Assembly: GCF_006345805.1 (NCBI RefSeq)
Contig: NC_043004.1
Location: 37,448,001-37,512,000 of the forward strand
Source: Octopus sinensis
Lineage: Eukaryota
Direction: 5' to 3'
Length of the DNA: 64,000 nt
Below the pieces are notes generated by a model. That model saw nothing but the letters and a program-made list of their open reading frames with translations. It made no database searches and had not been told where the DNA came from. The translations under genes were made by a program, and so were the position numbers. Below are positions 1 to 64,000 of this stretch, one piece after another. Every line of letters begins with the position of its first letter. The first letter of the stretch is position 1.

Positions 1-89
1 CTACTTACTACTCCAAAATTATACTATATAATCACATTTATACAGTATTTTCAGAAATAACACATTCCTTTGATATTTATTTAGCTAAG

Positions 90-275
90 GGGGTGAGCTG
101 GCAGAATCGTTAGCATGCTGGGCAAAATGCTTAGTGGCATTTCATGTGTCTTTACATTCTGAGTTCAAATTCCAACGAAGTCAACTTTACCTTGCACCCT
201 TTCAGGTTTGATAAAATAAGTACCACTTATGTACTGGGGTCAATGTAATCGACTTATCTCCTCTTCCAAAATTTG
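90..275 (+). mobile_element. SINE family C copy; relatives near 3455-3595, 26131-26325, 35580-35810, 36745-36890 (+) and 50366-50590, 52330-52500, 57713-57935 (-)
   Basis: Recurrent GAGTTCAAATTCC B-box-like motif followed by the shared CTTTGCCTTTCATCCTTTCG(A/G)GGTCGATAAA...AAGTACCAG block. Confidence 0.8.
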
Positions 276-364
276 AAATCAGTATTTATTTAGCTAAAAT
301 CATTAGTTTTCCCAACAAATTTAATTTTTGCCATTCATTACAATTAAATGAAATAATCTTTTAC

Positions 365-439
365 CTCATCTTCAAAGCGTTGATGAATTTCATGTTGTTT
401 TTCTGGCTGTCTAAATTTCTTTCGAGAATAAAATACATC
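365..439 (-). CDS. AMD1: AdoMetDC coding exon 4 (DVFYSRKKFRQPEKQHEIHQRFEDE); gene continues beyond the window start
   Basis: 75-nt phase-0 exon, TTTTACAG acceptor, GAG|GTAAAA donor. Matches human [24 protein letters not shown]. Reading through the donor gives VKDYFI-stop, so splicing here is required. Confidence 0.92.
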
Positions 440-777
440 CTGTAAAAAAAATTGTCAAGAATTTAATCAACCAAGTTTAGTATTAGTATTCTAATCCTGA
501 TCTTGTCTATTTATATTTGCTGCCACTACAGTTGCTATGCCAGCTGTAGTAGCCATTTAGAAAATATTTTATGCAAACAAGTGACATAGGAATCATAAAT
601 ACAAGGGAACTAATATAAAAATTAATGAATATAAATGGCTCAATCAGAAAAACTTCATCAAAATAGCTACTGGACAGGTCATTGCAAATATAAATCATAG
701 AACATTAATACGGTAAAAAAGTGTCCAAAACTTTGATATAAAACTGACTTTTTTGCTGAGTGCAACAAACCTCACAA

Positions 778-1215
778 CACCATCATTTAATGTCCGCTTT
801 CCATGCTAGCATGGGTTAGACGATTTGACTGAGGACTGGCAAACCAGATGGCTGCACCAGGCTCCAATCTGATCTGGCAGAGTTTCTACACCTGGATGCC
901 CTTCCTAACGCCAACTACTCCGAGAGTGTAGTGGGTGCTTTTACGTGCCACCGGCACGAGGGCCAGTCAGGCGGTACTGGCAACAGCCATGCTCAAATGG
1001 TGTTTTTTACATGCCACCTGTACAGGAGCTAGTCCAGTGGCACTGGCAATGAACTCACTCTAATGTTTTTTCAAGTACCAGTAAGGCGATGCTAGTAACA
1101 ATCACATTTGAATGGTGCTTTTTACATGTCACCAGCTCGGAAGCCAGTCAGCTGCTCTGGCAACGATCATGCTCAAATGGTGCTCTTAGCGCTCCCACTA
1201 GCATGGTTGCCAGTC
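778..1215 (-). mobile_element. RTE-LINE 3'-tail-type repeat with internal ~40-bp tandem units; further copies near 2480-2850, 4070-4443, 5298-5548, 9490-9965, 10525-10680, 11563-11720, 14880-15165, 17270-17480, 21660-21840, 24520-24690, 29880-30070, 43915-44360, 54720-55030, 55115-55370
   Basis: All share TTGGCGTTAGGAAGGGCATCCAGCTGTAGAAAC...CCCATGCTAGCATGGAAAGCGGACGTTAAA and a (TGA)n tail. At 24121-24690 the tail directly follows RTE RT sequence. Confidence 0.85.
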
Positions 1216-1574
1216 ATCGAATTTTTAGAAATGTGTCTTCTAAAATTGTTTTGTTTTTTTTAATAAAGAAAGAATAAATTTATAGTCTCTTAAGATTAGT
1301 ACACTACCATAATTTAGCTGATGTGCAATAAGTCATTCTGAAATCTAAAAATATAAACAGTATTTTTATATTTAACAATTGTGAATTTATAGATAGCATG
1401 AAAGAACAAATTGGCAACATATTTTCTCATTAAAAAAAAAAAATTATTCTAAGTGAAAACAGTATTTCACTTTTATTATAATCCAAAGTTATATTTTCTT
1501 TGCAATTTACCTTATTTTCAAGATCTAACACATCAAATGATATAAGAATAAACATCCCTAGAAATGTAACACTA

Positions 1575-2040
1575 GAGAAATTCTGAGAACTTTCAGAACA
1601 AGGGACCAGGAAACCATGCTGGTCCTATGGAGGACATTTGTCCCCAGCCATTTGGGCTACTACTTTCAGCTGTGATCCCACAGTGTCAAATTAATAATGG
1701 ACCTTGAGACAGTTTAGCAGTGCTACACCAGGAAGATTACATCACTAGAACAGCTGAGGTACTAGGAGACACTAAAACAACTGCAGCTCTGCTCCCTGGA
1801 GCAAAGAGAGGAGAGATATGTGGTGATGTATTTATGGAAGTTCCTAGAGGGGCTGGCACCAGACTTGACATTGAGACTTATGCCAGCCCTGAGCAGGATG
1901 TCAGTAGACTGTTCCAAAGGTCCTACCCCCATCCTGTCTTAGCGTGAGGACCAGGTACTGCAATAGCTTGGGATTCAAAGGCCCACAGTTATTTTTAATA
2001 TCTTACCAAAAAACCTGAGAGATCTACATAGAGTGGCGGG
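1575..2040 (+). mobile_element. CR1/L2-group LINE RT C-terminal remnant
   Basis: A frame not in the ORF track reads ILRTFRTRDQETMLVLWRTFV...LKQLQLCSLEQREERYVVMYLWKFLEGLAP, with several stops. Confidence 0.7.
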
Positions 2041-4554
2041 TAAATGTTTTCAAGAAGCAGCAACCTTCTGCTGTCCAAGATCCCAGATAAACATATCTAT
2101 CTATACACACACCCATGTATACACATCACATATGTGTGTGTGTGCACGCACGCACGCGCTGATAGTTAAACAAAATTTCAATAGTTTTACAGTTTACTAA
2201 ATTAGGCTCTCTCTGAGACATTAATTTCAGAACCTTTTACAATGTTGTGTTCAAAAAAACAATCATGTGTCAATCAATAAAACAATGTTATATTTTATAA
2301 AACTAGTCTGGATTAGATTAAAACATACAGAAAATATATTTTAGCTAAAATACAGTCATGAAAAGGTTTAGGTAAGTTTTACTGATACCACAAGGGGCAT
2401 TAAACAGAATAAACCATCTCTGAATTCAGCAACAGCCATTTCACTTGATTTCACAATAGGCCAAGTGCCGTTGCCATTGTCGTGTAGATGGCACCTGTGA
2501 AATTGTAATCATGGTTGTTGCCAGTAGCATGATCTTCAACTGTTGGGCCTGATAGAGGTAATGACAAGTGATCAACACCATGGCAATATGCTGTGCTTGA
2601 GAAGACTCGTCAAGCCAAGTAAAACCAAAATGATGGCCATTGCCAGTGTCATATGAAAAACACCCAAGAAATTGTAGTCATGGCTGTTACCAGTGGCATG
2701 TAAAAAGCACCCATTACACTCTTGGAGTGGTTGGCATTAGGAAGGGCAGCCAAATCAGACTAGAACCTGGTGCAGCTCTCCAGCTTACCAGTTCCAATCA
2801 AAATGTCTAACCCATGCCAGCATGGAAAGCAGACGTTAAATGGTGATGAACAATGCAGTCATTGATTTTTGCTCTGAAAGCTACCCTTTTATTTATAATA
2901 GTCTTAAAATCATTTAGCAAGGGAAAAAACCAGCCTCATTCAGACATGTCAAACTGGTAAAAGAACTCCCTAAAATTTAGGGACAGTATTTTCTATATCA
3001 TTATAATTAATTTCTACATGGGTATTCGTAAGCTTTCTGGAATCTAAATGGCTTCAAATGAGAAGAAAAGAACAAAAAAAAAATGTCTTCCCTCTTCTAC
3101 AGATGAAACATTAAATGTTAGATAAAGTACTGTATATCAAAAGAACAATCTTTGATTTATCTCTACAAATTCAAGCCAACAAGGAAACCAGTCTATCACC
3201 ACTTGGCTTACCAGAAATAGCAGACAATTTTTTCTCAAATCACCTTCTACTATCTTAATGATTGGATAATGAAATAAATCATTTTAACACTGGAACTCAA
3301 AGAAGATAAAGAATTAAATAATAGCATATACAGCCATACCTACTTCAGGCGACACCATTAAAATGATTTATTTCATACCTCTCAAAGTTTCTAAAAAATC
3401 ATTTTTTGGTAGGAAAAAAGGTTTCTAAAACAGACAGAAAATTCTAAGGGTCTGAGTTCAAATTCTGAGGAGATTGACTTTGCCTTTCATTTTTACAGGG
3501 TTGATAAAATAAGAACCCATTAAGTACTAGGGTCAATGCAAGCAACTCTCCCTCTCCCCCAAATTTCATGCCTTGTGCCTCAAGTAGAAAGGATTATTAT
3601 CATTATTATTTGTCAAGGAGCTATTGTTGTCTTTTCTTCACCACATAAGTATTCTGAATTAGAATTTAGATGTTCAATGTAAGTTCTAACAAACTTAACC
3701 CTTAACAAATAGACACTAAAGCAAGTAAATTCTCTTTCAATACCTTGTTTTCTCACTCATAATGGTTTTCTGGTAAAAGAAAATTAGAAAAAGTTCAGGA
3801 ATTTATTTATTTTAAAAAAAAAACCAATCCCTTTATTGCAAGTCTTTACATTTTGATAAGCAAGGGATTAGACATGTTGCATAAATGAGACTTTGTTTAA
3901 CTTCTACACTCAGAGAAGCAATGCCTATTAGAAGAACCATACATTTTCCCTTTCTAAACAATCCCTAATTCACATTCAGACCAAATTAAAAAGATACAGC
4001 AGCAAAATGTGTTTTGTAAAGAGCAAGAAGTAAAAATTTTAATATAAACTCGAAATCAAATTCAACAACTGGCATCCATGCCAGCGGGGTGCAAAGAGCA
4101 CCATACGAGGGTAACCGTTGACAGAGTGGCTAACCGGCTTCCATGCCAGTGGCACATAAAAGGGCACCATTCGAGTGTGATCACTACCAGTGTTGCCATA
4201 CTGGCACCTGTGCTGGTGGCATGTGTAAAAAGATTCGAATGACGACATTGCCAGTACCGCCCTACTGGCCCCTGTGCCGGTGGCACGTGAAAAGCACCCA
4301 CTACAGTCTCAGAGTGGTTGGCGTTAGGAAGAACATCCAGCTGTAGAAACTCTGCCAGATCAGATTGGAGTCTGGTTTGCCAGCCCTCAGTCAAATCGTC
4401 CAACCCATGCTAGCATGGAAAGCAGACGTTAAATGATGATGATAAACCAAAATGAATTATTTTATTTTTGGATTTGGTTTGCAAGATTCTTCTCCCCAAA
4501 CAAAAAAGGAATTAAGAATAGTAAAAAAAAAAGCAGAGAAATGAAAATACTCAC

Positions 4555-4681
4555 ATCAACAGAATCAATGTTACATCTGTCTTTAATTAGCTTCAACAAT
4601 GGCTTCACAGCTAAGAGCAGTGTCGTAGTACCACAAGTTTTCAAAATAAAACGCCGTTTTGTAACAAACATGCTGCTTTCA
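4555..4681 (-). CDS. AMD1: AdoMetDC coding exon 3 ([43 protein letters not shown]), with the Glu-Ser autocleavage/pyruvoyl site
   Basis: 127-nt exon, TTGCAG acceptor, GAT|GTGAGT donor. The [19 protein letters not shown] motif is diagnostic of eukaryotic AdoMetDC. Confidence 0.98.
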
Positions 4682-5081
4682 CTGCAAAAAGTTAGAAAGA
4701 TGTAACTAAAAATAGTCACAGCATCAAATATTATTTCATACTAGCAAATGTACCCAGCGTTGCTCGTAATTAAAATGGCATAGTTTTTTTTATATTGTTT
4801 TACTTGTTTCAGTCATGTGACTGCAGCCATGCTGGAGCACTTCTTTTAGTCAAACAAATTGACCCCAGGATTCCTTTTCTGTAAGCCTAGTACTTATTCT
4901 ATTGATGTCTTTTGCCGAACCGCTAAGTTGTGGGGATGTAAACCACATAGCTCATGGAGTTTAGACGGGCAATGAAACTAGTCATGTACATACGTACATA
5001 TATGTGTGTATACATGCGTATATATAAATATTCGTATGTTGTATATATATATATGTTTGTAATTATGTACTATTTGTGCAT

Positions 5082-5139
5082 ATCCCACTGATGAGGCAGA
5101 GTATATTTTTATGCAAAGCCAGAAATCCGGATCTGGGAT
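5082..5139 (+). ncRNA. Minimal type I hammerhead-ribozyme-like motif
   Basis: ATCCCA CTGATGA GGC..GCC (A)GAAA TCCGGA TC TGGGAT: 6-bp stem I, 3-bp stem II, palindromic stem III, AUC triplet, one extra A before GAAA. Confidence 0.6.
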
Positions 5140-6039
5140 TATCCAATAATTTTTTGTTAGTCTGTTTGTCTTTTCTACTGGTGCTGTATGAATACATGAT
5201 GAGGTTTTAGAGTCAAGTTTTGACTGTTATCTCAAGCATGGTGGTATTTTTTAGATACCCTTAATTACAATTTTAATATATATTATATATATATATATCA
5301 TCATCGTCGTTTAACGTCCGTTCTCCATGCTAGCATGGGTTGGACGGTTCGACCGGGGATCTGGAAAGCCAGAAGGCTGCACCAGGCTCCGGTCTTATCT
5401 GGCAATGTTTCTACAGCTGGATGCCCTTCCTAACGCCAACCACTCCGTGAGTGTAGTGGGTGCTTTTTACGTGCCACCTGCACTGGTGCCAGGCGAGGCT
5501 GGCATCGGCCACGGTCGGATTGGTGCATTTTACGTGCCACCTGCACGGAATATATATATATATATAATCAAAATAAGCAACAGGATATCCAGATATATAT
5601 ATATATGTAGTTCAAATTTACAGAAATCAAAAGATGAAGACAGGTGTGTTAGTTTGACGGTTGGAAAGAATGGAAAGTCTTTGAGGTTTCAAGCCTATTA
5701 CTTCCGAGTACACAGGAAAAAGACATTCAAATTAGATGTACTAAAATGAACATCTCTCAATGTTTAATTTGTGTATATAAAAGTAATTTTTGAGACAGAA
5801 CCACCATGGGAGTATGTCGACCCGATTAAGTATTGAAACTAGATACCTCGTATCCAATCAATACTGATGTACTTTCATGAAACACGTGTAGTCTTATAAA
5901 CAGAAAATACATGATTCAGAATAGATATAGTTAGTATAAGATTTAATATTTAACATTTTATGGTGTGGTCGGGTATAAAACCTTTCATTGTTGATTGAGT
6001 TGAAGGGGGTTCTGTCTCTAAAATTACTTTTATATATAT

Positions 6040-7120
6040 ATATTGTTGTATTTCGGAATGGTCATTTTGCCAGTTTAGCCAATAAAAACACACACACTAT
6101 ATATTTGGTGTTACTTTGCTTCAGTGTTATTTATTTTTTACATTAATCTTAATCTTATTTCGGCCAGAGTTCTTTCGTCACACTCTTGTGACCGCATCAG
6201 TGGTCCTTTGTTTTCTTCTTTCTTATCTGTGTGTCTCTCCTTACTAACCGTCAGCCATTTTGTATTTCTATTGTATGTGTCTTCATTTGCGCATGCATAT
6301 ATCTCTATGTGCGTCTATGTTTAGTTAGTGTGTGTGTGGGGGGGAATGCCTGTAATATTTGTATCTTCTGTTTATATACGTTCGTGTAATTTTTTTTTGT
6401 TCATGTTTACATCCACTTATTATCATTATTATTACGTATGCTTGTATGTATGTATGTATGTATGTATAACAATAAAACTAGTAATAACAATAATAATAAA
6501 ACATTTTTAAAAAAATTTAATTAAAAAATAAATTTTTTAAATCTTTTAAATTTAAAAAAAAACCTATATAGTTATTTATTTCTATTTGTTTATTTATCTG
6601 TGTATTTTATTTATTATGTTTTCGGTTTTGTTTATATTGTAACCAGTTTATGGGGATCCTCTACCATCATGTTGTGGTGTGTGCTAGTGTTCCATTCCAG
6701 TTTCCTATTCAGGCTAGGTTTATCTTCTATTATGTGTGTAGCTTCCGTAATTTGTCTGATTGTTGCATCTGTTCTATGTGTGGACAAGATTTTAACCTCT
6801 ATGTTGTTGATTGATCCCCTGTGTTCCTGCTCAGCATGTTGGTACAGAATCGATGAGCTCTTTCCTTCCTTAAGTTCTCTCCAATGTTCATTTTCCCGCT
6901 TGTATGCCGTTTCCCCTATGTATGTCGTCTTGTTACTGCATCGTCCCTCTATACATCTTATACTATAGACTACATTTCTGGCTTTACAGTGTGTTTGTGG
7001 GCTAAATCTACACACAGTACAGTGCCTATCCGTACAGGGGGTTCTACTAAAAGGGTAAGTTCTACCGATTATGGATTTGATAGGGTTGCCTGGCTTTTCA
7101 ACAACCTTAATCCTTAGTTA
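6040..7120 (-). mobile_element. Penelope-like element 3' remnant: Cys-rich linker, GIY-YIG endonuclease and pseudo-LTR
   Basis: KVVEKPGNPIK...CTDRHCTVCRFSPQTHCKARNVVYSIRC...TYIGET...EH...SILYQH...LNRKLEW. Homologous to the copy at 37250. Confidence 0.85.
6162..6206 (-). ncRNA. Degenerate hammerhead-like motif in the Penelope pseudo-LTR
   Basis: GGACCA CTGATG CG GTCAC AAGAGT GTGAC GAAA GAAC TC TGGCC: perfect 5-bp stem II, A9 replaced, stem I imperfect. Confidence 0.45.
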
Positions 7121-7962
7121 AGTATATATATACACACACACACACATATGCATATATAAACATATATATATAAGGCAAGGACGAAAAAGATAATTGACGA
7201 ACATCAGCTTGATCCGTTTATTAATAAACTGCGATCATATAAATAAATAAATAAGAATAAATGAGTGAATATAGCTCTACTCTTACATCTGCTTCTACTT
7301 TGGAGGTCCGGCAGGCCAAAGTTGACACATCATACCAAGATTATATAGAAATTGAACAAAAATTGGACCCCAAAGATTCATCAGAGAATCCATAATGGCA
7401 AGAATTAAACAAGTAAAAAAGTAAAATACAATAAAATACTACTTAATAGTAAAAAGTAAATTCCAAGATAAATCCGGAGGTTGTGAGATCACATCTTATT
7501 TCAATCTAATGGGTGACATAGTAGATATAAAACGTTATAGAGTGGGGTTAAAGGGATGATCTATGTAACAGATGTCATTAGTGAGAAACCAAAAACTATG
7601 CAATAGAATAGAAATAAAATTTAGCTTATGTTAACATAGTTGGGGAAATCAATACATAATTATATCAATGAAGGAATAATTTGGGTATAAATTAAGTGTG
7701 ATGTTATTCTTTATGAACAAAAATCTTCATCATAAACCCCTATGACGAGTAGGGTAAGGCGAATGTTAATTCCTACAACTTAACTGGTCAGCTAATATTT
7801 AAAAACAACAGCGTTGTTTGGGTCTGTTAAATCTATTAATAAAATACAAAATACAAAACAAATTTAAAATATTCCAAGGAATAAATTGTCTAAGGGGCCT
7901 TAAATACTAAGGGGAATAATAAATACGTACATTTAGGAATCTGTTATTCTGTTATGAATACA

Positions 7963-8475
7963 TCTATATATATAAAACTGTAGTTGTGTGAGTGTCTGTC
8001 CCCTTCGATTTAGATTCCTAACTACTCCCACATTTTGCGGTGCAGTTTAACCAAATTCGGGTATCTTATAGTCGTGATTCATATCGAGCCCGTCTGAGTA
8101 TTAGCGCGCGTCTACGATGAGTCTACGATTTTAAAAATAATTTAACATCATTTTTTATTCCATTTTAATGCATAATTTTTCGTGTGTCGATGGCGGCAGA
8201 GTTGGCGTCCATGGTCACACCTGCACCTGTTTGCTTCTCCCCCTTCTTCCCTCCCTCGTGAAGCTGTAGGGAAGGGAATGTAAGGAAATCAACGTCGTAA
8301 AGCGTTGTCAAGGAGACCAGCGTTCTTTTAGAACAATGACTTCATGGCTTGAAGACACCAAAACAGAAATGGCTAAGAAAGCCCGAATTGGCATCTATAA
8401 GGGAAGTAACTCTCTAAAAATGCTTATATAGTTATTTCCCTTACAAACCCGAGCAACGCCGGGCGATACTGCTAG
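7963..8475 (+). mobile_element. Non-autonomous Helitron, both ends present
   Basis: 5'-TC start, 3' hairpin CCCGAGCAACGCCGGG (8448-8463) shortly before the terminal CTAG, inserted between A and T, no TSD. Confidence 0.85.
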
Positions 8476-8662
8476 TCTAAGATAAATTTCTAATTGAAAG
8501 AATTATTAAATGGGGAAATAAAATCGCCAAATTTATGAAATATAGCTAAAGGGAGATAACCGTGTAAAACGTTAAACTATACAAAGAGCTTTTTATAACA
8601 ATTACTCTCCATATATTTCAACATTTGAATATTAACATAAATAAGCTTTTAAAATAAATATC

Positions 8663-8965
8663 GGATCTTTTCCTTTTGAACGGCATATGACAACACAATT
8701 TCTAGTTAACTAAACACTTTTAAACTTCGTATACTGGTAGAATGTGTTTATAAAACATAATTTTTTCTTGGCTTTATTGAGAAAATTCTATAGTTTGTAA
8801 GATATTTCCACTTTAAAATCGAGCATTTCGGTAATTTTAACCAATAGCTAACCACCCAAGAAAAAAATGATGTTTTATAAACACATTCTACCAGCATACG
8901 AAGTTTAAAAGTGTTTAGTTAACTAGAAATTGTGTTGAAAACTGCCATTCAAAAGGAAAAGATCC
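8663..8965. mobile_element. GGATC-ended MITE with 8-bp TSD (TAAATATC); Merlin-like
   Basis: Long TIRs GGATCTTTTCCTTTTGAA.... Exact TAAATATC at 8655-8662 and 8966-8973. Confidence 0.85.
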
Positions 8966-11169
8966 TAAATATCTGGTTATGAGATATAATATATAACATA
9001 TAATATAACGTTTTGGGATTTGGTTTGCAAGATTCTTTATATGAGTTCATGTGTTAGAACATATTCTATTGTGTCTAGGGAGAGTCATTTTGACACAATA
9101 GAATATAACACCACACAATATATAATATTTGACAAGCAGTGAAATTATTGAAACGAAATCTATATTACAAATTAAATGCTAAGTCTATAAATACTCTTTA
9201 CTCTGTTAAATACTCACATTGAATCAGCAGAAATAAACTCATAGTAATAAATAAATAGCATACCACTAATATATAGTATATTTGATTATTTGGTAAGATA
9301 TTACAAAATACGAAAAATATACGAGAAATATTAAAATATTGAAATTTACAAAAATCATGAATATTTGGTAATCATGTAATGAAAATAGGCGTTATATACA
9401 TACTTACATATATATATTCATACCCAACACACGTATTTTATCCATATATACACATACATATACAATATACACACACACACACATATATATCATCGTCGTC
9501 GTCGTCATTTAACGTCCACTTTCCATGCTGGCATGTGTTGGACAGTTTGACTGAGGACTGGCGAGCCAAGAGGCTGCACCGGGCTTCAGTCTGATCTGGC
9601 AAAGTTTCTACAGCTTGATGCCCTTGCTAACGCCAAACACTCCGAGAGGGTAGTGGGTGCTTTCTCATGCTACTGGCACGAAGGCCAGTCAGGCGGTTCT
9701 GGCAATGACCACACTCAAAAGGTGTTTTTACATGCTACCTGCACGGGAGCCAGTCCAACAGCACTGGCAACGACCACGCTTGAATGTTGTTTGTCATGTG
9801 CCAGTAAGGCGATGCTGGCAACGATCACGCTCGAATGGTGCTTTTTACGTGCCACCGGCATGGGAGCTAGTCAGCGGCCCTAGCAACAATCACGCTCAGA
9901 TGGTGCTTTTAACATTCTACTGACACGAGTGCCAATCAGGCAGTACTGTCATCGGCCACGTCAGCAATATATATAAAATAAGGTAAAATAAAAGAACATG
10001 TTCATATATATATATATATACACACACACAGACCCTCACACACATATAACACAATCATATATATATACATACACATGCACACATATATATATACACACAT
10101 ACATATAATACATATACACACACAAGCATACACATAAATATCCACACACACATACACATAAGTTTACACACACATGTAAACACCCATATGGATAAATAAA
10201 AATATATCTTTATTCATATGAATATATGAATAAACACTTACAAAAAGGGATTCAGTTCTTTGGGTAGCAATACACTTGGGAGGATTTGTACAAGAAATAA
10301 ATTTGGCACTAAAATAAGGCTAAGTTTAATTGCAATTATAGAGAGAAACAAAGAGTATTTGGAAAAGGATAGAGATAGAGATTAAAGGAAAATAATAAAC
10401 ATATGTGATATTACGAATGTATAAAAGTTCTTTGCAATTATAGTAAAAAGTATTCAGGTCAGGATAGAGATGAAAGAAATGTAATTTTATGCGCGGTAGT
10501 TTGTCATAAGAGTTATTGGAATACACTCTTGGAGTGGTTGGCATTAGGAAGGGCATGAAGCTGTAGAAACTTTGCCAGATTACAATGGAGCCGGGTGCAA
10601 CCTTCTGGCTCAGCCGTCCACAGTCAAATTGTCCAACCCATGCCAGCATGGAAAGCGGGCGTTAAACAACGATGATGATTATTATTGTTGTTATATCTAT
10701 CTTCAACTGTTGTATTATTCACATCAACAATTATGTCTATATTATTATCATTAGTGGAGCTGACACAGGTATCTGTTTGGGATTTCTTGTAGTATTTATT
10801 TTATCATTATTATATCTGTGTGTACTTCTAGAATTTATGAATTTATTTTTATTTTTATTATTATTATTATCAATGTTCTTATCATAGACATCATTATTAT
10901 TTCCATTATTATAAGGAATATATTTAATTTTATCCTTATAACCCGCATTTCAGAGTGCTACATTATATTTTTCTTTAAGTAGGACACCGCTCATATATAT
11001 CTCACAACCAGATATTTATGTTAATATTCAAATGTTGAAATATATGGAGAGTAATTGTTATAAATAAATAGCTCTTCGCATAGTTTAACGGTTACCTCCC
11101 TTTAGCTACATTTTTTTTGCATTTAAATAATTTTTTCAATTAGAAATATACATACACAAACATTGGGAA

Positions 11170-11526
11170 GCACTCCGTCGGTTACGACGACGAGGGTTCC
11201 GGTTGATCCGATCAACGGAACAGCCTGCTCGTGAAATTAACGTGTAAGTGGCTGAGCACTGCACAGACACGTGTACCCTTAACGTAGTTCTCAGGAATAT
11301 TCAGCGTGACACAGAGAGTGACAAGGCCGGCCCTTTGAAATACAGGTACAACAGAAACAGAAAGAAAGAGTGAGAAAAAGTTGTGGTGAAAGAGTGTGCC
11401 GGAGCCTCGTGGAGCTTTAGGTGTTTTCGCTCAATAAACAACTCACAACGCCCGGTCTGGGAATCGAAACCGCGATCCTACGACCGCTAGTCCGCTGCCC
11501 TAACCACTGGGCCATTGCGCCTCCAC
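11170..11526 (-). mobile_element. tRNA-derived SINE family A; second copy at 22631-23003 (+)
   Basis: Head GTGGAGGCGCAATGGCCCAGTGGTTAGGGCAG...GGTTTCGATTCCC with A/B boxes. The body is shared between the two copies. Confidence 0.85.
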
Positions 11527-11869
11527 CACATACACAAACACACTATATATATATATATATATGTGGTTGGCGTTAGGAAGGGCATCCAGCTGTAGAAACA
11601 CTGCCAGATCTGACTGGACTGGTGCAGCTTTCGGGCTCCCCAGACCCCAGTTGAACCGTCCAACCCATGCTAGCATGGAAAGCGGACGTTAAATGAAGAT
11701 GATGATGATGATGATGATGATATATATATATATATATATTTATTAAAAAAAAGAAGTTTGAAAAGTATATATATACACACACACATAAACTAGCAGGTTT
11801 GTAATATTAACTTCAAGAAACCTGCCAGTCACCTATTCACCTACCAGTCTGGTGGTCACATACTAGTCA

Positions 11870-12400
11870 GATTGACTACATCCTCGCCAGGAAAAGGGAA
11901 GGATGGCTACTGGGATGGTTTTGGCATTTATAAAATGCCAAAACCTTCCCAGGTGAAGAATACACTGCACAACATAGATTAGTAGTTAGTGACTTCAAGA
12001 TCATGGCTAAATGGATGCCCAAAAGACGACCAGCATGGAGAAAAAGGGTTTGGAAGCTTAAGGATCCTGCAAATGGACAGAGATTTAGAGACGTAGAGGG
12101 AGATATAGCATCCATCACATAATGTGGAAGACAACTGGAGGTTCCTACGTGACAATCTGTTGAGGGCTACTGACCAGATCTGTGGATGGTGCAAAGTCCC
12201 CTTTTGACCCAAGGTAACGTGGTGGTGCAACAACATAGTTGACAGAGCCATTAGGGAAAAGAAACAGGCATGGAAGAAATGGAAGAATGGTGGTGGCAGG
12301 GAATTGTATTAGACTGACAGAAGGGAAGCTAGGAGACAGGTTTATTTAGCCAGAGGGGAAGCAGATAAGAAACAATTTGCCAATGTTCTGCATCGTTAGA
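11870..12400 (+). mobile_element. RTE-clade LINE fragment (endonuclease-RT linker)
   Basis: VEDNWRFLRDNLLRATDQICGWCK...TWWCNNIVDRAIREKKQAWKKWK, with stops. Confidence 0.75.
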
Positions 12401-12584
12401 CAATGGTACAGCAACTGCAATTCCTTTTTTGTTAACTTACCTTGGTGAGAAGCAAAGTTTTACCTGTCACCAGGAGCATCAAGAAGAAAATTCCTCTCCT
12501 TTTTTCTGGTGATTATAGAATTCTACACACACATGCACACACAGATACATATACATACAGTATCAAACATCAAATGAAATGTGC

Positions 12585-12615
<31 letters not shown>

Positions 12616-13140
12616 TGATGTCTAAGTGGTACTCACACACACACAGAAAAAAGATGTATGCATATGTATTTATGTATGTACGTATACATAACAACATACC
12701 CCTTCACTCACACACATAAATTTAAACAAACGTACATACAAAAACACACACGTGCATGTGTGACTGACCACAAATACACAGAGCTGAATACAGTGTGCAA
12801 AAAGAGAATGAATAAAAATTTTTTTATGGAAATTATCCAAGTGTGTGAGTTCAGAATGAAATCAAACCTGGAGAGAGAGAGAGAGTGATAACATTGCAAA
12901 CAATAAGATAAACATGGAATGAAAAAAATCATGTAAATAAAAGCATGTTAAGAACTATGTTGTACCGAATATTTAGACTTGTGAACTTCATAAATAAATT
13001 TCAATAATTTATTGTAGTTGTTTACAAATAGCGAACAGTAGCTTACTGGCACCTTGGGCAAGTGTCTTCTACTACAGCCTTGGGCCAACCAAAGCCTTAT
13101 GAGTGGATTTGGTAGACAGAAACTGAAAGAAGCCCGTCGT

Positions 13141-13147
13141 ATATATG

Positions 13148-13200
<53 letters not shown>
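13141..13200. repeat. (TA)n microsatellite inside a SINE; one of many (TA)n, (CA)n, (TG)n and (AG)n tracts
   Basis: Seen directly. Confidence 0.95.
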
Positions 13201-13206
<6 letters not shown>

Positions 13207-13910
13207 CGTGTATATATGTTTGTGTTTGCCCCACCAACATTGCTTGACAACCGATGCTGGTGTGTTTACACCCCCGTAACTTAACAGTTCGGCAAAAGAG
13301 ACCGATAGAATAAGTACTAGGCTTACAAAGAATAAGTCTTGCGGTCGATTTGTTCGACTAAAGGCGGTGCTCCAGCATGGCCGCAGTCAAATGACTGAAA
13401 CAAGTAAAAGTGCATTAAAATAGAGATTGAGACTTCACCATTTTTATGTCAATACCTTAAGCTGACATTGAGAAGTGAATCAGAAATATAAAGCGATCAA
13501 ATGAAGACCCTATTATATGTCCGGGGTCAAATTATGCATGCCTCACAAGTACGGGAGTGATTGGTGAAGCCATTTTCATGTGAAAAGCGAATACACACAC
13601 ATCTCTATCTTGTATATTACATTTATATACACAGTGAAAATATTAAAAGTGAAAGAATAAAAGTGAAAGAAGATAAAAGTGAAACTATAACTGTTACTCC
13701 ATCGAAGGTTTCACTTTTATTCTTCTTGTTTTGGGAAGTAATACAGAAACAGTGCCAATGTTACATTGTTTTTAACTCAAAGAAATTATGTTGACACACC
13801 TAGTATTACCATGTAAAATTTTATTTGATTGAGCCATTTGAGAAAGTGCTGGGAACAGAGACACAAAGGATTTTATGTATATATAGATTCTGCATTTAAG
13901 TAAATATTAC

Positions 13911-13997
13911 CTTAAAACATAAGCATCCATATCTGCATCTTTCTGATAGCTAATTATTTCAACACGGACATTTTTAAGCAGTTCTGCCCATTCTTGT
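13911..13997 (-). CDS. AMD1: AdoMetDC coding exon 2 (R-QEWAELLKNVRVEIISYQKDADMDAYVL-S)
   Basis: 87-nt exon, pyrimidine-rich TTTAG acceptor, AG|GTAATA donor. Phases match exons 1 and 3. Aligns by eye with human SEWDILLKDVQCSIIS...EAYVLS. Confidence 0.95.
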
Positions 13998-16900
13998 CTA
14001 AAGAATAAAAAAGAGAAAATATTAACCAAATCATTACAATTATGCTATCAGATGTTAACTAGATGTATGCTATGAATCATTGGCTTATGGCCTGTTTTAA
14101 ACATTACTAATTCAGAGGACGGCCAGTGCTCTTTTGACATTTTCAGGGTCTGTGACTTGTGGGAAGTTATCCCAGGACAAGATTCTTGGTACATACACAT
14201 AAATAAAAGGGATGGAAGAGGTTGTGGAGAACTACAATTGTTTCAAAAGCATATCAGGTATACTTTACATAACATTATAACTCTCTCATAACTTACAGAT
14301 GTACTTTAAACTCAGGAACATCTAACTTTTCAGTTAAAAAAATAGTCCACCATAAAGGAGGACACAAAAGAAAACTGGGTTAGCAGAAACAACCAAAGTG
14401 GGAGTGGAGATTAGAATAAGTAAAAAAAAAACAGTGCTTACTGATTACCTTAGCAAAATAAACAGAAGTCTTGTTTCATTTTGTTATCATCATACACGAA
14501 TTATTGTAATGGTTGCAAAAGATTATAATCTCATTAGTGTATATGTGGTATTAGTAATGGGAAACTAATGTACTGAAAGCTGGGATGTTTATCCCCAAGG
14601 ATGGATAAATATAAGTAATAAAATGTCAAATACAGAAGCTAGGGAAGAAGAGGAAAGAGGGAGACGAAAAAAGGATAAAGTAAAGCAATAGTGGTAGGTT
14701 ACTAGAACATATGCATACATGAATACACTAGTCTACACACAAATACACAAAGTAGGAAGACAGATGCTAAGCATATCACCATATGTACATAATCATACAC
14801 ACACACACAAATATAAATATATAGACACAAAAATACATACACAAAGATACATGCATATATATATATACATAAAAAAGCACTACGAGCATGGTTGATGCCA
14901 GTGCCCCCTGTCTGGTCCCATGCCAGTGGCACATAAAATGCACCATTCAAGCACAGTCGATGCCAGTACCACCTGACTGGCCCTCATGCCAGTTGCACGT
15001 AAAAGCACCCACTACACTCTCTGAGTAGTTGGTGTTAAGAAGGGCATCCAGCTGTAGAAACTTTGCCACATCAGATTGGAGCTTGGTGCTGATTTCTGGT
15101 TTGCCAGCTCTAAGTCAGACTGTCCAACCCATGCCAGCATGGAAAGCAAATGTTAAACGATGACAATGATGATATACATGCATACATACATATATATATT
15201 ATACATACACACATATTCCCAAATATACACAGCCAACATACAAATATGTATCAACATATCCATTACACATGTATATACTAAGAAAAATAGAATAAAATAT
15301 AGGCACAGATACATACTTAAATATAAAATCCTACAGACAAATACCATTGTATGATATTAAAGGTATGTCAAGTATATATGTAAACATAGCTAAACAAACA
15401 TATACACAGACTTATGCTGCAAGTTAATCAAAGGAAAAGGCTGGAAGAAATAAAGAAATGCACAACAAAATAGCTGAAATGAGACAGGTGAACAAAGTTA
15501 CATGCATAGCTAGACATATAAATTCCTATGCACAAACAAGTACACATATATATGCTTAAGATCAAAGTGATATAGAAAAGCAAAATGTAAACAGAAACAT
15601 ATAAATGAGAATTAAAGTTTGTAGCACGGGAAGATATTGCATTATTTATGTTTACATTTCCCTTGGCTTACTAAAGAATCTTGCATACCATTATGCTATA
15701 TATGTTGTCTGTTTGCTCATGGAAAAAATACAAGAAATTAACAGCAAGACTTTATTCCTTCGTTAAATAGTCCAGTGGACTTAATAAAGCATCGTGAATT
15801 CTGGTGGTTGTATAGTTCATCCATTGTTTGGATAATTCAGCTCAGGTCATCAGTGGTTACACGTGCTCCGTTATATAAACTTTGCTCTAGTGAATTATGG
15901 CAGGAAAATAACGTGACTACCCCTCTGCTCATAGATGATTTGTTACACCAATTTATAGAAAAAAGGTAGGCGTCAGAACACATGCAGATTAGTTGTTTGA
16001 GACTCTATTAAGTGCAAAGTGATTGGATCTTTGATCCAAATCCAGCGAAATACTCAACCAAAGCACAGGACTCAACCAATGTTCAAGACTCACATGATAG
16101 GTATGACAACCAATCATTATAGATTAATGCACTGAGTCCCTATCAGTTTAATATATTCAATATACCATAATAGAAAATGGTCTCACTACAAGTTCATTAA
16201 ATCTATTTATGTTTTCCTCTCTATACATAATCATCATAGTCACTGCAATACAAAACAAGTACCTTTATTATAATCACTACTGGGTTTCACATGACCATTC
16301 AACCATTTGATACTGTAGTCAACTAAATCCATCTTTAATTTCCAAATTATTTTAGATAAAGATGTGCTAGCAGCTTTGGCTTCGGACCAAAAGTATGTCA
16401 ATATCATTTCCAATTCACATTTCACTCAACAAAAGCAACATGATTCTGGTGTAAGCCCTGCCCAAGGTAACCTTCTGAACAAGAACATCACTAGGATAAA
16501 CAACTTCAGTAATCTTACCAACTTTGATACCGATACAACTGAGGGTATGTTTAGTGAAGGTACTAGCAGCCCCAAGCACTGTGACCTGCGCCACATTCCA
16601 TGTTAACCCTTAAGCAGAGGGTGTAATTGTAAATGTCCTTCATCCTGTCCATTTGATGCCTAATGAACAATGTTGTTTATCAATGTGTAGTCACTACAAA
16701 TCAGTCTAGATACGTTTACAAATATGTCTTGTAAACTCCAAAACTAGATTAGATAATCATAATAGGTCCAAAGCTGGAGCTATAGAAAGTATTTGAAGGA
16801 GAAATCCAGACAGGTTGTCAACTATAAAGCACAACAGTCCGTTAAAGCTGCTGCTACATGAACCTAAAGATTGCAAAAAGTATGAAAGTACTTGTATTAT

Positions 16901-17535
16901 TGTAGTATGTAATACTGTAAAACTGTAAAAAAGAGCAAAGTAATGTATGCGGGTGTATATATGTATGGATGTATAAGTATATGTGTGGTTATATAGGTAT
17001 GCATGTTTATGTACACATACATGCATCTGTAGAGTAAGGTGTGTGTGTGTATATATATGTGTGTGTGTGTGTGTGTGTATAGGTCCCAATGCATCCATCT
17101 ATTTCTCTCTCTCTCTAAATTTCTATCACCACTTTCTTTTCCTACTGGGGTAGCCAAGTATAGTAAGACACTTATCTCTATCTTTCTATTATATCTTAAC
17201 ATCTCACCTGGCAAAAAAATCATTTCCCAGTTCCACTCCCTCTCTCAGATGAGTTACTTAGCAACCCGACTGGAGTTAGCGCCACATAAAAAGCACCAGT
17301 GCCGCTTCCACATAAAAAGCACCCAGTACAGTCTGTAAAGTGGTTGGCATTAGGAAGGGCACCCAGCCATTGAAACCATGCCAAAGCAGACAAATGGAGC
17401 CTGGTGCAGCTCTCCAGCTTGGCAACACCTGCCAAACTGTCCAACCCATGCCAGCATGCAAGATGGGTTTGAAATAATGATGATCTTCTTATAGATATAA
17501 CCTGTTAAAAACAAATAAATATCATCATGGGCACA

Positions 17536-17935
17536 GGAGTGGCTGTGTGGTAAGTAGCTTGCTAACCAACCACATGGTTCCGGGTTCAGTCCCACTGCGT
17601 GGCATCTTGGGCAAGTGTCTACTGCTATAGCCCTGGGCCGACCAATGCCTTGTGAGTGGATTTGGTAGACGGAAATTGAAAGAAGCCTGTTGTATATATG
17701 TATATATATGTATATGTATGTGTGTGTTTGTGTGTCTGTGTTTATCCCCCGAGAATTGCTTGACAACCGATGCTGGTGTGTTTACGTCCCCGTCACTTAG
17801 CGGTTCGGCAAAAGAGACCGATAGAATAAGTACTGGGCTTACAAAAGAATAAGTTCCGGGGTCGATTTGCTCGACTAAAGGCGGTGCTCCAGCATGGCCG
17901 CAGTCAAATGACTGAAACAAGTAAAAGAAAGAAAG
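17536..17935 (+). mobile_element. tRNA-derived SINE family B; copies at 13045-13410 (+), 58735-59125 (-), partial 4800-4940 (-)
   Basis: GGAGTGGCTGTGTGGTAAG...GGGTTCAGTCCC head, CTTGGGCAAGTGTC core, central TA/TG microsatellite, GACTGAAACAAGTAAAAG end. Confidence 0.85.
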
Positions 17936-18259
17936 AGAGAATCATCATCATCATTTAGCATCTTTTACTAGGCTGGCATGGGTTGTATAGTTTTGAAAAG
18001 AATTGATGAGCCAGAGTGCTGTGCCGAGCCCCATTGGGGACTGAGATGGATGGAATATCATTTTGGGGGAGGGGAAGTAAATGAAAGGAAACAGGTGTGG
18101 ATCAGGAAGTGGGAGATGATAGAAGACAATAGTAGAGATTCAGTATGAGGTAATCAGGGGGATAATGGCATCCTTTACAACAATCAAGTAAGTAGTACCA
18201 CAAAAGAAAGATGGAGGGATGGGTATTAGAAGTTGAGTTGTGAAGGGGTAAAGCTTGAC

Positions 18260-18880
18260 AGGCCCTCAATGTTGCTGTAATGGATGGGTTTTCTCTAGTA
18301 CAGCATATCACCACCCTGTCATTTTCTCTGAGAGGTTCAACATCTTGAGGCCAGTTTTTATCACTTCATCTCACCTTTTCACAGGTCTTTCTCTTCCACA
18401 AGCTCCTTCCACATTTAGCAATTGGCATTTCTTTAAGTGGCTGTCCTCATTCATCCATTCACATCACATGACCATACCAATGCAACCTTCTCTCCTGCAC
18501 ACCACAACCAATGCCTCTTACGTCCAATTTTTTCTCAAGACATTTGTACTTTTTTTGCATGTGACACTGACATTATACATCCACTGGAGCATGCTAGCTT
18601 CATTCCTTTCCAGTTTTTGTGTGTCTTTCGCACTTGCAGCCCAAGTTACACAACCATGTGGCATTGTTGTTTGTTTAAAGGCATTGTGCAATCTGTCTTT
18701 CACTCTGACAGAAAGAGAGACGGGATTTTTGTTACCAATAGAGGTAAGGATTCACTGCACTTTCTCCTGTCAGTTCTTATTCTAGCAACTATACTATCAG
18801 CACCACCACTTCCACTGCTAATTAAGGTCACCTAAGTGACAAGAACTATCTACTACCTCCTAAACATTGGAGAACATCTA
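18260..18880 (-). mobile_element. RTE-clade LINE RT C-terminal remnant
   Basis: KDRLHNAFKQTTMPHGCVTWA...LERNEASMLQWMYNVSV. Confidence 0.75.
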
Positions 18881-18904
18881 TTTCCCATTTGCTTTTAGTG
18901 TTTA

Positions 18905-19207
18905 CAAGCAGTATCGCCCGGCGTTGCTCGGGTTTGTAAGGGAAATAACTATATAAGCATTTTTAGAGAGTTACTTCCCTTATATAAACCGAGCAAAAAT
19001 CATTAAAAATGCGGAAAAATGATGGTAAATTTTTTTTTAAACCGTAGACTCATCGTAGACGCACACTAATACCTTGAAGGGCTCGATATGAATCACAACT
19101 ATAAGATACCCGCTTTTGGTTAAACTGCACCGCAAAATGTGGGAGTAGTTAGGAATCTAAATCGGAGTAGACAGACACACACACAACTTTAGTTTTATAT
19201 ATAAAGA
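18905..19207 (-). mobile_element. Internally deleted copy of the 7963 Helitron family; other 3' ends at 63922-64000 (-) and, a related one, at 4741-4790 (-)
   Basis: Shares the GTATCGCCCGGCGTTGCTCGGG hairpin end and a TC-AT-rich 5' end. Confidence 0.8.
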
Positions 19208-19989
19208 TTTCACCTATACATCTGCAACAAAGTTAACCTTCCTGTGATTCCACTGCTTCTCTTATATGTCCATAGTTTGCAATGAGTACAACAAATGGAG
19301 TTTCTACCAACACCTACATATTGAACAAGGCCATTTACTCAAAAGGTTTTCTTACTAAGTAGAACTTTGGTCTTTGCCAAATTAACGTTAGTTCTCCTGA
19401 CAAGCTGTCAAAAGTACAAACATGCAACTTAGGCTATCCGTTTAAATGCTAGCATAATTTACAACTAAAGAATCAATGCCATAAGTTTGAGGCAGGAAGC
19501 TGGATATGTCTGAGGAATGATCAACAATCCAAACAAATGGTCTGTAGGAGACCCCTCCTTCTTTCTCCTACACATCAAAAGCATAGAAGGAATGTTAGCA
19601 TTCCTTTTACTTCACTCACAGCCAGGCTTTGTGACACACACACACACACGCATGTGTGTGTCTGTGTGTTGTTTACATTTGAGCTTCTTAAAAATTCACT
19701 GAAGAACAAATTATAATATTATTTCTCCTCTCAACAAACTGTCAGCTGGCTTTGTGCCATGAAAAGAGTATTATTTGAAAACCAGATAAGGGTTATGAAC
19801 AAGGACATCAAACTATAAAAAATGCCACAATCATAGCCAAGCCATGGAAAAAAACGGATGTAAAATGAACAAACAATACATCAAATTACTAAAGTAATTA
19901 CAGAAGCATCAAATTGCTCAAGTAATTATAGCAATACCAAATTGGTGAAATAGATCAAGAAAATTATAGCCCAATTAATTTGTAACACA

Positions 19990-21300
19990 ATTAGACTAAA
20001 TAAAATGTAGTTTGGTTTTGTGATGGGGAGTATGACTACTAATACCATCTTCCTAGTGAAACAGCCACAGCAGAAGTATTTAGCTAAATGTAAACCATTG
20101 TACCTAGCGGTCATTAACCTGCAGAAATCCTTCAATAGAGTGCCGTGCTTTGTAATTTGGTGGTTTGCAAGGAAACTAGAGATAGACAAATGGCTTGTGA
20201 AAACCATGTAAACCATGTGCAGGGGTACTGTTAGTAAGCTTGAGTTAGTCATAAGTACAGCAATTTAGAGTACAGATACGAGTTCACCAGGGCTCAGTTT
20301 TCAGCCCCCTATTATCATTGACCTCCAGGACATAACAAGGGAATTTATGACTAGCTGCCCTTAGGAACTATTATATGCTGAGGACCTCATTCTTATAATA
20401 GAATCTGTAGTAGACATAAAAATGAAATTCCAAGTATGAAAGCAAAACCTGGAATTAAAGGGCCTTAAAATTATCTTAGTAAAGACCAAAGTTCGAGTGA
20501 ACATGAGAACAGACAGGACTCTCCTCTCCTCAGGTAATGGTCCTGCTCATCATGCAGGAAAGGCATAGGCTGGAATTTCATATGGTATATCCAGTGCAAA
20601 CTATAAATATACAAGGGTTGCCATGGACTCACAAGAAGGTTAACAGAGAAAGTAGTGTTGGTATGTGGAAGCTGAACAGGAGCAATAAACACTAAGGACA
20701 CATGGGGTAACTGGTTTTCTCAAATGACTTGAATGCGCCCTAGAGGTAGCAGTTTCAATTATCTAGAGGACCTAATTAGCAGTGGAGGAGGATGCTCTGG
20801 AAGTAGAGTTGCTGGAATAAAAATGGGATACTGAGAGAGCTCTTACCTCTGTTGGCTATAAAAGGTCGCTTTCTCAATCTCAAACTGAAAGGCAGATGGT
20901 ATGATGCTTGTGGGCAAACAGCAATGCTACATGGTAGTAAGTCATGGGCCCTGAATGCAGAGGATATGGAAGGCTACAAGAATGAGGCTCATGTGCTCCA
21001 CTGGATGTGCAGTGTTGGCTTACATGTACGATAAAGTGCTCAGTTATTGAGATCAAAATCAGCAATAAGAGGAATTCGATGTAGTGTGCAAGAGAAAAGA
21101 CTGCCCTGGTGTGCTTATGTGATATAAACAGATGAAGTCAAAGCAGTGCCAGTCACTAAAACTGAATAGTAGTTGTGGAAGAAGAGGGAGGCCCAGGAAG
21201 ACATGTGACAAAATAGTGAAATTGGATCCCAAGATGCTGAATCTCTCAGAAGAGATGACAAAGGACCAAGAGGCCTGGCAATTTGCTGTGCTCAAAAAGA
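19990..21300 (+). mobile_element. Decayed RTE-clade LINE reverse transcriptase region
   Basis: KQPQQKYLAKCKPLYLAVINLQKSFNRVP...LKGRWYDACGQTAMLHGSKSWAL...GRRGRPRKTCD, with many frameshifts. Confidence 0.8.
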
Positions 21301-22196
21301 CACCTCAATCACAACAGAAATGTCCTAAAGGTATTCTTATTCTTCTATCCTCTTTCCTGAGCCACTGCTTACCCCCCACCCACCCACCTCTTCATATGGA
21401 TATTTGCTATCAAACACAACTCTACCCTTGTTCATCACTCACTACATTCACCTCTTCTCCCATCTCTAACTCCCCTGTCGCTCTCCCCGCATATGTCTCC
21501 TCTATAGCAAGACATCTGTATTTCTCCCTCTATCATACTTTAGCCTCACAGAACCAGACAAAAAGATGTCACCTCCCCCTCTCTAGTACCATACCCACTC
21601 ACTTTAGGCATGGAAACTTTCCATTCTTTCCACATGTTGCAATTTACTTGACGATCTCACAGCATGAAAAGGGCACCGAGGCCATACTGTAAAGTGGCCG
21701 ACATTAGGGAGGGAATCCAGCTGCAGAAATCATGCCAAAGCTGACACCGGCGCTTGGAGCAACCCTGCAGCTTACCACATCCTGCCAAGCCATCTAATCC
21801 ATGCCAGCATGGAGAATGGACATTAAACGATGATGATGATTATATATATATATACACACATATACATATATTGGTAAAAACGGTAAGATAACAAAAGAAA
21901 GAAAGAGACCTCAATATTAAGTAAATAGAGGAATTTATCTGTAAATATAATGTGTGACAATTATTTGGTAGCCAAGAGTTTTATCTTGGCTACCAAATAA
22001 TTGTCACATATTATATTTACATATATATATATATATATAGTCAATAAAATACATATCAGAAAAGAAGCACACTCTAAAGAATAGAGCAGAAAAATTTTGA
22101 GGTCAAGTCTAGATTGTCCAATTTCTAGTTTAGTAATACAAATTACTTTACAGTCATCAGTAGAATATGCTAATGGAGTGTAATTTGAAGTGGTTT

Positions 22197-22600
22197 TTAG
22201 AGTCTTTTGATTGACTTAGAGGGATCGTTGTCTATCATGGCCTGGATCTCACCAACAAATTCAGGAGTTCTTTGCTTATCAGAATGATCAGAGTAAATTT
22301 TCCAAGCTGTTGTACATTCATAATCACTATTAGACTCATCCAACTCTTTCCAAATCCTCTGCACTGTCCTCAGATTGACTACCAAACAATCTGAAATATT
22401 CGTATTGGAGCTTCCAGCGTGAATGCCAAGCAGCACAGCATGTTGTTTCCAAATTTCTGGCAGAGTGAATTACATCATGGTGCTGTTTTTCTCACAGACG
22501 GTGCCCAACTGACCCTACGATATTGTGTGGTCAACAAAATCAAAAGGAAACAATGTGCATGCACAAAATTAAAGAAATATAAAATGGCAACAATTTATCT
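22197..22600 (-). mobile_element. Tc1/mariner-type transposase N-terminal (HTH) remnant
   Basis: HAGSSNTNISDCLVVNLRTVQRIWKEL...RTPEFVGEIQAMIDNDPSKSI. Confidence 0.6.
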
Positions 22601-23389
22601 AACACACTCTGTGTATGTGTATGTGTGTGTGTGGAGGCGCAATGGCCCAGTGGTTACGGCAGTGGACTCACAGTCATAGGATTGTAGTTTCAATTCCCAG
22701 ACCAGACATTGTGAGTGTTTATTAAGCGAAAACACCTAAAGCTCCACAAGGTTCTGGCAGGGGGTGGTGGTGAACCCTGCTGTACTCTTTCAGCACAACT
22801 TCCTCTCACTCTTTCTTCCTGTTTCTGTTGTATTTCAAAGGGCCAACCTTATCACACTCTGTGTCACGCTGAATCTCACTCAGAACTACCATAAGAGTAC
22901 ATGTGTCTATGGAGTGCTCAGCCACTTGCACATTAATTTCATGAGCAGACTGTTCCATTGATCAGATCAACTGGAACTCTCATCGTTATAACCGACGGAG
23001 TGCCGTAGTATTGTGTGTATGTATGTATATATATATATACACACACACTTGCATGCATGTATGTGCACGTTATGAGCAATCATAGTTGTATGTACGAGTG
23101 ATTGAATGCATGTATATTCTTCGTATATGTTTGTGTATAAGTATATTGAGCATTAATGTGCCTGTCTAGCTTTATTTTATGTAATGAAGTCTGCATGCGG
23201 GCATGTGTGAGTACAATTTACAAATGCCACTGTATCTGGTATTTTTTTTATTTTTCACTTTCTTATCATTTCATCTTTTCCCTCACTCTCCTTTGCATTA
23301 TCTTCTCTAATTAATTAACATCCCATCTTGTATTCTGACTTTTCTACTATGGCACCTTTCTTCAGCTTTATAACCATATGGTGAAAATA

Positions 23390-24100
23390 TTAACCCTTTA
23401 TGGCCTGGTCTACATATAAGTGTATAGGATAAAAATGTATGTTGACTTTGAGCTGGGATATGGTCTTGGGGGCCAAGAATGCCAAGGTCTCCACTGCTAC
23501 AGGCTTGACCATAAACCTGTCAGAGAGCAACCGATACCTTGACAGTTTGCTTTTCTCAGCCTGACAAACAGCAAAGCCTAGGCTGGTAGATATAGATAAA
23601 CACACCAAGTTGCCAGTGTAAGGGAAAATTGTCATAATGCCAGTCCTTTTACTGTCTCTTTGGTCTAATACGCTACTCAAGCTGGGAAGGGAAGCCAGTG
23701 ATGTCTAGGCAATACTTTATGATGTTGTTAAGGACAACATGGTATGGAAGGCAATCAGCACTCTGACACTATGTAGAAGCAGAAAGAATCTGCATTGGAT
23801 TCACAATGGTATTCATGAGGTTCACAGATCAGGAACCGAAGCCTCAGGGAAATGCTGAAGTGCAAACAATCACTGCCAACGTGAGTGCCAGTCGAAAGTG
23901 GAGGCACTGTATTGAGCCAAGCCCTACTGCGAGGAGGCACAGAGGCTGAGCAGAAACATTCCAAGTTGGCACATTAACTCATCCAAGATCATGCAACACT
24001 GGACGGCATCCCATTTCTATTGAGAGGACCAAACATCCACAGTGGGGATAGGGGGATGGACATTAGCAGGGTGCAGGCCAAGCTGGCTCCATGTTGCGTA
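23390..24100 (-). mobile_element. LINE APE-endonuclease remnant (probably RTE)
   Basis: VPTWNVS-like and LGFAV...LLSDRFM...-like motifs, decayed. Confidence 0.5.
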
Positions 24101-24120
24101 AGCCACCTTGTGCTCAACAA

Positions 24121-24690
24121 TCACAGATGGTTCAGTTGTGAAGATTTGTATGATACAAGTCTATGAACAGCAACGCTACATGAAGGTAGTAGTATGCTCT
24201 GCTGAATGCACAACATCAGCATACATGTGTGATTGAGTGTTAGTGTACTGAGAGAAAAGTTAGGCATAAGGATTAGATGCAGTGTGCAAGAGAGAAGACT
24301 GCACTGGTTTGGGCATGTTATGCGTATGGATGTAGACAGTTGCATAGAGAGGAGTCAATCACAAAGTGGGTGAAGCCTGTGGGAGAGCGAGATCCAGAAA
24401 GACATGGGACAAAGTATTGAAGATTGACCTCAAGACACTGAGCCTTACAAAGATGACAAAGGACTAAGATAACTGGCACCTTGCTAACCCAGGAAGACCC
24501 GTCAACCACAGCAGAATTGGTACAAGTACTGGTGCCACATAAAAAGCATCCGGTGCATACTGTAAAATAGTTGGCATTAGGAAGGGCTCCAGCTGTAGAA
24601 ACCATGCCACAACAATGGAGCCTGGTTCAGCCCCTGGCCTTACCAACTCCCATCAAACTGTCCGACTTATGCCAGCATGGAAAACAGAAA
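24121..24690 (+). mobile_element. RTE LINE 3' end: RT C-terminus joined to the abundant tail repeat
   Basis: ...RCSVQERRLHWFGHVMRMDVDSCIE...SQKDMGQ followed by the tail motif. Confidence 0.75.
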
Positions 24691-24716
24691 CTAAATAAGG
24701 AGGATAATATATACAC

Positions 24717-24917
24717 CAGTGCTTTTCAAACTTTTTGCTGGAGCGGAACCCCAAGGAAACATTCCACTGGCTCGAGGAATCCCTGTGCAATAATTTAATA
24801 GTCTTATGCACACATATCTGCACAGGAGAATTAAAAATTACTGCCGATTTTAGCAGTTTTGTAACTTCTTGCGGAACCCCTGGACTGAACTGGCGGAACC
24901 CTGGTTGAAAACCACTG
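24717..24917. mobile_element. hAT-type MITE, 201 bp
   Basis: TIR CAGTG(C/G)TTTTCAA and exact 8-bp TSD ATATACAC at 24709-24716 and 24918-24925. Confidence 0.9.
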
Positions 24918-26795
24918 ATATACACGCACACAAAAAAAACGCTTTGGCAGTATTTTTCTATGTAATTGATGTAGAGTTGGAGTAAATGTACAACTGCATT
25001 TGGAGAATAGAGTATAAACCAGTGTAATGTCATCTGTGCAGAGAAAGCGTGAAAGTTTTGAGATACTGAAAGATCAGCCAAGTTATAAGATAGTAAGTTT
25101 TAGGGTGGTGTACATGTGGGGTTTGAAGTTTATTGCAATACAAAGTGTTCTTCCTTACATGTTTATGTTATCTAATGTATAATGTATAACTTGAACAATT
25201 CTGTTGTTTCCATCATGGGTTATCTGTGAGCCCTCAAAATATGAAAGTCCTTTTACTTTCTTTACTGAATTTTATATGTGAATGAACTGGATGTGTTGCA
25301 TGTAACTCTTAATATTTTTCTCTTCTGTCTATTTGGAATGATGTCGAAAATGAAAGCGGATTGTTTTCACATCACTTTTCTGTTTGTAGCTATGGTTGTA
25401 AGCAGATGTAAGGTTGAAATAAATGTATGTGGGGAATAATGGAAGAAGTAAAACCCTATGTATTCAAGGCTATTTTTGTGTTGTTTAGCACCTGGTCTGA
25501 CCTCATCAAGCAGACTTATGCTTTTCTGAAACAGTGTATCTAAAACTAAATTCGTATTTGATTTCTTTGGCGTTGTTTGTAAGATGTGGGACAATAGATT
25601 TGTGCAAAATATGGCTAAATGAGTTACAATGGTTTACGTTTGGTCGCATAACACAACACTTCTCTTTCGTTTGTTCCGTTATGTATGTTTTGGGGTTTGT
25701 AGAAAGTCGTGTTGGTTAAAATCAAATATTAGTGGAATGACTCTTGCGCTACTCTGCTCGGGAATTTTTTTTTTTTAAATCTACACACAATTCTTCTAAA
25801 TGTTAAAGAATTGAGAAATCATTGCCAGCCAGCGATTTTCTTCATTTTTTAATTTAATTTTTTTATATTTACTTCGATGTTTACTTTCAGTAAAGCAGAA
25901 TTTGTATTTCAATACCTCCTGTAGCACAGATTCAAAATAATAAAGTGGAGGGAAGTTAATAATCTATTGATTAGGTACGACGCACGTGTTGAGATAAGAA
26001 TTTGTTTAATGTTTAGATACATCTTATGCAAACAAACAATATTTATTGCACCCATTCATTTAACTCTTGCACATATCGGCGATCTTTCGCACATATCTAT
26101 TATATTATTATTATTATTATTATTATTATTAGCGGAGTGAAGCGCATTTCGGTATTTCGTCCGTCGCTACGTTCCGAGTTCAAATTCCGCCGAGGTCGAC
26201 TTTGCCTTCATCCTTTCGAGGTCGATAAATTAAGTACCAGTGAAACACTGAGGTCGATTTAATCGACTTAATCCCCTCCCAACAAATTTGAGGCTTTTTT
26301 GCCTCTAGTAGAAAGGATTATTATTCAATTAGCTATTTTATCAAGGTATCCGCTTGAGTTTTAAAAAAATTAACGCATGGCGGCAATCAAACATTTATCG
26401 ACGAGCAGGACTTATTTTTTTCTTTTTAAGAACAAAACTAATTGAAAAAAAAATAAGCCATAGATATATAAAGAAAGCGAAAATATTTCGTTTAAAAAAG
26501 AATTTTACAAAGTTTTGGATAATGGGGAAACTGAGAAGTTCAATGTCCTGATATTTTATCTGAGATAAGCAATAAACTATTCTTTCAATAGAAAGAGAAA
26601 AACTGTCAGAAGTGAAATGTTGTGAAGGAATTCATCTGTAAAAGGCAATAAGGAATTTGTAAATATGTTTACTGGCTGTTTGCAAACATAATTAACGATC
26701 CGTTTTAACAGTTTAGTCTGTTCTTTAGATTAAGTTACATAACAAGCATGACATGGAAATGAAATCAACCTAAAAGAAAATAAACTAAAACTTAC

Positions 26796-26893
26796 CGAGA
26801 AATTATTCTAAGATCCCTAGAATCACTGGAAGGTGAGAACCAGACTTCGAGCAATTTTTCAGTGCCTTCAAAGAAATGAGTTGCTGAAGCCAT
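26796..26893 (-). CDS. AMD1: S-adenosylmethionine decarboxylase proenzyme, coding exon 1 (MASATHFFEGTEKLLEVWFSPSSDSRDLRIIS+CG)
   Basis: Hand translation contains HFFEGTEKLLEVWFS, as in the human AMD1 N-terminus. 98 nt, phase-2 donor CG|GTAAG. Confidence 0.97.
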
Positions 26894-26904
26894 AATTGGT
26901 GGAA

Positions 26905-26949
26905 TTAATGAGAAATGTGGTGGAAGAAAGACGAGTTGATGTGAAGCAT
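26905..26949 (-). other. uORF2 in the AMD1 5' leader (MLHINSSFFHHISH-stop), ending 11 nt before the main ATG
   Basis: 45-nt ATG-to-TAA frame read directly, out of frame with the main ORF. Confidence 0.65.
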
Positions 26950-26956
26950 CGAGGAA

Positions 26957-26986
26957 TTAAACACTTCTCTGCTGAATAAATTTCAT
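26957..26986 (-). other. uORF1 in the AMD1 5' leader (MKFIQQRSV-stop), in frame with the main ORF
   Basis: ATG AAA TTT ATT CAG CAG AGA AGT GTT TAA read directly. Whether it lies in the mRNA depends on the unmapped TSS. Confidence 0.55.
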
Positions 26987-27008
26987 TGATTTACAGGATT
27001 GTCGGTCG

Positions 27009-27017
27009 CTTCCGGAA
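27009..27017 (-). promoter_or_regulatory. ETS-type CCGGAAG motif near the presumed AMD1 start site
   Basis: TTCCGGAAG on the minus strand ~120 nt upstream of the ATG in a locally CpG-containing patch. Function is inferred only. Confidence 0.35.
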
Positions 27018-27377
27018 TATTTCTAAAAGAATACAAATCATTTATTTTTGTTCAATTATATTTTATATTAAAATTTCTGACAAAAGAGTTGTTGGCTATA
27101 AGTTTCCAGTAAGGACAATCGAGGGTTTGCTGCATTTTGGATGGCGAGCGACAAGGGAGCATTTGTGCAATTGCATATGGAACAAATATTTCAGAGAACT
27201 TTATTCGAACAACACCGTTTTTTCAGTTTCTAGCCTTAGTCAATAAATATACTATGGGCTTCCACACTGTTTCCGTTTATCAAATTCCAATCACAAGGTA
27301 TTGATCAATCCGAGATTATGGTAGAAACACTTGTCAAAGGTGCCTCACAGTAAGATCAATTCCATACTACGTGTTTG

Positions 27378-28452
27378 CGGTACTACTTGAGATCAGCGGT
27401 CCCGGTGCTCGCACTCGCGTAGTCGCGCATCTGCGCTAGCTAGTCGTGACTAGTCGATCCTATAACGACCAGCTAGCAAAGTGAATAAAACACAAAATAA
27501 ATCATTTTTTTACACAAAGTAAATAATTTGGGGATCTTTTCCTTTTGAACGGCAGTTTTCAACACAATTTCTAGTTAACTAAACACTTTTAAACTTCGTA
27601 TACTGGTAGAATGTGTTTATAAAACATCATTTTTTCTTGGCTTTATTGAGAAAATTCTATAGTTTGTAAGATATTTCCACTTTAAAATTGATCATTTCGG
27701 CAATTTTAACCAATCGCTGACCTCCATTTAGGTAAACAACATTCCGTGCTGTATGAATATGTCCCTCCTTTAAGAAACAGATTGGGTTTATTTACATTTG
27801 CGAAGAAAAAAAATACTCTTCCCCCACCTCTAACCCTAACCCTAAAACAGATTGAAATGCAATAGATCGATACTAGGGTTATAATTATGGGTGACAACTT
27901 CATACGACACCCCTACGGAAAATGGGATTTTTTTCTAGCGGTGTCAAATGAAAATGTCACCCATAATTATAACCCTAGTATCGATCTATTGCATTTCAAT
28001 CTGTTTTAGAGTTAGGGTTAGGGGTGGGGGAAGAGTATCTTTTTTTCTTTGCAAATGTAAATAAACCCAATTTGTTTCTTAAAGGAGGGACATATTCATA
28101 CAGCACGGAATGTTGTTTACCTAAATGGAGGTCAGTGATTGGTTAAAATTGTCGAAATGCTCGATTTTAAAGTGGAAATATCTTACAAACCATAGAATTT
28201 TCTCAATAAAGCCAAGAAAAATGATGTTTTATAAACACATTCTACTAGTATATGAAGTTTAAAAGTGTTTAGTTAACTAGAAATTGTGTTGACATATGCT
28301 GTTCAAAAGGAAAAGATCCAATAATTTTTGTTAAACAAAGTAAATAATTTTTTAAACAAAGTAAATAACACACAAAACACAAAGGATCGACTAGTCACGA
28401 CTAGCGGATGCGCGAGTGCGCACACCGGGACCACTGTTCTCAAGCAGTACCG
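27378..28452. mobile_element. Nested foldback element: 380-bp inner arms (27532-27911 / 27940-28319, head-to-head GGATC-MITE dimer) inside outer arms (27378-27461 / 28383-28452)
   Basis: Arms read as reverse complements. Flanked by ~110-bp direct repeats at 27269-27378 and 28452-28561. Confidence 0.85.
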
Positions 28453-31400
28453 TTTTCGTTTACCAAATTCCAACCACAAGGTATTGATCAATCTGAGATT
28501 ATGGTAGAAACACTTGTTAAAGGTGCCACACAGTAAGATCGAATCCATACTACGTGTTTGCAAGGCAAATTGCTTAACCATGCAAGCAGCACTGATAATA
28601 AATTAAATCAATATCGTCACACAGGTCCCAACTTTTATAATTTTTCTCGAAACGGAGAAGAGTCGCCAACTGAATCAGTTTATGTAATACCAATATTTAT
28701 TTTCTCCATCACGTAAAATGATAGAAAAAGTTAACCCTGCATACTGTAAATCCCAAACTTTATTAAAATATCTAATACAACATTCTACTATGTCAGTTGT
28801 CAAAGTTTGGTGAAAGTCTTTAGATTTTCAAGAAATGAAATCCTGTGATGTTCGCTTTTTTTTTTAGTTTTTTTTCAAGGTCATTAACAGTGAAGTGACT
28901 TGCCGGGAATTTACTGGAGACTCGGTACAGTAAGAGCCAGTCTCATAATATAATAATCGACCCTTTTCAAGAAATATAGTCAAACTTTATACAATTTGAA
29001 ATTGTCTTGGAATATTTTTAATGTTTACATTACTACATTTGAATATTTATATTGCAAATAAAGATCAACGTCCACATATGGGAAAGTTTGTTGAGAAAAA
29101 CTTCAGATGTGGACAAATCGTTTCAAACATCCTAAACATACTCCATGGGAAGCAATGGCTACATTAAACCACTCGTACTCAGTTTATTCTATCTTCACCA
29201 CATCCCCTCTTCTACTGCCTGCCACCATCCTGTATTATTTTGATTGCCAGAATACTCTTCCTTTTTTCTCAGACCTCTGTAATCAATCTATCCCCTGGGC
29301 CATATAGATATAGGTTTTTTCTCCATTTCAGTTATATTGCCTTAAATACTGATACATATCTCAGAACACTGTACTTCTATCAATCATATATTTCTCATAA
29401 CTACAATGTGAGCTCCTTTTAATTGTGACAAGGACATGGCTACTTCTCCAGTACATTACAAATAATACACTCAGTACACTGTATAAAGTGTGAGGTTGTA
29501 AGGACCCTCTAATTTTGTCAAGGACCTGGAGCTGATGGCACAAAAAAAAAGAGTTCTCAGTACACTCTGTAAAGATGTTGCTGTTAAAAAGTAATTCCAG
29601 CTACAGAAATGAAATGTGAGCAAGAAAAGGTCCCCCAATTCAAGCAACTCCTGCCAGTACAGACAGTGGGTGTAAAAGAATAGTGGAGGTGGTGGTGGTG
29701 ACGATGGATGAAGTCTACATATTTTGGTATCTGCTGCAGTGGCTTAAGACAATAGGTTGCAAATCTTTTAAGTTGTCACCTAACCATCTAGTATCTAACA
29801 GATTGAAAGAATGATATAGACTGTGAAAGTGGAATAGAGCCCAATGACAATGACTATAAGAATCTAGCTATACTAGAACTCATCATCATTATTGCTTAAC
29901 ATCTGTCTTCCATGCTGGTATGGGTTGAACAGTTTCACAGGAGCTGGCAAGGCTGGAGAGCTGCACCAGGCACCATTGTCTGCTTTAGCATGGTTTCAAT
30001 AGCTGGATGCCCTCCCTCACACCAACCACATTACAGACTGTACTGGGTACTTTTTACATGGTGCCAACACCAGTGGGATCGCCAAGTAACTTGCAAGACA
30101 AAGACCTTTCGTCTAGGAGTGGGAGAGGTACTGAGCAAGGTGGCTTTGTACCAGTTGAGAAGTTAAAATATAATACAGGGATAGAGATAAGTGTCTTACT
30201 ATGGAGGGAATGTTTGGCTACCCTCATAGTAAAAGAAAGGAAGATTGAAAGACAGAGTGAGAGAGAGAGAAATAGATGGCGTTAAAGATGCATCAGGATC
30301 TAACCACAGCAGTACAGCGGGGGGTGGATACAAGTAGCTCGGAGGGGATATAGAGAGAATGTTCTATAAGAGTGTAAGAGATGAGGAAGAGGTGACTGTA
30401 ACAAGTGATGGTGGTAGTGACAGGGAGGGGGGGAGTACGGTAGATATGTGAGGGCATAGAAAGTGTGCAAGAAGGCATATGAAGAAGGGTGAAGGGGCCT
30501 GCAGTGGATAGTGATTATGGGTCATGGAAAGGTGGTGTTGGAAGATGGGTTGCAGGGGATAAATTGTGTTTGTGAGGGAGTGTCATGGCTGTAAAAGATG
30601 TGCCTGTATGTATGGTCACTACTTTACTTAGCTTGATGTCTTTCCAGTCACAACAAATCACTAGAAGTCTCAGTCCCTTGTCAACTCCTCTCTGAGGTTT
30701 AACATCTCAAGATCATTTTTCACCACTATATCCCACATCTTCCTGGGTCTGCATAAGAAAATATTGTCCAACAATAAAAATCTTTTATTGTACTAACTTA
30801 ATTTAAGGAGTCATAAATGTGATCAATACATAAGTAAGGTGGGAAAAATAAAATAGACACATTAGACAAAAAATGAGAAAAACCACGCATGGATCACTTC
30901 ATCCAAAGGGAAATGTCTGTCATCTAAAAATATATAAAATAAAGGATGTCTGTGTGTGTGTCTCTCTCTGTGTAGTATGTATGCATTTCTACCAATTTTC
31001 ACCAAACTTTACGCACACATTACTTATGCGCCAAGCATAGTCATGCACTATAATATTTTGCCCAGAACTTCCATATAAAGTGAGAAACCAAGAAAAATGG
31101 TGCTTTACAAGGGGTTTTCTCTAAAAGCTTATGCAGTTTTTGACCGATTCTCTCCCCTCTTTTTTTCACATTCTCTATTTCTCTTGCTTACACATATTCT
31201 CTCTCACCCTCTGTAATAGTTCCTCTCTTTTGGTCTATGCCTGTTTCTTTCATTCTCTCTCTCTCTCTTTAACACGCTAATTTCTGTCTACGAATTGCCT
31301 TCCCTCTATTTCAATTAGTTGCGTGTAAAAATCTCTGTTGTTACAGTTTTTGTACATTCTCCCTAAAAAATAGTTATTTTTAATTTTTCTTCGCCCAGTG

Positions 31401-32401
31401 TGTTTAAATTCAGTTTTGCCACACCTGCCTAAAAATTGACTTCAGTGTATTTCAATTTTGTCATGTGTAAATATCTTTGTCTTTATGGGATTTGTGTTCT
31501 CCCTACAACATTACTTACCTTTTTCTAAATTTTTTGCACTCTATTAGTTTGAAGACAGCTACTCAAGATCAAGCTCTAAACTCTAGTTCAGTGAGCAAGA
31601 ATATTTATTCCACTACTTCAACAAATCAGTGGTGTTCATGTAATCAACGGGTGGAAAATATTGAGCATATTACAGCAGGCTACAACATGTTACCTCTGAA
31701 GGAATATAAGTGAGGACATGTTGAGTATTGTTTCACGTGACATTGGTTACTTTGTTAAAAAAAAAAGGCAAAATAGATACACTTCAGACAAGTGGTTCAA
31801 TTACGTAGTAGAAAAGCTCAAAATAAATCTGGAAGACGAAAATTCTATGGAATTTCGACATCCAGACAGACAGGCCAATTGAATGCCATAGCACAGATAC
31901 CATTATGTATGATGTTAAAAAAAGAGAATGCTTAATAATAGATATTTCATTTCTTCCAGACTAAAACAATGCAAACAAGGAAGTAGAAGAGGTCTCAAAA
32001 TGTGCTGACTTAAAAGTATATATATATAGCATATAGTGATGCCTTGCAGCAAATGAAATATTCTTGGAGCATTAGGCTCAGTCCCCACAAAACCACATGG
32101 AATGATTGGACTTCAAGACAGATATGTGGATATTTTTGAAAAATCTATCTTTCTTGGAAGAGGTCATATTCTAAGAAAAGTACTTTCTGTCTGAGGCCTT
32201 TTTATTAAGGTTTGGCAGCCTGAAGAAGAAGGAAAAAACAGCAAAAGCTATTATTTTATATCCATATGGTGCAATATAATATAATAAATAAAACACTTTA
32301 AATACTTATGAATTTGTTTGCTATCATTGGACCATTAAAAGTCATCACAACAAGCAAATCTATTTTGAGTATACATTTGCACCAAAAGATGAGTCAATCC
32401 A

Positions 32402-32950
32402 TCAAAGTTGGCTCGATACTTGATCTAGAAAAGTTAGCTCCTTTGATAAACGTAGCCAATCAACTTGGCTCAGCAAATTCTTGAATTCAATTTCGGAGAT
32501 AAGAGTGCACTGGGAAGACTTTCCTGAGAAACCCGATGTCTCAGTCATTGCAACATTTATTCTCATCCCTGCCTTGCAGCACCCAACAGTGAACCCAAAC
32601 AACGCATGCCGGAGATCAACCTTCTGAGAAACTAATTAATACCGTGTTTCTTGCAAATATCAGCCGACTGCATGTCACTGATTGTGATACCACTTCACAA
32701 CAACCGCGCGTGGCAATCCAGTTGGAAAGTATGAAAAGCAGAGGTGACAATACACATCCGTGCTGAAATCCAACACTTACATTGTAAGGTTTCAACTCAG
32801 CACTTTTTACTCGAACACAAATATCTGGGCACTCGTATGGGGACTTGATGACGGCCAAAAATTGTCCGTTAATCTCTAACTCCTGCAAAAATCCTCCACA
32901 GCATGCCCTGCGCACGCGGTCTTATGCATTTTGGAGGACTACAATGCAAC
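32402..32950 (-). mobile_element. RTE-clade LINE RT remnant
   Basis: VIKSPYECPDICVRVKSAELKPYNVSVGFQHGCVLSPLLF...CCKAGMRINVAMTE. Confidence 0.75.
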
Positions 32951-33346
32951 TGTACACCACTTGGCAATATTCCTGCGATTTCTCGAAGACTTGCTGTGAA
33001 TGGTTATTTTTCACCGAAGAAAAAAATATTCATAACAGAGATTTTTACACACGACTAATTGAAATACAGGGAAGGCAATTTGTAGGCAGAAATTAGTGTG
33101 TGAAAGAGAGGGAGTGAAAGAAACAGACATAGACTAAAAGAGAGGAACTATTACAGAGGGTGAGAGAGAATATGTATAAGCAAGTAAAGTAGTGACCATA
33201 CATACAGGCACATCTTTTACAGCCATGACACTCCCTCACAAACACAATTTATCCCTAAGAACTTTTACTCCATCGGGACATTAGTGTTTGGACACCGTCC
33301 AAACGAGGGGAGTTAATTAAAACAGGTTCTTGCAATTGAGTCCAAG

Positions 33347-33445
33347 ATGCCCGTCTATAATTTGTACATCTTCGACAGATACGGAACCTGTTTATACTAT
33401 TCAGAATGGAATCGCAGAAAGCACCCTGGCATGAGCAAAGAAGAG
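33347..33445 (+). CDS. TRAPPC1: TRAPP complex subunit 1 (Bet5), exon 1 ([33 protein letters not shown])
   Basis: 99 nt, GAG|GTACT donor. Matches human MTVHNLYLFDRNGVCLHYSEWHRKKQAGIPKEE. Confidence 0.96.
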
Positions 33446-36352
33446 GTACTTCATATCTTGAAATAGTTTTTATTCAAAATAATTCTCAGATATAGGTGCA
33501 GCAGTGAATTCCATTTACACACCAAATATTGTTTTAGTTCCCAAAATGATCGCTTCTTTGATGTTTCGGATTTAATTTATAAAAAGTTCATTCTAGTACA
33601 GTTCCCATATTTTCGAAAACGTATCGCATAATACTTTCAGTGTTAATTCATTCCGGTTGTGATATTTATTGTTCAATACCTACGCCGGTACCTAATAGGT
33701 ATTCTCTTGCCCTACAATTTTTGGGTGGATCTCAAGAATCGACATTCAATATTTCTTGTGTTGAATTTTTATGTTTTGTAAATCTTTCATTATTATTATA
33801 CTCTTGTTCGTTATTACTTTCATATTTGATAATTTAGCTTCCCTGTAAGCATAAACTCTTTATCTTTTTTTCTTATTAGTTTCATTGGAGGCTTTGGTAA
33901 CCTTTTTTTTATGTTTTGATATGGTCAGCTTATTTTGCTTCGACGATTTTGGGGGGGGGGTGTAGTATCACCGGTTGCAGACGTACAATGTGACCCTAGC
34001 TGGGAAATGCATCGCGAACTTTTAGAAATATGATGTAAGGCTTTAAGAAAATCCATATTGCTTCAGGTATCGCAGAAATATATACTTGGCACCAAAGTTC
34101 GCTAAAATTTCCACGCGAAATAACCATGTTTATTGCTACATTTACGTGTTCTTTATCAGGACAAACACGAATATCTACTCCCAAATTTAGACTTCTTTAT
34201 GTAATCTGCAGTTCGAACATAACAAAGGGCCTTTGGTGGGTGTCATATTCAGACACTTTTACATTATATAATACCTTAACCCCTCCGGACTGGTTTTGGC
34301 CCATTTTTTTTTATTATGCACTTAAAAACGATGGGAGAAGCCTTTTCGGTTAAAAAACAAAAAAGGAAAATATTTGTAAATATTTTCAGATGCAAAAGGT
34401 GGTTGATTTAAGGGAGATTTAGTTGTTGTTTCTAATACTTCCTACGACCACATGATACCTTTCTCGTTTCTTTGTCACCCTGACATGTATTGATGCTTTT
34501 CAGTATTTTTCTCCCTATAAACATTTTATGGAATTATGATACAGCTTTTGTTTAACCTAAGGATGCTCCATTGCTGGGATTTAAGCCAAAAAAATAATTT
34601 CGTGATTTAAATGTTTAACCCCTTCCTCCACCCACTCCTCATACCAAACAAGTTCGTTTGTATGTAAGAAAAAACTTATTTACTATCAGCATGCTATTAA
34701 AATAAACTTTTACATACCTTTCTTAAATCACTGGATAAATCCCTGCAATGACCTCACACTCTCCAGTATTTTAAAACCTCTAAATCGTCCTTAAGTCATC
34801 TTTTCGTCTGAAAATATTTTCATTTTTTACTTTTTTTTCCTACTGAAAAGGCTTCTCCCATCATTTTTAAGTGTGTAGCGCAAAAAAAAATCATCGGCCA
34901 TGGTGAAAAAGAAATTGGAAAAATCCTCATCAAAACAGAAAATCCAACTTATGTAGGTGTCCTGATCTGAAACTCTGACCAAAAACTTAATTGGTCACAT
35001 TATTTCTAAGATCTTTTGCAACCATCATTTGATTCCTTTATGAGTTCTGACTATTTTAAATGTTTCTGTCATTCACAAATTTGTGACTAAAATCTAGAAC
35101 TCTAATGGAAGATTTTTTCCTGTTACTCTTTTTAAACAATTATGCGAGTTACAGATAAAAATCTCTCCAGCTCTAAAACAAACAGTTTGTTCCAAGTATC
35201 AGATATTAAAGAATCATCCATGTTACAAAAATAATGTCCATAACAAGAAATAGATTTTTCCAATTGATTTTCATGCTATAAAGTAATACTCTCTGAAAAA
35301 AAATTAAACAAAAGAAAAATGCGAATGATACAACCACTTTTATGCATGAAAATAACAATTTTAGAACATGTACAATACATGATGTTCTAAAAGTATTCAT
35401 GAGAACATTTGAAGAAAAATATATTAGGGATGAAAAAGAACTGAAATACCTTAATAGCATAAAATATTAACTGCTGTGTAAGGAATGGTGATGGAATAAG
35501 TCACTAGGAGGACGAGAGACATCATCTTTTATCTTATAGTTCAACATCTGCTTCAGGGATGAAGGTTTTATCTAAAGGTAGCTTGCAGAATCGTTAGCAT
35601 GCCGGACGAAATGCTTAGCAGTATTTCATCTGCCGCTACGTTCTGAGTTCAAATTCCGTCGAGGTCAATTTTGCCTTTCATACTTTCGGGGTCGATTAAA
35701 ATAAGTACCAGTTATGCATTGGGGTCGATGTAATCGAATTAATACATAAGTCTGGCCTTGTTTGTCTCCTCTATGTTTAGCCCCTTGTGGGTAATAAAGA
35801 AATAGGTATTTGATATTTATGGGGGATTTTCTCTGTGTACAATTCAGTGTAGGAACTGAGCTCATTGTAAACTCCTAATCCAATTCTTATTTTACATTCA
35901 TGATTAGAGTCAGTAATAGTAAAAATTTGCAAACCTTTCTACATAAGTGCCAACTCTTTAACAGTATTCTTTGCAGTCAATTTAAGCGAAGTTAATGGAA
36001 AGTCCATATTCTCTGCTTACTCTTTGTTCTAACAGCATCACATATAAGTTCTCTCTATGGAGCACTAGCAACTCAACTACATTACACTTCTTTGCATCCT
36101 GCACCATTTGCAAGTATCACAATATCTTTCCAGATTTGTAGACTTCCTGCATGTGGAAGAAAGCTTGTAAAGCTGCAGATACAGTCTGGCCATATTTTTT
36201 CTTCAAAGTTGAAGGTTTCACTTCATTCTATGATGCAGCTCTGTTGTCCATTATGTCGAACTTCCTTCAGAAGTCTCTAACTGCAGATTTATCATCCCTG
36301 TCAATTGCTTTCATAAGTTACTTGAAAGTACTTTTCAGATAATACAGCTTAA

Positions 36353-36571
36353 CCCTTTAGTGTTTAAACCGGCCATATCCGGCCCAAATAATCTACCTGT
36401 TTTCTGTTAAAACTGCCCAGATTTGGTATCTCACACCAACCTATAATGTCAATCTAAAAACAGGTGATAACATCATGGAAATCTTAAAGCTACGAAATAA
36501 TGCATGATTAGCTTAAAACAATATGGATGAATAAATATTATATTTGACAGAATAATCTGAATGCTAAAGGG
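36353..36571. mobile_element. piggyBac-like MITE in TRAPPC1 intron 1
   Basis: TTAA|CCCTTTAG ... CTAAAGGG|TTAA. Confidence 0.8.
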
Positions 36572-37159
36572 TTAAAGTTAGCTACAGCACAGCGATTCAT
36601 TGGTTGTTGCAAAAAAGTTGTATTCTTAAGGGTATATTCTATTCTTACATTATCAGAAAGCTCATTTACATTTACTGGGTGGCTAAGAAGAGTAGTACTT
36701 TTTTGCAGTATATTTATCAAAAAGGTGCTGAGTGGCATTTTGTCTGACATTATGTTCTGAATTCAACTACCACCAGGGTCAACTTTGCCTGTCAAGGTTG
36801 ATAAAATAAGTATTTGTTGACACTGGGGTAGATGGAATCAACTTACCCACTGTCTGGAATTTGTTGGCCTTGTGCCAAAATTTGAAACCAATATATCTGA
36901 CAATTATCTTTCTACAGCTGGACAAGAAAATGTTTGCAGACCACTCTTTGAAAATGTTCTTAGTTATCAACACCTTATCTGAATGACAAATCAGAAGGAA
37001 ATTAAACTTTGTATAATCCTTTCAGCATGATATACAGGTTGGGACTTTAATTTCATTTCACCAACACTATTTTCTTCTAGAAGAAGTCAGATAATTTTTC
37101 AAAGCTTTAAATCCTGGATGTATGTGTGTGTGTCCTATTCCATTCTTTGTTTCTATATC

Positions 37160-38450
37160 TAGAAACAAAGAATATGGAATAGGATACAAAGAACTTGCGA
37201 CAAAGCAAACAGGGCGAACACGTGGTATAAAACTGACAAATATCAAGGAGTGATGTTTGTAGAGACCACAGCACATGGAGAACTAACCTGTAGATTTAGA
37301 AAAGCTCTGAAGGAGATCAAACTCAACATTAAGATTGTTGAAAAGCCAAGGAACTCTGTCAGATCACAACTATGTAGGACGTACCCTTTTGAGAATACCA
37401 TATGCACCAATGATAACTGCATGGTATGTAGGATTAGCCCTGGCATTAACTGTAGAACTCGAAATGTAGTTTACTGCATAAGATGCATAGAAGGTGCTTG
37501 TAAAGAAATGAACATGACATACATAGGGGAAACGTCTAGGAGCATTGTGGAACGACTAAATGAACATCTAAGACAATATCATGACAAAAAGCAGTCCTCC
37601 ATACTCTACCAACATGCCAAAGACTACCACGGAGGCAACTTGGGTCAACTTGACATCCACATCTTATCCAAGCACCCAAAAGACCCAACACTCAGACAAA
37701 TACAGGAGTATGTCCTTATAAATGAAACCTCCCCAATACTAAATAGGAAATATACATAGTAGATATAATACCTCCATAGCCACAGTTTACACAGGTAGAG
37801 TAGAATAGTTAGTGGACTGTTATATAGATAGATGTGTGTGTGTATATGCACATGTTTTTTTTTTTATGTAAGCATATGGATATGAAAATAAACAGATCAA
37901 GATACAGACGGATAGGTACATAGGTTATAAGAACAGACAAGCACACATACGCAAATGGAGACTGACACACATGACCATATATACACACACTTTACTCCAC
38001 ACAAGGACACATATGAAGACACATATCCACACATGAAGAGATGCACATCCACCCATACATACAAACATGGTACATAGTTGTATAACATAGTTGTAATTGT
38101 CTCGACCACGGTCGAACAATGATGATGATGTATAACACGCACACACACAAGGAGACAGAGGTGTATACATATACAAGCACATGCTCACACACACATACAT
38201 AGAAAATACACGGACATGCAAGCACATGAATATACAGAATACATACATACAGATACACACATATATACATACATACACATGCATACATACATACACACAT
38301 ACATATGTACATGCATGCATCCATAGGCACACACACACTCACTGACCCACACATGTGCACAAACAAACAAAAGGTAACACAGTGGAAATAACAGACAGTC
38401 AAGACTATTGAAAAGGTTGCAAGACGCAACAAAAATTTTAGGAAAATAAA
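37160..38450 (+). mobile_element. Penelope-like element 3' part with an open 169-aa GIY-YIG ORF (37250-37759) and microsatellite-rich pseudo-LTR, in TRAPPC1 intron 1
   Basis: NTWYKTDKYQGVMFVETT...CTNDNCMVC...NCRTRNVVYCIRC...YIGETSRSIVERLNEH...ILYQH...LNRK. Confidence 0.88.
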
Positions 38451-39610
38451 ATTAAGAAATAAGAGGAAATTTTACTGGTGAGTGTGTTACATTATAAGGC
38501 ACAAAAAGAAAATGACTCCCCAGACACAACAGAATAACCTAAATTAATATCCCTTTAAATTGTAGATCACATTACAAAGAGGCACCTTTCTTTTTCCTAA
38601 GAAATTACATGAATTTAGTGCTGGTTTCTTGTAAAAATGCAACTGCCTTTGTCTTATCACTGATCATATTGGAGAAATCTTTAGCCAACATCTTACAGGT
38701 TTTTAGAAATTGAGAAGTAATCTCCCTTGTAGATCACATGACAAATTTGCACCCCAAATGGAATCTGATCATCTTCATTATCACTTAATGCTTTACTCTT
38801 TTTTAAAAAAAATATCTATCCATGATCTAACCCTAACTCTGTGTTTAGCTTTTATTTTTCCATTGGCTGTAATGCCAGAAATGAAAACACCAGCTCAGAG
38901 GAAGGGAAGTTCTGGTGAAAAGGCACAAGCAGATAACTGCAGATTTGAAGTCATCATTGATAACTCTCTCTCTCCTCCAATTTGCAGACCCTTGTTACTA
39001 TATTTTTAATAATTGATATAATGGAAAAATATGATAAAATCTGTCAGTAATTATTTATAACTATTATACAGAGACTCCTGCATGCAATTACAAGTAATCC
39101 GTAATAATATTTTGAATTTTGAAATATCATTTATTTTTGGCATATGAATTTTTTGAAACTATTTCTAAATCTTTGAATGTCTTTCAATCATTCCACCTCA
39201 CCTACTATCCTCTTTCGCTGCACCTATGAGGCACGTTGCGCCATTTGGGAACCACTGGTATAGACTAACATTTCTTCACTGTCGACTTCTGAGGGGCCTT
39301 TGTACCTGAAATATATAAATGTTATTGAACTTTTTACCCTTTTGTATTGTAAGAAGCTCTCCATCTTTCCTATTTTGTTATTTTATTTAAATAAAAATCA
39401 TAACATTCATGCTAACATGAAAATCATACGATTTCTTTTTTAAAAAACAGTAGCAGTTAGCTTATTTTTAATGTGTTTTTCATAATTTACTTTATTTTTT
39501 TTTAAAGTAGCAGGTGTTGTATTATGTTGGTTAGCTATTTGGATATATGAATTGCTGTGAGTAATCTTCATCAATTTTACATTTAACATCCTAAAATAAT
39601 TCTTTTACAG

Positions 39611-39681
39611 GAATACAAACTTATGTTTGGCATGATGTTTTCCATAAAATCTTTCATTCACAGGATATCACCATCAGACAT
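39611..39681 (+). CDS. TRAPPC1: TRAPPC1 exon 2 (EYKLMFGMMFSIKSFIHRISPSD+AT)
   Basis: 71 nt, TTTTACAG acceptor, AT|GTATCCTTT donor. Matches human EYKLMYGMLFSIRSFVSKMSPLDM. Confidence 0.96.
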
Positions 39682-41698
39682 GTATCCTTTCAAAATATTC
39701 CATACAACAATTTGAATTTTGAATTGTATCTCTTTTTTTAAAAGCTGTGTATGTTAAATGATAAAAATGAACAATGGCAAAGATAGTGACAATGGTTGTA
39801 AGGATTTAAATGCTCTATTACTATCAATAGCTATGTAATGAAGGTGTTAAATCAAGAGTTGAAGCCCTAATATAGATTGGAAATTGCATTTTTAAGGCAA
39901 GGAGATTAATTTGCTTTAGTCAAATGATTGGTAATAGGACAGAACAATATGCATATTATCAAACACATCAGCTCCTGCAATTTAAACAATCATTCATCGT
40001 GGATGTAAAACTGTTTTATGACAATAAAAAGAAATTTTATTGTTTGGTTGATTATGGTTATTTTGTTACTAAAAAAATTCGAACCTGTTTTTTTTTGACA
40101 GTTATTGTATCCCAAGTGATGCAAATGTTTTGTGGTCTCAGTAAATAAGATGAAAAATATGTTACAGTAAAGAATGGGGAGGAAAGCTCTAACTGAAAGA
40201 GCTATTCTACTTCATGGGTAGAATGGCTCTTCCTTAATCTTATAGATAGCCACCTCTACCCCAATCAGGTTGGGTAAGGAAGTGGTTTGGAGGTCCAAGA
40301 CATTAGAATTTTCGTTGTTGTAAATTTGGAAAGAAACATATCAGTGGTCATTACTTTGTCATCTTGTGATCCTTGGGTCTGATGACAATTGCCCAGAATG
40401 GAATCTTGATGCCTTAGAAAAAGAAGACTGGTACCATCTGGTCTTTTGCCATCCTCTCAAGTCTAACCCCACCAGCTTTAGTTGTGATAGAAAATGGCAG
40501 CATCCAAATCTTATTTTGATCTTTTTGGGGGCAATATGCTGTGTTAGCATGACAGTGGGTGGAATATAAAAATGTCAGTTGTAGAGCTGCAAGCTGAAGT
40601 GAAATGCTGATTTGGAGACAGCCATTATTCAACTGGTAATATTTGATCTCAAAGGTGTGCTGTTGGGAACTTGCCAGTCGATGTTGGTCGAACGAATGCA
40701 TAAGGTTGTCCAAGATGTTCTAGCATTCAATGTCATCCCATTGATGTTCAACTGATGAACCATCTGCAAGAGTACAGCTTTGTCATGTTTAGGTGCTGTA
40801 AGCAGTTTTAGTTTTGTACAAGGTGGTATCAAAAGATTCCCAAACTAGTTCTGTAGTCACGGGCAGGAAGCTGGAACAAAGAGCCAACATGAAATTTCAT
40901 GTCAAACTTGGGAAGCCTGCTATGGATACATTGAGCAAGCTTACAGCGACAAGGCACAAGCTCTTCAAAAGCTGAAGAAGGTTCCTGGAAGACCTTTAGG
41001 AACTTTTGCTCATAACAAAGAAAGCTGAAACGTTCAAGGCAGACATTCTCCAAATACAAGAATAAAAAGATGTTAAGAATTTGCAAATACGGCCGTAAGT
41101 CGTTTTAATCTTGATGCTGCATACAAATTACAGTATTTGTATAGAAAGAGATATAAAGGCGTTTCTGTGCGTTCGTATTCATATACAAGAAGTAATACTT
41201 GACTCCGAATTTTGTCAATGTTTCTAGTTTGCAATGAACATGATACATTTTTATACACGTTTGCGTGCACACACACTCACAGGAAGCACTATAGGACTTT
41301 AGAAATTGATAGCAAAAGTATTCATGCTATGCATGATGAATGTGATGTGATTTGATTGTGACATGAAATATTCTCTAGTTTTGTTTAGTGCTGTTGTTAG
41401 ATTTTGTGATGTCAGGATTCTAATTTGTGGATATGTTGATTGATATTGTATGAAGAGTCCTGGATGCTAGTAATTGTGATGTAAACAACTAATGAGGAAG
41501 CTTCTATGTAATAATTGAGCCGGTTCTCCAGGCTAGTACTGAGATGTTTCTCAGGAAAAAAAAAAGAAAAAATTCTCCCCTTATTGGAGGAAGAGAATTT
41601 CCATGTTAGGATACTATGATGCTTTTTTTTTTCAGTTTTAGAATAGGAAACAGAACTTTTTCCTTTTAATATTTATTTTCCTTAACATGCAAACTTAG
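39682..41698 (+). other. TRAPPC1: U12-type (minor spliceosome) GT-AG intron 2 of TRAPPC1
   Basis: 5' splice site GTATCCTTT, branch point TCCTTAAC at 41679-41686, branch A 13 nt from the AG, no polypyrimidine tract in between. Confidence 0.9.
40350..41090 (-). mobile_element. Probable decayed LINE (RTE-like) 3' region in TRAPPC1 intron 2
   Basis: Weak motifs such as CIHSRLPK. Heavily mutated. Confidence 0.35.
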
Positions 41699-41837
41699 GA
41701 AAGACGGCTTTCTTAATTTTAAGACCAATGTTTACAAACTTCATTTCTATGAGACACCTAGTGGCATCAAAGTGATTATGTTGACTGATTTGAATGTTGG
41801 AAATATTCGGGACATTCTGCATCAAATCTATAGTTCA
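41699..41837 (+). CDS. TRAPPC1: TRAPPC1 exon 3 (M-KDGFLNFKTNVYKLHFYETPSGIKVIMLTDLNVGNIRDILHQIYSS)
   Basis: 139 nt, TTAG acceptor, TCA|GTAAG donor. YKLHFYETPSGIK motif of the Sybindin/longin family. Confidence 0.96.
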
Positions 41838-42891
41838 GTAAGTAAAGATTCATTCCTTTGTTTTAAGTTTTACTTTTAATTTACATTTCTTAGAATTTGT
41901 TGAGAGACAACAAATTTCATGTTCATGTGCAATGAAAAACATAAACAAGAATATATGGCTTCTTTATTCTTTTTTTATTGTATATACAGTAATCAGGAAA
42001 ATGATTTAGTGCATGTGCTTTGAGAGAATCACAGCAGATTAAATCACTCGAAAGACAGCTCACCAGTTAAGAAATCTACAGTTCAATCCTGACATCTTTT
42101 TGAATGTATATAAATTGATTGTTAAAAAATATTTCTATGCTCTCTAAAAGAATTTAAGGGTTATAACCCTTAGAGAGAGACCATGTCGGTTTATGAGTCT
42201 GTCAACTGAATGATCACAATTTTAACCAAGTCTCGTCGGTTTTGCTATAATCTGAACTAAATATTTGTTCTCAGTTAGATGGCTTATATCTGGAATAAAT
42301 CCTGTACTGAAGTTCATTTTATGTAGAACATTAGTAAATAGGGGGGTAGTTTGAACTCTTCTCATATTCTTTCTCAGGGTTAAAATCCAAAATTATTTTG
42401 AGCAAGGCTAGCAATAAAAACTTTCTTATATAAGAGTAGACCCAGATAATCTTTATTTCTTGTCTAAATCTTTGCTACCCTTACATAACAGGGTTCCTAC
42501 ACTATAATTATGAACCTGTTAATGTCTAAGAGATCCTGCTATGAATTAGAAATTTAATCGAACTTTCCCAGTCAAATTTTTCGTAAAAATTGATTACATC
42601 TGTCATGGTAATCATTATTTCTACACAGGAACTTGTTTCATTGCAAATTTTGATACAATTCATTGTACCGAGCTGTAAATATATCAGTTAGGCTGTACAC
42701 ATAAACAGAAAACAGTAAAAATTTAGCTTGGTGCCCCAGCATGGCCACAACTGACAGGCTCAAACAGGTAAATGAGAAATGTCACTTACTTGGACTAGCC
42801 TAGGTTTTTGTGATGCCTTTATTAATGAAACAAAGCATATTACAAATGTCTCGTCATTTCTCTTATTGTAGATGTTTTTGTATTTTCACAG

Positions 42892-43014
42892 CTCTATGTT
42901 GAATATGTTGTTAAGAATCCATTGTGTTTACTTAACAAGCCAATAACCAGTGAACTGTTCAAAACCAAAGTGGACGAATTTGTGCAAGGACTAAGTATAT
43001 ATGCTAAGGTTTAA
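42892..43014 (+). CDS. TRAPPC1: TRAPPC1 exon 4 (LYVEYVVKNPLCLLNKPITSELFKTKVDEFVQGLSIYAKV-stop); joined CDS 143 aa
   Basis: TTTTCACAG acceptor, LYVEYVVKNP motif, TAA at 43012-43014. Possible AATAAA at 43343-43348. Confidence 0.96.
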   Translation, partial: LYVEYVVKNPLCLLNKPITSELFKTKVDEFVQGLSIYAKV

Positions 43015-45394
43015 ATATATATTTATAAAGTTTAATGAAATCTATGCAATGATATGTGTTGCCAAATGTTGTAAAAATTTAAGTAATTGTATATTATTAA
43101 AAATATTTCATTAAATATATACAATAGTATTTTGGTATTCTGTATATATGTTCTTTCTTTTCTTTTTGTGAGTACTAAGTAGAATGTTTCTTTTGGAAAT
43201 TAAAAAAAGATAAAAGTTATACTACTTTAACAACTTCTTGGGTATTTATAATTCAATCACCACATTTATTTAACATTTTATTTTTATGATAATACACATA
43301 CCCTTTACTATATAATACATTTTACCAGAAACCAATGCTTAAAATAAAGATACATTATTGAAAACAACGGGTTTTTTGTGTTGTTGATTTGTGTGACATT
43401 TTTATCAATTTAATTAGATGTATTTCAAATTTATTCAGAATAAACTGTAGAATCAAAACCAAAAAGAGAGCACAAATGGTTGAGTTGAAAGAGTATCAGA
43501 CAACCAGCTGAGAATAAATGGTTTGTATCCCTGTCACCAACAAATGTATTGTAGTTATGGCCAATGCATTCAACTCTCAAACATTAAATTTATATGGCAT
43601 TGAATCAAAACCAGTACTAATTTACTAATATAAGCAAACATTGAATAGTAAAATTGCTGAATATTTTGTCAGCTTTTTCATCCATTTAATTCACCAGACA
43701 TCAGCATTAGAGATCATTAAAATTTAGATTATCTAAATGTGAACACAAAGCACTGATGCTAAATTAACCAATATCCTTAATTTAAAATGTTTGCTTTTAA
43801 ATAATTCATTATATTGAGTTTTATTTGCATTTGTTTAGCTTTGAGGTCTTATATTCTTCCCTGCACAACTGTTTTAGCAACTCCTCTTCAATACTTGTTT
43901 ACTAGCCAGATCATTCATCATCATCATTTAACGTCCGCTTTCCATGCTAGCATAGGTTGGATGATTTGACTGAGGTCTGGCGAACCAGACTCCAATCTGA
44001 TCTGGCAGAGTTTCTACAGCTGGATGCCCTTCCTAATCCAAACCACTCTGAGAGTGTAGTGGGTGCTTTTACATGTCACCGGCACGAGGTCCAGTTTGGT
44101 GGTACTGGCAACGGCCACGCCCAAATGGTGCTTTTTATGTGCCACCTGCATAGGAGCCAGTCCAGAGGCACTGGTGACAATCTCACTCGAATGTTTCACG
44201 TGCCACCAGCACTAGTGCTAGTAAGGCGACGCGGTAACGATCATGCTCAAATGGTGTGTTTAACATGCTATCAGCACGAAGGCCAGCTTGTTGCTCTGGA
44301 AACTATCTCACTCGTATGGAACTCTTAGCGCTCCACTAGCAACGGATGCCAGTCACCGATTTTGATTTCAACTTTGATCATCATTAATTAAAGTCTGTTT
44401 TCCAAGCTGGCATGGGTTGGACAATTATATGTTGTTGTTTTTTTTTTGGGGGGGGTCTTTCTTTTTTTTTTTGCTACCAGCATTGGTGAGGTTGCCAAAT
44501 AACTTACAAGACAAGAAAAAGTCTCTTGACTGGGTTGGGGTGTATTTGAGAAAGAGGTAGGTGGATTTATGCCAGGTGTTGAGAAGGAACAAGCACAAGT
44601 CTTATGTTAGGAAGATGCATGACTACCCTGCAATTTTATAAAGGTGGGTGAGAGTAGTTGGAAAGAAGATAAAGGTACAAGAAGGTGAGTATAAGACAGA
44701 ATACAGAGAGTGGAAGAAGAGGAACAGATGGTTAGAGATGAGAATAGAGGTTAATGTGATGATGAACAAGGATGGAGATGTGGTTGGTAGTAAATATCAG
44801 TATGGAGAGTAAGGAAGGTGAGAGGGTGTGACAAGTGGCAACATATAGATAGATTAGAAATTAAGGAGATGATGTGTAAGAGTGAGTGGGGGAAGGATAG
44901 TGTCGGAAGATGGAGGCATATACATGTGGCTATAGTAGTGTTGAGGCATTGATGGCAGATATGAGAGGGTGTTAAAGATGAGGTGTGTAGCTCAGAGTAG
45001 AGTGAAATACGGCACAGAAACAGGTGATCAGTAAAAAGACTAGCGTGAGGAAGGGATGCAAATGAACGGTTGTTAACAGAAAGTGGTGCCAGAGGAAGTA
45101 GGAGATAACTAGATGTGCAAAAAAGGTGAAGGTGAAATGTGCTGATTCTGATCTGAAGTGATTACAGTTGCTGAGTAATGCCATAGTTAGATGATAGAAG
45201 GATGGGTGTTAAGAAGATGAGATGTGGGGGATGATTGATGGGACAGACTGGGTGCATGGGCTGGATCTAGCATGTACAGATATAAACAAAATGCTTTTAA
45301 GAGAAATGTGTGGATAAGATAATTGTGGTATGTGATAGGATTACTAAGCTTAGAATAGCCTTGTCTGATGTAACTGTGACTGTTGTACCTTCTG

Positions 45395-46330
45395 CACCTT
45401 TCTAATTTCCTCCAGACTTCTTGGCTTCTGCAGAAGGCTCTAATGTGGCCTTTTTGGCCACATTTAAAGCAACGAGGGGTTCTGCTCTGCACCCACACTC
45501 TCAACACTACATCTCCAATGGTCACCGTTTCCACCACATTTTCCAGTGTTTCTGCAATACCCTGTATGATCAGGTCCAATGTTTGGCCTTTCCATACTGA
45601 ATTTTCTGTTTACGTGGCTTGGAGGACAGCTATTTCTTCTTTATTTCCTAGAAGAACAATCGCCGCAACCTAAGCCACATTTATTTCCGGTGGGATTCCC
45701 TCTTCCCTAATTCTGGAACTCCTTCCAAGATAAGTGGGTAAAAAGACCACTTTATCCGACTTTTCTGTGGTTACTGCGTGTTCTTTTGCTTTTCCTTTAA
45801 ATGAACCATAATTGTTCCGTATCTGCTTCCACTGCCAAGATATGCTATGTCTTGCCTTTTCTATTACTTCTGCCTCAACATTTTCAATCTTCCTTTCTTC
45901 CAAAGAGTACACCTTATATATCACTGTTTTCTTATCCATCTCTTCCAATACTTCCTGGGGTGGTGACAACTTAACATCACCACCTACCTACCCTACATAC
46001 CATCTTCTCATATTTTTCTGGTTGTCAGGCCCACCTCCTTTTTTTTGTGACTTCTGTCATTTCTGCAAAACTTTTCTTCCTTAAGCACTTGTCCATCCTA
46101 TCAACTGCTCGTACAAGCTCCTCCTCCGAAGAGGACAATTCGGACCCACTAAGGTCTGAATGGAACATGTTTTTTACTGTTGACGTTGCTGACCCTCCTC
46201 AAGGTGGAGAGAAAGCACAACCAGAAGACCGCTGCAAAGCAGCGTAAGACGGTCGACTACTCTTCACACAATCAGTAAACACATCAGCATGATACGAACT
46301 CTACGAGAGAGAAAGGAGAAAGAGAGGCGC
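45395..46330 (-). mobile_element. Gag-like/ORF1 retroelement remnant with a CCHC zinc knuckle, probably non-LTR
   Basis: RTPRCFKCGQKGHIRAFC (CX2CX4HX4C) preceded by a Lys/Glu-rich ORF broken by stops. Confidence 0.65.
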
Positions 46331-46699
46331 GGGAAACAGAGAGTGAGCAAGCCCAACAGCTGTCTTATATAGGTGTCTTTCCAGAAAGGCTTACTGGCTC
46401 ATTGCGCATGCCCACCAGAAGTTTGTAAGATCTCGCTTTTGTCTCGAGCAGCTAATAGCTTGCAGCAAGATCTCAATATGGTTCTTCTGAGCGACATTAC
46501 AAAGGGCTCCCCTGAGAACTCAGGTTTGAAATTAAAAAGTTGTAGGAGAGCACAAGAATGCAGAGAATGGCAGTGAGAGCAAATAACAATAAGTGAAAAA
46601 AAAAATTGATCACAATCAAAATACAAGAGACAGGCACAAGAATGTTCTTTGCAAAGTTCAATGTCAAGGCATGGAAATGTTCAGCACAGAAGAAAATCA

Positions 46700-46860
46700 C
46701 AGGAAAGGAAAAGAAAAAATGTCAGATATAGTCTTACTGAGTTTCTTAGGCCAATGAACTGTACGGCCTGTCTTAGTGACATAAGGTTTGTTTGGTTGTG
46801 GTTGTGATGACGAAGGTGAGGGTGTAGATGTGAGCAAAGGTGTATATGTAGGTGGTTGCA
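46700..46860 (-). mobile_element. Ty3/Gypsy pol C-terminal tail fragment
   Basis: PNKPYVTKTGRTVHWPKKL resembles the TRSGR.V..P motif that ends Gypsy pol. Confidence 0.5.
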
Positions 46861-46904
46861 GTGGATCAAAGGTGGGCATAGCCCCCTTTCGTTACCCGTA
46901 TTTT

Positions 46905-48190
46905 AAGATAACAGGATGGAGCAGGCGTGAGTGGAGGAAAGGAAGCAGGGAAAGAAAGGGACGAACACTTATGAAGACCAAGACCTCCAAATCGCTTGGG
47001 CAATGCAACCTGATTGCGGAATGTTGGAGAGAGTTTGACATTGACTAAGCATTCAAGTGTCTCAAAGATTAGGTTGTTGAAATGTTGGAGGCACAATGGA
47101 AATCGGTAAGATGAGCTGACACTGAGCAAATATAGAAGCTTTGGAATCGAGAGGTAATTTCTAAGTATGAAAAAAAAATTGAGGGGGTTCGATAACTTCA
47201 ATATTTTTCAGCAATTGCTCAAGGGCAGCCACCATCGACTGGAAGAGGACTTAAAAGCAAGGTCGGTGATTGTGACTCCTAGGGAGCACCAAGCTGATGG
47301 GGGAGGGACCGCTATGGCTATGGAAGTGAAAGACTGCAAAAAGGTCAATTGGTTGGTGTTGAGAAGTCAGGTGGTTGAGGATCTGGAGCTCACATTTACG
47401 CTCCCACCCAAAGTAGCATCGTCAAGATACCAGACGTTGAGGTCTAGCTCGACCCCCCATCTTGGTGATGTCATGAATGCCCAGTGCAAACAGAGCAGGC
47501 TTGATTGGTTCGCCCTGTTGGACTCCTGAGGCGGAGGTGATGATTTGGTCACTGAAAGAGAGGTAGGAAGGCTCCCGATAAGCCTGCCATGCAAGGTGGT
47601 AGAGTTGTGGGACCTTCTCTCTTACTGAGCTGAGGACAGCATCGTGGCTGATGGAGTTGAAGGCATTCTTAAGGTCAAGTTTAAGGATGACCTTGAGTGT
47701 ACAAGAAGACCAAGTTGGTATAGGCTCTGGTAGTGTGGGCAGCAGCTTCATATCCTAATTTGGTACTAACTCCTAGCTGGGTGGGGGAAAATTCCTCCTC
47801 CAATAAGCTAGTGACCGATTGTAAGCACACCTTTGCGGTGAGATGGCAAAGGGTGCAGCCGACTGCAATGGGGCGCAGATTTCCATTGTGTTTAGTGAGC
47901 CCGAATAATTTTGCACTGAAGAATAGTGGGAAGATATAAGGGAGGACATTCACTGAAGAGAATTGGTTCACAAACTGAGTCAAATTCTCCAAGGGCTCAG
48001 GTCCGGCATCCCTGGTCAATAAGGAGATACCGTCCTTGAGGTGTTGAAGCCAAAGGCCATCATTTCCCGCACCTAAACCAGCAGGGAAGGATGAAATCGC
48101 CTTTCTGATGTTGTCAGAGGTGAAGATCAGTCTCAAGTATTCTGGGGGATCAGGCCAGTTTAGTTGATTATCTGGGGCTGACGGTGGGTC
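46905..48190 (-). mobile_element. CRE-clade non-LTR retrotransposon reverse transcriptase, decayed
   Basis: FPAGLGAGNDGLWLQHLKD, LRPIAVGCTLCHLTAK, TQLGVSTKLGYEAAAH, LKLDLKNAFNSIS, SASGVQQGEP, LNVWYLDDATLGG and LPKRFGGLGL, in order across three frames. Confidence 0.8.
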
Positions 48191-48476
48191 CTTCTCTTCC
48201 AGACGTCCAAGAGATTCAGAGTAACCAAGAGCGAGGGAGGCTAGAGAAGAGAGGAGACAGACAGCCCTACGCGCGCTTGAGGTTTATCGGTTGCCTGTCA
48301 GTAGGCACCATGCTTGATGTCAAATTGAGGTGAGAAGTGGTCAGGCCAAAATCCGGTCAATATAAAGATCTTCACCCGGGAACAAAAAAAGAAAACAATA
48401 ATAATAAACCAGCTTGGCGGGAGTTAACAAGTATGTAGAAAACAAATACAGAAAAAAAACTGCGCTGGGGGAAAGT

Positions 48477-48978
48477 GGGGACTTTCAGAAAATTCACAAG
48501 ATCCGATTTTTCCATCATAACTTCTGGTAAAATGGATATGTATTGATTTTTTTTTTTTAACGGAATCCTACGTTTTTGGTTATGGAGGATCCGATTCTGA
48601 AAAAAATTTTCAAAATTTCAAATACCCCCACACTCTCCTTCATTATTCATTTTTTCCGGATTATTTTTTTCCTTTTCGAAATATATAGAAAAATACGAAG
48701 ATTACAAATTCTCAAGAAATTAAATTTAAATTTGTGTTTATTTTTTTCTATATTCCGAATCTCCGTATTTTCCCACGTAGATTGATGGAAGCAAAAATTC
48801 GTAAAAAGTTTTTTAAAAAAGTTAAAAAAAACACTTTAATTTCACATGAATTACTTTCATATTATTACGGGAAATTACTCTGAAAGAATTTCTTTTTCAG
48901 AATCGGATCCTCCATAACCCAAAACGTGGGATTCCATGACGGAAAAAATCGGATCTTGTGAATTTTCCGAAAGTCCCC
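48477..48978. mobile_element. GGGGACTTTC-ended MITE (502 bp) with a second internal inverted repeat, enclosed by outer arms 48381-48467 / 48998-49077; partial relative at 59312-59480
   Basis: TIR GGGGACTTTC(A/G)GAAAATTCACAAGATCCGATTTTT seen at both ends. No TSD found. Confidence 0.8.
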
Positions 48979-49562
48979 TCCCCAACTCCAGGGTCGTCAG
49001 CGCGCATTTTTTTCCCTATTAGTTTTCTATATACTTGTTAACACCCGCCAGGCTGGTTTATTATTTTTCTTTTTGTTTATGAAAACCACGTTAGTGTTTG
49101 TGCGTGTGTGAAACAAGTAAAAGTATAAAATTAAAACAAAATATTTTTACATAACTCGATTTTGTGAATTTTCCGATGTCCCCCAACCCTGTTGCTTTCC
49201 GCGCATTTTTCTTTTCATATTCGTTGCCTACACATTTTTTTTTTTACACCCGTTGCACAATTTTACTGTTTTCAATTCGTTTCCGGGTAATATTGTAAAC
49301 ATTATCCGAAAAATTTTATAGAACATGTATTACGAGGCGAGGAAAAACATGGGTAATATGTAAGTATTTAACCAGAAATAACTTTTCAAGTTTTTTAAGA
49401 TAGAAAGATATATGAGTCAGTAATATTTTAAAACATTTTAAAAGTATAAATATCATGAGAAAAAAAGGACTATTAAGAGATTTTAAAATATTTAATTTTC
49501 AAAATGTCAAGTATAAGATGTAAAAGAGTCAATAGAATGCAATATCACCGCAAAAGGAAACA

Positions 49563-49740
49563 ATATTTCGTTTTCGTTTCGGTATTTCAAGAAACCCATC
49601 CTATTTTACATGTACCCAATTGACACCGTTCATCAGCAGCGATTTGTCTAGATATTTCGTTTTCGTTTCGCTATTTCAAGAAACCCATCCTATTTTACAT
49701 ATGCCCCATTGACACCGTTCATCGGCAGCGAATTTTGTCT
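49563..49740 (+). repeat. 89-bp tandem duplication ~130 nt upstream of the MED28 ATG
   Basis: ATATTTCGTTTTCGTTTCG.TATTTCAAGAAACCCATCCTATTTTACAT...TTGACACCGTTCATC.GCAGCGA starts at 49563 and again at 49652. Confidence 0.9.
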
Positions 49741-49871
49741 CTGTTTTTGGTGATCAACTTTGTCTTTTGTAATTATGATCGACCGTTGTTCAGTTGACAT
49801 ATTGTAATTAAATTATATACTCAAAGACCAGAACTTTGCAGTCTCGTGCAAGCTAAAGACTTCCGATAATA

Positions 49872-49940
49872 ATGGCGATGCCATCAAATGAAAGAAACAA
49901 TGAACACAATCTAATTGATGAACTCGAGACGGCTTTTCAA
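49872..49940 (+). CDS. MED28: Mediator subunit 28, exon 1 (MAMPSNERNNEHNLIDELETAFQ)
   Basis: 69 nt, CAA|GTAAG donor. LIDELETAFQ matches human LVDELESSFE. Confidence 0.92.
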
Positions 49941-50329
49941 GTAAGTTCTTTGCTTTTGTTTCGCGGAAATCTCAATTTTTATTTACTGGTAAATTTTAAA
50001 ATAACCTCTGTTTATATAGAAATAGAAATAAAGTCAATGAAAAAGCATTTACATAAAACATTTCGTCTGTTTTAAAAAAATTGATTTTTCAGTAGAGGTA
50101 TTTAATGTAATTTTGCACAAATTAATATGAATTAACAGACCAACACTTCTTCTGATCTATAAATCTGTACGATCTTTACACACACATGCGTTTGTATGTG
50201 TGTGTGTATCTTTATGTCAAGTTATATTAAAAACTGTTTACCATTGAACTGAAGTATTACTCAGTTTTTGAAGCGGACATATTAACTATACTGTTACGAA
50301 AAGGTTGGTGACAGTGACTCCGAAGTTTC

Positions 50330-50379
<50 letters not shown>

Positions 50380-50732
50380 TTCTTTACTGCCCACAAGGGG
50401 CTAAACATAGAGGGAATAAACAAGGACAGACAAAGGGATTAAGTCGATTACATCGACCCCAGTGCGAAACTGGTACTTTATTTATCGACCCCGAAAGGAT
50501 GAAAAGCAAAGTCGACCTCGGCGGAATTTGAACTTAGAACGTAACGGCAGACGAAACCCGGCGTACTAACGTTTCTGCCAGCTCGCCGCGGGTCAAAACC
50601 AGGTGTTTTTGCTGCATTTTTGACAGACTATATTTTTTTACAAATATTTACTACCTTACAAAAAACTATATCAACTAAGCAATTTCTGAAATAGTAATTA
50701 GATTATGTTATAAACATAATCTAATTACTATT

Positions 50733-51130
50733 TCAGAAATTTATCGCCGTTCTCTTTGAGTATATAAAAGGGCCATCTACCTGAAGGGATTTGTGATTTG
50801 TCTGCTTTCTTACTAAGACTTTGATTTTTTTTTCTAGGTTAACGCTAAGGCCCTTCAATTCTAGACCTTGGTTCCACATCTGAAACTTCTCTAGTTCTGG
50901 TAGTGATTCAGTTATAAGAACAAGGTCATCAGCATAGAGGAGCTCCCAGGAGTAGCACAACTTAAATTCTTCTGTTATTGCCTGGAGGATGAACAAGAGG
51001 GAACTGAGGACTACTCCTTGGTGAACCCCTACTTGTACCCTGAATTCTTCACTATACTCATTGCCAACCCTCAACTTACTGACAGTGTCCCTGTACATAG
51101 CTTGTACAGCTCTCACCAACCACTTGTCTA
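50733..51130 (-). mobile_element. RTE-clade LINE RT core fragment in MED28 intron 1
   Basis: VQAMYRDTVSKLRVGNEYSEEFRVQVGVHQG...WELLYADDLVLI. Confidence 0.9.
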
Positions 51131-51251
51131 TCCCTAGTTAGATTGTACTATCATTTTTACCATTCAAAACTTTATTATTATGAATGAATTGGATAAAAAA
51201 ATATTTGTAACAGTGTTCTAAAAATATATTGACATTGTATCCTTATTTCAG

Positions 51252-51318
51252 AATTGTCTGTCCTTGTTAACTTCCCAAGAGTATTTCAATGTAACAGACT
51301 CTGAAGAGACTAAAGCAG
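51252..51318 (+). CDS. MED28: MED28 exon 2 (NCLSLLTSQEYFNVTDSEETKA+G)
   Basis: 67 nt, TTTCAG acceptor, G|GTAAG donor. Matches human [23 protein letters not shown]. Confidence 0.93.
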
Positions 51319-52656
51319 GTAAGCCTTTCTTTATTATTTTGTTGAAGATATTGAGAGAGTTCTGATCTTGAAATGCCTTACAGTATCAGCTTCATCTCTT
51401 TCTTTGTTGTGAATTCAAATTCTACTTGGTTTGATTAAATAAGTGCAATAGATTGGGGCTGGAAGCAATCATAGGTTTGCTCTCCTTCAAAAATTTCGCT
51501 TTCTTTGAAGTCATTAATGTTGTGTTGTATGTAGTGATTGATATAATATGAGAGTAGTTATTGAATCTCAGCCAAGTTTTACTTCAGATTGTGATAATTT
51601 ATGACTGTTTGTTTGGTAGAGTGAATTTTAAAACGATTATGTAATACAAAATACTGCTGAGTTAAAGGCTTTCAAATTCAGATTTAATTAGTTCACTATA
51701 TGCAGTTCTACACTGTTATTATTTATATGTGAACATATACAACCAGATTTCTGATTAAATAATATGTGATTCAAATTACATTTTTTTAATGGCTTAGTTG
51801 CAAGAGCTGTGCCCATGTCTTTTGTAGGTTTTCTGAGGCTGGCTTGAATGCTGCAGTTAATGTTGAAGTTGAATATTTATAAGTTGACATTTGCAGGAAA
51901 TATGTTGATGGTGTGGCAACTCTGAAGAGGAAAGATAGGGTTAAGTGGTTAGTGCAATGTTGGTCAGTGAAACACTTGGATTGGGGAGAGGGGAAGAGAT
52001 GGGTGTGTGTAGGAGGGAACTAGTGTGTTCAGAGGGGCAAAAGTGGTTGAGACAACTTTAGAATGGAGAGAAGAGACAGCAAGTATTAATTGATTACTCT
52101 GATGACTTTCTTTTTGGATGGTTGAGAATATTTGTTTGTAGCGGCAGTGCTGTTCATGTATTTCTCCTCTGCATTTTGTCAAGGATCATTAGATAGTCCG
52201 GAAGAAGAGTGTGAGTTTTGTGATAGAGTTTTAGCTATGATGTAAGTGGGTTTGATCAGATATTGTGTGAATGAAGCCAATAATCTTTTCTACTATAGAC
52301 ACAAGGCCTGAAATATTGGGAGTGGGGGGGACGGCTAATTGATTACATTGACTCTAGTGTGCAGCAACTGGTCCTTGTTACATTGACCCCCAAAAGGATG
52401 AAAGTCAAAGTTGACCTTGGAAGAATTTGAACCCAGAATATAAAGATGGATGAAATGCCACTAAACATTTCGTCCAGTATGCAAACAATTCTGCCAGCAA
52501 GACTGACAAAAGAATGTCTGTGCAATGAGCAGTGAATATTACCAAAAATTTTGTCCAAATTCACTGCTTTTCTCATTGATGCATCATAAACTGTTTTGTG
52601 GTTTATATTGGCAAAACATATATACATATGTATTTATAAATATACACACACACATA

Positions 52657-53949
52657 TATGAGGGTAAGTCAAAAATTATATGTACCTTTGTTTCTGTGAT
52701 TTATTAAGACAAATGCAGGGATTGAACAATTACATGATGTTTCAACATAGTCCCCCCCTCGCTTTCCAGTGCACTTATTCCAACAGTCTGCAAGTTTGCT
52801 TTTTCCAACAGAAAAGAAGGTTTTTGGCTGGTCACACAGCCATTTATACACTGCTTCTTCTTCTTCTTCTTCTTCTGTAGCAAGTCGACAATCTTGTAGA
52901 GGTTGTTTGAGTGGTCCAAAGAGGTGATGGTCAGAAGGGATGAGTGAGATCTGGGCTGTATGCTGGACTATCCAACAACTCAAAACCCAGAGTTTTTCAA
53001 TGGTGTGGGCATGTATCGTCAAGCAACAGTAACACTTGCCTTAACAATAGGCCTTGGTGTTTATTGAGAATTAATTTCGTTTGTTGGACAGCATTTCACT
53101 AAGGCATACAGTGGTAGACTGTAGACTTCTTTTCCAGGTAATGTTCCAGCTTAGGCCCTTTTGTGTACCCAAAAATGGTTAACATCACTTTTTCTGTGGA
53201 AGGTCGAGTCTTGAATTCCTTTTTCATTGGCAATCCTGGGTGTTTCCACTTCATATTCTGCCTTTTGGCTTGTGGCTCATTGATAGACCCAGGACCCATC
53301 TCCTGAAAGTATTCCCTCCAAAACAGCTTTACCTTTATCAATACAAAGGTTGAATAAGTATTGACAAATCTTCACACCACTGTAAGCACTCTTGGCATCC
53401 ATCTCACACACATTTTACAAAAGCAAAGCTTGCCAAGGATGATTTCATATGCAGAACCATGAATAATTTGTAGAGAACAAAGGCTACTTCATTGAGGGGT
53501 CACTCATTGATTCACCAGAACCATCTCTCAAGCTTGTTGAATCCTTCTCACATCAGTGGTGGCGGTTGATGAGCATCCTGCTCTCTCTCTCTCTTCATGC
53601 TTCACATTTCTTTGGCCATTTTCAAACTTCTTGATCCACTTACACGCACACTTCTACACAGTAGAGCATTGTCCCTGTATTGTACTGAAAGCTTGCAATG
53701 AATTTCAGCACCTGAAACACAGACCAGTGAAATTGGATCACTGATCTCTGTTCTTCCTTGGTGCACACTGCCAGCAAAGTAGGCATGTCTTCTTCATTAA
53801 CTCAAGGCAGAAAACTGGAGGGATGAAGGTCAAATCTTGGTTATGTAACCACAAGAATACCACTTTTTAGTAAGGCAAGCACCAAAGGCAGTGCAGCCAG
53901 CCTAAAAAAGTTTTGTGAAAGTGCTGATAATTTTTGACTTCTCCTAGTA
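52657..53949 (-). mobile_element. Full-length (~1.29 kb) but decayed mariner element in MED28 intron 2
   Basis: TIR TATGAGGGTAAGTCAAAAATTAT / ATAATTTTTGACTT-CTCCTAGTA. PSDHHLFGPLKQPL...WNKC...GDYVE C-terminus and KVMLTIF motif. Confidence 0.88.
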
Positions 53950-54183
53950 TATTATGAATTTTTTTTTCAAAGTTTCCATCTACAAAATTTTATGCACTGT
54001 GAGATTGAACCCAGAATCACATGGTTGTAAAGCAAAATTCTTAACCATATAAATCATGAGTGAGTTCCTTTTAAGGTATCTCTTTGAAATTGTTTAGGAA
54101 ATTTGTTTTAAATTCCTCTTTTGAAATAGTTTTGAACATAAACTCGTATATATTTTTACTAAATGTCTTGAAATATTTTCTAG

Positions 54184-54296
54184 GTATTGAACATGCACTT
54201 CAAAGATTCTTAGAAGTTGGGCGGCAAATGGAAGCATTTTTTCTTCGGAAGAGAATGATTCTTTCAATACAAAAACCTGAGCAAGTTATAAAAGAG
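54184..54296 (+). CDS. MED28: MED28 exon 3 (G-IEHALQRFLEVGRQMEAFFLRKRMILSIQKPEQVIKE)
   Basis: 113 nt, TTTTCTAG acceptor, GAG|GTAAA donor. KPEQVIKE is identical to human. Confidence 0.96.
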
Positions 54297-55818
54297 GTAA
54301 AAGGACATGTAATAGAAAGAAAAATTCAAAACTATCTTTTTCAGACCATCAATTACTTGTTTGTAACAAAATATCTTATATTTTATAGATAAGATCTCAG
54401 ATGGTATTTCTTTTAATTTTTTGATAATTATTTTTAGTTATACAGCTAATTACTTTAGAAGAACCCAAACAGTCTTAAATCTTAATCATAAAATTCAAAT
54501 ACAAAAGGAAGTCACATTGACATAATATTCCAAAATTACTACACAGTAAACTTAGAAGCAGATATCTTTAAAAGAATATGAATAAAAACTAAAGCGTAGA
54601 TTAAATAAATAATGCTTGTGTTTAACTGGTAAAAAAAAACCCACTATTTTCTCCAAGTATAACAATATTTATATGTATGTATATATATATATGTGTGTGT
54701 GTGTTGATCCAGGAAGACATGAGACAAGGTGGTGAAGCATGATCTTCAAACGTTGGGCCTTATGGAGATGTTGGTGATATGCTGTGCTTGAGAAGACTTG
54801 TCAAACCAAGTGAAACCATAGTTGTGGCCGTTACTGGTATCATGTAAATGGTACCCCATTGCCAGTGGCACATACAAAGCACCCATTACGCTCTCAGTAT
54901 GGTTGGTGTTAGGAAGGGCATCCAGTCATAGACCACAATATGGAACCTGGTGCAGCTCTCTGGCCTACCAGTTCCAATCAAACCATCTAACCCATGCCAG
55001 CATGAGAAGCAGATGTTAAATGATGATGATACATACATACACACACGCGTATATATGTCCCACCCATGTTAGCATGGAAGATGGACTTTAAATGATTATG
55101 ATTACCTACACATATCATCATTTAGTGTCCATTTTTTATACTGACATGGGTTGGATGGTTCGACTGGAACTGGTAGGTCAGAGAGCTGCACCAGGATTCA
55201 GTCTGTTTTGGCTTCGTTTCTACTGCTGCATACCTTTCCTAATGCTTACTGCTCCACAGAATTTACCAAATGTCTTTTATATGTCACTAGCATGGGTGCT
55301 CTTTATATGTCACTGGTACAGGCACTACATGTCACCAGCATGGGTGCCCTTTACATATCACCAGCACTATTTTGTTATGTAAGAATCCTTTAATGTTCCA
55401 GACACCTAATTAATTATGATGAAATTAGTTGTTTTAGAAAATCCCACCAAATTCATGGTTATTTTCAAAATTAATTAAAAGTCAGAGACATTGCATTTCA
55501 TTAGAAATATATTCAATAACATATAGTACTAAGTTCAAATCCTTCTGGCAAAGTTTTTGAGAAGCTGGAACTCTGTTGAAAGAGAGAGATGTCTTAACTG
55601 CTTCAAAAATACAACCGGCTCTGGTACATCATGATGTCTGACAATGAGAGCAAATAAAACTAAAAGAAGAATATGAAAACCCCCATACTGTAAAGCATAA
55701 ATAAAGGCTATAATTAGGGGGCAGGGGTTTGTAATTTTAAAAATATTTTCTTTAAAAAAATTACTCATTAATCTGAAGAGTTATTTATTCAACTTCAATA
55801 ACTTTAACTCTATTTTAG

Positions 55819-56178
55819 GAATTCACAGACTTGGAACAAGAATTGCTCCGCAAAGAATCTTTGCTGCAGAAACATCAACACCGTCTCCAACAGTGGCAGA
55901 GTCTATTGTGTAATCTACAGTCTGCTCAACAACAAACAAGTCTACCTCAGCCTACTTCTAAGCTTTCTCAACAACCGCAATCAGCAAGTAACTCAATGCC
56001 ATTGCATACAATGCAGTCAAATATGGCCAATTATTCCCAACATCCACCACCCTCGAATCCAACTGGAATGCAACCTACTTCTCAGTCCCTTGTCATGCCT
56101 CCTCCTCAACAACCAGGTTATCAACAAACTCCACTTGCTTTTCTCGAACAGACAATGTCTAACATTGGAATGCCATAG
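55819..56178 (+). CDS. MED28: MED28 exon 4 (EFTDLEQELLRKESLLQKHQHRLQQWQ...PLAFLEQTMSNIGMP-stop); joined CDS 202 aa
   Basis: TATTTTAG acceptor, in frame with the 55831-56178 ORF. LAFLEQ matches human LAYLEQ. AATAAA at 56216-56221. Confidence 0.94.
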   Translation, partial: EFTDLEQELLRKESLLQKHQHRLQQWQSLLCNLQSAQQQTSLPQPTSKLSQQPQSASNSMPLHTMQSNMANYSQHPPPSNPTGMQPTSQSLVMPPPQQPGYQQTPLAFLEQTMSNIGMP

Positions 56179-57244
56179 TAATTAAAATGATCTCCAGTAT
56201 TTTTTCTTTTTAATCAATAAATTGAATATAGATAAATATTTTTCAGTAAAGTTTTGTTATTTCACCAATGGTATTTTGTGATGATAATGATGATGGTCAT
56301 CATCATCATCATCATTTTACATGTGCTTTTTCTATGCTAGTAGAAACACAGAGCATCTCAAAATAAATACAGTAATGAAAGGGTTAAACTGAGTAGCCTA
56401 CATGTTGTCGACCTGACTGCTTGTGAACACTGTTGTAAGAAGACAAATGCCACATTTTGGTAAGCATTGTCCTTGACTTTTTGCTTATTGGCATAGTAAG
56501 TGCAGGTCTGACATAGAATTGACACTGTCTTATTATAGTGAAGAGAAAATCTGTATCAGATGATTGCAGGTTGGTATGGGACATCAGCAAAGTACACCCT
56601 GCATCAATACCAGTAATTTTACTTGCTTTTATGAAAATGTCTGCTGCAGATTTCTTGAAAATTGCTATAAGAAATTAATCATTGAACTAGCTTTCTGAAA
56701 TGATTGAAAGGAAGGAAGCAAGGTTGACAGAAAGTACCTGGGAATCTCAGTTATTTGTGTCTTGGAGAGAGAAAAAAAACTGGAAAGAAGGAAGGAAAGA
56801 GAAAAAGAAAAGAGTGGAAGAGGAATAAAAAAAGAATGCAAGAGTAAGAAAAGGAGTTAAAGTAAGAAAGAGAAAATGAGAGAGAGAGAGAGAGAGGAAA
56901 AGAAAGTAAGTGAAGTGGGGATAGGAAGAGAGAGAAAGAGAATAACAAAGAAGGAAGAAAGAAAAGAAACTAGGCAAATAGATTGATGGCAGTTTTTATT
57001 TTTAAAAAAGTAACTTATGAAATTAAACTAAAATAAAATATTTGTAAGTTTTCTGAAGAGACATGAATTTCGTTTCCTGTTTGTTTACTTTTTGTATTAA
57101 TTAACTTCTTTTAATATAAGAAATTTCTTATTTTCAATTATTATAACTTAACTGAATATTTTTAACAGCAGTATTGAGAAAGAAAACAGTTTGGTAATAG
57201 ACAGACAGAGACACAGAAAATACTGTTATATTTGTTTGTGTGTG

Positions 57245-58380
57245 TGTGTTTTTTTTTCTTGAAAGTTACAAGAAAATATGAGTTTTGTCAAGAAGTGTGT
57301 TCAGGGAAGCCACTCCTGTAGAGTTTAGGGGAGAAAGTTCCGCAATGTTTTTGAGAAATGTGTAGAAATTCTGCAAGTTTTTCTTCACAGTAAATCCATA
57401 CATTTCTTGATACATCGCTTCATGTTGCCCAATGATCCAGTCATATGCTTTAGCCGTCTTTGGAAAGAGGACCAATAGGCCTCAATGTGGTCCGTGCAAG
57501 CGTCAGTTTCAGGGTCGACAAAATTCTTTGAATGGTTATCCGTTCTGTGACTGTAACCCAGCTGTTGTAAGTTCCTATGGCTGGCCCATTTGTCTGTATG
57601 TATTATAGTACCAGGCAAAAACATTTTCAATTATAACAGCTTCTAGTGTTGCTGTGCTTCTGTTGTGTACACGATGTAGAAATCCTTTTTTCACAGTGTT
57701 GTCATAGTACCTATTTCTTTATTGCCCACAAGGGGCTAAACATAGAGGGGACAAACAAGTACAGACAAACAGATTAAGTTGATTACATCAACCCCAGTAT
57801 GTCACTGGTACTTAATTTATCGACCCCGGAAGGATGAAAGGCAAAGTCGACCTCGGCGTAATTTGAACTCAGAATGCAGTGGCGGGCAAAATACTGCTAA
57901 GTATTTCGCCCGGCGTGCTATCGTTTCTGCCAGCTCACCTGTCATCAACCCACGTTTGGTGGCCTATTCTCCCTCCATTGCTCTTCCTTTTAAGCTCTCA
58001 CCTATTTCTACCTCATGACCTGGACCACCAAGCGGAGCTTTCTCTCGAAGCATCTCCCTCGAACACACTTCTCAACAAAACTCATAACACTGGATCGCGG
58101 TTGTTATCTACTCCGGTAGATAAAGCCGCGGTGGACATAGGTGCCTTGAACACGAAATGCAAGACAATGTGAAATATTTTCTGTAAGGAAAACTTTTCCA
58201 TAAAAGTCTTTGTCTTTATAGAAATATTTTTTTACAATTTCTGCATCGCCACACAAATCCATTCTACACATTACCGAAGTTTATCCCCCCGCTAAACTCT
58301 ACTGGTGTGGCTTCCCTGAACACACTTCTCGACAAACGACAAAACTCATATTTTTTTGTAACTTTCAAGAAAAAAAAACA
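57245..58380 (-). mobile_element. Merlin (IS1595-like) transposon relic with ~100-bp imperfect TIRs and a SINE insertion
   Basis: VHNRSTATLEAVII..LPGTIIHTDKWASHRNLQQLGYSHRTDNHSKNFVDPETDACTDHIEAYW. Inverted repeats at ~57245-57345 and ~58275-58380. Confidence 0.8.
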
Positions 58381-58381
58381 C

Positions 58382-59180
58382 GGATCTTTTCGGTTTGAAC
58401 AGCAGTTTTTTCTAGCAGTGTCATATGAAATTGCCACCCATAATTATGACCCTAGTATCGATCTATTGCATTTCAATCTGTTTTAGGGTTAGGGGAAAGG
58501 GTATCTTTTTTTCTTCAGAAATGTAAATAAACCCAATCTGTTTCTTAAACGAGGGACATATTCATATGGCACAGAATGTTTTCACCTCAATAGACGTCAT
58601 TGATTGGTTGAAATTGAAGAAAAAAAAACCCAAATATCTTACAAACTATAGAATTTTCTCAATAAAGCCAAGAGAAAAAGATGTTTTATAAACACATTCT
58701 ACCAGTATATGAAGTTTAAAAATGTTTAGTTACTCTCTCTCTTTTACTTGTTTCAGTCATTTGACTGTGGCCATGCTGGAGCACCGCCTTTAGTCGAGCA
58801 AATCGACCCCAGGACTTATTCTTTGTAAGCCCAGTACTTATTCTATCGGTCTCTTTTGCCGAACCGCTAAGTGACGGGGACGTAAACACACCAGCATCGG
58901 TTGTCAAGCAATGCTAGGGGAACAAACACAGACACACAAACATACATATATATATATATACATATATACGGCAGGCTTCTTTCAGTTTCTGTCTACCAAA
59001 TCCACTCACAAAGCTTTGGTCGGCCCGAGGCTATAGCAGAAGACACTTGCCCAAGATGCCACGCAGTGGGACTGAACCCGGAACCATGTGGTTGGTAAGC
59101 AAGCTACTTACCACACAGCCACTCCTACGCCTTATGTGGAAATTATTTTTAAAAACTGCTGTTCAAACCGAAAAGATCCC
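58382..59180 (+). mobile_element. GGATC-MITE monomer interrupted by SINE B
   Basis: GGATCTTTTCGGTTTGAACAGCAGTTTT ... AAAACTGCTGTTCAAACCGAAAAGATCC. The body is homologous to the arms at 27940-28319. Confidence 0.8.
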
Positions 59181-60022
59181 CTTAGGCGTTTACATAGCTT
59201 CAGTTGAGATTTATGTATAATGATAATACTTATAATTAAGTTATAAGTGACAGGTTTATGGTCCAGATGGACAATATGTAAATGGAACACTTTCCACCAT
59301 AATTTTTTTTTTTTACGGAATCCCATGTTTTAGTTTATGAAGGTTCCGATTCTCAAAAAAAATTTCAAAAATTGCAACTTCAAAATTTGAATTAGTCCCC
59401 ATTTCATTTTTTACTTTTTCCAGAAATTGTTTTTGGCGAAATACGTACAAAAATACGGAGATTATGATTCTGAACCCCCCCCCTTAAGCAGGCTATTCAC
59501 ATGCTAGAAATAACAGCCAAATCTCACAAAAGAAATGTGTAATCAATCTACTTACCTTTCTGCAAAAGATTTCTTTCGGAATAATTTTTAGCAAAGTGAA
59601 ATTAAAATGTTTTTGGATCTTTTCGGTTTGATGACATCACTAGAAAAAACTGCCTTTCAAACCGAAAAGATCCGCCTAAAGTAATACACCACATCATGAA
59701 AGTGGTACCCATGAAGGTGGTGCCCAATCAGCCGTTATAACAATCTCACCGTTACAAAACTGGTGACCTCCCGACATGATAAAAGTAGTGACCTTTGTAA
59801 AAAATATATAAATTCAAATAGAAAATAGATGACAGTTTCATTACGACAGAATTATTTGATATTGAAGGTTGAAGGAAAGAAGAATGCTGAAGAAATAAAC
59901 AATAATAGTTGTAAGAAGTTTTAACTGCACTTTCTAGCAAACTAAATTTATACTTCATGGCTGTTTAAAGCATTATTTCACTAAGTGAAAAATTTTCTTT
60001 TTGAAAGTTTTAAAACATTTGA

Positions 60023-60616
60023 ATGGAAAAAAATATTAAAGAGTTTGAAATGCCTTATTTCGATAGAGGATATATGCAAGCTTCTATGAGAGTTTTTCCT
60101 CTTGCTTGGATGGATCTGGTTTGCTCAATTAGAAGCAAGTTTTGCAGCAAACAGAATACCAACAGAGGTTGGTATAGCATTATGTTAACTAATTTACCAT
60201 CACCTCTGAGCAATGAAATTAGAGACTTATTGTTAGATCCTACCAAACCATTTTCGTATTTTTCCATAAAGGAAGAGATACTAAAGAGGACTTCCAGCTC
60301 CAAGCAAAAAGAATTTGCTAAACCGTTCAATACCAAACTACTAGGTGACAGAAAACCTACTCAACTTCTTCATAGAATGAAAGAACTTCTTGGAAATCAA
60401 CAGATAGAAAAATCTTGTCTTAAAGAAGTTTTCTTTGGCAGGTTACCTCAAAACACTCAAACTCTACTTTCAGCGGTGAAAGAGCAAAACTCTCTCAAAC
60501 AATTAGAAGATTTGGCAGATGGTATTTTGGAATTATCATCTAGAGAGTCTGTAAATGCCTTGTCCTCCATTTCTTTAGACTTACAGTCGATGAAAGAAAA
60601 ATTTCACTTGGCTTGA
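60023..60616 (+). mobile_element. Ty3/Gypsy gag-like remnant
   Basis: LPSPLSNEIRDLLLDP...SIKEEILKRTS...LGDRKPTQLLHRMKELLG...FFGRLP...LADGILE. Confidence 0.8.
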
Positions 60617-60624
60617 CATGTCTT

Positions 60625-61200
60625 CTCAAGCACAGCATATCACCAAAGGTCTTGGTCACTAGTCATTGCCTTTGTGAAGTCGTCTTCCTGGGTCTACCCC
60701 TCCCAGACGTTCTCTCCACAGTTAGAGATCAGTACTTCTTTACACAGCTGTCCTCATCCATTTGCATCACATGACCATACTGGTGCAGCCGTTTCTCTTG
60801 CACATCACATCTGATGCATCTCTTATGCCTAACTGTTCTCTCAAGATGCTTACACTCTGTCAAACATGCACACTGACATTGCACATCCAGCAAAGCATAC
60901 TGGCTTCATCTCTTTTAAGCCTACACATGTCCTCGGCTGTCACAGCTCATGTTTCACTGCCATGTAGTATAGCTGTTTGTACATAGGCATCATGCAATCT
61001 GCCTTTTACTCTGAGAGATAGGCACTTTGTTGCCAGCAGGAGCTCTCTGAATTTTGCCCAGCCTAATCGTATTCTCACAGCTACGTTCTCGAAGCATCCA
61101 CCTCTGCTACTAACTTGGTTACCTGGATAAGGAAAGCTATCTACTACCTTTAGCTTGTACCCCTGGCAATTGATGGAGTCTATTTTCTGCACATTTTCAG
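60625..61200 (-). mobile_element. RTE-clade LINE RT C-terminal remnant
   Basis: VVDSFPYPG...RIRLGWAKFREL...LSLRVKGRLHDAYVQTAILHGSET. Confidence 0.8.
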
Positions 61201-62500
61201 TCTTTATTGTATCTGTGCATCTTCCACATACAAAAGCTATTTTCCCTTTTAGCCTTCCTCTGATATTGTTGCACCTTTTATGTGTCCAAAACTTACACCG
61301 GGTACATTTTCAGGTGCATATTTTGAACTAATGTCTATGTGGATGTGTTTAAAACAAGCATCAGGAGGAGCAAAAGTGCCTAAAGGTGTTTTGATATACT
61401 ATTGAACTTTGGCTTTCTGGCACTGTATACAAACAGCATGTTCAACTATGAATATCTTTTTGCATACTTGGCCATACAAAACAACTTGAAATCAATTTTG
61501 CTGTTGCTGAAATACCAGGATAAGATTAATAATGAAAGAGGAGAAAGCAGTTCATCTATGATTCTTTGGAAAATAAAGTCAAGAAAAACCAATAGAAACA
61601 TCACACCAAGTAGACAAATCAGTGGAATATAATGGCAATAGACAGAAATCTAAAAAAAGTGAATCCAGTTTTCAGAGTTGTAAAAATTCGTCTTCTTTCT
61701 ATTGATCCAAAGTAATCAGTTGAATCAGGGATGTGCAAAGCATTGACATGAACATTAGAGAAGGTATCTGCCTCTGAATTATCAATACCTTGATGTAACA
61801 GATGTCCACAGTGAACTGTGAAATAAACTCAAGGTATCTGATAACTCCAGGTGAATATTTATCTGTTTTAGATTGCAGTGCAAAATATTAATGGTTTATG
61901 ATTGGTGAAAATCATAAACTGTGACCCTTCTAAAAAATGTTGAAAATGTTTTGCTTTTGAATAAGCAACCAAAAGTGCTGTATCTTATTTTTGCTTACTT
62001 CTGGCATTTGGAAAAAGAAGAAATGTCTATCAAGCATTGTGGAAAAATTGTTGCAGAACTTTGCCAGTCTCTATCTGAAGCATCAAGCTAATGGTGCTTC
62101 CAGAACTGGATGTGTTAACTGTAACTTTCAATAATTTGTTCATAACATCATCAAAAGCTTTCAATATTGCTGAATTCAATGATATAGTTTCATTCTCTTT
62201 TTTTTATTACATAGCAATTTGGTGAGAGGAAAAATAGTTTCTGTACAATATAGAAGTGAATAAGTCTAAGAAATTCTCAAAACTTCCTTAGTGAAGTAGT
62301 GCCTGGAATATTACAAAAGCATAGACTTTCTCTCTTACTGGACAAATTACATCTTTATTTATGACATATCCCAAAAATGCAATGGAAGGGATGTCAAAAA
62401 GACATTAGAGGTGTTAATTTATAAGACCATGCTGTGATAAATGAGTAAAAAGCTGTTCCAAATGAAGAAAATATTGCTCTTCTGTGGGGCTAGTAATTGA

Positions 62501-63310
62501 TTAGTTATCAATGTAAACAAAAACAACATCTAGACCACAAAGAACTTCATCAATAAACATTTGGAAAGTGTCAACAGCATTGCAAAGGCCGAAAGACATT
62601 CTAATAAACTCAAATAAGTCAAAAGGAGTAGTTATTGCTGTCTTGGGAATGTTGGCTGGTTCAATAGGAATTTGGCTATAGGCACATATTTGATCTTCAA
62701 AAAGACTATACAACCATGTAAAGATGCAGAAAAATTGTGAATATGCAGGATAGGATATCTGTCTGATATAGTCAAAGCATTTAAATGCCTGTAGTCACTG
62801 CAAGGGTGCCTATGTCCCTGAGAATGTTTTGAGACAAGAGGAAGTTACTGCTAGAAGGTTGAATTATATCAAGGTCCAACATATGACCGAACAACGCTTC
62901 CTTAGCAATTTTAAGCTTGTCCGTGGTAAGGTGTCTGGAATGAGATGACATGGTGAGTAACCAAGTGCACTGGAGTCTGGTTATGGAACATAGTATGAGT
63001 AATGTTAAGAAATTCCTGAAGAATCTCATGGATACTGATGGAACAAAAAGATGTAGATTGATGGGAAAAGGCTTTGAATGCATACCTTGTGCTGATAACT
63101 CATTTCTGGTATCAATCAACTGCTTGAACCTTAAATCAAGTAGAAGACGAAAATGGTGTAAGAAGTCAGCTCTGAGTATAGAATATGGTAAGTCTGTGAT
63201 GATGAATATCCAGTTAAAATGTTGCCTTAGATTTAGGTCCAAAATAAAAGTCTTTTCTGTGTATGTAGGAACAGGTGAACGATAAGATATGAGAGAATTT
63301 ACAAACAAAA
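62501..63310 (-). mobile_element. Ty3/Gypsy pol remnant (protease region and RT)
   Basis: LNLRQHFNWIFIITDLPYSILRADFL, IIQPSSS and AYSQIPIEPANIPKTAITTPFDLFEFIRMSFGLCNAVDTFQMFIDEVL...FVYIDN. Confidence 0.85.
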
Positions 63311-64000
63311 GGGTTTTATATTTAAATGTGAAAGAATAAAGGAAGTTTTTTGATATCTAAAATTTAACTGCTACTTCAGGCATACTGGAAAGGCAGCATA
63401 TAATGGGAAGTCATACATCCAGCTTGGTGGTAGGAAAGTCAGTGATACTTGAATGGAAAAAGCACCTTGCTTGCTGTTGTTGTGTCAGGTCTACCAAATA
63501 TGGCCGTAAGTTTTGCTGATGGTCTTGCTGTATTCTTTCGTCATTTTATGCTTGGGTGTCACCAATTGTAACATGGTCAGAAGAAGGCTGCCTTATGTTT
63601 ATGAACATAATTTATTGTTACATTAATATAGGTGTCCATACAATATAAGCAAAGGAATATTCAAATGAAACAATGTAGATGACAAGTGTAGTAAGTCTTC
63701 ATCAGAAATTCCATATTTGGGCTAATTTTTACACATCAATAGTGTGTTTTCTTGTTTTCTTGTGCCAGGCTGAACATGTAGCTGTCAACAACAGCTGTTG
63801 ATTGGATCAAAACTGGGTTTGTATACATGATCAACTTGTGATTTCTATGTGACAAAACATGGGGTTGAATCAAACTGTTACAAGTGACAAAATACTTAAC
63901 TACTATTTTTTTATAAAACTACTAGCAGTATCGCCCGGCGTTGCTCGGGTTTGTAAGGGAAATAACTATATAAGCATTTTTAGATATGTAAAGTATAATA

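What the first reader, a model, noticed from the sequence alone, without database searches (positions are those of the whole stretch)
26905..26986. Two tandem AUG uORFs in the AdoMetDC leader: candidate cephalopod polyamine-sensing module
Seen: uORF1 MKFIQQRSV-stop (26986-26957), a 7-nt gap, uORF2 MLHINSSFFHHISH-stop (26949-26905), then 11 nt to the main AUG. Known: AdoMetDC translation is polyamine-controlled by the MAGDIS uORF in mammals and by overlapping tiny and small uORFs in plants. Neither peptide here resembles those. Inference: this is a differently built scanning/reinitiation switch, possibly with a His/Phe-rich arrest peptide. I cannot confirm the TSS or novelty from sequence alone.
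Basis: partly seen in the sequence, partly recalled or inferred. Interest (0 to 1): 0.7.

Follow-up and report, generated by a model that had tools for sequence, protein, structure and literature searches.

The report
Short upstream ORFs before octopus AMD1
The two tiny upstream reading frames before the octopus S-adenosylmethionine decarboxylase gene are really there, but their number is what chance gives in this AT-rich DNA and the two-frame arrangement is confined to one octopus lineage, so this looks like an ordinary leader rather than a new polyamine sensor.

Summary
On the minus strand, uORF1 (26986-26957, MKFIQQRSV*), a 7-nt gap, uORF2 (26949-26905, MLHINSSFFHHISH*) and an 11-nt gap precede the AdoMetDC start at 26893. 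The gene is Octopus sinensis/vulgaris AMD1.

Two AUGs in 93 nt is the chance expectation here (mean 2.2). Both uAUGs have weak contexts (T at -3); the main AUG is strong.

Orthologous loci show the tandem design is not conserved:
- O. bimaculoides lacks the uORF1 stop, giving a 38-codon frame that overlaps the main AUG.
- Argonauta lacks the uORF2 AUG.
- A sister cephalopod lineage has 195-308 nt leaders with no AUG.

uORF2 diverges at or below the neutral rate, evenly over codon positions, so an arrest peptide is unsupported.

Only the uORF1 AUG and its first eight codons are conserved from Octopus to Argonauta. They lie in a block conserved at the nucleotide level, next to an ETS-like CCGGAAGCGACCGA.

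No transcript evidence for the TSS could be obtained.

Best reading: weak, fast-turnover uAUGs that dampen translation by leaky scanning, with uORF1's start possibly functional in octopods. Polyamine sensing is untested. Interest is low to moderate.

The parts
26957..26986 (-). uORF1, 9 codons + TAA (MKFIQQRSV*). Context aaatcaATGa (weak, T at -3). In frame with the main ORF in this species.
   Evidence: The AUG and codons 1-8 are conserved in O. bimaculoides and Argonauta hians. The stop position differs in each lineage.
26950..26956 (-). 7-nt spacer TTCCTCG between the uORF1 stop and the uORF2 AUG
26905..26949 (-). uORF2, 14 codons + TAA (MLHINSSFFHHISH*). Context tcctcgATGc (weak). Found in the genus Octopus only.
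   Evidence: O. bimaculoides has MLHTYSLFLRHISH*. Argonauta has ATT in place of ATG and a 10-nt insertion. Identity is 78% to O. bimaculoides and 40% to Argonauta.
26894..26904 (-). 11-nt spacer TTCCACCAATT, including the strong main-AUG context (A at -3, G at +4)
   Evidence: It is conserved in Argonauta (9/11).
26796..26893 (-). AdoMetDC (AMD1) coding exon 1, from the AUG at 26893 to the GT donor at 26795/26794
26991..27041 (-). Possible third uORF ('uORF0', MICILLEIFRKRPTIL*), if the TSS lies upstream of 27041. Present in Octopus species, absent in Argonauta.
26960..26994 (-). Conserved island C: AAATCAATGAAATTTATTCAGCAGAGAAGTG, covering the uORF1 AUG and 8 codons. Conserved at the nucleotide level between Octopus and Argonauta.
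   Evidence: 15-column windows at 80-93% identity; the two differences both fall on second codon positions and none on third positions. Unique in the window.
26997..27024 (-). Conserved island B, with CCGGAAGCGACCGA at 27015-27002. This is an ETS-like GGAA core; the motif assignment comes from memory and was not tested.
27069..27108 (-). Conserved island A (GGAAACTTATAGCCAACAACTCTTTTGTCAGAAATT), followed by a TATA-like TATAAAAT at 27067-27060. This is the putative proximal promoter. Octopus-Argonauta alignability ends here, at -212.
13911..13997 (-). AMD1 coding exon 2 (87 nt), skipped in the annotated isoform X2
4555..4681 (-). AMD1 coding exon 3 (127 nt), containing the ESSMF proenzyme-processing region. 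The rest of the gene lies off the window.

Best explanation
This is the proximal promoter and 5' leader of the Octopus sinensis/vulgaris AMD1 (AdoMetDC) gene.

The leader carries short AUG uORFs at the density expected from its AT-rich composition. Both uAUGs have poor initiation contexts (pyrimidine at -3, no G at +4), and the main AUG has a strong one.

If the TSS lies upstream (inferred, about 70% likely), most scanning 40S subunits leak past uORF1 and uORF2 to the main AUG. The minority that start at uORF2 are largely lost, because its stop is only 11 nt from the main AUG. In O. bimaculoides the same holds for ribosomes starting at the overlapping uORF1. The uORFs therefore act as a modest, constitutive, peptide-independent damper of AdoMetDC translation.

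The tandem layout is a recent accident of one lineage and uORF2 evolves neutrally. Only the uORF1 AUG is old. It lies inside a block conserved at the nucleotide level (islands B and C), which may be a DNA or RNA cis-element, a maintained regulatory start codon, or both.

Shown here: sequence, gene identity, contexts, chance expectation and cross-species pattern. Inferred: TSS position, leaky scanning and the damping effect.
For: - Sequence and gene identity.
- uATG count equals chance.
- Contexts: uORF1 tcaATGa, uORF2 tcgATGc, main attATGg.
- uAUG turnover among octopods: O. bimaculoides has 4 uATGs, including an ATGTAA start-stop and a 38-codon overlapping uORF1; Argonauta has only uORF1, with a different stop; O. 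vulgaris is identical to the window.
- uORF2 is 78% identical between Octopus species against an 83% non-coding baseline. Its substitutions fall 3/3/4 by codon position, against 4/3/11 in CDS exon 1.
- The sister cephalopod lineage (tree support 100/100) has no uAUG in 195-308 nt of transcript leader.
- Gastropod and other mollusc AMD1 transcripts carry unrelated uORFs.
- The leader shows no stable or covarying RNA structure (z = +0.45).
- General background: uORF start codons are often maintained while peptides are not, uAUGs usually sit in weaker contexts than CDS starts, and the Kozak score correlates with initiation (PMC7889888).
- Leaders of related mollusc AMD1 transcripts are at least 157-390 nt long. 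This favours a TSS upstream of -93.
Against: - No transcript, CAGE or Ribo-seq evidence was available, so the TSS is inferred only from a TATA-like box at -174 and from conservation ending at -212.
- The uORF1 AUG region is as conserved as the coding exon over the Octopus-Argonauta split. That is more than a purely neutral uAUG would show and leaves room for a specific function.
- AdoMetDC is the classic polyamine-regulated uORF gene in vertebrates and plants (PMC2811004), so the prior for regulation is not low.
- Only three independent octopod lineages could be compared.
- The O. bimaculoides 2-nt difference rests on a single assembly.
Confidence: 0.55

Rival explanations
1. A polyamine-responsive uORF switch. 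uORF1 would act as a short, permissive uORF. After it terminates, 40S subunits resume scanning, are not yet competent at the uORF2 AUG 7 nt on, and reinitiate at the main AUG 63 nt downstream. Ribosomes that skip uORF1 and start at uORF2 are lost. Polyamines would shift the balance, either through start-codon stringency at the weak uAUGs or by stalling at termination.
For: - The geometry in O. sinensis/vulgaris fits a plant-like 'protective plus inhibitory' logic.
- The uORF1 AUG is conserved from Octopus to Argonauta.
- AdoMetDC leaders are regulated this way in vertebrates and plants, and uORFs are reported in AdoMetDC leaders of diverse metazoa (PMC2811004).
Against: - The architecture is not conserved. 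uORF1 overlaps uORF2 and the main AUG in O. bimaculoides, uORF2 is absent in Argonauta, and the sister cephalopod lineage has no uAUG.
- The uORF2 peptide is unconstrained.
- Neither peptide has the C-terminal features of known polyamine-responsive uORFs: no MAGDIS, and no penultimate proline (PMC2811004).
- The uORF1 changes are non-synonymous (Q5L, Q6R), and its stop position moves between lineages.
Confidence: 0.15
2. The uORFs are partly or wholly outside the mature mRNA. The TSS would lie at or downstream of the ETS-like block (about 27015-26950), so that uORF1, and possibly uORF2, is promoter DNA. Alternatively uORF1 would sit too close to the cap to be recognised. Islands A-C would then be conserved because they are transcription-factor sites or core-promoter elements.
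For: - Conservation in island C is at the nucleotide level: 0 of 8 third positions changed, against 11 of 33 in the adjacent CDS.
- Island C is adjacent to an invariant CCGGAAGCGACCGA. ETS-type GGAA motifs typically lie close to TSSs of housekeeping genes (from memory, not tested).
- Octopus-Argonauta alignability is limited to -212..+107, the size of a core promoter plus first exon.
Against: - AMD1 leaders in related molluscs are at least 157-390 nt, so a leader under 90 nt would be unusual.
- A TATA-like box at -174 (27067-27060), partly conserved in Argonauta, predicts a TSS near -145 (inference).
- The -16..-1 region and the main AUG context are conserved, as expected of a scanned leader.
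Confidence: 0.2
3. The leader is spliced. The sequence TTCTTTTAG|AAATATT at about 27026 would be a 3' splice site, and an unseen non-coding exon further upstream would contribute more leader, possibly with further uORFs.
For: A polypyrimidine tract plus AG is present in O. sinensis/vulgaris and in Argonauta.
Against: - The AG is absent in O. bimaculoides (TTTTGAAAAT).
- The sequence immediately upstream (island A and the TATA-like box) is conserved, like a promoter rather than an intron.
Confidence: 0.08

Closest known systems
Vertebrate AdoMetDC (AMD1) MAGDIS uORF
   Same: Same gene, with a short AUG uORF in the leader. If the octopus TSS were near the ETS-like block, uORF1 would also be cap-proximal, like MAGDIS, which starts 14 nt from the cap (PMC2811004).
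   Different: There is no sequence similarity (MKFIQQRSV / MLHINSSFFHHISH against MAGDIS), and the lengths are 9 and 14 codons rather than 6. The peptide is not conserved. There is no evidence of termination stalling or of a polyamine response.
Plant AdoMetDC tiny/small dual uORFs
   Same: Two uORFs in an AdoMetDC leader. In O. sinensis the geometry could in principle give a 'protective upstream uORF / inhibitory downstream uORF' logic.
   Different: The plant pair overlaps by 1 nt, with a tiny uORF of 2-3 codons and a small uORF of 48-55 codons whose peptide is conserved and ends in Pro-Ser (PMC2811004). Here the uORFs are separate, 9 and 14 codons long, without proline, and the arrangement is not conserved even among octopods.
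AdoMetDC uORFs reported in other metazoa, fungi and algae (Ivanov, Atkins & Michael 2010)
   Same: uORF(s) in the AdoMetDC leader of a non-vertebrate metazoan. The review already states that such uORFs occur in diverse metazoa and arose several times.
   Different: Those uORFs are said always to have a penultimate proline, except in vertebrates and sea squirts. The octopod uORFs end ...SV*...SH* and ...LI* and have none. The supplementary alignments of that paper could not be read here.
Generic weak-context uAUG/uORF translational dampers
   Same: AUGs in poor Kozak context upstream of a strong main AUG; rapid gain and loss between species; start codon sometimes maintained while the peptide is not (PMC7889888).
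   Different: Nothing specific. This is the class the evidence fits best.

Membership tests
Vertebrate MAGDIS-type AdoMetDC uORF | Hexapeptide MAGDIS, or a close variant with C-terminal Asp-Ile-Ser | tested here: not met
   The peptides are MKFIQQRSV and MLHINSSFFHHISH.
Vertebrate MAGDIS-type AdoMetDC uORF | uORF AUG about 14 nt from the 5' cap | not testable with these tools
   No octopus transcript or TSS data could be retrieved.
Vertebrate MAGDIS-type AdoMetDC uORF | Peptide-sequence-dependent, polyamine-enhanced stalling at termination | not testable with these tools
   This needs toeprinting, Ribo-seq or reporters. Indirectly, the peptide is not conserved.
Plant tiny/small AdoMetDC uORF pair | Two overlapping uORFs (1-nt overlap): tiny of 2-3 codons, small of 48-55 codons | tested here: not met
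   The uORFs are separated by 7 nt and are 9 and 14 codons long.
Plant tiny/small AdoMetDC uORF pair | Conserved small-uORF peptide ending in Pro-Ser | tested here: not met
   There is no proline, and the peptide differs at 5 of 14 residues between two Octopus species.
Non-vertebrate AdoMetDC uORFs of Ivanov et al. 2010 | Penultimate proline at the uORF C-terminus | tested here: not met
   The uORFs end ...SV*...SH* and ...LI* (Argonauta), and ...FF* in the O. bimaculoides long form. The criterion is from PMC2811004.
Conserved-peptide uORF (CPuORF) in general | Amino-acid sequence under purifying selection across species (synonymous changes outnumber non-synonymous; length and stop conserved) | tested here: not met
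   uORF2 substitutions fall 3/3/4 by codon position. Both uORF1 changes are non-synonymous, and its stop position differs in all three octopod lineages. The sample is small.
Generic regulatory uORF (start-codon-level conservation) | uAUG maintained across species | tested here: met
   This holds for uORF1 only. Its AUG is present in O. sinensis, O. vulgaris, O. bimaculoides and Argonauta hians. It is not met for uORF2, and no uAUG is seen in the sister cephalopod lineage.
Generic regulatory uORF (start-codon-level conservation) | uAUG lies within the transcribed 5' leader and is translated | not testable with these tools
   No octopus cDNA, CAGE or Ribo-seq data were accessible. The inference rests only on the TATA-like box and on leader lengths in relatives.

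The most novel reading that the evidence does not exclude
uORF1 (MKFI..RS..), whose AUG and first 24 nt are conserved between Octopus and Argonauta, could be an octopod-specific regulatory uORF of AMD1 that is maintained by selection. It would be an independent origin of uORF control of AdoMetDC, unrelated to MAGDIS, to the plant pair and to the penultimate-proline class. It might work through polyamine-sensitive recognition of a weak-context (possibly cap-proximal) AUG rather than through an arrest peptide. uORF2 and the other uAUGs would be neutral passengers.
Probability: 0.15. Interest if true: 0.5.

Novelty: new member of a known kind. Interest (0 to 1): 0.25.

Why it matters
AdoMetDC is the textbook case of metabolite-sensing uORFs, and it is an open question how often such control arose independently in animals. 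If the octopod uORF1 were shown to respond to polyamines, it would add a further independent solution, in a lineage with unusual RNA biology. As the evidence stands, the main value is negative. The tandem layout is a lineage-specific accident, the 'His/Phe-rich peptide' is unconstrained, and sister cephalopods manage without any uAUG. The locus should therefore not be treated as a cephalopod polyamine-sensing module without experiments.

Tried and rejected
1. Octopus transcript evidence for the TSS.
   - Protein searches with the N-terminal 104 aa found no octopus transcript fragments.
   - Exact look-ups of the 86-aa antisense ORF spanning the promoter found nothing.
   - Two metagenome/metatranscriptome pattern scans, for octopod exon 1 and for island C, found nothing.
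2. Homology between the octopod leader and the sister cephalopod leaders. MAFFT and short-word blastn found nothing beyond ATGGCTTCAGC at the start codon.
3. A conserved RNA structure in the leader. The MFE z-score is +0.45 and there are no compensatory pairs. Rfam gave no hit in the whole window.
4. Readthrough or an N-terminal extension. uORF1 is in frame with the main ORF, and the intervening frame encodes two PP motifs. This was rejected because the frame relation (0 in O. sinensis, +1 in O. bimaculoides and Argonauta) and the PP motifs are not conserved.
5. A 5'-UTR intron acceptor at about 27026. This is unlikely because the AG is missing in O. bimaculoides.
6. Species identity of the Logan runs SRR8281681, SRR29271459 and SRR24189489. 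No paper was found, so they were placed only by a tree, as sister to octopods.
7. The supplementary alignments of Ivanov et al. 2010 are not held.

Full report
**What is there**

- uORF1 is ATG AAA TTT ATT CAG CAG AGA AGT GTT TAA at 26986-26957 (MKFIQQRSV*).
- A 7-nt spacer, TTCCTCG, follows.
- uORF2 lies at 26949-26905 (MLHINSSFFHHISH*).
- An 11-nt spacer, TTCCACCAATT, follows.
- Then comes ATGGCTTCAGCAACTCATTTCTTTGAAGGCACTGAAAAA... at 26893.

A local tblastn with an AdoMetDC probe, together with the splice sites, gives three coding exons:
- 26893-26796
- 13997-13911
- 4681-4555

The rest of the gene runs off the window. The 104 encoded residues are 100% identical to S-adenosylmethionine decarboxylase proenzyme 1 of Octopus sinensis (XP_029639940.1). 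The gene call and the cephalopod call are therefore correct.

- uORF1 is in frame with the main ORF (93 nt apart).
- A third uATG at 27041 opens a 16-codon frame (MICILLEIFRKRPTIL*) that ends 5 nt before uORF1.

**Is it more than chance?**

No, as far as the count goes. The window is 36.6% G+C. Taking every ATG in the window as a mock start codon, the 93 nt upstream hold 2.2 ATGs on average. About 60% of mock starts have at least two, and about 12% have at least two with all frames closed before the mock start. Dinucleotide-preserving shuffles of the leader give 1.4 ATGs per 130 nt and 3.0 per 215 nt, against 2 and 3 observed.

The initiation contexts are informative. uORF1 (aaatcaATGa) and uORF2 (tcctcgATGc) both have T at -3 and no G at +4. 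The main AUG (ccaattATGg) has A at -3 and G at +4. By the established rules of scanning, the uAUGs should be leaky and the main AUG efficient. A survey of 478 eukaryotes reports the same general pattern for uORFs, and that Kozak score tracks initiation (PMC7889888).

**Comparison with relatives**

Orthologous genomic loci were fetched for three octopods:
- O. bimaculoides (L002)
- Argonauta hians (L003)
- O. vulgaris (L015)

In each the main ATG is at position 10001. The four leaders compare as follows.

| Species | uORF1 | uORF2 | Other uAUGs in about 230 nt upstream of the main AUG |
|---|---|---|---|
| O. sinensis (window) | 9 codons, in frame with the main ORF | 14 codons, MLHINSSFFHHISH* | uORF0 at -148 |
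| O. vulgaris | identical to the window | identical to the window | identical to the window |
| O. bimaculoides | 38 codons; crosses uORF2 and ends 25 nt into the coding sequence, frame +1 | MLHTYSLFLRHISH* | uORF0 at -146, and a minimal ATGTAA at -101 |
| Argonauta hians | MKFILRRSLI*, with its stop one codon later than in O. sinensis | absent (ATT for ATG, plus a 10-nt insertion) | none |

The O. bimaculoides difference is two bases: it has AGAAGTGTAATT where O. sinensis has AGAAGTGTTTAATT. That removes the uORF1 stop. Because Argonauta shares the shorter form at this spot, the in-frame TAA that makes the short uORF1, and hence the tandem layout, is most simply a derived feature of the O. 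sinensis/vulgaris lineage.

A second cephalopod lineage is represented by Logan transcript contigs:
- L001 (one species)
- L004-L013 (a second species)

Their proteins are sister to the octopod clade with 100/100 support, inside molluscs. Their leaders have no ATG in 195, 282 or 308 nt. This is a mild depletion against shuffles (P about 0.07-0.11 each). They show no alignable similarity to the octopod leader.

AMD1 transcripts from other molluscs carry unrelated uORFs, none with a penultimate proline:
- L016, which groups with the heterobranch gastropods: a 42-codon uORF and MSFLTCC*.
- L019, a mollusc of unresolved position: MQYRFRS*.

**Constraint**

O. sinensis and O. bimaculoides non-coding DNA around the gene is about 83% identical. 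Against that baseline:
- uORF2 is 78% identical.
- uORF1 is 93% identical.
- The ETS-like block is 100% identical.
- CDS exon 1 is 94% identical.

CDS exon 1 between Octopus and Argonauta shows 4/3/11. uORF2 therefore shows no sign of peptide-level selection.

Between Octopus and Argonauta only -212..+107 is alignable at all. Within it there are three islands:
- Island A: 27108-27069, followed by a TATA-like TATAAAAT at 27067-27060.
- Island B: 27024-26997, with an invariant CCGGAAGCGACCGA.
- Island C: 26994-26960, which is the uORF1 AUG plus its first eight codons.

In island C the only two differences are at second codon positions (Q5L, Q6R), and none of the eight third positions changed. 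At the third-position divergence of the neighbouring CDS (11/33), eight unchanged third positions have a probability of about 0.04 (my arithmetic). The constraint is thus on nucleotides, not on the encoded peptide.

The block is single-copy in the window. The leader has no unusual or covarying RNA structure, and Rfam finds nothing.

**Transcription start**

The TSS is the weak point. No octopus cDNA could be reached with the available collections. Three pieces of indirect evidence favour a TSS upstream of uORF1:
- A TATA-like box at -174, partly conserved in Argonauta, would predict a start near -145.
- The conserved region ends at -212, as a proximal promoter would.
- Related mollusc AMD1 leaders are at least 157-390 nt long.

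On the other side, a GGAA-core ETS-type motif such as CCGGAAG often sits close to TSSs (my knowledge, not tested). That would put uORF1 at or very near the cap, or outside the mRNA. A splice acceptor at about 27026 is unlikely because the AG is missing in O. bimaculoides. I put about 70% on both uORFs being in the major mRNA.

**Mechanism**

The best-supported reading has four parts:
- The leader carries weak-context uAUGs that most scanning subunits bypass.
- Ribosomes that start at uORF2 terminate 11 nt before the main AUG. In O. bimaculoides, those that start at the overlapping uORF1 terminate after it. In both cases they are largely lost to the main ORF, because reinitiation needs distance (established scanning rules).
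- The net effect is a modest, constitutive, peptide-independent reduction of AdoMetDC synthesis.
- uAUGs come and go quickly in this leader: four in O. bimaculoides, three in O. sinensis, one in Argonauta and none in the sister lineage. That is what weak or no selection gives.

The exception is the uORF1 AUG. Its persistence inside a conserved block leaves open a real, octopod-specific function, either as a maintained regulatory start codon or as part of a DNA-level element.

But it cannot be a conserved module, because two of three octopod lineages lack the geometry.

**Comparison with the known**

The vertebrate MAGDIS uORF and the plant tiny/small pair are described in PMC2811004. That review also states that uORFs occur in AdoMetDC leaders of diverse metazoa, fungi, plants and algae, arose at least three times, and always have a penultimate proline except in vertebrates and sea squirts.

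The octopod uORFs meet none of the sequence criteria of these classes: no MAGDIS, no overlap, no long conserved small uORF and no penultimate proline. Functionally they resemble generic weak uORF dampers. A uORF-bearing AdoMetDC leader in an invertebrate is therefore not new in kind. The particular octopod uORF1 block appears undescribed: literature searches found nothing on cephalopod AMD1 uORFs.

**Verdict**

Interest is low to moderate. The one thing worth following up is the conserved island B/C with the uORF1 AUG, and the first step is simply to map the TSS with existing octopus RNA-seq.

Noticed in passing
window 27266-28561: A ~1.07-kb near-perfect long palindrome (nested inverted repeats 27378-28452, arms 84-100% complementary) is flanked by 113-nt direct repeats (27266-27378 and 28449-28561, 92%). 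It sits about 370 nt upstream of the AMD1 start. O. sinensis -1556..-464 has no counterpart in the O. bimaculoides locus. This looks like a lineage-specific foldback-type insertion or palindromic duplication in the promoter region.
   Followed up: partly
window 26991-27041 (-): A third upstream ATG opens a 16-codon frame (MICILLEIFRKRPTIL*) ending 5 nt before uORF1. It is present in the Octopus species and absent in Argonauta. Whether it is transcribed depends on the TSS.
   Followed up: partly
L002 9900-9905 (O. bimaculoides): A minimal start-stop uORF (ATGTAA) lies 10 nt upstream of uORF1, created by a single C-to-A difference relative to O. sinensis (CCTGTAA to CATGTAA). It is another sign of rapid uAUG turnover in this leader.
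   Followed up: no
window 13911-13997 (-): Exon 2 is 87 nt long. The annotated isoform X2 (297 aa, in O. vulgaris and O. sinensis) is an in-frame skip of exactly this exon. It removes 29 residues just upstream of the ESSMF proenzyme-processing site.
   Followed up: partly
L001, L004-L013 (Logan transcripts, sister cephalopod lineage): The AMD1 leaders of a non-octopod cephalopod lineage (two species) contain no ATG over 195-308 nt. They carry a long T/CT-rich tract just before the start codon. The gene caller had placed the start at an internal Met; the true start is ATGGCTTCAGC, 11-12 codons upstream.
   Followed up: partly
window 37250-37759 (+), 6632-7015 (-), 50733-51119 (-), 45187-45579 (-), 60023-60616 (+): Transposable-element remnants are scattered through the window. 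There is a GIY-YIG endonuclease ORF (Pfam E 6e-6), and the 6632-7015 ORF looks like it by eye but had no Pfam hit. There is also a reverse-transcriptase fragment (RVT_1), a CCHC zinc knuckle and a DUF7041 ORF.
   Followed up: partly
window 55831-56178 (+): An ORF whose first 26 residues match the C-terminal end of Mediator subunit 28 (Pfam Med28, E 7.5e-5, below the curated cut-off), followed by a Q/P-rich tail. It may be an exon of a MED28-like gene.
   Followed up: no
window 26098-26131: A (TAT)n microsatellite, about 12 copies, lies in AMD1 intron 1.
   Followed up: no
window from about 33400 onward (+), inferred from L015/L002 gene calls: The upstream neighbour of AMD1 is a Sybindin/TRAPPC4-like gene in head-to-head orientation. 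Its coding start is about 6.5 kb from the AMD1 AUG in O. vulgaris and about 4.3 kb in O. bimaculoides. A V-ATPase subunit E gene lies downstream of AMD1. Argonauta has different neighbours (CSTF2-like and INTS6-like).
   Followed up: no
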